From positions 1 through 52,186 of the forward strand of contig JAYUUO010000061.1 of assembly GCA_043754515.1 (NCBI GenBank): a DNA stretch of 52,186 nucleotides, given 5' to 3'. The first letter of the stretch is position 1, and every line of letters starts with the position of its first letter. Below the pieces are notes generated by a model, which did no database searches, was not told where the DNA came from, and saw only the letters and a list, made by a program, of their open reading frames with translations. Of the stretch, positions 1 to 52,186 are shown piece by piece. The stretch comes from Armatimonadota bacterium (GTDB lineage Bacteria > Armatimonadota > Armatimonadia > Armatimonadales > Armatimonadaceae). Position numbers and translations under genes: made by a program.

Positions 1-190
1 GTTTATGTTCACACAGATCAGCGCGGTCAACGGAGGGATGGAAATAACGGTCCGAGAATGCCGTGCTACTCAAACGCCTGATCCCCGATGGCGCGTCAAT
101 AGGGAAGTTTTCCGCGCGGTCAGGCACGCGTCTGTACAAGAGTTCGACATCGGCAACGGTATCGCGAGGCACGGGATCAGGAGAAGTCAC
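1..190 (-). CDS. Hypothetical protein, 5' part only (runs off the window); ELLYRR...SSTAF.D...SVDR pattern, possibly RES/ADP-ribosyltransferase-like toxin
   Basis: Not in the ORF track. Manual translation from GTG at 190: MTSPDPVPRDTVADVELLYRRVPDRAENFPIDAPSGIRRLSSTAFSDRYFHPSVDRADLCEHK, open to the window edge. Fold assignment is inference. Confidence 0.55.
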   Translation of the reverse strand, partial: MTSPDPVPRDTVADVELLYRRVPDRAENFPIDAPSGIRRLSSTAFSDRYFHPSVDRADLCEHK

Positions 191-220
191 GTTTATGGTA
201 TGTATTGTCGCGGCCTTTCC

Positions 221-583
221 TCAGATCCCTTGTAGCCAACGCATCAGTTGCAACCCTTCGACACCGGTGTTTGCCGTGCTATTGGTCATGTCGTTCTCGA
301 TGTCCGCGCCCCAGATACGGATGTATTCGACGTCGCCATCGGGAGCGATGTATACGGTGATCTTGCGTTCCCCTCTCCACCACTCCAGAACGACCTCCCC
401 CTGTGCGCTCGCCGATACGTGCGGCGTAGGTAAGGAGACACCATCGCTCGCCGCCGTCTTGAATAATTTCATCTCCCATCGGATCGCCCGCGTAATGGCA
501 TCGAGCATGGGCTTCGCGAAGCCTTCGCCGTTCCATCCCTCGGGGAGTTCACTCAGCGCGATCAGGCATCTGTATAATTTCGT
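221..583 (-). pseudogene. Conserved hypothetical protein, probably 5'-truncated (LSELPEGWNGEG..P / PHVSASAQGEVVLEWW motifs)
   Basis: Track ORF 221..508 continues in frame upstream to a TGA at 584-586 through protein-like TKLYRCLIALSELPEGWNGEGFAKP, with no ATG, GTG or TTG in that extension. Confidence 0.55.
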
Positions 584-627
584 TCAAGTACTTACTATTG
601 CACATGCCCAGTTGCAACATTTACCAG

Positions 628-3600
628 GTTTCCATCCCACACTGGTTCGATTAGAGGAGGCGACATCGAGTGGTATTTTCGGCTCTAGAAACTCGTTTCC
701 ATCCCACACTGGTTCGATTAGAGGCCTTATACAGGATCGCTGTTCTAGTCTCCCATGCGGCGTTTCCATCCCACACTGGTTCGATTAGAGGACGCAGATG
801 CGGTGCAGTCTACTGTAATAGTGGTCGTGTTTCCATCCCACACTGGTTCGATTAGAGGGTGTTTGTCCGACCGCGTTCTTTTACACTGTGCTGGGGTTTC
901 CATCCCACACTGGTTCGATTAGAGGCGCTCGCCCAGTCGGATGGATCGGTTTCGCCCGCGACGGTGCGTTTCCATCCCACACTGGTTCGATTAGAGGTCC
1001 CTTTGCCGTTCACGGGAAACCGTCCCGGTATGAAGTTTCCATCCCACACTGGTTCGATTAGAGGACGGGCTAGAGGGCAATGTGTGCCGCGTTCGGTGGA
1101 CAGTTTCCATCCCACACTGGTTCGATTAGAGGAGTGCGGAAATCGCGCGTATGACCACCTATTCCTACGGTTTCCATCCCACACTGGTTCGATTAGAGGA
1201 AGCGTCAAGTGAGGCAAAGTGGGGGGAATCTTTGGTGTTTCCATCCCACACTGGTTCGATTAGAGGTATGAACAAAGGGGCGGCAAACGGCTACGCGGCT
1301 CTCGGGTGTTTCCATCCCACACTGGTTCGATTAGAGGGAGGGACTGATTGATGCAGGAAATGATAATCAACATGGTTTCCATCCCACACTGGTTCGATTA
1401 GAGGTGCGAGTGTCGGCGCGGTCGTATCAGCAGGATTCGAGGGTTTCCATCCCACACTGGTTCGATTAGAGGTCTGATCCACTGCCGCATCCTTAGCCCG
1501 CGAAAGATGTTTCCATCCCACACTGGTTCGATTAGAGGATTAATAGATTTGACAGGCAATGTTATCGGTAACTACAGTTTCCATCCCACACTGGTTCGAT
1601 TAGAGGTGTCTTATGGAGCATTTCGGCACGAAGAGTCAAATAGAGTTTCCATCCCACACTGGTTCGATTAGAGGGTGACGGCTATTATTTGCGTGGGGTC
1701 GGGCTACAGTTTCCATCCCACACTGGTTCGATTAGAGGTTTATTCTCTAGTATCTGCTGGTCTCTATCGAATCGTTTCCATCCCACACTGGTTCGATTAG
1801 AGGCATGCTTTGCGCGAGTGACGCACGCTCGGAGAGCATTGTTTCCATCCCACACTGGTTCGATTAGAGGACGCGTCTGCAACGGGGCTACTGCGGTTCC
1901 TGCCGGAGTTTCCATCCCACACTGGTTCGATTAGAGGGGGTTATCCCTTTGCATCACATCACCGGCCACAAGGGTTTCCATCCCACACTGGTTCGATTAG
2001 AGGCGCGTTCTCCGTCATGATGTTGTCAATCGAGGTGACGTTTCCATCCCACACTGGTTCGATTAGAGGCTTCACGTTCGCGCTGGACGCGCTAGGCGAG
2101 ACGCGTTTCCATCCCACACTGGTTCGATTAGAGGCCTGCAACTCTTCAGCCTGTTTCCTCAGATCAAAGGTTTCCATCCCACACTGGTTCGATTAGAGGC
2201 ATGGCGAACGTGTGTACATCCCCTGGGTCAGATACCGTTTCCATCCCACACTGGTTCGATTAGAGGGCCGACCCGTTTTTACTCACCTGCGATAATGGCA
2301 CCTGTTTCCATCCCACACTGGTTCGATTAGAGGTTGGGGCGATTTCTCTGGGCCCGCCGGTTTTTGCTCCGTTTCCATCCCACACTGGTTCGATTAGAGA
2401 AGAAAACGTGCTAGAAGGGGGATTTCTGTATGGATGGTTTCCATCCCACACTGGTTCGATTAGAGTTGGGATACCCGATACCCGCGACAAGTTTTTCAAG
2501 TTCGTTTCCATCCCACACTGGTTCGATTAGAGTAGTCTGACTGTTTCGCGGATTGCAGGTTTTCCGAGGGAGTTTCCATCCCACACTGGTTCGATTAGAG
2601 GCGCCCGATATAGGCGAGGCCGGTGCGCAAGACCCAGTTTCCATCCCACACTGGTTCGATTAGAGGAAGTTCGATACCGGCTTTCAGTGCGCGAAGTGAC
2701 TGTTTCCATCCCACACTGGTTCGATTAGAGGTGTCCGAGTGCGCCCGCCTAGTCCGCGCCCGAATCTCGGTTTCCATCCCACACTGGTTCGATTAGAGGC
2801 CTTCACGTTCGCGCTGGACGCGCTAGGCGAGATGCGTTTCCATCCCACACTGGTTCGATTAGAGGCAATCTGCGCGTCCACGGGGTCGGGGCTAGCGAAA
2901 GTGTTTCCATCCCACACTGGTTCGATTAGAGGCATGGTCAGCAAAAGCGGCCTCCTCGGTTGCTTCGACGGCAGTTTCCATCCCACACTGGTTCGATTAG
3001 AGGCCCGTAATCCGGCACGTAGCCCGAATCGGGAAACCCGGGTTTCCATCCCACACTGGTTCGATTAGAGGTAACCCGGCAACCGGCGACGCAAAGATCG
3101 TCTCCACGGTTTCCATCCCACACTGGTTCGATTAGAGGGCGGGGACATGGACACCGGCACGGGCGGTGTTGGTGGTCTGATCACTGGTTTCCATCCCACA
3201 CTGGTTCGATTAGAGGTTGGCCAAGTGCTCCGAACAGTGCGTTATTCGAATCGTGTTTCCATCCCACACTGGTTCGATTAGAGGCCGTCTCCACGTACTG
3301 CATTGGGCTGTCCATACGAGGTTTCCATCCCACACTGGTTCGATTAGAGGCCTGCTTTAGTTGCTCCTGTATCTTGCTCACGGCGGTTTCCATCCCACAC
3401 TGGTTCGATTAGAGGATGGGGAAGGCACAGAAATACGTTTGGGCAATTGACCGTTTCCATCCCACACTGGTTCGATTAGAGGCGTGACTGTGAACGTGTC
3501 CAGCCTCCCGATAATTGGTTTCCATCCCACACTGGTTCGATTAGAGGCAGGGGGTACGCCCCGCCGAACTATTCCCGCGCTACGGTTTCCATCCCACACT

Positions 3601-5372
3601 GGTTCGATTAGAGGTATAGAGTCTGCGCCGAGCCGATAGCAGAGGATGCAGTTTCCATCCCACACTGGTTCGATTAGAGGCCCTATCCGGTTGCATGTCC
3701 GATAACCCGTACATATCGTTTCCATCCCACACTGGTTCGATTAGAGGTAGAGCGTCAAGGTGTGGAACGGGCGGTGAACAAGTTGTTTCCATCCCACACT
3801 GGTTCGATTAGAGGGTCCAGACGGCGAGGAAGCGACGCGCACGCAAAAGGAGGTTTCCATCCCACACTGGTTCGATTAGAGGACTGCGGGACTCGACAAG
3901 GCACGTTTTGTTTGAAGCGGTTTCCATCCCACACTGGTTCGATTAGAGGTAGTAGCCTGGAGCCATTACGTAGCGTTTGCCGCCCTTGTTTCCATCCCAC
4001 ACTGGTTCGATTAGAGGCTTGATAACAACTTGCCGCTCATCAAGGTTTGGGACGAGTTTCCATCCCACACTGGTTCGATTAGAGGGGGGCGCATAGATAT
4101 ATCCGTGATCGCCGGCGGCAGTTTCCATCCCACACTGGTTCGATTAGAGGTCGCGAACGCCGCGTGGGTGGTGAACGTCACGCGCACGCTGGGGTTTCCA
4201 TCCCACACTGGTTCGATTAGAGGGAGGTCGCGGGCGTACCTTGCAATGACGCGGCATAGTTTCCATCCCACACTGGTTCGATTAGAGGGTGTCAAGGACT
4301 GCCGACGACGACTCAAAGAACATGTTTCCATCCCACACTGGTTCGATTAGAGGGAGCATCAGGCCGATATGCCGAACGTCCGTTTTCAAAAGTTTCCATC
4401 CCACACTGGTTCGATTAGAGGCCCGATGCCAACATCACTCGCAATGTCTGTAAATCTCGTTTCCATCCCACACTGGTTCGATTAGAGGGGTGCGAGAATA
4501 CCCCCGTCCCGTGATCTGTCTGATTGTTTCCATCCCACACTGGTTCGATTAGAGGTTGCAATCCTTCACCGTTTAGGGAGAGTCCTCTGCGAAGTTTCCA
4601 TCCCACACTGGTTCGATTAGAGGTGCCCTTGTTGATGCCGGGGTGGAGGGTGTGGTCCAATGTTTCCATCCCACACTGGTTCGATTAGAGGGCGCAACGG
4701 AGGCCGGCATGCCAACCATAACGAAAAAGTTTCCATCCCACACTGGTTCGATTAGAGGGCTCATCTGGAACCTGATCCGCGACGAGCCGAAGGGGTTTCC
4801 ATCCCACACTGGTTCGATTAGAGGGCGGGGATAATGAACGACTTCCAAATATGCGAGCGGTGGTTTCCATCCCACACTGGTTCGATTAGAGGCCATGTCC
4901 GAGCGGTCGCCTGTAATGCGCCCGCCAAACGGCAGTTTCCATCCCACACTGGTTCGATTAGATGATTACCGACTAGATGAACAATATCGCAGACATAGAA
5001 TAGTTTCCATCCCACACTGGTTCGATTAGAGGGGTGGTTTCTCGGAGCTGATCGCGGGGGAAGGTACAGTGTTTCCATCCCACACTGGTTCGATTAGAGG
5101 GCGCGTCAACGCGTACCCGTCAAGCCCGGACGGAAGCGGTTTCCATCCCACACTGGTTCGATTAGAGGGCGCCTGTAATGGGTGTGCCTGGCACATGCGC
5201 TGGCGGGTTTCCATCCCACACTGGTTCGATTAGAGGCAGCAGGTGAACGTGGTCGCCCCAGCACCGGCACCACCGTTTCCATCCCACACTGGTTCGATTA
5301 GAGGCTCCATTGACTGGAACAGAGCGAGCACTTCGTTCACTAGTTTCCATCCCACACTGGTTCGATTAGAGG
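628..5372 (-). CRISPR. CRISPR array, 71 repeats and 70 spacers; 30-nt repeat GTTTCCATCCCACACTGGTTCGATTAGAGG on + (CCTCTAATCGAACCAGTGTGGGATGGAAAC as transcribed)
   Basis: Repeats counted by hand from 628 to 5343. Spacers are 34-48 nt, mostly 35-38. Minus orientation is inferred from the ATGGAAAC 3' end (I-B-like ATTGAAAC handle) and the cas2-side leader. Confidence 0.98.
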
Positions 5373-5581
5373 CCCGAATCTTGACGCCTTTGCTTCCGCG
5401 ACCGCTACCCATAGTACCTCTCTTCTCGGTGCTCTGCTCGACAGCGAGAGTTTCCGTGCATTTTGCCTCGAAATCGTCGTCGGCCTCACTCGTGGCGTTG
5501 CACTACCGGGGTCCGACGACGCCTGGCCCGCCACTTTTCGCGCGTGGGTTTGTCCCCCTCCTGGTCTGTGTCCGACCATGA
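5373..5581 (-). promoter_or_regulatory. CRISPR leader
   Basis: 209-bp gap between the cas2 stop and the first repeat. Contains a 9-bp inverted repeat (CGTCGTCGG 5475-5483 / CCGACGACG 5513-5521) and a -10-like TACTAT on the minus strand (5416-5411). Confidence 0.75.
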
Positions 5582-5845
5582 TTATAGGAAGTTCGTGATC
5601 GGGAAACGCTCGACCCCCATCACCTGGCGATCCGCGAACCGGGCCTCGCGTAGCACCCAAAACAGCACCGAGTCCTTCTCCTCGACGATGATCTTCAGGA
5701 GGCCCGCTTTGAGCCGGGCGAACCGCGCCTCAGTGATGTCGCCCTCGAACACCGAGTTCTGTATCCGCGTCAGGTACGTGCGCAGGTAATTGCACACCCT
5801 CCCGACCCGATCCTCGCCTACATCGTACACCAATATGACGTGCAA
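5582..5845 (-). CDS. cas2: CRISPR-associated endonuclease Cas2
   Basis: 87 aa; ILVYDV and RIQNSVFEG motifs; TTG start with upstream AAAGGA. Confidence 0.97.
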   Translation of the reverse strand: MHVILVYDVGEDRVGRVCNYLRTYLTRIQNSVFEGDITEARFARLKAGLLKIIVEEKDSVLFWVLREARFADRQVMGVERFPITNFL

Positions 5846-5872
5846 TTCATCGTCCTTTCCCCCGTGCCCTGA

Positions 5873-7126
5873 CTACCACCAGGCGCGGAACGCTTTGAAG
5901 GTTTCCAGACCCGTCAGGTGGCGGATCAGCTTGTAGCAATCGAGGCGGATCAGATGGCGGTACGTTACCGAACGCCCCAGCCGGCGGTGCTTGATCGTCG
6001 TGCCGAGCCGCTTCTCCATCTCGTTCAGGAACAGCTTCTTGCCGTCGTCCGTCAGGAAACAGCCATCTGTCCCCCGGTCGAAATGGCTTCGCTTCAGCTG
6101 GCCCGTGTTGAGCAGACGGAAGATCGCCCGGTCAACGATCAGCGGCTTGAATATCTCCGACAGATCCAGCGCGAGGGAGAAGCGGCGTACGCCCGGCTCG
6201 TGCAGGAACGAGATCGTCGGCGTTAGCTGCGTGCGGTACAACTCGGAGAGGCAGACGGAGTATAAGAAGCCGTTGCCGAACGAGATCAGCGAGTTGATTT
6301 CGTTGTCGGGCGGGCGGCGCACCCGGCGCGTGAACGCCCAGTCGCCGACCAGCAGGTGCCCCCACGCCGCGTAGTACCGCTCCCGGATTTTCCCCTCAAT
6401 ACCGAGCAGTGACGCGACGGTTGTTTGCCGGTCAATTGCGTCCGCTAACTTCTCAATAGTCAGACGCACGCGCCCCAGTTCCACGCCCGCGTCTGGGTCG
6501 CCGGTGTCCGAGTCGGTCGCGAAGGCGAGGGTATCCGCTCCGATGTTTACAGGCTCGCTGGGCGTGTCCGGGTCATCGGTGCCGGGCGGCGCGAACGGGT
6601 CCGTGTCGCCGTCCTCGACCGCATCGGTGAACAGCGCGGCGTCCACCGCACCCTCGACATCGGCGTCGGTCGGGATCGCCGACATGGGCACCGCGTCCGT
6701 GCCGACTTCTCCGGGCGGCTCGACGTCGGTCGTGCCTGACTTGCCGCGCCGCCGCTCGTAGTACAGGACGTTGCGCAGGAGCGAGTGCGCGGACGCCCGA
6801 ACGAACTCCTGTGCCAGCGCGACGCGTTTGGTCTCGGTTCCGTAGTGCTCGGCTTGCCGTACGAGCAGGAAGCCGCTATGCAGGTAGTCGCGCGGGTAGA
6901 AACTGCCGGAATAGAAGCCGTAGTAGTTGAAAACGTGCAGGGTGATGCGCTTCTGTGCGAGGAAGTTGAGCAGGCGCGTGTTCAGGTCAATCTCGCCGTA
7001 CAGGTACATCGTCTCAATGTTCTCGATGGGGAGCGGCGTTTTTTTGCCCTCCGCGTTCTCGATATAGACCGTGTTCTTCTCGCGCCGGACACGCCCGTTC
7101 GACAGCACATAGTAGTTTCGTGACAT
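5873..7126 (-). CDS. cas1: CRISPR-associated integrase Cas1, type I-B-like, with an 85-aa acidic insertion
   Basis: Motifs FNYYGFYSGSFYP, LLGIEG, RRPPDNEINSLISFGN, ISFLHEP, SLALDLSEIFKP, C-terminal WW. ATG at 7126 preferred over the track TTG at 7138. Confidence 0.97.
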   Translation of the reverse strand: MSRNYYVLSNGRVRREKNTVYIENAEGKKTPLPIENIETMYLYGEIDLNTRLLNFLAQKRITLHVFNYYGFYSGSFYPRDYLHSGFLLVRQAEHYGTETKRVALAQEFVRASAHSLLRNVLYYERRRGKSGTTDVEPPGEVGTDAVPMSAIPTDADVEGAVDAALFTDAVEDGDTDPFAPPGTDDPDTPSEPVNIGADTLAFATDSDTGDPDAGVELGRVRLTIEKLADAIDRQTTVASLLGIEGKIRERYYAAWGHLLVGDWAFTRRVRRPPDNEINSLISFGNGFLYSVCLSELYRTQLTPTISFLHEPGVRRFSLALDLSEIFKPLIVDRAIFRLLNTGQLKRSHFDRGTDGCFLTDDGKKLFLNEMEKRLGTTIKHRRLGRSVTYRHLIRLDCYKLIRHLTGLETFKAFRAWW

Positions 7127-7160
7127 GGTGATTTCCAATCGGGCGAATCCGGCTCTTCGG

Positions 7161-7730
7161 CTAGCCCCAGCACAGATCGTTGTAGGCGCACTTTTTACAG
7201 ATGCCCATCGGCTCCGGCACCGGGGGCGGGATCGGCGCGGCGCGGGCGTGTTCGAGTTGGATCAGCGTTTCCGCCATCTCCCGCTCATCGTCCGGGGTGA
7301 GTGTTACCGCCTCGCGACGCTTCTGCGCGGGGTAGTCAATTACGCCCTCCTTGACAACGCCTTTGACGTGCTTCAGGTAGTAGAGGTAGTAGAGAAGCTG
7401 CATACGGGTCGCGGCATAGGTGCGGCTCCCGCCCCGGCTCTTTTTGATCTCGTGGACCGCGCCGTCATCGGTGAAGTCAATGCGGAGCAGATCATCAATC
7501 AGAACCTCCTTATGCGACTTGCGGGTGTACGTTTCCTCATGGAGCAGGGTGCCGAGCGCGACGTTCTCCTGCCCGTCGGACGCCGAAGTGCCGCCCGCGT
7601 GCTCCTGATCGAGGCCGTGGGCGTACCACCAGTGCTTGCGCTGGCAGAGGATGAAGTAGAAGAGTTCAGTGCCACCGAGGCGGAGGTCGGCGGGCGACTT
7701 TTCGTCGGGGGCGGTTTCGTCGTCCAACAT
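7161..7730 (-). CDS. cas4: CRISPR-associated exonuclease Cas4
   Basis: N-terminal CQRK cysteine, RIDF..HEIKKS RecB-like motif, QLLYYL, C-terminal CKKCAYNDLC Fe-S ligands. Confidence 0.96.
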   Translation of the reverse strand: MLDDETAPDEKSPADLRLGGTELFYFILCQRKHWWYAHGLDQEHAGGTSASDGQENVALGTLLHEETYTRKSHKEVLIDDLLRIDFTDDGAVHEIKKSRGGSRTYAATRMQLLYYLYYLKHVKGVVKEGVIDYPAQKRREAVTLTPDDEREMAETLIQLEHARAAPIPPPVPEPMGICKKCAYNDLCWG

Positions 7731-7733
7731 CGG

Positions 7734-9965
7734 TTAGTCCTCCAATCCGGGGAATTGAACACCCCTGTCCGAGTAGTAGTGTTGCGTGATAATGTGGATC
7801 TTTTCTTCATCGAGTTCACGCTTCGCCTCGTCGTCGCCGATCAGTATTGTCTGCTCCTCTAACCAACTGTTCTTCATAGCGTCATTGAAAGTGTAAACAG
7901 GTATGTTGATGGCACGAGGCTGGGCGTACTCCCGAAACGCCATCCATGAGGGAAAATGTGTTTTAGCGTCAATGGCATCCATACTGTCTCCGGACCACTC
8001 AGCGTAGATAGTCCGCTGTGGTCCGATGTCGCGGCAACTCCATTCCTCGTCCTCGTCAGCATCTATCGCCATTTGACGCATGGGAACAATCAGCCAGTTG
8101 TTGACGCAGTTTTCTTCCAACTTAACGCGGTTCATTTTGACGCGTTCGGTGTCTTCCGCTACCGAGGGATACAAGGCGTCAACCATAGTGACTAGTTGTT
8201 CACGGGTATATTCCCCTGCTTCGAATACCAGGTCAGTTTGTGTGAGGGCATCGGCGGCTGTCCATCCGCGCCCGGAGCGGTACTCCCCATACGGGGCCGG
8301 GTAGGGTTCTCCCTTCCTTAAGGGGTTGATGATGGTGATTTCGCCGACATTGTCGGCGAAGCGAGACAGCCGCCCGATGCGCTGAACGAGCCGGTCCAGC
8401 GGGGCGAGGTCGGAGATCATACGGTCCGCACTGATATTGACCGACAGTTCACCGATTTGAGTGAGAACGGCGATCCCGTGTTGCGTCCCGCTCTCCCACG
8501 CCTCCTTGCCTAGCATAGCCAGAAGTTCGCCCTCAATGCGTTTCTTGTCGGTCTCGGTGAAGCGACTGTGGTACAGAACGACATCTTCGAAGCCGTTGTC
8601 GGTCAGATAAGCAAAGTATGCTTGCGCCCGCGCCACGGTGTTGGCATAGATGATCAAAGGCTCGCGGTTCTTACCTTGCTCTAGCAGTTCAGATACGTCT
8701 TCGGGCTTCTCAACGCGCGACTCATGCCGGATGACTCGGCACCGAACGTCCTCCGCCTTATCTGTGTCCTCGACAATGGCTTCAATTGCATAGCCAGAAC
8801 GGGCGTAGAGTTGGCGAAACGAATCAGGGATAGTCGCACTCATGATCAGCACCGGGACATCCAGCAGACGAAGAGCACGGAGCAGAACAACGATGTTAGC
8901 CTGCGTAAAGGCGTCGTAAAAATCGGATTCATCAATCACGACACAGGCGTTCGCCATCCCCCAAAAAATGGCATGGTGGTCCTCGCGCCGTCCGGTGAGC
9001 GAGATGCACAGGTGATCAATCGTGGTCACCGTGATAGGCGTTTCGAGTAGCCGCGCCAGTTCGTGTTGTTTCTGAGCAAAATCGCTCTTATCGTCCCGCT
9101 GAATCCACGCGCTGGAGTGGTACACCCCTGTGCTGCTCAGGGTCCGCGCGGTCGCAATTGCTAGGGCGGACGCGGTGAAGCGCGTCGGCATGGCGATCAC
9201 AAGGCGGTCTGCACGTCCATGCTCGATCTGATGTTTCGCCCACAGGAGAGCGGCATCGGTTTTCCCGGAGCCAGTCGGGGCGCGAAGAATGCCGACCGGC
9301 TCCTTATACAAATCGGCGACCGTGATTTGTACGCCGCGCTTTTGCCACGCCTTCGGAAACGTATATGAGAACGTGTCGAACTTTGGTAGAGTCGCCTTCG
9401 CTTCCTTTGCGCTAGCACGATGATCGAAGAGTTGAAGGAGGGATCGGATGCCGCTGAAACGGTACCGCTCCGCGATGGCTTCATCAAAGGCTCCGTAATC
9501 CATCGTTCCGTTTAGCGTGAGCAACCCTTCCCAAAGGGTAGCGAATTTTCCGCCGTCGTCGGTTTGCCACCGATTGGCGTGGCGGTGGCTCAGTTTACTG
9601 TGGTGCGCCGCAACCGCGACATGTACGCTGGGCGCGAGTTGTCGCCCCGCGTCCCGCGCACGACGGAGAGAATCCATCTCATGACGAATCCCAGTTTGCC
9701 GCAGGTTCGCCCCCGTTTTCTTTCCCTTCGTACGAATATATTCGGCGTTATCCTTGAGACATGCTGATTGCCAAGCGGGATGTTTCTTCCCTTGATCGTG
9801 CCAATCTATTGCGCTTTGAAGCAAGGCGAATAGATCTTCGCCCGTACGTTTGTGATACTTCACCGCTACGTTGGGGCGGGCGGTGAAGTATTCGTTGGAT
9901 TGCTCGTGCAAGTGCTGTGTGTGGTCGGCAAGTGTGATGCCGCTTGGCTTGGCGAGTATAGACAT
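7734..9965 (-). CDS. cas3: CRISPR-associated helicase/nuclease Cas3 (HD + SF2)
   Basis: Starts MSILAKPSGITLADHT at 9965. HD motifs WHDQGK, AHH and DHRAS; Walker A APTGSGKT; IDESD; MSAT; YHSRF; QRIGRLSR. Confidence 0.95.
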   Translation of the reverse strand: MSILAKPSGITLADHTQHLHEQSNEYFTARPNVAVKYHKRTGEDLFALLQSAIDWHDQGKKHPAWQSACLKDNAEYIRTKGKKTGANLRQTGIRHEMDSLRRARDAGRQLAPSVHVAVAAHHSKLSHRHANRWQTDDGGKFATLWEGLLTLNGTMDYGAFDEAIAERYRFSGIRSLLQLFDHRASAKEAKATLPKFDTFSYTFPKAWQKRGVQITVADLYKEPVGILRAPTGSGKTDAALLWAKHQIEHGRADRLVIAMPTRFTASALAIATARTLSSTGVYHSSAWIQRDDKSDFAQKQHELARLLETPITVTTIDHLCISLTGRREDHHAIFWGMANACVVIDESDFYDAFTQANIVVLLRALRLLDVPVLIMSATIPDSFRQLYARSGYAIEAIVEDTDKAEDVRCRVIRHESRVEKPEDVSELLEQGKNREPLIIYANTVARAQAYFAYLTDNGFEDVVLYHSRFTETDKKRIEGELLAMLGKEAWESGTQHGIAVLTQIGELSVNISADRMISDLAPLDRLVQRIGRLSRFADNVGEITIINPLRKGEPYPAPYGEYRSGRGWTAADALTQTDLVFEAGEYTREQLVTMVDALYPSVAEDTERVKMNRVKLEENCVNNWLIVPMRQMAIDADEDEEWSCRDIGPQRTIYAEWSGDSMDAIDAKTHFPSWMAFREYAQPRAINIPVYTFNDAMKNSWLEEQTILIGDDEAKRELDEEKIHIITQHYYSDRGVQFPGLED

Positions 9966-9975
9966 GGTTGTCCGA

Positions 9976-10914
9976 TTATTTACTAGCAGCCGCGAATGCT
10001 TCAGTTGTTGTGACCGGCGCGTCTGGCGCGGGGTCGAACAGTTCGGCAACACTCAAAAAACCGAGTGCCTTTTGATACGCCATTGCCACGCTGTCCGCGT
10101 TTGAAGAGGTGTCATCGCCGAAGAAGACGGTTCCTCCCCGCCCCTCAATCTCGGCGATCATGTTTTTTTGCTCGGTTTCCTCTACATCCTGCTTGAAGTA
10201 GCGGCACGCTTTGCGAGACAGGCGCGTGTCGAACGCGATGACAACCTTTTGCGGCTCAGCGGAAGTAGCATTGCGGGCGTTGTTTGCGTATTCCGTGAGT
10301 GCGGAAGTGGCTTCTAGGGCAAGCCGGATGCGCCGCCGCCGCTCGGTTTCGTTAGCAAACCGTGCGTACATGGTTTCTAGATGTACTCCAGCAACGTTGC
10401 CAGCTGAACCATACTTGTAGTATTTGCGAAACGACACTGCCCCCACGTCAATGTGAAAACTCATCACCATCAGATCATCCTGCGAAAACTCGCGGGTCGC
10501 GAGTGCCTGTCCTTTACTGTCTGCGTTTTGGGTGACTTTGAGACGAATTAACAGGTCGCGCCCGACCTCACTGTTGTTACGGGCTACTGCTGGAGTCGCG
10601 GTGACTGGGGCGGATCGCCGCCCGCTGTAGGATTCTTGGCTGGTATGTAGGAAGCCGCCGAGGTCGGCGCGGAGGTCGGTTTCGACTTCCGCAGAGATGC
10701 CATCGCCGTTGGTAACACGGGTATTGGGGTTGTCGTTAAGCCCGTCAATCGCGGAAAACAGCGCATGGCGTTGCTTCTGCCCAGAGATGTAAACGCGCCC
10801 ATCGGGGCGGCGTTTGATTGACGAGGCGTTGCCGAGAATCTTCTCGCCGCCGTTCGCGATGTGATCACTCATCGGAGCGATTGCAGTGACAAGGATGCCT
10901 TTGATGGTTGACAT
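9976..10914 (-). CDS. cas7: Cas7 backbone subunit, type I-PGING (Csp1-like)
   Basis: HIANGGEKILGNASSIK, VYISGQKQRHALF and DLRADLGGF motifs recalled from Csp1/DevR-like Cas7; position between cas8 and cas3. Confidence 0.88.
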   Translation of the reverse strand: MSTIKGILVTAIAPMSDHIANGGEKILGNASSIKRRPDGRVYISGQKQRHALFSAIDGLNDNPNTRVTNGDGISAEVETDLRADLGGFLHTSQESYSGRRSAPVTATPAVARNNSEVGRDLLIRLKVTQNADSKGQALATREFSQDDLMVMSFHIDVGAVSFRKYYKYGSAGNVAGVHLETMYARFANETERRRRIRLALEATSALTEYANNARNATSAEPQKVVIAFDTRLSRKACRYFKQDVEETEQKNMIAEIEGRGGTVFFGDDTSSNADSVAMAYQKALGFLSVAELFDPAPDAPVTTTEAFAAASK

Positions 10915-10926
10915 AATGTGTATTAG

Positions 10927-11391
10927 TTACTTTCCAGAAGTGCTTTGTAGTTCGGTCGCGCTAACAGCGGGATTATCGTCTTCACTTGATCGCGGCGTGT
11001 CGGCTTCGAGGGGGTCGGCTTCCGCCTTCTTCGTGCGAACGGATTGCAGGCGCATATACGCCACCAGCATGTTTTGCGCCTGTGGTAAGAATTGCATTCC
11101 CCCTGTGAGGGTAGCGTCATAAAACGCCTGCGCTTCGGGAGGCGCGTCACGCTCCAGTAAGCGTCCAGCGCGAACGGAAACACGACACAGCATGTCAGTC
11201 GGGTCTTTCGCGCTTAACACCGCGCTCTCGAACTCGGCTAGTAGTTTCGCCTTGTCCCGGCGCAGAATCCGCGCCTCGACCGGAGCATCGCCGTGTGATT
11301 CCTTCGCCGCGAAATATGCCGCAGTGTTGATCCACTGACCGAGGACGCGGGCGGCATCTACCACGGGTTCGGGTATTTTGTTGTTGTCCAT
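10927..11391 (-). CDS. Putative internally translated small subunit Cas11 (154 aa), in frame within cas8
   Basis: In-frame ATG at 11391 with GGAAGG 8 nt upstream, at the start of the C-terminal helical domain. Confidence 0.6.
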   Translation of the reverse strand: MDNNKIPEPVVDAARVLGQWINTAAYFAAKESHGDAPVEARILRRDKAKLLAEFESAVLSAKDPTDMLCRVSVRAGRLLERDAPPEAQAFYDATLTGGMQFLPQAQNMLVAYMRLQSVRTKKAEADPLEADTPRSSEDDNPAVSATELQSTSGK

Positions 11392-12549
11392 AAAGAAAGC
11401 CTTCCAGAGAGGGAGTAATGACGGGGCGTATTCGGTGCGAAACGCCAGAAAGTCGCGGAGCGAGGGCGTGTCGAAACTTTGTAGGAATCGCGCCGCCATC
11501 AAAAAGAACAGCCGGTAGTCATTGTCGGAACGATCTATAAGCTGTGCTTCCGCGTCCTTGTAGAACCGAGAGCGGAAGTACAGGTCATCAACGATCTGCC
11601 GCAGTTTGGCCGAGCGCGCCAGTCCGACGACGTGATGCGAAAACAGCGCGACTTTGATACCGTCGTAGCTGACGATATACAGCGGGCATTCGGTGAGCGA
11701 TTCTAAAACGGCCAGAGCACGTTTCCTATTTTCGGATTTGGCGACGCTTGCCCATTCGCCAATAGCCGCCAGTACACCGACCGCACCGAACGCTTCCGTA
11801 TTACGGGGAGCATTCGGGTAGTTACCACTACAGATCAAAGGGCGTTTGTAGGTGCGTGCCGCCTTCTTTTTTGCGTCGTCTGCCGGGTTATAAGTAGCCG
11901 TCATCCCGAAGTCGCCGCGACTGCTTACCATGTAGCGAAACACCACCACGAAATCCGAGAGAGCGGCTAGTGGTAAGTCAGGAATAACACTTGTGTATCG
12001 TAGGTCGGTAGCATCACGGATGACGAGCGCAGCAGGTTTATCAGACGTCAGTGTAGCGATGGTAGCGCAGGCTTTTTCTAGAAGTGTGCCGGTAGGATTT
12101 TGCTTGTCGCCAGTGCGCCCATTGTTAAATTCACCGGTGACTGGACTTAGAGAGCGTTTGAGTTCCACGCCACCGCGTAGTAAATCCCCGCCCGCTTTTA
12201 TTTCGTCAACAAGAGCATCGGCGTTTTTGAATGTTTCTTTGGAACTGCCGTCACTTGCTATCACGTGAGGGTAGAGGTACACGCCCTCTTTTGCACCACC
12301 AATCGTGCCCTCTCGAAGGCGTTCCGCAGTGACAACGGAGAATCGAGTTTCGTCCTGCAACTTCGGGTTGTCGTTCGTCTCCATACGGAAACGCTCCAAG
12401 CCTGCCTCGATAGCTCCGGCGAGCGCGGCGCGAAGTCCTGCTTCGGTCGGGTTGTCACAGTACTCCTCGCGGTTCACGGCGACGGCTAGCCCGTAGCGCG
12501 AGAATGGGTGAAGCGGAATAATAGACAGAGCGACTAGTGTTGTATCCAT
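10927..12549 (-). CDS. cas8: Large subunit Cas8, type I-PGING (Csp2-like)
   Basis: About 540 aa between cas5 and cas7; HPFSRYGLA N-terminus, GNYPNAP and GAVGVLAAIGEW motifs, helical C-terminus. Confidence 0.75.
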   Translation of the reverse strand: MDTTLVALSIIPLHPFSRYGLAVAVNREEYCDNPTEAGLRAALAGAIEAGLERFRMETNDNPKLQDETRFSVVTAERLREGTIGGAKEGVYLYPHVIASDGSSKETFKNADALVDEIKAGGDLLRGGVELKRSLSPVTGEFNNGRTGDKQNPTGTLLEKACATIATLTSDKPAALVIRDATDLRYTSVIPDLPLAALSDFVVVFRYMVSSRGDFGMTATYNPADDAKKKAARTYKRPLICSGNYPNAPRNTEAFGAVGVLAAIGEWASVAKSENRKRALAVLESLTECPLYIVSYDGIKVALFSHHVVGLARSAKLRQIVDDLYFRSRFYKDAEAQLIDRSDNDYRLFFLMAARFLQSFDTPSLRDFLAFRTEYAPSLLPLWKAFFMDNNKIPEPVVDAARVLGQWINTAAYFAAKESHGDAPVEARILRRDKAKLLAEFESAVLSAKDPTDMLCRVSVRAGRLLERDAPPEAQAFYDATLTGGMQFLPQAQNMLVAYMRLQSVRTKKAEADPLEADTPRSSEDDNPAVSATELQSTSGK

Positions 12550-13337
12550 GACGCCTCCACCCAACCGTCGCTACTGCCGAGGTAGAGCGGAGCGGCCGGG
12601 TTCTGTACACTCTCGGCAAGAAGTGCCGCGAGCGGTACCGACGTTTCGACGGCAACGACAAACACTGCTTTCGCCTCGGTTTCGACGTACTCGCGCATAG
12701 AGGGTGATGGGTAATAATGCGGCAGGTATGGGTTAACGGCGACGGTTGAAATTGTGTCGCCGCGCTGAAAATCGTATATTGCCTGCGCGTCGTTTCGTCC
12801 TGTGTCGTTCACCGTTGTTTTTGCCACCCCTTTCGGAAGTGTCTTACAGAAAGCAATCTCGTTTTTAAGCGGTATTAGTTCACTACTGTATTCACGACTA
12901 CCATTTGCCGATTCCATGCCTTTAGTGCGAGCAAGTCGTCCCCAGTAATCGCTAAAGCGTAGCGCGACCCGTGCGATTTCGACGGAGCCGAAGCGCACAT
13001 GATGTTGCAACAGCGGTTGGAACCCCGACTGTGATGAGGCGGGCGCGAGACGTAAACGCCGCTTCAATTCATCCATCACCTTTTTGCGGTGTTCCATGCT
13101 GACGTGCCAGCCGAGCGCATTTTCGAGCAGTCCGTAAAGCATAGCAGGTGTCGGAGTATCATCCGACCGGTAGTACTTCCCCGGCATCCGCGTCACGATT
13201 GATAGTGGCGCGAGTGGTTCGACCACCAGCTCGGCTGACACGGAAAACTCGGGGGTCTCGTCAAGGAGTGCGAACACATTCCCCGGGCGCGCAACCTCCA
13301 GCGGTTCGTCAAAGTTTAGCAAGAGCAGATCACGCAC
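12534..13337 (-). CDS. cas5: Cas5, type I-PGING (Cas5p-like)
   Basis: EPLAPLSIV..PGKYYRS...PT..MLYGLLENALGWH, REYV, and C-terminal PLYLGSSDGWV. Confidence 0.88.
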   Translation of the reverse strand: MRDLLLLNFDEPLEVARPGNVFALLDETPEFSVSAELVVEPLAPLSIVTRMPGKYYRSDDTPTPAMLYGLLENALGWHVSMEHRKKVMDELKRRLRLAPASSQSGFQPLLQHHVRFGSVEIARVALRFSDYWGRLARTKGMESANGSREYSSELIPLKNEIAFCKTLPKGVAKTTVNDTGRNDAQAIYDFQRGDTISTVAVNPYLPHYYPSPSMREYVETEAKAVFVVAVETSVPLAALLAESVQNPAAPLYLGSSDGWVEASWIQH

Positions 13338-14124
13338 GGGCGTCCACCTCCAGCATCCCCATTCCGCTCGAGTTTTTCTCCCCCAGCCCGCACTCGTACG
13401 CCACCCGGATCAGTTCCGGCGACCCCGACAGCGTCAGGGGCGCGAGCGTGCCGATCACGTCTATCGGGCCGCCCGCGCCCGGCAACGTCACCTTCTTCGT
13501 GCCGCCGTGCGGGGCGCGGGCGAGGTACGACTCCGACAGCGTCATCGTCAGCGACGCGTCCGCCGGCTCCACGCCGTGCAGGGCGCGGTACTTGCGCACC
13601 ACGTTCGCCCGCACCGCGTCCGACAACTCCCCGCCGTCCGAAGGCCGCAGGTAGCGGGCTGTTTTGTGGGTGTCCGACGGCACGGAAGCGACTATTGGCG
13701 TCAGGCACGTGAACCCCATCGCGCCCGAGAACGTCGGGTCGGGCAGGCCGTCCAGCGCGACCAGCGTGAAGCGTTGCCCGCCGATCACGAACGCGTCGCT
13801 CTTGTCGAGAAGCCCCGTCACCTCGTGGCGCAGGAACTCTTCCTTTGGCGAGGAGATCGTCCACGTCACCACGCCCGGCGCGATCTCCACCTGCGCCCCG
13901 ACGAGCCGGCGGTTACTCTTCGGGACACGGAGCGCGGAGAACGTGAACAGCTTGTAGCGGCGCGTGTCGCCCGCATCCGGGACGTAGCCGACATCATGCA
14001 GGAAACTCGCGTACGCCGCGTCGCTACGCCCGAGGTGGTCGAATATCGCGCCGCGCAGAAGGTGGTAGTGATCAATCGGTAGACGGACGAACGAATCGTT
14101 CCGCAATGTGGCCTGAATCCGCAA
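13330..14124 (-). CDS. cas6: CRISPR-associated endoribonuclease Cas6
   Basis: FLHDVGY, YKLFTFS, WTISSP, LTPIV and glycine-rich loop GLGEKNSSGMG; TTG start with AAGGAG RBS. Confidence 0.95.
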   Translation of the reverse strand: MRIQATLRNDSFVRLPIDHYHLLRGAIFDHLGRSDAAYASFLHDVGYVPDAGDTRRYKLFTFSALRVPKSNRRLVGAQVEIAPGVVTWTISSPKEEFLRHEVTGLLDKSDAFVIGGQRFTLVALDGLPDPTFSGAMGFTCLTPIVASVPSDTHKTARYLRPSDGGELSDAVRANVVRKYRALHGVEPADASLTMTLSESYLARAPHGGTKKVTLPGAGGPIDVIGTLAPLTLSGSPELIRVAYECGLGEKNSSGMGMLEVDARA

Positions 14125-14142
14125 AATCGCGTGTCTCCTTTT

Positions 14143-14234
14143 CTTTCCATCGTTTCTTCGATGCCAACAATATAGTCACGCACTTTCCATGCCGACCGGT
14201 AAAGAATCAGCGAAAAACGAGAATAAGTTTCGAT
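14143..14234 (-). repeat. Cluster of degenerate CRISPR-repeat-like fragments upstream of cas6
   Basis: Handle-like 8-mers on the minus strand: ATCGAAAC (14234-14227), ATGGAAAG (14190-14183) and ATGGAAAG (14150-14143), each 7/8 identical to ATGGAAAC. The last two extend into partial repeat similarity. Confidence 0.5.
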
Positions 14235-14349
14235 TGCGCTACATCCCTCCCCCAAAGAGTAGTGCCTGTTCACGGAATCTACGCGCCCCAAATAGGTATA
14301 CTGAAGTCGAAGGGAATACTCTTCTGTCCGAGGGGAGCCGACCTATATT

Positions 14350-16053
14350 ATGTCATTACCGAAGCCCACGATATTTGCCATTGATGATGATCCTCAGGTG
14401 CTCGCCGCAGTCGTACGCGACTTACGCCGCCATTACAGCAAGAAGTACAGCATTCTGCAAGCCGCGTCCGGCGAGTCCGCGCTGGACGCTCTGAAGCGGC
14501 TCGTGTTGCGCCCCGGCGAAACAGTCGCGCTGTTCTTGTCCGACCAGCGGATGCCCGGCATCTCCGGCGTCGAGTTCCTGAGCGAGGCGCGCAAGATATT
14601 CCCCGACGCGCGGCGCGTGCTACTCACCGCGTACGCCGACACCGAAGCCGCGATCCAGGCGATCAACGGCGCGAACGTGGACTACTACCAGCAGAAGCCG
14701 TGGGACCCCGCCGAGGAGAAACTGTATCCCGTTCTGGACCGGGTGCTGGATCAGTGGAACGACCCGCGCCCGTGCGAGATATTTGACGGGATACGGGTAA
14801 TCGGGCACCGCTGGTCGCGCGAGTACCACGCGATCAAGGACTTCCTCGCGCGTAATCTGGTGGACTTCCAGGCGATAGATGTCGCGGACGACCGGCTCGA
14901 TCCGGAGTTCAAGCGCATCGTCGCGGCGGTGGGTGGGGACGCCGAGCCGCAATGTCTGCCGCTGGTGCTGATGCCGGACGGGAAGCGTTTGTCGAACCCG
15001 ACCATCGCCGAGGTCGCCACGACTATCGGGCTGTCAACGCTCCCGAAGAACGAGTTTTACGACGTCGTGATCATCGGCGCGGGGCCGGCGGGGCTGGCGG
15101 CGGGCGTTTACGCGGGTTCCGAGGGCCTGAAGACTTTGATAATCGAGCGCGAGGCACCCGGCGGACAGGCGGGAACCTCGTCGCGGATCGAGAACTACCT
15201 CGGCTTCCCGCAGGGCATCAGCGGCAAACTGCTGACTCAGTACGCCCGCGACCAGGCGGTGAAGTTCAGCGTCGAAATCCTCGCCCCGCAGGAGGTCACT
15301 GCCGTGCGCGTCGAGGAAAAGTACCGCGTCCTGACGCTCGCGAGCGGCGAGCAGATCAGCACGTATGTGGTGCTGATCGCGTCGGGGGTGCAGTACGTTA
15401 AACTGGACTCGCCTGGCATGGAGGAGCTATCCGGGCGCGGCGTGTACTACGGCGCGGCGACCACCGAGGCGTTGTCGTGCCAGGACGACGACGTGTACCT
15501 GATCGGCGGGGCTAACTCGTCGGGGCAGGCGGCGTTGTTCTTCTCGCGCTACGCGCGGGCGGTACACATGATTATTCGCGGCGATTCGCTGGAGACGGGG
15601 ATGTCACAATACCTGGTGGACGAGATCTGCAAAATCCCGAACATCAAGGTGCGGCTCCGCTCCGAGGTGGTCGAGGCGCGCGGGAGTGAGCATCTGGAAG
15701 GGGTATCCATCGCGCGGCGGGACGAGGGCGGCGCGGTTGTGGAGACAACGCGGGAGGATGCCCGCGCCCTGTTCATTTTCATCGGGGCGGCTCCGCGCAC
15801 GGACTTCCTGGACGGTGTGGTGGCGCGCGACGCGAAGGGGTTTATCCTGGCGGGGCCGGATCTGAAAAAGGACGGCAAATTGCCAAAATCATGGACTCTG
15901 GAGCGCGACCCGTACCTGCTGGAAACCAGCGTTCCGGGGATCTTCGTCGCCGGGGACGTCCGCGCGGGGTCGGTCAAGCGCGTCGCGTCGGGGGTCGGCG
16001 AGGGCGCGATCGCGGTGTCGTTCATGCACCAATATCTGGCGGCGACGCGGTAA
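14350..16053 (+). CDS. Response regulator receiver fused to a thioredoxin-reductase-like FAD oxidoreductase
   Basis: REC motifs IDDD, SDQRMP, LTAY, KPW; TrxB motifs GAGPAG, GGQAGTSSRIENYLGFP, GGANS, FVAGDV. Confidence 0.92.
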   Translation: MSLPKPTIFAIDDDPQVLAAVVRDLRRHYSKKYSILQAASGESALDALKRLVLRPGETVALFLSDQRMPGISGVEFLSEARKIFPDARRVLLTAYADTEAAIQAINGANVDYYQQKPWDPAEEKLYPVLDRVLDQWNDPRPCEIFDGIRVIGHRWSREYHAIKDFLARNLVDFQAIDVADDRLDPEFKRIVAAVGGDAEPQCLPLVLMPDGKRLSNPTIAEVATTIGLSTLPKNEFYDVVIIGAGPAGLAAGVYAGSEGLKTLIIEREAPGGQAGTSSRIENYLGFPQGISGKLLTQYARDQAVKFSVEILAPQEVTAVRVEEKYRVLTLASGEQISTYVVLIASGVQYVKLDSPGMEELSGRGVYYGAATTEALSCQDDDVYLIGGANSSGQAALFFSRYARAVHMIIRGDSLETGMSQYLVDEICKIPNIKVRLRSEVVEARGSEHLEGVSIARRDEGGAVVETTREDARALFIFIGAAPRTDFLDGVVARDAKGFILAGPDLKKDGKLPKSWTLERDPYLLETSVPGIFVAGDVRAGSVKRVASGVGEGAIAVSFMHQYLAATR

Positions 16054-16119
16054 GACCGGCGAGACCACGGCATGACCACCGGCGGCGCGGAGTCGTAGAA
16101 AGTTAGCAAGGGACTGTAT

Positions 16120-17562
16120 ATGGCGACTACGGAAACCACGGGCGATAACGACGCGACTCTTTTCCCGCGACTGTCGCCGGAACAGCAGGAGGTTGCCGCG
16201 CGATACGGCACTCAGGTGAAACTGTCACCGGGTGACGTGCTGTTCGAGGAGGGCGAGCCGAGCGACGGCACCTACATCGTCACCGAGGGCGAGATCAAGG
16301 TCACGCGCGACGTGGCCGGCGCGGACACGGTGCTGGTCATCCATCAAGGGGGCGAGTTCACCGGCGAACTGGGCGCGCTGACGGGCGGCACGAACATCGC
16401 GACCGGACGCGCCATCGGGCCAGCGTGTGTGGTGCGATTAAGCCAGGAGGCGTTCCAGAAGATGCTCGCCGAGCAGGAAGAGATCCGCAACCTGGTAGTG
16501 CCCGCGATGGTCAAGCGCCGCCCCGAAGCCGACCGGCTCGTGCAGGAACGTGAGAAGCTCGCCGCATTGGGGCGGATGGCGGCGGGCCTGGCGCACGAGG
16601 TAAATAACCCGGCGGCAGCGGCACGTAGCGCGGTTCAGGAACTCGGGCGTACGCTGGATGGGCTACTTGAAACGGTTCTCAAGGTCGGCAAGCACGGACT
16701 GGTGGCGACGCAGATGGACGCGCTCGCGCGGTTCGAGGCGTCGCTACAGGGCGAACGCGCCGCCGTCGCTGCGCTGGACCCGCTGGATCGCGGCGACCGG
16801 GAGAACGCGGTGGTTGAGTGGCTCGAAGCGCAAGATGTGGAGGAGCCGTGGGAACTCGGCCCGCGGTTAGTCGAGGCGGGCGCGACGCTTGCCGCGCTGG
16901 AGACGCTCGGGGATGAGTTGACCGGCTCAGCCCTATGCGACGCGCTCGGTTACATCGCGGCATCGGTCGGCGCGAAGGCGTTGGTGGCGCAGATCGAGGA
17001 GGCGACGGGGCGCATCGTGAATCTGGTGAAGACCGTGAAGGACTACTCCTATATGGATCAGGCACCGCGTCAGGAAGTCCAGGTCAATGACGGGCTACGT
17101 ACCGCGCTCGAACTGTTCCGCCAGTTGAACAAGGATGACTTCGCGCTGGAGACGGAGTTGTCCCCCGCGTGCCCGCCCATCTCGGCGTACGGGAGCGAGT
17201 TGAACCAGGTGTGGACGAACCTGTTAATCAACGCGGCGGACGCGATCCGTTCGCGCCGGGAGGGCACTGGTGAAACGGCTTCGGAGCCGGGGCGCATACG
17301 AATCACCACGCGGTGTGAGTTCGATCAGGTGCTTGTCGCCATCGAAGACAACGGGACGGGAATCGCGCCCGAAGCACTACCGCATCTGTTCGAGCCGTTC
17401 TTCACGACCAAAGAGCCGGGTAAGGGTACGGGGCTGGGCCTCGACATCAGCCACCGGATTGTAGTGGATCATCATCACGGCGATTTCCAGGTGCATTCGG
17501 AGCCGGGAATGACCCGCTTCGAGGTACGCCTGCCGACGCATCTCGCGGACGGGTCGAAGTAG
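16120..17562 (+). CDS. cNMP-binding-domain sensor histidine kinase
   Basis: LFEEGE..GEFTGEL cNMP domain; AHEVNNP H-box; NLLINA N-box; DNGTGI; FFTTK..GKGTGLGL. Confidence 0.93.
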   Translation: MATTETTGDNDATLFPRLSPEQQEVAARYGTQVKLSPGDVLFEEGEPSDGTYIVTEGEIKVTRDVAGADTVLVIHQGGEFTGELGALTGGTNIATGRAIGPACVVRLSQEAFQKMLAEQEEIRNLVVPAMVKRRPEADRLVQEREKLAALGRMAAGLAHEVNNPAAAARSAVQELGRTLDGLLETVLKVGKHGLVATQMDALARFEASLQGERAAVAALDPLDRGDRENAVVEWLEAQDVEEPWELGPRLVEAGATLAALETLGDELTGSALCDALGYIAASVGAKALVAQIEEATGRIVNLVKTVKDYSYMDQAPRQEVQVNDGLRTALELFRQLNKDDFALETELSPACPPISAYGSELNQVWTNLLINAADAIRSRREGTGETASEPGRIRITTRCEFDQVLVAIEDNGTGIAPEALPHLFEPFFTTKEPGKGTGLGLDISHRIVVDHHHGDFQVHSEPGMTRFEVRLPTHLADGSK

Positions 17563-18937
17563 CGCGGGCATCCAGCGCGGCCATTGTCAGCACCGCCGCG
17601 ACGCATAGGTACGCGAACCAATCGCCGAAGCGGGTGAAGAAGGTGCCGGTGCCCGCGCTAAGCGGCAGGGTCGCGGTCACGGTCGCGGGGGCATACAGCG
17701 GCCCCTGCGCGAGTATTTCACCGGTCGGGCTGATGATCTGCGACAAACCGTTCGAGTCGGAGCGGACGAAGCCGACGTGATTCTCGACGGCGCGGAACGG
17801 GAGCATCGCGCCGTGCAGGGAATGTAGCACGCCGCGCGGCGAGGGTGGGTCGAAGTTCGGCATGGCGATCAGCCGCGCGCCCGCCGCCGCGACCTGCCGC
17901 GTAACGCCAGTGTAGCAACTGTCGAAGCAAACCTCCAGACCGATCTTGCCGAGCGGCGAATCGTACGCGGTCGCCACGCTACCCGGTTGCAACGTCTCGC
18001 TTTCGCCTAGGTACAAATGGATTTTGTGATGTGTTCCTAGCACCGCGCCGTCTGGCCCGATCAGCGACGCACAGTTATACGCCTTCGGCTTCCCCGACGC
18101 ACTGTGCCCCACGACAAGATACGCGCCGCCCTCGCGGGCGAGCGTACGGGTGGCGTCGTCCTCATCTTCGGGAGAGAAGGCCGCGCCGAGTATCTCCTCC
18201 GACCAGACGATGAGTTTCGCCCCGCTGCGCGCCGCTTCAACGGTCATTGCATCGCGGTCGGACATGACAGTCGGGGCGGGCGCGATGTCGCGCGTCTCGT
18301 CCCCGGAGAAGTCCTGGATCGCCGCTACCTCGACGCGGGCCAGCGATTCGCGCGCCACGGTGTCCCGGATCGCCGCGCCGAACGCGTAGCACAACACGAC
18401 AAGGGCGAAAACCGGCGCGAGAAGGCGCGGCGCGAACCGGCGTGTAATGAAGGCGTCCGCGATCACGGCGTTCACCAGCCAGAACAGGAACGACACGCCC
18501 CAGATCCCAGTGACAGCGGCGATCTGGATCAGCGCGGTTTGCTTGTATAAGGCGAGGGCGGTGTTGATCGGGATCGGTAGAAAGGTAGTCAGCCATTCGC
18601 CGCTCACGCCGACGATGGCGACCAGGAATATCCAGCGCAGGCTGTTTCCGCCGTGGATACGGCACGCGGTCGCGACCCCCGCGAACAGGAACGTCATCCA
18701 GAGGAACGGGATGAAACCCCAGAGCACGCTGTAGCCGTTCGCGCTCCAGCCGCTGTGTAGCACGCCGCAGACGACGCCTGTTACCAAACCCAGCCCGATG
18801 GTTTCGAGCGGTTTGCGTCCCTGCACGGCGACCAGGAGCGGTGCCAGCGCGAACCACGCCAGCCATTCGAGGTTGTACGGCGGCAGGCTCAGCCCGAACA
18901 GCACGGCGGAGGCGAGGGCGAGGAGGAACGCTTTCAT
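17447..18937 (-). CDS. lnt: Apolipoprotein N-acyltransferase-like protein (TM region + CN hydrolase)
   Basis: N-terminal TM helices with QIAAVTGIWGVSF; catalytic triad WSEE, HHKIHL, VCFD; FRAVEN; FFTRFGDW. Confidence 0.8.
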   Translation of the reverse strand: MKAFLLALASAVLFGLSLPPYNLEWLAWFALAPLLVAVQGRKPLETIGLGLVTGVVCGVLHSGWSANGYSVLWGFIPFLWMTFLFAGVATACRIHGGNSLRWIFLVAIVGVSGEWLTTFLPIPINTALALYKQTALIQIAAVTGIWGVSFLFWLVNAVIADAFITRRFAPRLLAPVFALVVLCYAFGAAIRDTVARESLARVEVAAIQDFSGDETRDIAPAPTVMSDRDAMTVEAARSGAKLIVWSEEILGAAFSPEDEDDATRTLAREGGAYLVVGHSASGKPKAYNCASLIGPDGAVLGTHHKIHLYLGESETLQPGSVATAYDSPLGKIGLEVCFDSCYTGVTRQVAAAGARLIAMPNFDPPSPRGVLHSLHGAMLPFRAVENHVGFVRSDSNGLSQIISPTGEILAQGPLYAPATVTATLPLSAGTGTFFTRFGDWFAYLCVAAVLTMAALDARATSTRPRDASAGVPRSGSFPAPNAPGNRRDDDPLQSGG

Positions 18938-19109
18938 GGGGTAGCTTCTATGATACCGCGAACGGAGCGGGCGGCGGTCGCTTGGCGAACCAACCGCGCG
19001 TGCGATAGAATCCGCCGCGCCCCGACATGATATGGGTCGGGGAACTTCGGTGAAACTCGCGCCGTCATTGTATCGTCACCTATATAAAAGGAGTATTCAC
19101 ACGTTCGCT

Positions 19110-21431
19110 ATGGCTAAATCCCTCATCATCGTCGAATCCCCGGCTAAAACTAAAACACTCAAAGGCTTTCTCGGCAAAGACTACGCCGTGGAAGCCTCCA
19201 TGGGGCACGTGCGCGACCTGCCGAAGTCGCCCATCTCCGTGGACATCGAAAACAATTTCGCCCTCAGCTACACGACTATCCCCGAACGAAAGGATGTGCT
19301 GGCGAAGCTGGCGGCGGCGGCGAAGGGTGCCACCACGGTCTACCTCGCTTCCGACCCCGACCGCGAGGGCGAGGCCATCGCGTGGCACATCGCGACCGCG
19401 TTGAAACTCAAACCATCCCAGATCAAGCGCATCCAGTTCAACGAGATCACGAAAAGCGCGGTGGAAGAGGCCCTGCGCAACCCACGCGCCATCAACTTGG
19501 GGCGGGTAGACGCCCAGCAAGCCCGCCGCGCGCTGGACCGGCTCGTCGGTTACAAAGTGTCACCGATCCTGTGGGCGAAGGTGGCCAAGGGTACCTCGGC
19601 GGGACGCGTTCAGTCGGTCGCAGTACGCATCATCGTGGATCGTGAGCGCGAAATCAAGGCGTTCGTGCCGCAAGAGTATTGGACGCTGACCGCGACGCTA
19701 ACCCCGCAAAACGAGAAGAAGCCGCAGGCGTTCGACGCGGGACTGGCACAGTTTAACAACAAAAAGATCGAACTCAAGACCGAAGACGAGACGAACAAAG
19801 TGCTCGCCGATCTTAGAGGCGCGGTGTACACGGTCGCCAAGGTCAAGAAGTCGGAGCGACAGCGACGCCCAACCGCGCCATTTATCACGTCCACGATCCA
19901 ACAGGAGGCCGCCCGCAAACTGGGGTTCTCGTCTAAGCGCACGATGTCGGTCGCGCAACAGCTGTACGAAGGAATTGATCTCGGGTCGGACGGCGGGCAG
20001 GTCGGCTTGATCACCTACATGCGTACCGACTCCACGCGCATCGCCGCCGAGGCGCAGGCCGAGGCGCGACAGTTCATTCTGACGAACTACGGCGAGAAGT
20101 ACGCCCCGGCGAAGGCGAATATCTACAAGACGAAAGGCTCCGCGCAGGACGCGCATGAGGCGATCCGCCCCACATCCACGTTCCGCGAGCCAGACGCGCT
20201 AAAAAGTAAATTGAATACGGATCAGTATAAGTTGTACCGGCTGATCTGGCTCCGCTTCGTTGCGTCGCAGATGACCCCCGCCGTGCTCGACGTGGTGACC
20301 GCCGACATCAACGCCAATGCGTACACGTTCCGCGCCGCCGGTTCGACGATTAAGTTCGACGGATTTTTGCGCGTTTACACCGAGGGCAAGGATGAGGTCA
20401 CCGCGCCGAATAAGCAGACCGACGCGGACGACGAGGAGAAGCCGCCGCTCCCGCCGCTGACCGAAGGGCAGACACTGGACTTGCAGAAGCTGTTTCCGAA
20501 GCAACACTTCACCGAGCCGCCGCCCCGCTTTTCGGAGGCGACGCTGGTCAAGGGATTGGAGGAGCAAGGCATCGGACGACCGAGCACCTACGCTTCGATC
20601 ATCTCCACCATTCAGGACCGGGGCTATGTCGAGCTACGGGAGAAGCGGTTTTACCCGACCGATCTCGGTTTCGCGGTGACGGACTACCTGGTCAAGAACT
20701 TCGAGACGATCATGGACGTCCATTTCACGGCGGACATGGAGACGCGGCTGGATAAGATCGAGGACGGCGAGCAGGACTACGCCTCGCTCATGAAGGCGTT
20801 CTATGACCCGTTCGCGGACACGCTCAAGAAGGCCGACAAAGAGTCGGAAAGGATGATCGAGCAGACGGATAAGATCTGTCCAGACTGCGGAAAGCCGCTG
20901 ATCAAGCGCGTGTCCCGCTTCGGCGCGTTCTACTCCTGCACCGGCTACCCGGAGTGTAAGTACCGCCTGGACGCCAAGGCCGAGCCTGTTGACGGCGCGC
21001 CCGCCGCCGGGCCGGTCGAGTTCGACATCCCATGTCCTAACTGCGGCAAGAACCTGGTCGAGCGGATGGGCCGGTTCGGCAAGTTCGTCGCGTGCCCCGG
21101 CTATCCGACATGCAAGTACATCCACAAGGAAAAGCCGAAAAGTATCGGGGTCGCGTGCCCGTCTTGCAAGATAGGCGAACTCGGCGAAAAGAAGTCGAAA
21201 ATGGGCGTCTTCTACCCCTGCAACCGCTACCCGGAGTGCAAATTCTCGCTCTCGGGCAAGCCGCTCATGGATCGCCCCTGTCCGGTTTGCAAGGGATTGC
21301 TTCACGAGACCGGCTACCGGGGGAAGATCACCGGGATCAAATGCGCGAATCCGGAGTGTACGTACACTGAAAGGTTCGCGGGCGGCAAAGCGGACGAGGC
21401 GGTAGCGGTCGGCGAGGAAGCGTTGTCTTAA
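19110..21431 (+). CDS. topA: DNA topoisomerase I
   Basis: LIIVESPAK, GHVRDL, DPDREGEAIAWH, SAGRVQS, LITYMRTDS, QDAHEAIRP, GIGRPSTY, four C-terminal zinc ribbons. ATG at 19110. Confidence 0.98.
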   Translation: MAKSLIIVESPAKTKTLKGFLGKDYAVEASMGHVRDLPKSPISVDIENNFALSYTTIPERKDVLAKLAAAAKGATTVYLASDPDREGEAIAWHIATALKLKPSQIKRIQFNEITKSAVEEALRNPRAINLGRVDAQQARRALDRLVGYKVSPILWAKVAKGTSAGRVQSVAVRIIVDREREIKAFVPQEYWTLTATLTPQNEKKPQAFDAGLAQFNNKKIELKTEDETNKVLADLRGAVYTVAKVKKSERQRRPTAPFITSTIQQEAARKLGFSSKRTMSVAQQLYEGIDLGSDGGQVGLITYMRTDSTRIAAEAQAEARQFILTNYGEKYAPAKANIYKTKGSAQDAHEAIRPTSTFREPDALKSKLNTDQYKLYRLIWLRFVASQMTPAVLDVVTADINANAYTFRAAGSTIKFDGFLRVYTEGKDEVTAPNKQTDADDEEKPPLPPLTEGQTLDLQKLFPKQHFTEPPPRFSEATLVKGLEEQGIGRPSTYASIISTIQDRGYVELREKRFYPTDLGFAVTDYLVKNFETIMDVHFTADMETRLDKIEDGEQDYASLMKAFYDPFADTLKKADKESERMIEQTDKICPDCGKPLIKRVSRFGAFYSCTGYPECKYRLDAKAEPVDGAPAAGPVEFDIPCPNCGKNLVERMGRFGKFVACPGYPTCKYIHKEKPKSIGVACPSCKIGELGEKKSKMGVFYPCNRYPECKFSLSGKPLMDRPCPVCKGLLHETGYRGKITGIKCANPECTYTERFAGGKADEAVAVGEEALS

Positions 21432-21492
21432 GGACGGGCTGGCGCGGTACCGCCCCCTATGATGCCGCGCCGACTCTGGGTACAATCCCCGC

Positions 21493-22416
21493 ATGAAACA
21501 CAGAACATTGGGGAAGACCAGCATGGATGTTTCCGTGCTCGGTTTCGGCGGGGCGGAAATCGGGTTCGAGAAGCCAGATGTGGGTGCGGTCAGCACCCTG
21601 CTCAACGCAGCATTGGACGCGGGCTTGAACGCGCTAGACACCGCAGAATGTTATTGGGCGGGGTCGGAGGAGACGGCGAGCGAGTACTTGATTGGCGAAA
21701 CTATCGCGCACCGGCGTAGCGAGTATTTTCTGTTCACCAAGTGCGGACATGCGTCCGGGATTGACGCCCTCGATTGGTCGGTAGACCTACTGACCCGGAG
21801 CATCGAGCGTAGTCTGAAGCGGCTACGCACCGACTGCCTCGATCTGGTGCAACTCCATTCCTGCGGCGCGGACGTGCTAAAGCAGGGCGACGTCATAGCA
21901 GTATTACAGAAGGCACGTGACGCCGGGAAGACGCGCTTCATCGGCTACAGCGGGGACGGCGACAACGCAGTTTCCGCGATCGAGACCGGTGCATTCGACA
22001 CCCTGCAAACGTCGGTGAACATCGCGGATCAGGAATGTATTACGAAGACGTTGCCTCTCGCCATGAAGCGCGGAATGGGAATTATCGCGAAGCGGCCCAT
22101 CGCGAACGCGGCGTGGCGATATGCATCCGAGTCCGATGTACCAGCCTACCCGAAACCGTATTGGGATCGGCTCCAAAAACTCGAGTATGACTTCCTCCGT
22201 GAGCAAAACGCGGACGCAATTACCCGCACCGCGCTCCGATTCGCCCTGTCCGCGCCCGGCGTGTCCACGGCGATCGTCGGCACGAAGAACCCCGAACGCT
22301 GGGCGACGAATGCTGGTCTGATCGCCGAAATCGAGTCGCTGTCGGGCGCGGAGTGGTCCGCGATACGCGAGCGGTGGAGCGCGGTCGCGGGGCCGGATTG
22401 GGTCGGGCAGACATAG
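21493..22416 (+). CDS. Aldo/keto reductase
   Basis: RTLGKT..VSVLGFG, LDTAECY, TKCG, SLKRLRTDCLDLVQLH, GKTRFIGYS. Confidence 0.93.
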   Translation: MKHRTLGKTSMDVSVLGFGGAEIGFEKPDVGAVSTLLNAALDAGLNALDTAECYWAGSEETASEYLIGETIAHRRSEYFLFTKCGHASGIDALDWSVDLLTRSIERSLKRLRTDCLDLVQLHSCGADVLKQGDVIAVLQKARDAGKTRFIGYSGDGDNAVSAIETGAFDTLQTSVNIADQECITKTLPLAMKRGMGIIAKRPIANAAWRYASESDVPAYPKPYWDRLQKLEYDFLREQNADAITRTALRFALSAPGVSTAIVGTKNPERWATNAGLIAEIESLSGAEWSAIRERWSAVAGPDWVGQT

Positions 22417-22573
22417 AGCGGTGTAATTGTCTCAGGTGTCGATGCCATCTGCGTTGTCACTCCGGAAGGTGGCACCATTTCCCCGATGCACATTGTCACC
22501 TCGGTGACTCGTTCTCGCCTCTGCGTACACCGGAAACCAGTTAATCGTCATTAAGGTAATGAGACTTGAAATT

Positions 22574-23006
22574 ATGCCAGATCTAGACCATCTATCCGAG
22601 GAAATACGAGTACGAATCGAAACTCTCTCGGAGCAAGGAAACGTCGCCTTCGGGGAGGGACGAAGCCGCCCTCGACTTCTATGAGGCCGCGTTATCACAG
22701 CTACCAGAACCGCAACAAAAATGGGCTGAGGCGACATGGCTCTTCGGTTCCATCGGGGATGTATTGTTCAGCTGTGGCAACTACGTGGAGGCATCACGCT
22801 CGCTTTCCAACGCGATGCATTGTCCGGGTGCCCTCGGCAACCCGTTTTTGCACTTGCGGCTGGGACAGTGTCGCTACGAACTCGGGGAGGAGGCACGGGC
22901 GGCGGATGAACTGATGCGTGCCTACATGGGCACTGGGGTTGATATTTTCGCCTATGAAGATCCGAAGTACCTCACGTTTCTAAAGACAAAAGCGATAATC
23001 GCCTGA
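22574..23006 (+). pseudogene. TPR-like helical protein, frameshifted near 22660
   Basis: Frame 1 reads MPDLDHLSEEIRVRIETLSEQGNVAFGEG; another frame continues EAALDFYEAALSQLPEPQQKWAEATWLFGSIGD...GNPFLHLRLGQC..AADELMRAYMG..EDPKYL to the stop at 23006. Confidence 0.75.
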
Positions 23007-23007
23007 C

Positions 23008-24003
23008 CTACTCTTCTTTCAACGCACGCGTCATCAGCGCGGCGACCTCGGCACCGGGCGCGGTGTTCTCGAACAGGAGCCTTGCTACCGCGTCACAGAC
23101 CGGCATCTCGATACCTATCGCGCGTGCCCTAACCGTTACCGCCCGCGCTGTCGGCACGCCCTCCGCGACCTGACCGAGGCGCGTTAAGATGTCGGGTAAC
23201 CGCTCCCTTTTCGCGAGCGATTCGCCGACGCGGTAGTTCCGCGACAACTGCGAGGCCGCCGTCGCCATCAGGTCGCCGACACCCGCCAGGCCGTAGAACG
23301 TCTCGCGCGTCGCTCCGCACGCGACGCCGAACCGCGCCATTTCTGCCAGCCCCCGCGTTAAGAGAGCCGCCTTCGTGTTGTCCCCGAACCCTAAGCCGTC
23401 CGACACGCCGCCCGCGATCGCGAGGACATTCTTGACCGCGCCACCGATCTCGACACCGAGCCGATCCGAGGACGTATAGACGCGGAAGGCGGTCCGGTTG
23501 AGCAACGTGACGACCCGCTTCGCCGCGTCGGCGTCCGGGCACGCGGCGACGGCGGCGGTCGGCACGCCTTTCGCGACTTCGCCGGAAAGGTTAGGCCCCG
23601 ACAGCACGATGATCGGGCGGGACAGTCCGCACACCGATTCGGCGACTTCGGCGGGAAATTGCCCGGTACTCTCCTCCATGCCCTTCGCGGCGAGCACGAT
23701 GTCGCAGTCGGCCGGGAGATACGGCGCGGCGTCGGTCAGCACAACGCGGACAGCGTGTGACGGCACCGCTACCACGACGCATCCGGCGCTCGCGACCGCG
23801 CTTTCGATGTCGGCAGTCAGCGCGAGGGAGCGGGGGAGCGGTGTTCCGGGCAAGTAGCGTCGGTTCTCGCGGGAGTGCGCCAGCCCATTCACGTGCTCTC
23901 TGGAGCGATCCCAGAGCGTCACATGCGGGTGGTTCGCACACAGCAACAACGCGAGCGCAGTGCCCCACGATCCCGCGCCGAGGACGGTTACGGCTCGCGT
24001 CAT
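23008..24003 (-). CDS. gpsA: NAD(P)H-dependent glycerol-3-phosphate dehydrogenase
   Basis: GAGSWGTALA, LSGPN, GGAVKNVLAI, GDNTKAALLTRG, GLAGVGDL, SRNYR, VAEG. Confidence 0.96.
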   Translation of the reverse strand: MTRAVTVLGAGSWGTALALLLCANHPHVTLWDRSREHVNGLAHSRENRRYLPGTPLPRSLALTADIESAVASAGCVVVAVPSHAVRVVLTDAAPYLPADCDIVLAAKGMEESTGQFPAEVAESVCGLSRPIIVLSGPNLSGEVAKGVPTAAVAACPDADAAKRVVTLLNRTAFRVYTSSDRLGVEIGGAVKNVLAIAGGVSDGLGFGDNTKAALLTRGLAEMARFGVACGATRETFYGLAGVGDLMATAASQLSRNYRVGESLAKRERLPDILTRLGQVAEGVPTARAVTVRARAIGIEMPVCDAVARLLFENTAPGAEVAALMTRALKEE

Positions 24004-24014
24004 GTCTTCGCTAC

Positions 24015-24659
24015 TCACGCGGCGGGTTTCCACGCGGCACCCGTCGTCCCCAACGTATCGGTCGGCGGCAGCAGATCACGGACGAGCATCGGCATGGTTC
24101 CGGTCGGCGCGGTGAGAGGCGTCACCGTGTCTGTATCGGCGAGCGTGTACTCGGTCGCGAACTCACCGCGACTGTTCCCGTCGCGGAACACGGTCAGTGT
24201 CCGCGCGGGTACATCCAGCATCCAATACTCCGGGGCACCGTTCCGGGCGTACACGGCGCGTTTGACCCGGCGATCCTGGGTCTGCGTCGTGTTCGACACT
24301 TCAACCAGAAGACAGATATCGGAGAGTGGCGGCGCGTCCGCGTAGTCCTCCCATGCGCCGAGGAACACGGCGACATCGGGTTCCGGCTCGTTATAATTAT
24401 CGGCGAGTACTGGTCCCTGTACCTGTATCCTCTCAAGACCGTAGATACGGCTGAGCCATTTGTGGCAACGCATGACGGTAACTAAGTGTTTTCGATCCTG
24501 TGGCATCTTGGCGACAATATCCCCTTCGATGAGTTCGTAACGGGCATCGTCCAGAATGCCTAGCCGGGCGATTGCCTCGTACTCGTCGCGCTTCCACGCG
24601 CGGCGGGGCGCGCCGTATTTCGTGGCGAGGGCAGGGGGGGGTGTCAGGGTAATGGACAT
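24015..24659 (-). CDS. Uma2 family putative endonuclease
   Basis: RYELIEG, EPEPDVAV, LLVEVS, KRAVYARNGAPEYW. Confidence 0.92.
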   Translation of the reverse strand: MSITLTPPPALATKYGAPRRAWKRDEYEAIARLGILDDARYELIEGDIVAKMPQDRKHLVTVMRCHKWLSRIYGLERIQVQGPVLADNYNEPEPDVAVFLGAWEDYADAPPLSDICLLVEVSNTTQTQDRRVKRAVYARNGAPEYWMLDVPARTLTVFRDGNSRGEFATEYTLADTDTVTPLTAPTGTMPMLVRDLLPPTDTLGTTGAAWKPAA

Positions 24660-24743
24660 GGGCTGGTTTCTCCTGTACCCCGATTAAATCACGGCGTGAA
24701 GCGCGGCGCAGACGGGGCTACAATTAAAAAATGCGGCGGCAGT

Positions 24744-24774
24744 CGAACCGTTCCGCCCTTTCCGACGTGTCTAA
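24744..24774 (+). promoter_or_regulatory. Possible ECF-type autoregulatory promoter (GAACCG-N18-GTCTAA)
   Basis: GAAC -35 and GTCTAA -10 elements lie directly before the sigma ATGs (24777, 24780). The spacer is longer than typical. Confidence 0.35.
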
Positions 24775-24776
24775 CT

Positions 24777-25274
24777 ATGATGAGTGACGAAGGATGCAGG
24801 GAAAGCCGACCGGAGCGGTTCGCGGATCAACTCGGGGCACAACGAGGCCGAGTTTTCGCGTATGTCTTGCGCCGCGTCGCGAACAACAGGATGCTCGCCG
24901 AGGATGTCACGCAGGACTGCTTCGTGCGGGTCTGGCAGGCACGGGAGCGGTCTCCCCTACCACCCGGAGCGTTGTATACCTACCTTCTGACCACCGCGCG
25001 CAACCTGATCCGCGACTGGCTCCGTCGGCGCGAGCCGCTTCAGACTGGGGGATGGGAAGAGGCGGAAACAGAAGTCGGCACCGGGATCGAGGACGGCTAC
25101 ATATCGCGCGAGACGGTGGAACGTCTCGCCGCCGAAGCCGCGTTGATGCCGCCCACATTGCGGGAGACATTACGTCTACGCGTTGGGGAAGGGCTGGACT
25201 ACCCTGCTATCGCGGCGCAAATGGGTTGCCCCGTCGGAACAGTTAAGTCGCGGCTCAACGCGGTACGCGCCTAG
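24777..25274 (+). CDS. ECF RNA polymerase sigma factor, apparently cut by a premature TAG
   Basis: AEDVTQDCFVRVW, YLLTTARN, DYPAIAAQMGCPVGTVKSRLN; the frame continues LRAAL after the TAG. Confidence 0.85.
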   Translation: MMSDEGCRESRPERFADQLGAQRGRVFAYVLRRVANNRMLAEDVTQDCFVRVWQARERSPLPPGALYTYLLTTARNLIRDWLRRREPLQTGGWEEAETEVGTGIEDGYISRETVERLAAEAALMPPTLRETLRLRVGEGLDYPAIAAQMGCPVGTVKSRLNAVRA

Positions 25275-25733
25275 TTGCGAGCCGCTCTCCCAGCGAAGGA
25301 GACGTTTCCTGTCATCCCGCCGACTTCCACCGTTCGGGTTGTAATCCGACAGAACACCGCCGCGCTTTCACGCGGAGTGACAACGACCATCTACAAGGAA
25401 CGGAAAACAATGCCAAAAATCCGGCTGGATGGTTTTAATAGTGGTATCGGGTTTGTTGAGAAGAATGACGTCCAGCTCGGGAGCGTTCAGGGAATCGTCG
25501 TCCCGGCGGACATGGATCGTTGCCTGATCGAGGACGTATTCCTTGCCGAAGTAAGTCACCAGCCAGAGGCGGGCTTCGCGCACAAGGCGGACATGACGCA
25601 AGTTGGCGGGCGATTCGCGTAGTATAACCCCCTCGACCAGTTCGTAGCGGTAGTCAAGGGTACCGGCGCGTTCGAGCGCGGCGCAATGGTCCCGCGTTCA
25701 GAGGACACGCATTGGCTCATAAGTCTTTGGTGA
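25275..25733 (+). pseudogene. In-frame continuation of the sigma gene or a downstream hypothetical gene (ATG 25410), interrupted by a TAG at 25620
   Basis: The same frame stays open after the TAG at 25272 and again after the TAG at 25620 (YNPLDQFVAVVKGTG...). Confidence 0.4.
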
Positions 25734-25929
25734 CATATGTGAGGATGCTTCGCATGAGACAGAGTTGGTTGCCCTGTTTCAGTATACCGTACCCTACCCT
25801 CCGGCTCGGTAACCGCACACAATATATGATTCCGATAGGCTTCTAAGCTCAGTATTGATGAGTAAACGCCCCATACCATTCGAGACAATGTGGGGCACTC
25901 ACCTGGCCGTCAGTCCGGTGCGTTCGTGG

Positions 25930-26193
25930 TCATTTCTTCTTATAATATGAGCCTGGCGTCGGTGCCGCTGATGGGGATCCGGTCGTCGGTGCGTTCACGC
26001 CACGCATAGCGGTGGCCTGAGCTTCGCGCATTTTTGACAGGTCCGCGGCGGATGGCTCATGCCCACGAAACTTCGCGAGGCCTGCTTCCGTGGGCGGCTT
26101 CGGCGGTGGGTCAGCGCAACCCGTGACGAGGCCGATAGCCGCCGTTGAAGCGAGTATCAGCACACACCGTAGATGTTTCGATGAAAATCCCAT
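25930..26193 (-). CDS. Small putative lipoprotein
   Basis: Signal peptide ending LVTG-C; Pro-rich mature part; follows the DUF1559 gene. Confidence 0.7.
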   Translation of the reverse strand: MGFSSKHLRCVLILASTAAIGLVTGCADPPPKPPTEAGLAKFRGHEPSAADLSKMREAQATAMRGVNAPTTGSPSAAPTPGSYYKKK

Positions 26194-26225
26194 CTATATC
26201 CTTTCGTCACCCGTGCTCGACAGAC

Positions 26226-27053
26226 TCATTTCCGCGTGCGGTCCCACATATTCTTCTGACTACCCCACGGCTCCGGGTTAGTCGCCTCGGGCTTCATCGC
26301 TTTGACATGGCCATCCATAAAGGAGAAGTTCGCCATGCCGCTGTGCTTGATGGAAACAGCCCCCGTTTTTGCGAACTTCCAATCTACCCATGGAATCGGA
26401 ATAGCACTGGTGCGATCGAATGTACCGGACATCCAGGACAACTTCCACTCGGGATCCTTCCAGTCGGTGACGAACGGCGTGCTGAAGCGCACGAAGTTCG
26501 CTACCGTGTCGTTATGCTTCTCGGCGAACGCTATGGTCTCGGCTGGTAGCGCGAAGTCCGCCAGAGTCGGTTGATCAGGGGTCCAGAAGTTGCTCCCGTC
26601 CTGTGCTGTCGCGAATGCTCCGACGAATCCCCAGTAGCGAACGCCCTGACCGATCAAACAGTTCGCGGAATATGAGACAGAGTCGCCTTGCCAATTGCTG
26701 GTTTTATCACGCGCATCGCTCAGGCAGTAGAAGACGCCGTAGCTCTTGGAGTAAGGTTGGACGAGTAGAATCCAGGAGTTGCACCAAGCGGGGTTACCCG
26801 TCCATGCGGGTTCGTTACTCGATGCGGGTGGCATCGTTTCCTCATAATCCTGGACATACTGCACCAAGGCAAGCCCGATCTGCTTCGCGTTCGAGAGGCA
26901 TGAGGTCTGTCGCGCCTTTTCGCGGGCCTGCGCGAAAACGGGTAAAAGGATCGCCGCGAGGATCGCGATAATGGCGATTACCACGAGCAGTTCGATGAGC
27001 GTAAACGCTCGGTTTATGATGCGCCGATCTTGGCGCAAACTTCCAGGCGACAT
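26226..27053 (-). CDS. Prepilin-type N-terminal cleavage/methylation protein with DUF1559 and H-X9-DG motif
   Basis: [39 protein letters not shown] and [16 protein letters not shown]. Confidence 0.95.
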
Positions 27054-27234
27054 TGTTATTACCTCTTTCACTGCGTTATTAACGAGAATGTGCTATTGTA
27101 CCGGTACGAATTGGCCCACGTCAAGGCGGAAACCGTTTTCTTTATTCGCCTCGGATCGTACGCGACGACCGGCGCATATACAGCCGCAACATCTACAGCG
27201 GAAAGTTGGGCTTCGCCCTCGAAAATTATCCGCT

Positions 27235-27966
27235 TTAATCCGAGGGCGACGCCGCTTCGTCCACGAGGAAGGTCAGCGTCCCGGACACCGGGCGCACCCC
27301 CGCCGCTGGGGTATCCGCGACCGCCGCGCTCCCCCCGCGCACGCGTCCTAGTGGCTCGCGCTTCTTCTCACCCGTCGCCAGAAATAGCACCGCCCGTGCC
27401 GCGTTCAGCACGGGGAACGTCATTGTGATCCGCTCCACCGGCGGGGGTAGCGTTCCCGGCTCCGTCGCGACGACTGGCTCGCTCGTCTCCGTCAGGGACG
27501 GCTTGCCGGGGAACAGGGACGCCGTATGCCCGTCATCACCGAGGCCGAGCAGGATCAGGTCGAACACGATTGGGCCGTCATTGAAGAAGTCACGGAGACG
27601 GCTCGCGTACTCCTCAGCGACATCGGCGGCGGACGGCAGGTATGTCTCAATCGGGTAGCGGTTCGCGGGCGGGAGCGGCACGTGATCCAGTAGCGCACGC
27701 CGCGCCATCATGAAGTTATGCGCGGGATCATCCTCCTCCACGAACCGCTCGTCGCCGACGAACACGAACGTGTCCGCCCACGGCATTTCCTCCCGATAGG
27801 GAGACTCGGCGAGCAGTTTGTACATACGCTCGGGGGTAGTGCCGCCCGACAGCACCCACAGAAACCGCTTCCGCTCGGCGACGGCTTCGCGCGCCGCCGC
27901 TAGCACGATCCGGGCTGCGTGCTCGGCTACCGCGCCGGCGTTCTTCTCCACGATCAGTTCGGACAT
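27235..27966 (-). CDS. pgl: 6-phosphogluconolactonase
   Basis: LSGGTTP, GDERFV, FDLILLGLGDDGHTASLFPG, RITMT. Confidence 0.96.
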   Translation of the reverse strand: MSELIVEKNAGAVAEHAARIVLAAAREAVAERKRFLWVLSGGTTPERMYKLLAESPYREEMPWADTFVFVGDERFVEEDDPAHNFMMARRALLDHVPLPPANRYPIETYLPSAADVAEEYASRLRDFFNDGPIVFDLILLGLGDDGHTASLFPGKPSLTETSEPVVATEPGTLPPPVERITMTFPVLNAARAVLFLATGEKKREPLGRVRGGSAAVADTPAAGVRPVSGTLTFLVDEAASPSD

Positions 27967-28371
27967 GTTTTCGGTTTCCTTTTCCTGCGATTTGATTATT
28001 AACGCGTTGTTCGGTCGTTAGCATGTTGCTAGGTTGGCATAGGGCTAGGGTTATGGGCGTCACGCATGCACTCCGACGACACGCCCCCCGACCACCGACA
28101 CACGCACCGACGACCAGCCCAACTCCCACTCCACCCACGCCGCGACAACATCAATAACTCAACCGCACCCTATAGATGGTCGCACAGGAAAATATTGACG
28201 CGTGACACACGCTTTATAACCTCTTGTACCCGTTCACGAACCGTTTCTACGCTCCGCGCGGGGATCAGTAGCCAATCCTGCTAACCATAACCGCGAATCG
28301 CTATAAGTTGAACACGTTCAACTACTTGACCCGCAACCCACAGCCGGTACAATAGAGGCGAGGTTCCCGAC

Positions 28372-29271
28372 ATGACCGTTGCCATATCCCCCACCCCCGC
28401 GCAAGCACCACTCGACAAGTTTCGGGTCGTGCTGGAGATGATCAAGATCGAACACACCCTGTTCGCGCTCCCGTTCGCCTTCATGGGCGCGCTGCTTGCC
28501 GCGCGTGGTCTGCCCTCCGCGCGGCAGGCGTTGCTGATCTGCGTCGCGATGGTCGGGGCGCGCTCGGCGGCGATGGCGTTCAACCGGATCGTTGACCGTG
28601 GCTACGACGCCCGGAACCCCCGCACGCGGACGCGCGCAATTCCGGCGGGTCTGCTATCGGTGCCGTTCGTGGCCGGGTTCACCGTGTTGTCGTCGGTGCT
28701 TTTCGTCGGCGCGGCGGCGTTGCTAAACCCGCTCGCGCTCCTCCTTTCGCCGCTCGCGCTCGCGCTGGTGTTCTTCTACTCTGTCACCAAGCGGTTCACG
28801 GCGTGGAGCCACGCGTGGCTGGGGCTGGCACTCGCGGTCGCGCCGGTCGGGGCGTGGGTAGCAGTACGCGGCTCGCTGACGGAATGGACGCCGCTTCTGG
28901 TCGGAGCCGCTGTTGTTTGCTGGCTGATCGGGTTCGACATCATCTACGCGTTGCAGGACGTTTCCTTCGACCGCGAGGCTGGACTACACTCAGTTCCGGT
29001 GAAGTTCGGCGCGGGCAATGCGCTCGTGATCGGGCGCGTCGCGCACGCGCTGATGATCGGCTTCCTAATACTCGCCGGTATTACCACGCACCGGGGTATT
29101 TGGTATGATGCCGGGGTGGGACTCGCCGCGCTCCTCATCGGTATCGAGCACGCGATAATCCGCCCGGACGATCTGAAGCGGCTCAACATCGCCTTTTTTA
29201 ATGTCAATATCGCGGTCTCGGCGGGGCTACTCCTGTGTACCGCGCTGGACCTGTTCCTCGGTAGCCGCTAA
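28372..29271 (+). CDS. ubiA: UbiA-like polyprenyltransferase (MqnP/4-hydroxybenzoate type)
   Basis: IKIEHTLFALPFA, ARSAAMAFNRIVDR..DARNPRT..RAIP, YS.TKRFT, GFDIIYALQD..FD. Confidence 0.9.
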   Translation: MTVAISPTPAQAPLDKFRVVLEMIKIEHTLFALPFAFMGALLAARGLPSARQALLICVAMVGARSAAMAFNRIVDRGYDARNPRTRTRAIPAGLLSVPFVAGFTVLSSVLFVGAAALLNPLALLLSPLALALVFFYSVTKRFTAWSHAWLGLALAVAPVGAWVAVRGSLTEWTPLLVGAAVVCWLIGFDIIYALQDVSFDREAGLHSVPVKFGAGNALVIGRVAHALMIGFLILAGITTHRGIWYDAGVGLAALLIGIEHAIIRPDDLKRLNIAFFNVNIAVSAGLLLCTALDLFLGSR

Positions 29272-29289
29272 CCGGCGGAAGGAAAATCT

Positions 29290-29667
29290 ATGAAGAATGC
29301 CCTGTTAGTTCTGGTACACGGCTCGCCACGCCCGGTGGCGAACGAGACGATGTTCGACGTCGTGGAGACGCTGAGGACGCGCCCCGACGTCCGCGACCGG
29401 TTCCCAATCGTCGCAGTCGGATTTATGGAGTGTAACGAGCCGAATATCCCGGACGCGATAAACCAGTGTGTCGCGGACGGCGCGACAAGCCTCACGGCGG
29501 TCCCCTACTTCCTGCACACGGGTACGCACGTCTGCGACGATCTGCCGACGCTACTGGAGGAGGCGCAAGTCCGTCACCCCCACGTCCATTTCCGAATGGC
29601 GGATTACCTGGGACTCTCGCCGCGACTGACCGATCTACTCCTGGTCCGCGCGGGCGCGGTCAAGTAG
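29290..29667 (+). CDS. Short CbiX/SirB-type chelatase
   Basis: LVHGSP, GFMECNEP, VPYFLHTGTHV; 125 aa. Confidence 0.88.
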   Translation: MKNALLVLVHGSPRPVANETMFDVVETLRTRPDVRDRFPIVAVGFMECNEPNIPDAINQCVADGATSLTAVPYFLHTGTHVCDDLPTLLEEAQVRHPHVHFRMADYLGLSPRLTDLLLVRAGAVK

Positions 29668-29712
29668 AAGGGCACGGGGGCGGCGACGCCCGCCTCCCCT
29701 TGCGCGAAAAAG

Positions 29713-29742
29713 AACGCCCGGAGAGTTTCCTCTCCGGGCGTT
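29713..29742. terminator. Rho-independent terminator between convergent genes
   Basis: Perfect 13-bp stem AACGCCCGGAGAG-tttc-CTCTCCGGGCGTT flanked by an A-rich tract and a short T tract. Confidence 0.85.
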
Positions 29743-29779
29743 TAGCTTATCTACCGAACTCCCCCTACTCACCGTCCCC

Positions 29780-32700
29780 TTATTGCGAGGTGTACCCAGT
29801 AAACGACAACGGTTTGGAGTCCAGGTTCGGCGCGAGTGTCTGCCAGTACAGGTCGTACCCGCTAACCGTAATCGCCTGCCCTATCGGTGCCCCGCCGAAG
29901 TAGCTCTGGTACGTCGGGTCGGTTATACGTGCCAGCCCTGTCCGCCCACGCGGACTTGACCAGAACATCCACATCCGGCCCGGTTGCAACGCCGGATCGT
30001 TCGCGGCCTCCGGATACGCGTCCGTGCTGACTCCCGGCGTCGTCCGTCCCGCCGCAGACGCGCGTCCGTCGTACAGGTCCAGGAACACGTACGGCTGGCC
30101 CTCATTTACCGCGTTACTAACCGGGGTCGCGATCCCATCCTCGCCGCCGGACTCGCTGATTGGCGTCAAGACCGTCGAGAAGTCGATCGGTGATTCGACG
30201 ACCGGGTTCGTGTGCGTCGTCTTCGTACCGGTGATAGTAACAATCAGACCTTCCAGGCTCGCCTGAGTGTATATCCGGCCGCTGCTGTAGTCAACCTCGT
30301 ACGGTACATCCGTCCCGTTGACCTTGACCGCTATCTGCACCGTCTGCGGTATGACCAGTATCGGGTTGCCGTATGGGTCCGTGCCACTGGTCGTGGTCGA
30401 GAGTTTGATACTCTCGCCCTCTTTTAGCACATTCAGTGCCTTCATGTCGAGACCGACGCGGCGAGACTTGTAGAACAGTTTAGCCTCCACGCCTCCCAGA
30501 CTAGATCGTTGCCAGTAGAGCCACTGCCGGTCAATACCCTGCCCCAGCGTGCTGTCCCAAGTGCCGTAGCGGGTTTGTACGCCGTACGCGATGGCTCCCA
30601 GAACGTTACCATTATTGTTCCCGGCCGTCGTGTCCACCACGCGACGATCCATGAAGCCGAAGCCCCCTGTTTCCGCCGCGTCGGACGCCGCGACCCGGTA
30701 GGCGAGCGGCGTGTACGTGGCAAGCACCGTCACGCCTTGACTAGCGACTGTCGGCGCGTTCGCCCCGCGGAATGTCACCACGCCCGCCGATGTGTCCACG
30801 TACACGATGACCGGCTTCCCGTTCAGCGTGATCGTCTGGAAGAGCAACTTCGTCGCATTGTCGAGTTGCCAGCCCGCGGGAGCGGCAGTCGTCGTTCCGC
30901 TCACCTTATCCACTATGTCAATGCGAGGCGCGGCCGCGTCGAGGCGGTTGTACCAGCCGACGTGCTTGCCCCGGAAGACGGAAGTGCGTCCCTGCCCGAC
31001 AAGGAGTTCTGTATACTGCTTCGGCAGATCAACCGGCACTAACCGAGCGTTCGCCCCGGAACCGTCCACGCGATACCGGCTCGCTAGTAGGTCAGCACTG
31101 TTACCGCCCCGTACGACCCCAGTGTAGTAAACGTCCACGACCAGTTGCGGTTGGGCGGTGGGGTCATACACCCACAGACCTTGCGCATTCTGGGTGATCC
31201 GCGCCGCGCGGGTCACCGGCATCGGATCGCTCGCCGATGTCACCGCGCCGGGTAACTTCAGTAGCCGCTCCCCGACCGTGCCCGCCGCCTGAGCCGTTGC
31301 CAGTGCCGCCGCGTCTATACCGCCGTTGTTACTCGCGTTCGCCGGAGCCGCGACGTAGAGCAGGCTGTTCTTGCCCGTTGTTCCGCCGTAGTAGATGGTG
31401 AACACGGTTCCCGCAGTCGGCGCGAACACCGCTCGCGGGCTGAGCCGTCGCAGTGTCGCGTCTAGTCGTCCGTCTCCGGTGCGCGGCAGGAGCGACGTGA
31501 ACGTCCCGAGCGTGCCGTCCGTACCCAGTGAGGCGAAGTAGGGTGAGTACTGCGCGTCGCCGGTCGCGGTAGGCACCACGTTCATCACGAACAAGGTCGC
31601 TTCCGCCGTGGCAAGCCCGTTCTGGATCAGCAACGGGTCGTGCAGGATAAACGGTGACAGGTTCGACTCATCGGGCGTGTTGATCTGATTTATCTGCGTC
31701 GGCGGCGCGAACCATGCCCCGGTATTGGCATTCGTGTTGAATAGGTTCGTGCCGTCAATCGGAGTGCCGATACTGGCCGCTTGCCATGTTCCCTCCACCG
31801 CGTTCCAGGTCAGCGAAGTGCCGAACAGGTTGAACGGGGCACCGGGATGGGCATCCACGGAGCGCGGGGCACCGGTGACACCACCCCCAGGGCCTAACAG
31901 TGGGAGGCTACCCACCTCATTTGTGTCGTAATACAACACCAGATTACCCGCCGCCGTCCGGTACGCCGCTGGCGCGAGCGAGGATTCCGGTCGCACCACG
32001 TTGCCCGTCTTGGGGCTAGTGGTGTCGAACATCGGCGCGTTGTCAATACCCGGTAGCACGCCGCTCACGACGGAGGCAAAGAACGAACCACTCGTCAGTG
32101 CCTGATCCGCGATCTGCCCGGTCAACGCCGATTCCACGACCGTGGCCCGTATCCCAAACGCCACCCGTCCGGCTTTCGTCGTCACCGTGGTCGAGGGCAG
32201 ATACTCGTAGAACGGGGCGGAGGGCGTGCCTCCTATGAGTGCCCGTGGCCGAAGCACGCCCTCTCCCGAGCTTGGGATCAGCACGTTATTCTGCAAGAGG
32301 CCCGCGCCGCCCGCGTTTCGGGCGAGCGTTCCGGGGTGCAGGATGTCCTGCCCACCGTATAGCGGCCCCGCCGGGCTGAGCGTGATGCTGTTCGCCGTCC
32401 GAGCCGCGCTCCTCACCGCCGAGTTGTAGACGGGGTAACCAGCATTGTCGCTCGGCGTGTCATGGTCCTCGAAGAACGCGAACGGGGTGCCGCTAATGTT
32501 ATTCGAGTAGATGCCCGACGGAGTGCCCAGCGGCACCGCGATACCGAGCTGGAGCGGAGGCGAATTCGGGTTCGCGACCGTGGTTGACAGCGAGGTCGCG
32601 GGCACGTCCGGTATCCCTAGCACCGTGACCGAGTCGCGCGGGGTTCCAGCCGCCGGTTTGTGGAGCGGATGCCGCCCGCCGAACGACTTGTAGTATGTCG

Positions 32701-35700
32701 CGTAGAACGGAGCCGCGCTGTTGACCTGGAACTGTGCGTCCCAAGCGGTATCGAACTTCTTGTCGAGCGACGTGACCACGTTCGGCATCACGCCCTTCGC
32801 GTTGGTCGCCTTCGGGTCCGCTTCCACGGCGAGAATGCCGAAGTACGGGTTGACGTCCAAACTCTGCATCGCGAAGTATTGGTATGGCGCGCCGTTACCC
32901 GCTGCGTTCGCCACGCTGGGGTTAGCCTTGTACTGCTCGATTTTCTGCGAAGCACGGATGTTCCACAGGTTCACGTTGCTTTTACTTTGCAACGTGATCG
33001 GCGTAAAGAACCGGCTGTACGGGTCAGTCAAACCCGCCACCGTCGAATCGGTCAGCGGCGAGGGCAAGAACCCGATGCTGGTGCCGACCGAGGCGGGAGT
33101 ACCATAACCCAGATAGCCGTCCTGCGTGCCCATGCCATGCGCATAAGCGGAGCCGCTCGGCCCCGGCATGTCCACGGAGGTCTCTTTCTGTGACAGTGAT
33201 ATGTCTACCGGCACGCCGAACCAGGTCTCGAAGTCGCGGTACGGCTCGGTCTCATCGAACCGCCCGTCCCCATTGATATCAAGGTACGCCCGCATCTGCA
33301 CCGTGTAGCCCATGGGAGTCACGGTCAGCAGGTCGGTCGTCCTCGCCGCCGAGGCGTTCGGGTCCGGCGTCCGCAACCCGCGGTCGAACGCGGCGCGGTT
33401 CAACGCGCTGGTCGCCGTGGTACGCGGCAACTGTACGCCGCCCGGACTGGTGAAGTCGGCGGGTGCCTCGTCGGTGGACGGGGCTTCGTATGTCGAGGTC
33501 AGCGAGTGCATGCTTACCAGGTTCGCGGGCTGGAAATACGGGACCTGTACCCGAACTTCCACGCTCGATGCCGCGAAGTTACCACTATTGCCGACGTAGG
33601 TCCAGTCCTGGATGGACGGGTCCTGCACCGTGCTATTGATGCGCGTGGAACCAATCCCGACGCTTGCCTTCAGGTTGCCGCTCGAGCGCACGAGGTCGCC
33701 GGACTCGGTGATTACCTGAATAGTCTGCTTGTTTGCCGCGCTGTCGGTCAACGCAGGGATGTCCGGGTAGTCGGCACTGTTGTTGGACAGCGAGCCGACC
33801 AAACCGACGGCCGCGGAGTCTCGCTCCCAAGGGAGCGTCGCTACCATCGGCTGTTCCCACGGCAGGTAGTTGATGATCCCGTCCGGGCGCATCAGGTACG
33901 CGCCGCCCGCGCCGAGGTTCGGCGTCAGTCGCACGTTCCCGGACGAGGCGACGGTGGGCACGCCGTTCGCGTTCAACGCCCCGTCGTTCGGACGGACATT
34001 CGGACGGATGCCGGGCCAGGAGCGGAACAGCGCGTCAGAGCGGATCTCCACCCGTAGTTTCGCGAGGTTCCTCTGCAAGGAGCGGTTGACGAGGCGGAGC
34101 GTCCGCCGTTGTCCCGCCGTTACGGTCGAGCCGGAGGAGCCGTGATCAATGTTGCCCGCGCTCGCGGCGACCGGCATGTAGAACCCAGGTTCCTTTGTCG
34201 CGTTCGTGCCCGTGCCCGAGTTCAGTTGGCCGCCGTAGTTGAGGTTCCTCTTCAGGTTGGCGGGATTGATCAGATCAAGGTCGAACCGCAGAATCCGGTT
34301 GCCGTTCGTAAGGGCCTGGCTGTATTCATAACCCGCGCGGTCCGGGTCTAACTTGGTCACATCGCCGCCGCCAGCAAGCGCGGCGGGCTGCGCGACGCGG
34401 GTTTTGACCGCCCCCGCCGTGCCCGAATCAGCCCCGGACGCGAACGGCCCGATGCCGTTGTAGACGCGCCCGTTGCCATCGGGGTCCGCGATCGTCGCGA
34501 GTGCCGGTGCCTTGCTGTCGCTACTGAGCAGGAATGCCTGCACCGCTAGCGGGTTAGCTATCGCGATAAGCGGCTTGGCATTGGCTAGCACTTCCGCTTC
34601 CGAGCCACCTACGCCGGGCGAGTTGATCAAAACCCCGCCAGGCAAGTTGAAGGCATTGATGCCGCCGGTCGTGTCGTAGCCGGTGATGCCCGCCTCGTAG
34701 ATGGTGCCTGGAGTCCACCCGGCCGATACCGCGCCGTTACGCCCGTACCCGCGCCGACCATCAGCACCGCCCTGATTGTAGTTCGTATTAACCTGCACGC
34801 GGAGCAGAGCGATCTGGCGCGGGTAGGAATTAGCGTTTCTTTGGGACGGGTCCGCCGGGCGGTTAAGTTGCGTCGTCGGATCATAAGGGTAGCTGAATGT
34901 CTGCAATATCCGCGCGTTCGCGATCACGTTCGGCACGCCGGTCGTACCGGCGGACCGGGTTGTAATGTTCGCGGCGGGTTGGAACGAGACGCTTATGTCG
35001 CGGCGTGGGTTATTCGGCACCCGCGCGATGTCATAGACCACCGCGAAAACGCGCTCCCCGTACTCGTAGTACGGCTTGCCGCTCGCCCGCAGATCGTCCG
35101 TCGCGACCGGTCGTCGCGGGGTCGTCTGTATGCTATTGAAAGTTGTCTCGCTGACCAGCATCAGCCGGGGCGTACCTTGCTCGCCCGGATTGTCTTCCGA
35201 GTTCCCTTCGCCGCCACCACCGACGAAGCCGGAGCCAACGCCGCCACCGTAGAGAGGCACGGAGAACCGGTTCGGCGTGTAGGCATAGAACACGCCGTCG
35301 GAACCGCCAACGAAGATCCACGCGGCGTTCGTTCCGGCCGGGTTCATGTCCGCTTCCGGGCGGATATAAGGATCCGCCGGGTCAAGTGCGCCAGGGAACA
35401 GTTTGAACGGGTCGGTCCGATAAGGCGACGTGGCACCGGTGGAGGTGTCGCGTGGTGTGTCGGGTGTGCCGTCAGCAAGGGGCGTGTAGAACCCGAGGGC
35501 TGTATTAGCGACCGCAGCCGCGTCGCCGGGGGTCACGAACGGCTGAGATTGCGTGGAGCGAACTCGGCGGTTCAGCAACGGCAACGCCTCACCGATGCCG
35601 GTGTATCCCGGAAGGCGAATTAACCCGTTGTCGTTCGTGTTTCCTTCCGCACGTGCCGCTTGCGGGCGGTTGTCCGCAAACTTCTTGTCGTAGAACAGGC

Positions 35701-38700
35701 CGCGCAGGTCGAGCGGCAAACCGGTGCGACCGGTATGCGCGTCCGCCTTAATTTCGGGCCATCCGTCCGGGGTGAGCGGGTCGCCGTCCGGGCCGACATT
35801 GTTGGCGGTGTTGCCGCTATATAAGGAGCGCGGCTCGAAGCGCGGGCGCGGCGTGTCAAACGGGGACGTGAAGGTTCCGGTCCCCAGAACGCCGACGTTG
35901 CGCGGCTCGTACCACGGATACGTCTGGAAGTTCAACGACGGATCGGCGGGCGAGGCACCGAATCCAGTGGCCAACTTCTGTACACTATTGCGGAAGCCGG
36001 GGTCCATCGCGCCGTAGTAGGCGTCCGTGATCATCGCGACTTGGGTTCCGGGTCCCCCAGGACCGCGCATGGACAGCAGGAACGGGCGCATCGGGTTTGC
36101 ACGGAGAGGGTCCGTTGTCACGGCCCAGCCCATCAAGTACTCCGAATCGGTACCCGGTGTCTGCGTCAGTGAGTCCAGCCCGTCGAGTTCAGTCGAGATT
36201 AGCGAGAACAGTCCGTCACTCGAAGTAACGGCAAGCACCGGATATTGGTACGCGCGGTTGAGTTCCGGGTTGATCGCCGCGAGCGAGTTGCCGACCACCG
36301 CAGGGTCAGGATCCGCATAGGTGCCGCGGGTCGTCGCGGCCGGGTCGTCATGATCCTGATTTGTGAACCGCCCGGTTATGTCGAGCGCGGGTACCGCCAG
36401 CAAGGGGTACTTAGTGAAATCGAGCGGCGTGCCAGCCATGAAAGCATCTACATTGTTCTTATCCCAGTAGAAAGGTTGCACATTAGTAGTCGGCACGGTA
36501 CCGCCCGCCGCCGTGTAGGGCACGCCGGGATTGAGCAAACTCGGCGCGTTGTTGGTCGGGAGCGCGGGCACGGTCGGACCATTCACCGGGGCCGCCGTCG
36601 CGTACGGGTGGTTGCGGTTCTGCTGAGGACCGCCACTGACCGTGATGCTGACGATATCTTGCGCGCCCAGTGCCTTGACGATTCTCACGAACGGAGGGCG
36701 GGCGGTGAGCGTCGCGCCACCGACAACGCTGACCGCTTCTAGCGTCGCGTTCGGCGGGTCTAGTCGGCGCGACACCGGCTCGTTGTTCGGCGTGTTGTCG
36801 GCATCGGTATACGTATCAGGGAGCGGGACGAACGGCTTCGTTTCCGTCACGTTGCCGCGCCAGCGGAAGAACAGGCCCGTCTGCGGGTCAATATCGAGCG
36901 CGAACAGCCGCCCGCTCAAACCACCGGCGAACAGGGTGGGCAGAATCCGCTTCTCCGGCAACCCGACCGTGTTGATGTTCGTCGGGTCGTCGGCGACCCC
37001 ACCCACCGGGGTGAATTGCTGGCCCGGCCGGTTACGCGCCTGAACATTCTCGGACGTTCCAGTCGTGTCGTTATACCGCTTGTATACGGGGCGATATGTC
37101 CAGGCGGGCGTCGCGTCGCTGAACGTATACTCCGTCGGCGCGTACATGTCATCCGGCTGGCCGAACGCCACCTTCGTGCCATCCGCGACATCCTTCTTAA
37201 CCGGCTTCACCGACGTATCGCGGCGGTCACCAACCTGATCGAGCAGGTACACCCGCCCGCTGGTCGGGGACTTGCTCCCGTTCAAATCGTTCGCGGCAAT
37301 CGCGACGTACTTCTTGATCTCCCACAAGCCCGTCACCGGGTTCAGCCACGGATAGTCCATCAGGCTCGGCGCGGAGTTGATCGGAGCGAGCCGTGTTTGA
37401 CGCTCGACCGGGTAGTCGGGATAGACGTTGCTCGAGTCGGCGGGCTTGCCGTCCAGTTCGCTGTTATTACCGTCACCGTTAAGGTCACGGTAGCGCGACG
37501 GGAATACCCAGCGCGGACGGACTGTTCCCTCCGTGCCGTCGGCACGGGCGAACGGCGCGGTCGAGTTCGCGTTGTGGAATCGGAAGTTGTCGTTCAGCAA
37601 CCCGGCGTTCGAGCCGCTAAAAATCAGCGACGTGATCTTGTCGGGGCCAGTCACGGGGCCGTCCCAGTCCAGGCTGTACACGCGACCATCGTTCGAGGTC
37701 ACGTACACGCCCTTCGCCTTGGGCGTATTGTTGCCCTGATACTGCGGATGAATACTCGGCGAAACGGCGGGCGCGGTGGTGATGGCCGCTTCGGTCTCGA
37801 ACCACCAGCGCACGTCGGGTGTCCCGCCAACGGCGTCCAGTTTCTTGCGGTACGGGAATGAAGTGGGCGTCGCTACGGTGGACGGCGGGATGATTACTTC
37901 GCCAGGATCCGCGACCGCGTTCAGCGCGTAGAGCACGCCATTCGAGTTGCCGATAAAGAGGCGCGGCTCGTCCGTGAAGCGGTTTAGGGATAGATCCGTG
38001 TCCTCTTTGGCGTAGGCGATCACCGGCGTCGAGTGTGCCCACGCGCCCGTCGCGGGGATACTATCCTTCAGTTTCTGGTTATAGGTCTGCACCGTGTCCG
38101 CGGCAGTCTTTGACGGCGTGAGAACGCTGAATGTCCACATCGCGTTCGTGGAACCAGCATGGTACGTTCCGATCGCCGTCGGATCAGCCGCCGAAATAGC
38201 GGCGGTCGGCGCGTAGTAACGGTTGTCGTTGTTGCCATGCGGATCAATGGCATAAAGAACGCCGTTATCGGAGGCGACGAGCGCGATGCTCGCCTCGACC
38301 GCATTCTGCGGCGCGTCGGGCTGGGAATAGCGACCCGCCGGAACGTTAACCACTCCGCGGATCGGACTCACGTTTACGTTACTGGAGTTTATCCCCGCCG
38401 TCGGCGACGTATACGGGTTCCACGTGTCATCGTAGGCGGGTGCCTTCGTACCAACTTCCGTGGCGCGGGTGTAGATTCGGGGGACGATGGTGATCCCGGC
38501 CTCAATGCCGCCATTGTTATTCCCGCCTTGCCCGACGATGTAGACTTCGTCGTCGGATATGTAGCCGTCGCCGTTTCTATCGTACGCGCCTATGCCCGGA
38601 ACAGTGGGGATTACGTTTCCGCCCGCGTCCGTCGTGTCCGGGTTGCGCAGACCGGCACCCGCCACGGGATTGTCATACTGATCTTTGAACCCGACCGGCA

Positions 38701-40369
38701 AGTAGGTACGGTCTGGGAAACGCCAGATCGGCGCGCCGGTCGTCCAGTCAACGCTGTACACGCAACCCACCGAGAGCGTGCCGAGACCGTCCGCCGACTT
38801 CGGATCGGTGACATACTCGGTGCGCGGCACTAGCGACTGCATGTGCGAGAACAGCGGGATCGGAAAGACATTACTCGACGCATCTGTGTACTCGTACCGG
38901 TTTTGGTTTGTACGCAGAGACGGCTGAACACCGGACGCATTCACGGGGTTGGTCGGGTCGGTCTGATCATCTACAAGCGACGCGGGTCCTTGAAAAAGAA
39001 TGGACGGGTTCCACGGCTCATAGGGCTGGTAAAACGCCGACGCCGTGTTTGTATAGTTGTTGTCCACCGTCGGCAGTTCCGGGTTCGCCGGGTAGTTAAT
39101 CTGGCGCGGGTTGTTGATAAACTCAAACGAATCATTCAGGAAAGCGGTTAACGCCCCCCCGGCCGCGTACGGGTTGTTCGCGGGCCGCGCGGTCCAGACT
39201 GGCTGGAACAACGGCTTCGTCGGATCGTACGGATCGCCGAGCGCGAACGTGCTATATAGCCCGTTGTAGTCAATTTTACGCCCCCCACCCGGCGAGGTTA
39301 CCGTGGTCGGTGCCTTGATTTCGCCGAAGTCGCTCGCGGGGGTGAACCGGATCTGGTTGGCGATCACGTACGCCTGCGAGGTGGGACCCTCGGTGGTGTT
39401 GTCGAGCTCGACGCGCGGGCGGGCGTTACCGCCGAGTCCCGACGCTTCGGTGGCCATCGGGAAGTAAAGCGGTTGCCGACTGCTGTCAACAAATGTCACC
39501 CAGCCGCTACCACTCTGCGATAGGTAAACGATGCGCCGGTTAGTGGTAAAGCCGCCGCCCGACTTGCGAACCTGGTAATAGATGGTGTAACGCGCGTCTT
39601 CAATACGCCCCTCGACCGGCAGAGTACCGTCCTCGGCGAACGCCTCGGGCGTCGGCAGGTAAACACTGACAGCGAACCGACGCAACAAACCCGCCGCGCC
39701 GCCGACATTCGGATACCACTTCACGGTGTTGTTCGGGTAGTTATTTGGTGCCGTGCCGGACGGAGTAATCGTATCGAGTGGGCTACCAACAAGTCGTGAC
39801 ACGGCGGGGGTTCGCTGGTAGTCGGTGCCTAAAAAGTTGATGGAGGTCCCAGCGGGCGTGTCGGTACTCGCATTCACCCAGGGCGCGGCGAAGAATTCGA
39901 CACCAGGACCCACCGGAAGTCCGTTCGCGGGTATGGAGGCGGTCCCGACGGCGACTTCCGCGCCGAACGCCAGTGGCAAGCGCGCCGGATCGTTCGAGGC
40001 GAGACGCGGGAACTGCCAGCCATCCGGCACGAGGCGACCGTTGCCTTGCGAGACAGCGGATATATTGGGAATGCGCGAGAACGGGTTCTCGAAGCCGCGC
40101 ACGTTCCCGCCGCCGACCCCCCAGAGCTTGTCGTCCTGGGCGCGGTTGCTGTTCTGCGCGTCGCCCCCGGCGCGCGGCACCGGGTTTCTCTGCGACGGTT
40201 GCTCGTTCGTAGGGGCGGGATTGGGCACCTGCGCCCACGCTGGTCCGCCCATGGCCGCCCCGAGGGCGAGCGCGGCGAGCACGGTCACGCGGGCGCGGCG
40301 ATCAGGGCGAGCCTTGATCGGGGCGGGGCGTGTGGCGATAACGTCTGGATAAATCCGGGATTGATTCAT
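29780..40369 (-). CDS. Giant secreted protein (about 3530 aa) with PQQ-like beta-propeller blades; PilY1-like adhesin candidate
   Basis: Signal peptide RRARVTVLAALALGAAMGGPAWA-Q; blades VASDNGVLYAID, IGNSNGVLYALN, VTSNDGRVYSLD, VGGSDGVFYAY; several DxNGDG motifs. ATG at 40369 preferred. Confidence 0.8.
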   Translation of the reverse strand: MNQSRIYPDVIATRPAPIKARPDRRARVTVLAALALGAAMGGPAWAQVPNPAPTNEQPSQRNPVPRAGGDAQNSNRAQDDKLWGVGGGNVRGFENPFSRIPNISAVSQGNGRLVPDGWQFPRLASNDPARLPLAFGAEVAVGTASIPANGLPVGPGVEFFAAPWVNASTDTPAGTSINFLGTDYQRTPAVSRLVGSPLDTITPSGTAPNNYPNNTVKWYPNVGGAAGLLRRFAVSVYLPTPEAFAEDGTLPVEGRIEDARYTIYYQVRKSGGGFTTNRRIVYLSQSGSGWVTFVDSSRQPLYFPMATEASGLGGNARPRVELDNTTEGPTSQAYVIANQIRFTPASDFGEIKAPTTVTSPGGGRKIDYNGLYSTFALGDPYDPTKPLFQPVWTARPANNPYAAGGALTAFLNDSFEFINNPRQINYPANPELPTVDNNYTNTASAFYQPYEPWNPSILFQGPASLVDDQTDPTNPVNASGVQPSLRTNQNRYEYTDASSNVFPIPLFSHMQSLVPRTEYVTDPKSADGLGTLSVGCVYSVDWTTGAPIWRFPDRTYLPVGFKDQYDNPVAGAGLRNPDTTDAGGNVIPTVPGIGAYDRNGDGYISDDEVYIVGQGGNNNGGIEAGITIVPRIYTRATEVGTKAPAYDDTWNPYTSPTAGINSSNVNVSPIRGVVNVPAGRYSQPDAPQNAVEASIALVASDNGVLYAIDPHGNNDNRYYAPTAAISAADPTAIGTYHAGSTNAMWTFSVLTPSKTAADTVQTYNQKLKDSIPATGAWAHSTPVIAYAKEDTDLSLNRFTDEPRLFIGNSNGVLYALNAVADPGEVIIPPSTVATPTSFPYRKKLDAVGGTPDVRWWFETEAAITTAPAVSPSIHPQYQGNNTPKAKGVYVTSNDGRVYSLDWDGPVTGPDKITSLIFSGSNAGLLNDNFRFHNANSTAPFARADGTEGTVRPRWVFPSRYRDLNGDGNNSELDGKPADSSNVYPDYPVERQTRLAPINSAPSLMDYPWLNPVTGLWEIKKYVAIAANDLNGSKSPTSGRVYLLDQVGDRRDTSVKPVKKDVADGTKVAFGQPDDMYAPTEYTFSDATPAWTYRPVYKRYNDTTGTSENVQARNRPGQQFTPVGGVADDPTNINTVGLPEKRILPTLFAGGLSGRLFALDIDPQTGLFFRWRGNVTETKPFVPLPDTYTDADNTPNNEPVSRRLDPPNATLEAVSVVGGATLTARPPFVRIVKALGAQDIVSITVSGGPQQNRNHPYATAAPVNGPTVPALPTNNAPSLLNPGVPYTAAGGTVPTTNVQPFYWDKNNVDAFMAGTPLDFTKYPLLAVPALDITGRFTNQDHDDPAATTRGTYADPDPAVVGNSLAAINPELNRAYQYPVLAVTSSDGLFSLISTELDGLDSLTQTPGTDSEYLMGWAVTTDPLRANPMRPFLLSMRGPGGPGTQVAMITDAYYGAMDPGFRNSVQKLATGFGASPADPSLNFQTYPWYEPRNVGVLGTGTFTSPFDTPRPRFEPRSLYSGNTANNVGPDGDPLTPDGWPEIKADAHTGRTGLPLDLRGLFYDKKFADNRPQAARAEGNTNDNGLIRLPGYTGIGEALPLLNRRVRSTQSQPFVTPGDAAAVANTALGFYTPLADGTPDTPRDTSTGATSPYRTDPFKLFPGALDPADPYIRPEADMNPAGTNAAWIFVGGSDGVFYAYTPNRFSVPLYGGGVGSGFVGGGGEGNSEDNPGEQGTPRLMLVSETTFNSIQTTPRRPVATDDLRASGKPYYEYGERVFAVVYDIARVPNNPRRDISVSFQPAANITTRSAGTTGVPNVIANARILQTFSYPYDPTTQLNRPADPSQRNANSYPRQIALLRVQVNTNYNQGGADGRRGYGRNGAVSAGWTPGTIYEAGITGYDTTGGINAFNLPGGVLINSPGVGGSEAEVLANAKPLIAIANPLAVQAFLLSSDSKAPALATIADPDGNGRVYNGIGPFASGADSGTAGAVKTRVAQPAALAGGGDVTKLDPDRAGYEYSQALTNGNRILRFDLDLINPANLKRNLNYGGQLNSGTGTNATKEPGFYMPVAASAGNIDHGSSGSTVTAGQRRTLRLVNRSLQRNLAKLRVEIRSDALFRSWPGIRPNVRPNDGALNANGVPTVASSGNVRLTPNLGAGGAYLMRPDGIINYLPWEQPMVATLPWERDSAAVGLVGSLSNNSADYPDIPALTDSAANKQTIQVITESGDLVRSSGNLKASVGIGSTRINSTVQDPSIQDWTYVGNSGNFAASSVEVRVQVPYFQPANLVSMHSLTSTYEAPSTDEAPADFTSPGGVQLPRTTATSALNRAAFDRGLRTPDPNASAARTTDLLTVTPMGYTVQMRAYLDINGDGRFDETEPYRDFETWFGVPVDISLSQKETSVDMPGPSGSAYAHGMGTQDGYLGYGTPASVGTSIGFLPSPLTDSTVAGLTDPYSRFFTPITLQSKSNVNLWNIRASQKIEQYKANPSVANAAGNGAPYQYFAMQSLDVNPYFGILAVEADPKATNAKGVMPNVVTSLDKKFDTAWDAQFQVNSAAPFYATYYKSFGGRHPLHKPAAGTPRDSVTVLGIPDVPATSLSTTVANPNSPPLQLGIAVPLGTPSGIYSNNISGTPFAFFEDHDTPSDNAGYPVYNSAVRSAARTANSITLSPAGPLYGGQDILHPGTLARNAGGAGLLQNNVLIPSSGEGVLRPRALIGGTPSAPFYEYLPSTTVTTKAGRVAFGIRATVVESALTGQIADQALTSGSFFASVVSGVLPGIDNAPMFDTTSPKTGNVVRPESSLAPAAYRTAAGNLVLYYDTNEVGSLPLLGPGGGVTGAPRSVDAHPGAPFNLFGTSLTWNAVEGTWQAASIGTPIDGTNLFNTNANTGAWFAPPTQINQINTPDESNLSPFILHDPLLIQNGLATAEATLFVMNVVPTATGDAQYSPYFASLGTDGTLGTFTSLLPRTGDGRLDATLRRLSPRAVFAPTAGTVFTIYYGGTTGKNSLLYVAAPANASNNGGIDAAALATAQAAGTVGERLLKLPGAVTSASDPMPVTRAARITQNAQGLWVYDPTAQPQLVVDVYYTGVVRGGNSADLLASRYRVDGSGANARLVPVDLPKQYTELLVGQGRTSVFRGKHVGWYNRLDAAAPRIDIVDKVSGTTTAAPAGWQLDNATKLLFQTITLNGKPVIVYVDTSAGVVTFRGANAPTVASQGVTVLATYTPLAYRVAASDAAETGGFGFMDRRVVDTTAGNNNGNVLGAIAYGVQTRYGTWDSTLGQGIDRQWLYWQRSSLGGVEAKLFYKSRRVGLDMKALNVLKEGESIKLSTTTSGTDPYGNPILVIPQTVQIAVKVNGTDVPYEVDYSSGRIYTQASLEGLIVTITGTKTTHTNPVVESPIDFSTVLTPISESGGEDGIATPVSNAVNEGQPYVFLDLYDGRASAAGRTTPGVSTDAYPEAANDPALQPGRMWMFWSSPRGRTGLARITDPTYQSYFGGAPIGQAITVSGYDLYWQTLAPNLDSKPLSFTGYTSQ

Positions 40370-40445
40370 GGGTTGAGAAAAGAAACGGATTACGTGCCCC
40401 CGGCGCAATTCGGTGCGCCGGGGGCGGAAAAGAGACAAGGACAAG

Positions 40446-43400
40446 TTACAGACGGTCGGCGCTATGCGGTTGTTCCGTCAGCGAGACCCCATTTGTGCCA
40501 CTTCCCATCTGTTGTTTGTTCAGCGTCGCCGTCTTCTGGATCAGCGGAACCGAGAAGTTCGCATACACGGCTGTCTGCGCTACCCCTCCGCCTCCGATCG
40601 TGTTGGTGACCGTCGGTGGTGCCCCCAGGCTAATGTCGAACAATGTGGTGTTCCCGTTGAATATCGGAGGCAACGAGACCTCGAACACCTCCCCGGCGAA
40701 GTGCCCCGACTCGAACAGGCTCGACGCCCCCGAAGCGCTGTTGGTGATCATGTAGTTGCCGTTCGCCAGCCGCTTGACCGAGTTCGGCAGGAAGCGCGGG
40801 AGCGCGCCCCCAATCCCTACGTTTAGACGACCGCTCGTGTTCATCTTGTCGTAGTCCACCTGCCCGAACTGCCACAGCACATCGAAGTAGGACTTCTTGG
40901 TCGCCGTGTCCACGTTAACGAGACACGCGTACACGCCGTTCGCGTCCGCGATCAGGTACACCGACTCGGGCACCCCGTCGCCGTTCAGGTCGAGCGGTAT
41001 CTGCTCGAAGTAGGTCGGCCCGCTCAACTTGCGCGAGGCGGTCGGCGCACCCGCGGCGACCGTCCGCAGTTCGTTTATCGCAAGGACCACCCCGCCGTTG
41101 TTTCCGGGTTCAGGGTCCGCCGGGGCACCAGCCGAGTTGTAAGGATTCAGATTCCCTTCGCTCTGCGCCCAGAAATACTTGATGACGCGGGAATTGGTGT
41201 TTGTATCGAGGACCACGAACCCGGTGTTGTACGGGTTATAATCCAGTTGCACCAGCGAGCCGCCCGACGAGTCCGTGGAGTCGGGGTTGTTCGACGCGGC
41301 GACCCCCGCGTTACCCACCGAGGCGACTAGGAGCGGTTTGCCGGCGATCTTCGTGACGGGATCATACCCCGCAATCAGTTGCAGATTATGGTACGCGAGG
41401 TTCTGCCCGTTCCGGCTCTTCGTGCGCGTCGTCCAGACCACGATTCCCGAGGACAGCCCCGTCGCGCCGACCGTGCGCGGCAACCCCTTCAGGTCGTAGT
41501 AGTCCACGACATCCACCACGCGCCCGTTACCCGAATCGGCGATCAGGTAATGCTCCTCGTAACCGATCCGCGTCTTCGACGCGTCGAATGACGACAGGGT
41601 GCGCGTCAACACATCGGTCGGCGTGCTCAGCCTCAGCGGGTCGCCCGGCGCGAGTACGCCATACGGGTCGTTCAGTTGCTCCGCGCTCCACCGGGTAACG
41701 CCGGCCCGGTCGAAACGCGCGACGCGGTTGTTGCCGGTGTCCGCCACCAGGTAATCGCCGATCCCCAGTCGCCGCACGCTCTGCGGCGCGCTGAACGACT
41801 TCGCTTCGAGTACCGTGCGCCCCCGGCTCGGCGTCGTCTCGTCGAACGTGCCATCTGCCTTGTAGATGGGGTTCCGACCGCCCGCGACTATCCGCCCGGT
41901 GGTACCGTCGGCGGACCAGACCGCTGCCCCATCCGCGTTCACTTCCATCACCCGCGAGTTATCCGCGACCAGCGTTAAGCCTTCCGTGAACGCGTTCGTG
42001 CCACCCAGGGTGTTGATCGCGAGCGAGCCTTCGTCGCCGCTCGGCGCGCCGATCCCCAGCCCGCCCACGAGCGGGGTCTGCCACACGTGATTCACCTTCG
42101 TCAGATCAATCGGCTTGCCCGAGCGCAGGTGTACGTTCGGGTCGCTACTCGCGGGATCCGCGTCCAGCGCGATTAAACCGTTGGTCCATGTGAAGAGTAT
42201 CTGGCTCCCGATCTTGACCGGCGAGGAGAGCGGCGTCCCCCCGTCTAGAACGTAGTACCATAGGAGCGGAGAGAAACTGCCCTGCGAAGTTCCGGTCTTC
42301 GGGTCGAACGCCTGACCGAACGGCGTCAGGACCTTCGGCACCCCTACAGTCGTAACACCGACCGCGGGCGTGTAGTTGACCACGAACGAGGACGAGGCGG
42401 AAAGGAGCCTGTCGCCTCCGTTCAGCGCGCCGAAGTCCGCGATCGTGACGTTCCCGGTGCTGTAGTCAACGTCCACCGTGGTGCGGTCGTTGACGTCGCC
42501 GTTGATCGAGATCACCTTGTCGTTCAGCGGGTCATACTGCGACACCTGCACACTGGAGTTAGCTGCCAGCGGCGTGCCAAGTTTCAGCGTGATCTGCGGC
42601 GACGTGTCGAACGCCATCAGAATGGATCGGCCAGCACTCTGCGCGAGCTGATAGGTAACGCCGTCATTCGTGGTGATCGGCGAACCCTTGATCGTGACGC
42701 CCGTTATCGCGGCGTTGTTTTTGTCCACCAGCGCGGCCCTGTCGGTGACCGACACGGTGTTAATCTCATGGGTGTAGCCATCGTGGAGCAGGTACCGCCA
42801 GCGCATACGGCTCGCGGAGAGCGAGAACTCGCGCTCCTGCATGGCGGACAGCGCGCCCGCCGTGCCTGCCGTGCCCGTCTGGTTAGCGGCGTAGAGCAAC
42901 AGGTCATTCGTCGCGAACGCCACCGTCTCCAGCCCGGTCCCGCCGGGGATCGTGAACGGTAACGCGTTGCGGTTCCCCGGTTGCGCGTTCGTCGGGTCAG
43001 TCAGATACACCGGGCCGGGGCCGGACCCCGTGCCCTGCGGCACGTATGTCAGGTCGTAGTCAGCGACCGCCAACACTTTCGTCGGCACGTTCGCGCTGGG
43101 TACCGATCCACCCGTCACCGTGACATTAATCCGCCCACTGTAGTAGGCGGGGTTAACGGTCGAGGCTTCCCAGGTAGCGGCCCAGGTCAAGCCGTATCCG
43201 TTCGAGCTGAAGAATGGGTCAGCCTTCGGGTACACGGCGCGGCCCGCCGCGAAGTTCTCCTCGCGGGTGAATAGAGTATCAATGCCACCAATGCTAACGG
43301 TGACGTCGGCATACAACACGACGCTCGGCGTGATGAAGCCGGAGCCAACGCCGCCGACCGGTATCAGGAACTGATCCAGGTTCGTGGACGCCGGCCGCAT

Positions 43401-45425
43401 CCGCATCGTGTAGTTGGTGCCGTCGAAGTTGATGTCCTTCGTGCCCTCGCCCCGCGTGCCCAGCCAGTACGGCAGTATCTTCTCGGAGGCGGGCGTGGTG
43501 GACGTATCGCGCACCGGCACGTAGAGCATCACGTCGTTCGTGGACTCATCCGTGTTCACCGCAATGGTGTTCTCGTTACCCGAACCATGCGTCTTGTTCA
43601 CCACGAGTCGGTTCAGCCCAAGCGTTGGGGTACCCACTATATCAAACGGGCCTGGCTTCTCGGTGGACTTCCACAGAGTCTTGAAGTCGGTGGCGTTGAT
43701 ACAGCGCACCAGCCCGCCCGTCGGCTCGGACACATACACCTTGTTGGCATAGAAAATAGGAGACGGCGCGACGTTCCCCCCGACCGCCGCGTAGTTCCCG
43801 CTTCCGACCGGCCCATTCGTGAAAAGCGGCACGTTGGTCGGTAGCAGACGGTTCGTGGCGAAGTCAACCGGGCGCGCGTCGAACATATTGACCGTGCCAT
43901 CCGGCATGGTAATCATGACAACGTCATGGGGCCGCGTCGCCCCGTCCGGGTCTAAAATCGGCACCGAAGCAAGTGCGGGCGAGGACGGCTCCGCGCCCCC
44001 GTATGCCGCGCCGGGCCAACGCCAGATCTCGTCGTACGGCGTGCCGTATATGAGATCCGGGCGACCGTCATCATTGTTGCCGTCGTTGTCGTAGTCGCGG
44101 TTCGGCACCGTGTCATACGCGCGGAGCGTCGCGTTGCCATTGCTGTCCACGCCCGCCACGTACATGATCCCCTGCGAGATCAGCGGCGACGAGTTGGAAC
44201 TGACGCGCGGGATCGGATCAATCGCGGCGGGCGGCACCTGCGCGAAGTTGAACGACGGGTTGAGGGGCACGCTGACGGCGGATGACGACGACGCGGTGCG
44301 GCGGTTGTTGCGGCGCACCGTGTTATTCGCGCTCCCCCACGCGATGGCGTTATAGGTGAACTTCAGGTCCTCAATGTTCGCCGCTTGCAGATTCGTACCC
44401 GCGTACGCGCCGCTGTTCCCGCCCGACCCGGCGTTAAACCCGCCCGTGTAGTCGTTCACGCCGCACCCGATGTCCGCGCACGATACGATCAGCGAGCCGG
44501 AACCGTACAAACCCGCCGAGATATAAGGCATGGCAAGTTTGGTCGTCGTGTCCTCCTGGTAGTTGTTACCGATGATCGTCTTCAGCGTCTCCTGATTCGG
44601 CGCGCGGTCCGGGACGACGTCGTTCAGATTAATAGCGTTCGGTTTAAAGGACGCGAGGTAGTAGTTGCCGTAGCTCTTGTCGCCGAGGTTCAGAATATCA
44701 GTGTAGGAGAGCGTGTAGGGCGAGGTTAGCAACGGGTGCGCGGGCTGATAGATGGCAGGCCCGCTCATGCCGTTCAATCCGGCACTGCTCCCCTGAAACT
44801 GCATCTCATCCAGGAAGAATCGTCCACTCGGCTCGATACGCATACCGCCGCAGTCGTCGAGCCAGACCACGCCGCCCGCGTCCACGACCTTGCGCAACTT
44901 CTCGCGGTCCTTGGGTGTGAACCGCATCGCCCGGTGGTTGGTGATAAAAAGCACGTCGAACTGGAGCAACTCGGCCTCGCTCGCCTTGGACAGCGATACC
45001 TCCCAGTAGGCAGCCATGTCCTTGGTGACCTTCTGGCCGACCGCGTAGGGGTGTCCGGGGTCGCGGCCACCGAGACCCGACCAGCGGCCAAAGATGTCGC
45101 TGGTGACGGTCGCGGGCGCGAGCGGGTTCACGAGATCCCAGCCGCCCGGCTTGATATCCGTGCGCTGATCCGCGACATAAAATACATGCGGGTCCGGGTT
45201 CTCCGGCCCCTTGATCGGCGCGTTCACAAAGTCGGTCGTGGAGTCTATGAGCAGAATCCCGACCTTATACTCACGCTTGCTGTTCGAGAACGTCACCGCC
45301 TCGGCACGCGCGGGCCGGGGCGTGATCAGAATGGCGGACCCCAACGCGAAAGGAATCACGGCGAGGGTTGCCTTGGCGATGCGCCCGAGAGAAAGTTTGT
45401 TGTTACGCGCGGTTTGCATGATCAT
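40446..45425 (-). CDS. Large secreted protein (1659 aa): DUF4159-like N-domain, PQQ-like and NHL-like propeller regions
   Basis: Signal peptide ending ARA-E; DVLFIT..DREKLRKVVDAGGVVWLDD; YLVADTGNNRV, YLIADSGNGRV, TLVADNSRV. Confidence 0.8.
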   Translation of the reverse strand: MIMQTARNNKLSLGRIAKATLAVIPFALGSAILITPRPARAEAVTFSNSKREYKVGILLIDSTTDFVNAPIKGPENPDPHVFYVADQRTDIKPGGWDLVNPLAPATVTSDIFGRWSGLGGRDPGHPYAVGQKVTKDMAAYWEVSLSKASEAELLQFDVLFITNHRAMRFTPKDREKLRKVVDAGGVVWLDDCGGMRIEPSGRFFLDEMQFQGSSAGLNGMSGPAIYQPAHPLLTSPYTLSYTDILNLGDKSYGNYYLASFKPNAINLNDVVPDRAPNQETLKTIIGNNYQEDTTTKLAMPYISAGLYGSGSLIVSCADIGCGVNDYTGGFNAGSGGNSGAYAGTNLQAANIEDLKFTYNAIAWGSANNTVRRNNRRTASSSSAVSVPLNPSFNFAQVPPAAIDPIPRVSSNSSPLISQGIMYVAGVDSNGNATLRAYDTVPNRDYDNDGNNDDGRPDLIYGTPYDEIWRWPGAAYGGAEPSSPALASVPILDPDGATRPHDVVMITMPDGTVNMFDARPVDFATNRLLPTNVPLFTNGPVGSGNYAAVGGNVAPSPIFYANKVYVSEPTGGLVRCINATDFKTLWKSTEKPGPFDIVGTPTLGLNRLVVNKTHGSGNENTIAVNTDESTNDVMLYVPVRDTSTTPASEKILPYWLGTRGEGTKDINFDGTNYTMRMRPASTNLDQFLIPVGGVGSGFITPSVVLYADVTVSIGGIDTLFTREENFAAGRAVYPKADPFFSSNGYGLTWAATWEASTVNPAYYSGRINVTVTGGSVPSANVPTKVLAVADYDLTYVPQGTGSGPGPVYLTDPTNAQPGNRNALPFTIPGGTGLETVAFATNDLLLYAANQTGTAGTAGALSAMQEREFSLSASRMRWRYLLHDGYTHEINTVSVTDRAALVDKNNAAITGVTIKGSPITTNDGVTYQLAQSAGRSILMAFDTSPQITLKLGTPLAANSSVQVSQYDPLNDKVISINGDVNDRTTVDVDYSTGNVTIADFGALNGGDRLLSASSSFVVNYTPAVGVTTVGVPKVLTPFGQAFDPKTGTSQGSFSPLLWYYVLDGGTPLSSPVKIGSQILFTWTNGLIALDADPASSDPNVHLRSGKPIDLTKVNHVWQTPLVGGLGIGAPSGDEGSLAINTLGGTNAFTEGLTLVADNSRVMEVNADGAAVWSADGTTGRIVAGGRNPIYKADGTFDETTPSRGRTVLEAKSFSAPQSVRRLGIGDYLVADTGNNRVARFDRAGVTRWSAEQLNDPYGVLAPGDPLRLSTPTDVLTRTLSSFDASKTRIGYEEHYLIADSGNGRVVDVVDYYDLKGLPRTVGATGLSSGIVVWTTRTKSRNGQNLAYHNLQLIAGYDPVTKIAGKPLLVASVGNAGVAASNNPDSTDSSGGSLVQLDYNPYNTGFVVLDTNTNSRVIKYFWAQSEGNLNPYNSAGAPADPEPGNNGGVVLAINELRTVAAGAPTASRKLSGPTYFEQIPLDLNGDGVPESVYLIADANGVYACLVNVDTATKKSYFDVLWQFGQVDYDKMNTSGRLNVGIGGALPRFLPNSVKRLANGNYMITNSASGASSLFESGHFAGEVFEVSLPPIFNGNTTLFDISLGAPPTVTNTIGGGGVAQTAVYANFSVPLIQKTATLNKQQMGSGTNGVSLTEQPHSADRL

Positions 45426-45433
45426 GTTGTTTC

Positions 45434-45476
45434 AAAAAAGCACGAAAGCCGGGGGGCGGAACCGCCACCCCCCAGG
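45434..45476 (-). terminator. Intra-operon GC hairpin with U-rich tail (possible attenuator or mRNA stabiliser)
   Basis: Minus strand GGGG(T)GGCGG-tt-CCGCCCCCC followed by GGCTTTCGTGCTTTTTT, in the 70-bp gap between genes. Confidence 0.45.
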
Positions 45477-45495
45477 TGATTAAGTCAGGTCCGAC

Positions 45496-48400
45496 CTACT
45501 TGATCGGACGCTCGCCGTAATAGAGCAACCCCGGCGCGACCGGGAGACGCGGCATGGGCGGAAGCGGCTCGGCTTGCGTCGCCACCGAACCGGCGAAGTT
45601 TGGGTTCGCACGGAGCGGAACGCCCGCCGAATCGTACGGCGACGACAGGCGCGGGTCATAGATGTAGGTGATGCCGTTCCCGACGCCGTCGCGCATCGCG
45701 GGCACCGGCGACAGAACGCCGTGATACGTCGGCGTAGCGACCGCGACCCCGGAGCCGGTCAGCCCGGTCGAGCCATAGAATCGGGGTATCCAGCCCCACT
45801 TCTGTAGCCACGCGCCCTGATCGCCGATCTCGGCGGGCAGGTTCTCGGTGATCGCCCCGAAGAACGTGATCCGCGCGTCAATCGGCTCCCCATAGAACGG
45901 GTAGCGCGTGTCCGGCGCGTTGGGATCCTCCGGGCGCTTTTTCAGAGCCAGATACTGCCGAAATGTGTCGTTACTCTCTGAGTTAAACCACTGCCCTGGT
46001 ATGACGAAGAACGAGCCTTCCTGCGCATAAACTAACGCCTCAATGCGCACGTCCAGCGGCACCACGCCGAGACGAGCGAGGCGGTAGTTAATAGCCTGAC
46101 TGGCACCGGACGGATCGTATTGCACCTTCAGGCTGTTGGCGATCCCGAACGAAGGGAGCTTGGCCGGTGTCCCCGGCGCGGCGACATACGGGTAACTGTT
46201 TGTAGGGAACAGGTAGTCGCCCGCCGCCCCCGGAGTCGGGTTCAGGCTATATACATCGGACGTGTAATTAGTCGGTTTTGCCGCCGCGCTCGCCCCCAAC
46301 ACGATCGTGCTAGGAGGAGCCAAGAGATTCGGCGTGATCGCTGTGCCCACCAGCGAACTGTTGAGGAACAGATTGACCGCCGTGTTCCCGTTGCCGTCCG
46401 GCGAATGCCGCATCAGAAGTGCCATCGCGTTTGCCGTGGTCAGGTACGGCGGCGTGCTGTTCAGGTCAATGCCACTCCCGGTACCAAACACGTTGCTGAC
46501 AACCGGCAATCCGTTGGCATCGTACGCGGCTACAGGTCCCAACGTCAGTTTCCGGAAGGCTTCGGGAGATGTATTCGACAATATTGTGTCAAACGAACCG
46601 GTTGTCGCGCCCGATTTATCAGAAACATCGTCCACGTTGACGGTCGGCGATAGGAACTGTGTCGTATTAACAGCGGCGTAGTTCTTCGCGAGCACCGCTA
46701 TTGTAGATTTGCCTTTCACCAACAGTAACTCCGGTTTGGCATTCGCTAGCTCCGGCGATATGTTGTCGCGGATGAGGCTACCGTCAAAATACACCGTGCC
46801 GTTCGTCACGACAGTGAGGTGGCGAACGAAGGTCTCCCCCGTCTCGGGATCAAAGCCACCCACGGTGCCCTTGATGCGCACGTTGCCCTCGGCAAATATA
46901 ACCATCTCACCTTCGTAATAACTAACGTTGTTGGCCCCGGCCACGACACGGGTAGCGGGGTAGCCCGCGAATTTTGCCGCAACCAAAGATCCATTATCAA
47001 TACCCGCCGTCGGCGCGGTAGCGAGTGCACCGGCCGCGTCGTACGTATAGCGGTACAACGTGGTCTGCGTGATCGCCTGACCGTCTTTAGGACTTCGCAG
47101 GTACGATAGATCGGCCGTGCCCGAGTCACGGGAGCGTGTAAGCGCGAACCAGCGCGGTGTCAACGTGATCGTCACCGCGGGCGGCTCATAGACACCGTTC
47201 GCGTGCCAGTTCTTGGTGAGAGTCGCCGTGGCCCCGTTGCTACTGTTGGCTCCAGACTGCGTCGGGTTCAGCCACTCGGAACGTTGTGACGTGGTGTTCG
47301 CGACCGCCGAGCCCGAATTAGAGAACGAAGGCAAGTCAACCGCGTTCGCGATGTACAGGTTCTGGCCCCAGCCGTACGCTCCGGCATATCGGGAGTCAAT
47401 CCCGACCGCGACGTTCGTTGCGTTGGCTGCCGTGTCATTGCCCGTCTGCGATACCGGGAGCGGAGCCGAGTCGCGCGTCAGGGAGCGGTAGCGGGTCAGG
47501 CCATTGTCGCCCGTCGCCGCGTCCATCAGCGGCGGTTCGAGGCGCGGCACGGCGCGCAGGTTGCTGTTGCCCGCGTCGGCGGTCAGATCCTGCGTCTCGT
47601 TTCCACGCGGGTTATCGCGCACCAGCCCCGCGAGCGTCGTAAACGACCCCGACAGGGACGGCAGCAGGTTGCCCTGCGCCGGAACCCCGCTCGTCGCGCC
47701 GAGGCCGGACACAGGCGTGGTCGCGGCGGCGGTTACCAACACTTTGGTCGGGTCAAGGCTGGTCGTCGCGCCAAGCCCGTCACCCACCTTATCCAGACGG
47801 ATGCTACCCGACACCTGCACGGCGTCGCCGCGCCGGGGGTCGAGCGACACATAGTTCAGCCCGTAAAATGTCAGGTCGGTATTGGAGCGAATGGCACCCT
47901 GATAAACGTTGTAAATCGGGCGATTGACGATCACCGCCGTCCCGTCGGGGACGCGGTTGCCATTCTTGTCGAATCCGCCGACCTGAGTCCCCGCCGCGCT
48001 GATGCCGCCGTAAAGGAGGTTGGTCGTATCGTCACCGGCCGCTACCGCAGGACGATCCTGCACGGGGTCCGGCGCGCCCAGCGTCGCCGGGGAGCGTCGC
48101 TTGTCCTTGTCGGTGATGAAACGCAGGGATTCGGTCAGACCGAGTGCCTTGTAAGCGACCAGTTCGCGGCGCAGTCCCAGACCTTCCGAGTTGCGAAACG
48201 TAGTCGGGTCGGAGGTATCTACTAGGCCAACGCGCCCGATGGACTCAAGTTGCAGGAAGCGGCGCGTGCGGTCGGCGTCGTTCGGATCAACCCGCTCGGT
48301 CGCGGGCTGGTACGCCCCGTCGCCGTTCTTGTCCTCCCAGAAGTCACCGGTGGTGGGGTCGGTGCGATACGGTCGGTAGGAAACGCGCACCAGTGCCCGC

Positions 48401-48855
48401 CCGCCGAGGTTGGATTGTGAAGCGGTCGGCCCACCGAACGTGACACGCGTGAAGCCACCCTGCCCTGTCGCCGGGTCGTACGGCTTGAGCCAGAAGTAAT
48501 CGGGGTCGTCCGTCGGGATGGCGACGCAGATGGGCACACCCGCAGGACATCCTGGCGTCGGTCGCCAGTCCGCCCCCTCGGGCGAGGTCATCAACTGCTG
48601 GTCGAGGTACTTGATCCCCGCTTCCGAGAACTTATCGGCGGCGGACACCTGAACGCCGCGCCGCGTGTTGCGCAGGTTATTTGCAATCAGGGCGATAAAG
48701 ACACCGCCGAGGAACAGCAGGATGAACAGCACGATAATCGCCACGATGAGCGACTGCCCGCCGCTTTTGCGACGGATGACATCCTGCCGGTGCGCCTGCG
48801 AGCCGCGCCGTTGCGCCGCCCTTGCTATGATTCGTGCGTCCTTATCGGAGAGCAT
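45496..48855 (-). CDS. PilX/GspK-like minor pilin with a very large C-terminal region (1119 aa)
   Basis: Basic leader, then G|QSLIVAIIVLFILL (no Glu5), then SEAGI..L motif typical of the PilX N-terminus. Confidence 0.75.
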   Translation of the reverse strand: MLSDKDARIIARAAQRRGSQAHRQDVIRRKSGGQSLIVAIIVLFILLFLGGVFIALIANNLRNTRRGVQVSAADKFSEAGIKYLDQQLMTSPEGADWRPTPGCPAGVPICVAIPTDDPDYFWLKPYDPATGQGGFTRVTFGGPTASQSNLGGRALVRVSYRPYRTDPTTGDFWEDKNGDGAYQPATERVDPNDADRTRRFLQLESIGRVGLVDTSDPTTFRNSEGLGLRRELVAYKALGLTESLRFITDKDKRRSPATLGAPDPVQDRPAVAAGDDTTNLLYGGISAAGTQVGGFDKNGNRVPDGTAVIVNRPIYNVYQGAIRSNTDLTFYGLNYVSLDPRRGDAVQVSGSIRLDKVGDGLGATTSLDPTKVLVTAAATTPVSGLGATSGVPAQGNLLPSLSGSFTTLAGLVRDNPRGNETQDLTADAGNSNLRAVPRLEPPLMDAATGDNGLTRYRSLTRDSAPLPVSQTGNDTAANATNVAVGIDSRYAGAYGWGQNLYIANAVDLPSFSNSGSAVANTTSQRSEWLNPTQSGANSSNGATATLTKNWHANGVYEPPAVTITLTPRWFALTRSRDSGTADLSYLRSPKDGQAITQTTLYRYTYDAAGALATAPTAGIDNGSLVAAKFAGYPATRVVAGANNVSYYEGEMVIFAEGNVRIKGTVGGFDPETGETFVRHLTVVTNGTVYFDGSLIRDNISPELANAKPELLLVKGKSTIAVLAKNYAAVNTTQFLSPTVNVDDVSDKSGATTGSFDTILSNTSPEAFRKLTLGPVAAYDANGLPVVSNVFGTGSGIDLNSTPPYLTTANAMALLMRHSPDGNGNTAVNLFLNSSLVGTAITPNLLAPPSTIVLGASAAAKPTNYTSDVYSLNPTPGAAGDYLFPTNSYPYVAAPGTPAKLPSFGIANSLKVQYDPSGASQAINYRLARLGVVPLDVRIEALVYAQEGSFFVIPGQWFNSESNDTFRQYLALKKRPEDPNAPDTRYPFYGEPIDARITFFGAITENLPAEIGDQGAWLQKWGWIPRFYGSTGLTGSGVAVATPTYHGVLSPVPAMRDGVGNGITYIYDPRLSSPYDSAGVPLRANPNFAGSVATQAEPLPPMPRLPVAPGLLYYGERPIK

Positions 48856-51100
48856 TGTTAATTACCACCTTATCGGTCACCTGAATGGTCTGCGCGCGGC
48901 CATCGGTCGGGTCGTATATTCGCGCCCCTAAGTTGATGTTGTACTGTTGCCGCGTCACGTAATCCACGCGGAAAAGGTCGGCTTCCGGTCGCGTCGCGCT
49001 CCCGAAGGCGATCACACCCCCCGCCGCGTCCAACGGGTTCCCCCACGTCGCGTCGCCGGTATTCGGGTCGCGGCTGTAGTTGTTCTGCCACAGGTACGTC
49101 CCCGTAACAAAGTTCACGCCGAAATTAACCGACGCCGTCATGCCCGACGGTGCTGAGTTTGACCCGGCGACGGGCGTTCCGGGCGCGTCGAGGGCGATAA
49201 TCTGGGTGTCGTCCGCGTTCGCCGCCGTCGGGTATATGTCGAAGTCGAACGAGTAGTCCGGGTTGCGGTCAATAACCTTCGTGAACTGGGGGGGGACCGC
49301 CACTACGTCAACCATGGACAGCGGTTGCGCGACCCCGCCATTCGTCGCGATGACGCGCGTCCACGAGGTAGGCAATCCACCGTCCGCGATCGGAGCCGTG
49401 ATCCGCTCCGAGCCGGGAATGATGCGCACTCCACGCAGTCTCGCCGACGCCCCGCCCGCGTCACCGAATACGAACAGCGGAGAAGACGGAGCGGGAAGCG
49501 TTACGCCCGCCCCGGCGACAAGTGCCGTTTGTACCGCCTGGTAATTGGCCGCGAAAAGGTCAATACTAAATATGCCAAGGTTGCTCGCCTTACCATTCGC
49601 GCCCGCGCCCGGATCACGCGTATCCTGGCTGAACAGCGTCGGCACTAGCTCGCCGATCTGCGGCGCAAGCCCTGGGATCGCCTTTTCTACCTTGCCGGTG
49701 CTGGAACTCAAATAATACGGGGTACCGACGCCGGTACCGCTCAACTCGCCCATGTAGGGCGGGAACGCGGTCTCAATACGTCCGCGATCCACATCCACGG
49801 CGAACGTCAGGCGCGGCGTCTTGATGAACAACTTATGTGTCGTCGGGCTATAGAACGTGAACAGCTGGCTCGCGGACACCGTGGTTAGTGATCCCGAACT
49901 CTGGAACGGCGCGGCCGCCGAGTCTTGTACACTCACGTTGCCGCTCGCGTCCCGATCCACGGTTAAAGTGGTTTGGCCGAACGGCTCAATCGCCCGCGCG
50001 GTGCCGGAATAGTTCGTCGAGCCGCGCAGGATCACTATCTTGTACGGATACGCCCACGCGGCATACTTAGTCTGATACAGGGTCGGGACGGCGGCGGTCG
50101 TTTCCGTGCCGCCACTGCTCAGAGAGCCGGGGGCCGCGACCTCGCCGGGCATAGAGACCGGGGAGAACGTAGTAGTCGGCGAGAACGGATCATTCGCGTC
50201 CTTCGCCTCGCGATTCGTCTCTGCCCCGGCGCGGTTCCAGCGCAACAGGTCCACATTCTCGGACACCAGCACCGGCTGCGAAATCGCTTGCCAGTTGGCA
50301 CTATAAGAGTTGCCATTAGCGGGGTTGCCGCCCGCATCTTTTTGCGCGGGGTTACTGGTCTTAGTCGCATAGAAGAACGCGGGGTCGTTGAACCCGCCGC
50401 TGTTCACCGCCGTGCTACTGTAGGTCGCCGGATCGGTATCGAACAGGTTCGGGTCCTTCGGGTCGTACTCCGCGCGATACAGGATCACAGGGTTGTTAGT
50501 GCGGGACGACTGCAAGCCGGACGCGAACTCGTATCGGTTGCCGTAAAGTCTCTGGTTCCCAATCGCATCAAGACCGGGGTTGCGCAAACCGAGGAAGTAG
50601 CGAACGACGCGCTTGCCGCGAACCCCGGGTTGTAGCTCCGCGCCGCCGACCGGCTGGCCATTGGTCGGATCAATGATGTCCGCCGGGTTTTCGCGTACCG
50701 CTGCCTGGATCAAATCAATCCGAGCGTACTTGATCGTTGGCCAATCCGTTAAGGCTGGACCGCCAATGTTGATGTTGCCACTCTGCGTCGCCACGCTCTG
50801 GTAGTTCATCGGGATAGCGACGGGAGACAGGCCATTATCGTAGATGTATGTCGCCCGCCCGAGTTCGCGCGAAAGCCGTTCCAGACCGAACCGCGCCGCG
50901 TCTTGCGCCTGCGACACCGCCCGCGCCCGTCGCGTCAGGTTGAACGACGAGATAATCGGCCCGAACAGTAGCCCGAGCAGGATCGTCGTGATCGCTATCA
51001 CGACGAGTAACTCCACCAGCGAGAAGGCGGATCGGTTTACGGGGCGGCTTCGCGCCATAGCCATGCTGTCATCGCGGCTTGAGTTCATGTTTGGTTTCAT
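48842..51100 (-). CDS. Prepilin-type (PilW/GspJ-like) large minor pilin, 752 aa
   Basis: [21 protein letters not shown] and AQDAAR.GLERLSREL; overlaps the start of the next gene. Confidence 0.85.
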   Translation of the reverse strand: MKPNMNSSRDDSMAMARSRPVNRSAFSLVELLVVIAITTILLGLLFGPIISSFNLTRRARAVSQAQDAARFGLERLSRELGRATYIYDNGLSPVAIPMNYQSVATQSGNINIGGPALTDWPTIKYARIDLIQAAVRENPADIIDPTNGQPVGGAELQPGVRGKRVVRYFLGLRNPGLDAIGNQRLYGNRYEFASGLQSSRTNNPVILYRAEYDPKDPNLFDTDPATYSSTAVNSGGFNDPAFFYATKTSNPAQKDAGGNPANGNSYSANWQAISQPVLVSENVDLLRWNRAGAETNREAKDANDPFSPTTTFSPVSMPGEVAAPGSLSSGGTETTAAVPTLYQTKYAAWAYPYKIVILRGSTNYSGTARAIEPFGQTTLTVDRDASGNVSVQDSAAAPFQSSGSLTTVSASQLFTFYSPTTHKLFIKTPRLTFAVDVDRGRIETAFPPYMGELSGTGVGTPYYLSSSTGKVEKAIPGLAPQIGELVPTLFSQDTRDPGAGANGKASNLGIFSIDLFAANYQAVQTALVAGAGVTLPAPSSPLFVFGDAGGASARLRGVRIIPGSERITAPIADGGLPTSWTRVIATNGGVAQPLSMVDVVAVPPQFTKVIDRNPDYSFDFDIYPTAANADDTQIIALDAPGTPVAGSNSAPSGMTASVNFGVNFVTGTYLWQNNYSRDPNTGDATWGNPLDAAGGVIAFGSATRPEADLFRVDYVTRQQYNINLGARIYDPTDGRAQTIQVTDKVVINNALR

Positions 51101-51103
51101 CGT

Positions 51104-52186
51104 CTACTGCGCCTGCCTTGTGATGTATGTTTCCTGATCCGCGAGCCGCCACGGGTTGCGCCCATTTGACTCGTCATGCCAGATGACGCGGGTTTTGAGC
51201 GACGCGCCGTTGATGTCACCGTTCACTCTCCATCCGGCAATGTCGCTTCCGTTGAACTGCTTGTTGGCGAGTTCCGGGAAAACGCTTGATGCCATGGCGT
51301 AGGCGTAGTCACCGTCCGGGTTCATGATCGAGAACTGCCGCGCGGGGAGCCGGGTTGTACCCTTCGCCGTAGTGATGTCGCACGAGGCGGTCACGCCCTT
51401 GTTCAACTCCGAGCGGTGGAAGTAGATACGGTCATCGGTGAAATCGGTCGGCGTGCCCATCGAATCCACCGCGAACGATTCCGCGACAGAGGTAGGAGCA
51501 ATGGTGGTGTTCGGGACCCCCACCGTGATAGGACGGAACTGCGTCGCGTCCAGGTTCAGATGGTACGCCGTCGCCGCCTTCTGGAACGAAACCGCCCAGT
51601 CACCTTGCGCCTTGTACAGGATGCGGACCTTGGAGCCGGCCGGCACCCGCGCCGTGTTGACAAACAGTATGCCCGTCGGATAGGAGCCGCCGCGTCCCGC
51701 CCGATTAACCCAGTAGTCTTTGTCCGAGTCGGTCGTCGCCTGGTTCGCGAGGTCGCCGACAGTCATCAGCTTGGCGGCACCGCCGGAGTCGCTCAGATTA
51801 AAGACCTGTATATCCGGGCTAATAGCGTCCGTGGGAAGCGATGCGGTGTCGGTGTATGTGGGAACCTGCGGATACAGTCCGGGATAATACTGGGTGCGGT
51901 TCGCGCCCGTCTCCGTTAGGTCAACATTACTGTCGCCTTTGACTCGTATGCTGGGAAGACTCGTACGCACCTTGCCGCCTTCCGGTACCGCGCGGTCGTC
52001 GTGCAAGATATGCCAGTCGAGCACCGCGTAAGATGCGAGCGCGGTGAACGGCTTCACACCGCCGGGTGTAGACACCGAGAAGTTCGCGCCCGCCGGGTTG
52101 AACGCGATCACGCCGAGGTTCGCGGTCGGCGAAACATTGTCCGAGACCAGTTTGTACTGGTAGGGGTCCTGGGGGTCCCAGTTGTT
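51104..52186 (-). CDS. 3' part of an upstream pilus-cluster gene (start lies outside the window)
   Basis: The frame is open from the window end (NNWDPQDPYQYKL...) to the stop at 51104, 3 nt before the next ATG. Confidence 0.8.
   Translation of the reverse strand, partial: NNWDPQDPYQYKLVSDNVSPTANLGVIAFNPAGANFSVSTPGGVKPFTALASYAVLDWHILHDDRAVPEGGKVRTSLPSIRVKGDSNVDLTETGANRTQYYPGLYPQVPTYTDTASLPTDAISPDIQVFNLSDSGGAAKLMTVGDLANQATTDSDKDYWVNRAGRGGSYPTGILFVNTARVPAGSKVRILYKAQGDWAVSFQKAATAYHLNLDATQFRPITVGVPNTTIAPTSVAESFAVDSMGTPTDFTDDRIYFHRSELNKGVTASCDITTAKGTTRLPARQFSIMNPDGDYAYAMASSVFPELANKQFNGSDIAGWRVNGDINGASLKTRVIWHDESNGRNPWRLADQETYITRQAQ

Follow-up and report, generated by a model that had tools for sequence, protein, structure and literature searches.

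The locus studied here raises the question of what a long acidic segment is doing inside Cas1, the most conserved of the Cas proteins. It lies on an Armatimonadota contig that was analyzed over its whole stretch of 52,186 nucleotides (hereafter the window), and an initial annotation made from the letters alone had proposed that the segment might be a DNA mimic or a regulatory loop.

The insert-bearing Cas1 and its locus

The cas1 gene (5873..7126, minus strand) encodes an intact 417-residue protein of the type I-B-like Hmari/Tneap group, as judged by its profile match, its fold and its invariant residues. The TIGR03641 profile gave 413 bits against a cut-off of 304.1, in two stretches that are split at the insert. 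The Cas1 model aligned with P. horikoshii Cas1 (4wj0_A) with a Z score of 39.2 and an rmsd of 1.7 Å over 315 of 315 residues and has the two-domain Cas1 fold. E244, H309, D321 and E324, which by homology are probably the catalytic metal-binding residues, were invariant across 212 rows (150 long and 62 short Cas1). By this test the window protein is a member of the type I-B Cas1 family. It resembles the known members (TIGR03641; 4WJ0, 7EI1, 4XTK and 2YZS) in score, fold, catalytic residues and cas4-cas1-cas2-array layout, but the solved chains are 315-326 residues long and have no insert. The frame and the catalytic motifs on both sides of the insert are therefore intact, as had been annotated, and the contrast first noted between 417 residues and the usual 330 or so holds: minus the insert the protein has 332 residues, exactly as its closest insert-less relative (L084). 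Three positions before the catalytic Glu, residue 241 (6404-6406) is Arg in 114 of the 150 insert-bearers and Met in 59 of the 62 short proteins; in the window's own subclade it is Met or Leu. One 612-residue Cas4-Cas1 product (P0012), whose Cas4 part has no C-terminal Cys cluster, was set aside and is probably a frameshift read-through, not a true fusion.

The insert (6485..6739, minus strand; residues 130-214) lies between helices 98-128 and 211-229. Translation of this interval in the cas1 frame bore out the composition first reported, 85 residues with 22 acidic ones (17 D and 5 E) and no K, R or H, together with 11 P, 9 G and 11 T. At the frequency of basic residues in the core (64/332), the chance of 85 residues without K/R/H is p ~1e-8. 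In the 5905 six-frame open frames of the same genome, five stretches of at least 60 residues, the Cas1 insert included, are free of K/R/H and contain at least 22% D/E, which makes such a stretch rare. At third codon positions the insert has a GC content of 0.86, against 0.84 for the remainder of the gene. Part of the insert is also present on contigs that two other studies obtained from close strains, with 12 extra in-frame nucleotides (at low depth) between two of the motifs described below, M1 and M2. Since relatives keep the insert and these independent contigs hold part of it, it is not an assembly error.

An in-frame insertion within a conserved gene could also be an intein, an intron, an RNA element, an overlapping gene or an artefact of assembly, and an 85-codon antisense frame does overlap the insert (6504-6761), but we find this group of explanations hardly credible. 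Inteins end in His-Asn/Gln followed by Cys, Ser or Thr. The insert ends in DPDAG followed by V, holds no His and gave no match to HINT or another Pfam domain, and the earlier statement that no intein ends are present is thus confirmed. RNA structure and an intron were rejected on a folding z score of 0.11 against shuffles and on the synonymous variation of the motif codons. A conserved antisense gene was rejected because each antisense frame is broken by stops in some relatives, and an assembly artefact because the insert stands in frame in more than 130 relatives.

Pfam gave no family at E≤0.1 for the insert, and none at E≤1 for 22 inserts of the family. Searching 1.84 billion representatives with an insert-only profile led to 12 matches, 11 of which were Cas1 or Cas1 fragments; the sole other match was a repeat protein that aligns on IPTD-like units, and the search revealed no other protein family from which the motifs could have come. 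The ESM Atlas gave no usable match for residues 125-220, which says nothing on novelty or absence. These searches bear on the idea that the loop sets the level of Cas1, as a P/E/D/S/T-rich target of proteases or modification, or that it screens off phage inhibitors of adaptation. The P-, D/E- and S/T-rich composition, with basic residues on the flanks, would resemble that of PEST segments. We nevertheless hold this idea to be very unlikely, as invariance falls on G, E, D and P rather than on S or T and the profile found one non-Cas1 carrier, the repeat protein, among its 12 matches.

The genes are arranged in the order cas6-cas5p-cas8c-cas7-cas3-cas4-cas1-cas2-leader-array. By its profile scores the effector module, cas6-cas5p-cas8c/Csp2-cas7/Csp1-cas3 (7734..14124, minus strand), is probably of the I-PGING type, with Csp1 scoring 369 against a cut-off of 340.65, and Csp2 (272) and Cas5p (92.9) being best matches that stay below their cut-offs. 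Third-position GC is 0.59-0.64 in cas3, cas7, cas8 and cas5 (7734-13337) versus 0.82-0.88 in cas6, cas4, cas1 and cas2, a gap which suggests that the effector module was separately acquired. The cas4 gene (7161..7730, minus strand) matched Pfam Cas_Cas4 with 129 bits and TIGR00372 with 58.9, under the cut-off of 65. The cas2 gene (5582..5845, minus strand) encodes 87 residues from a TTG start, and by eye the Cas2 proteins of the insert clade have no obvious extra basic feature. Among 80 neighbours at 18 loci, the effectors found beside an insert-bearing Cas1 are of the I-PGING, I-B Cst2, I-B Csh2, III-A and III-B types, together with a type III RAMP gene. Because the effector type varies so freely, Cascade or Cas3 is unlikely to be the partner of the loop and a target within the adaptation module is favoured; the initial proposal of Cas3 as a binding partner is weakened accordingly. 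At one of these loci (L014:11202-16276, plus strand) cas1 and cas2 are separated by a type III-A module, and two type I modules lie upstream. At another (L003:4166-7504, plus strand) a 1112-residue Cas3-like frame, in which the helicase part precedes the HD part, stands beside the insert-bearing cas1 and is followed by small genes.

Adaptation at the locus

The CRISPR array (628..5372, minus strand) comprises 71 repeats of 30 nt and 70 spacers of 34-48 nt, and is separated from cas2 by a presumed leader (5373-5581). It had been called long and uniform; it is long, but less uniform than that, with 63 of the 70 spacers at 35-38 nt. No second cas1 and no further array with this repeat was found in the assembly, which is 92.7% complete. 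We scanned for protospacers on seven contigs picked by BLAST matches among 313, and found matches for 7 of the 70 spacers, at six sites spread over three further contigs of the same assembly (C172, C87 and C260). Six of these seven spacers have a flush 5'-CCG PAM and the seventh is slipped by one base; the 5' CCG PAMs support the minus-strand orientation of the array. A single cas1, 71 repeats and flush PAMs agree with the earlier suggestion that adaptation worked with the insert in place, and indicate indirectly that the intact catalytic core makes PAM-correct spacers. All three matched contigs are likely to be prophage, or mobile DNA that was co-binned. On inspection by eye, C172 contains recombinase-like and methylase-like frames, and C87 holds one of 2146 aa. 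The four spacer targets on C172 are all on one strand, as priming would give.

Two spacers, s21 and s32 (2070-2104 and 2800-2835), derive from one protospacer; they coincide at the PAM end, and at the far end one is 1 nt longer than the other. They represent independent acquisitions with variable far-end trimming. This is the pattern that would arise if the PAM end were set by Cas4 and the opposite end trimmed by host exonucleases, as is described for the type I-C Cas4-Cas1-Cas2 system of Alkalihalobacillus halodurans in the part of that report consulted (8D3L; bioRxiv 10.1101/2022.05.30.494039). Both systems have a stand-alone Cas4. In the type I-C system, as far as the same source goes, the gate is on Cas4, Cas1 has 343 residues without an acidic insert and the PAM is different.

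Spacer lengths were also compared between arrays. The median standard deviation was 2.01 for 11 arrays with a long Cas1, versus 1.18 for 11 with a short Cas1 from the same phylum and 0.92 for 36 others, and the fraction of spacers of at least 40 nt was 0.09, 0.01 and 0, respectively. Within the phylum the p90-p10 spread did not differ (3.6 versus 3.0, p=0.24), and the spread of spacer lengths did not track insert length (rho -0.05). Two sister arrays with 12 spacers each had standard deviations of 0.71 and 1.85. Longer and more variable spacers with a long Cas1 are therefore taken as a lead, the shift being modest and all the rows having one origin. In two Aenigmatarchaeota loci with a short Cas1 (L070 and L078) spacers are long and variable (standard deviation 2.4-2.7), and broad spacer lengths thus need no insert. 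In the array of the window, four repeats carry A or T in place of G at their last plus-strand base; three of them, at 2371, 2437 and 2504, are neighbours (2371-2533), and the fourth is at 4935 (4935-4964). A 95-aa frame lies past the distal end of the array (221-508, minus strand).

Distribution, ancestry and conservation of the insert

To see how far the insert extends, 8000 candidates were scored, giving 6091 matches. A long acidic segment was present at this site in all of the best 120, the window protein included. As a ranking on the whole protein could favour insert-bearers, the ranking was redone on residues 222-417 alone, and this C-terminal core likewise yielded insert-bearers only. 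Pooling both rankings led to 139 proteins; in 137 of them the segment exceeds 45 aa, and the remaining two are fragments whose start falls within the insert. The insert is thus found well beyond this assembly. Of 223 genome loci 80 were kept, 17 with a long segment (16 named Armatimonadota and one named 'bacterium') and 63 with a short one. Among 401 genomes of the phylum, 59 had a Cas1 over the TIGR03641 cut-off, which matched in two pieces in 23 cases and in one piece in 36. In the window's own order all nine Cas1 match in two pieces, and all 17 two-piece loci retrieved have an acidic segment of 60-121 aa. The segment at this turn measures 7-20 aa in short type I-B Cas1 and 60-122 aa in the insert clade.

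A tree of 79 rows was then built after removal of the insert columns, leaving out about 50 short rows and drawn with a midpoint root. The 27 long rows form one branch (bootstrap 98, SH-aLRT 96) whose sister consists of three short Cas1 from the same phylum (100/99). Insert-bearing rows reach down to about 50% identity, and the named members of the branch are Armatimonadota. On the simplest reading of the tree, the insert would have been gained once in an Armatimonadota Cas1 lineage and never lost. Within this branch, 22 rows form a crown (100/99) in which M1 and M2 are present, whereas the five basal rows are acidic but have neither. As far as the sequences record it, this shows that the charge came first, as a variable acidic stretch, and that M1 and M2 came later, in the crown.

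The 137 unique full inserts span 66-122 aa with a median of 82, about 15 flanking residues being counted in. Their interior contains 27% D/E and 2.3% K/R/H, for a net charge of -12 to -33. With the basal members acidic too, the charge is conserved, as an insert of functional importance had been expected to show. The description 'base-free' fits the window protein and not the family, in which 26 of the 137 inserts have no K or R. M1 (EPPGEVG, residues 136-142; 6701..6721, minus strand) has an invariant G139, with P137 and E140 kept in 96 of 99 rows. M2 (IPTDADVEGAVD, residues 151-162; 6641..6676, minus strand) falls on a predicted short helix (155-164) and has an invariant D162 and E158 in 98 of 99 rows. 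M3 (DPF, residues 176-178; 6593..6601, minus strand) is followed in most of the family by M4, [FW][DEGS], which is absent from the window's subclade. With patterns drawn up after viewing the sequences, M1 as [ED]PxG[EQA][IV] was found in 130 of the 137 inserts versus 0.5% of shuffles, M2 as Px[DA]xxxExx[IV]D in 114 versus 0.3%, M3 as DP[LF] in 107 versus 7.5% and M4 in 92 versus 0.7%. The spacing between motifs varies (9-32 aa from M1 to M2, 7-37 aa from M2 to M3). Residues 186-211 (6494..6571, minus strand) form an extension largely private to the window protein, with gaps in 83-98 of 99 rows and a pLDDT of 47 at 191-200, and are probably an unconstrained linker.

Uncorrected pN/pS over 22 loci was 0.36 in the motifs and 0.86 in the linkers, a contrast that is partly circular because the motif columns were picked for conservation. 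The motif codons do vary synonymously, and together with their low pN/pS this points to selection on the protein. Within the aligned family, selection is thus shown to retain charge and motif residues and not length or linker sequence. Conserved motifs within the loop argue for specific contacts and not for charge alone. The charge-based reading first given to the loop accordingly stands as regards the charge, which is kept, but it overlooked these motifs, which would point to contacts of a more specific kind.

These data also allow another possibility to be weighed, in which the insert is a tolerated expansion at a permissive helix-helix turn, from which basic residues have been purged because they disturb DNA binding and in which the motifs just park the loop. 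Its length varies about twofold with in-frame additions between close strains, the linker pN/pS is 0.86, short Cas1 also differ from one another by a few residues at this turn (7-20 aa), and insert-less I-B Cas1 are common in the phylum (36 of the 59 genomes over the cut-off). However, none of the 139 proteins or of the 27 tree rows, which reach down to about 50% identity, shows a loss; D+E is held at about 27%, which goes beyond a mere absence of K and R; and M1 and M2, once gained, became fixed. We therefore regard a tolerated expansion as unlikely.

Possible roles of the acidic loop

With a clade-only alignment, AlphaFold2 gave the insert a pLDDT of 41-59 (48-59 for residues 151-180). When 53 short Cas1 were added to the alignment, the single-chain model reached an overall pLDDT of 88, with values of 78 at residues 151-160 (M2), 70 at 161-170 and 75 at 171-180 (M3), against 62 in M1 and 53 and 47 in the linkers. 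Apart from a ten-residue helix (155-164) the insert was modelled as coil, including residues 171-180. This model suggests that M2 and M3 may rest on the Cas1 surface. Folded DNA mimics of the Ocr type have a folded surface with ordered rows of carboxylates. A complex prediction of residues 131-182 with an insert-less Cas1 dimer and Cas4 scored 0.01 against a mark of 0.32 and is evidence neither way. As for charge, the net charge of the whole protein falls from +9.1 to -2.6. The core carries +10 to +18 in the crown and +7 to +17 in the basal rows; the three sisters have +3, +4 and +7. The gain of the insert largely coincides with that of K246 and R110, R337 is found in the crown only, and W263 and E276 also count among the gained residues. 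Core and insert charge are weakly correlated (rho -0.29, 150 related rows).

The reading that we favour, with a probability of roughly 45%, takes the insert for a regulatory loop, polyanionic and tethered, that is pinned by its motifs and damps the non-specific DNA binding of Cas1 itself. M2, as a short helix, and M3 would pin the loop onto the Cas1 surface, so that the acidic linkers could cover basic DNA-binding surfaces and compete there with weakly bound non-specific DNA, until a properly shaped prespacer or leader-repeat target displaces them. Less off-target binding and integration and a faster escape from decoy DNA would be expected and, as a possible side effect, an altered trimming of 3' overhangs leading to longer and more variable spacers. 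A polyanion acting on Cas1's own surfaces is favoured by four observations: the charge came first, it is kept while length changes, the effectors are interchangeable, and the pLDDT of the motifs rises in the model of Cas1 alone. Competition with DNA is physically plausible, since Cas1 contacts the prespacer backbone via basic clamp and channel residues, according to the part of the source consulted (PMC7969031). The core, more basic than in the sisters, would fit this reading too. On the other hand, the invariant G, P and E residues would be equally apt for a specific contact with a protein, insert-less outgroups also have core charges of +10 to +20 (within a span of +3 to +20) and the sisters are three only, long D/E runs like those of the HMGB1 tail are missing from the crown insert, and the clade-only model gave the insert a pLDDT of 41-59 only.

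Two precedents, each known to us from part of the source, are close to a polyanionic loop of this kind. D/E-rich regions such as the HMGB1 tail autoinhibit and speed target search among decoys (PMC10250230), and like the Cas1 insert they are large, negative, largely disordered and tethered to a basic DNA-binding protein. These regions are eukaryotic, terminal and made of consecutive D/E runs, whereas the Cas1 insert is internal, with dispersed D/E (~27%) and fixed motifs, and sits on an integrase; that it works as an autoinhibitory acidic region is proposed by analogy. GyrA's acidic C-terminal tail is likewise an unstructured acidic segment on a bacterial DNA enzyme, and controls DNA engagement and wrapping (PMC11626157), but it is terminal, belongs to a topoisomerase and has no sequence relation to the Cas1 insert that we could find.

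The same motifs could instead be docking sites for a partner, with the acidic linkers as flexible tethers. Cas4, held or timed on the integrase, would be the likeliest partner, and other candidates would be Cas2, the second Cas1 dimer or a host factor of the Armatimonadota, for example an exonuclease that trims. Short linear binding motifs are typically built this way, with fixed motifs at variable distances, and the restriction of the lineage to one host phylum fits a host factor. Moreover, the crown Cas4 gained a Gly-rich loop on the same branch as the motifs. This insertion of 5-9 aa after QEH, which brings the distance from CxxK to the G that precedes the conserved His to at least 24 residues versus 19, was seen in 19 fully readable crown copies (the window included) and in the truncated L006, and is absent from the basal L016 and the sisters. 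It falls just before a segment whose weak alignment places it at the PAM channel and helix alpha4 of the type I-C Cas4, as far as the structure report was available to us (bioRxiv 10.1101/2022.05.30.494039). Against docking, the co-gain in Cas1 and Cas4 is one event on one branch, and the rise in M2 and M3 pLDDT was obtained with Cas1 alone. The acidic insert is also older than the motifs and occurs in basal loci with type III effectors that have no cas4 within the DNA fetched (four of the five basal loci). Docking is thus a serious but rather doubtful alternative. The loci listed with the Cas4 loop are the window, L001-L015, L111, L113, L114, L121 and L125.

A fairly unlikely extension of the polyanionic-loop reading would make Cas1 a self-gated integrase, in which the motif-anchored polyanion fills the path of the prespacer overhang or of the target DNA until the co-gained loop of Cas4 delivers a PAM-checked prespacer and lifts it. 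If this were true, PAM licensing would be coupled to integration, the altered end-trimming would give the longer and broader spacers of many of these arrays, and Cas1 would have a built-in regulatory domain acquired in two visible steps, charge and then motifs.

Among titles and the beginnings of abstracts, mainly of open papers, we found no description of an acidic insert in Cas1, a scope that could overlook an insert mentioned in the supplement of a classification paper. The insert is a clade-wide, selected and motif-bearing acidic loop that would be new for this known enzyme. In the literature consulted in part, the avoidance of binding to or integration into the wrong DNA by Cas1 is usually credited to outside factors, namely IHF, HU, histones, Cas4 and DnaK. 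The insert-less sisters, the charge-only basal members and the motif-bearing crown provide within one phylum a natural series for a clean test of polyanion tuning, including its effect on integrase specificity, acquisition rate and spacer length. If such tuning is true, the loop would be a portable element for tuning Cas1-Cas2 recorders. Finally, the Cas12l (Cas-pi) loci of Armatimonadetes (PMC9724661, bioRxiv 10.1101/2022.12.16.519550) share with the present locus the phylum, a C-rich 5' PAM and cas1, cas2 and cas4; in the parts of these reports consulted, which do not mention a Cas1 insert, they differ by a Class 2 effector, a cas1-cas2-cas4 order and 37-bp repeats.
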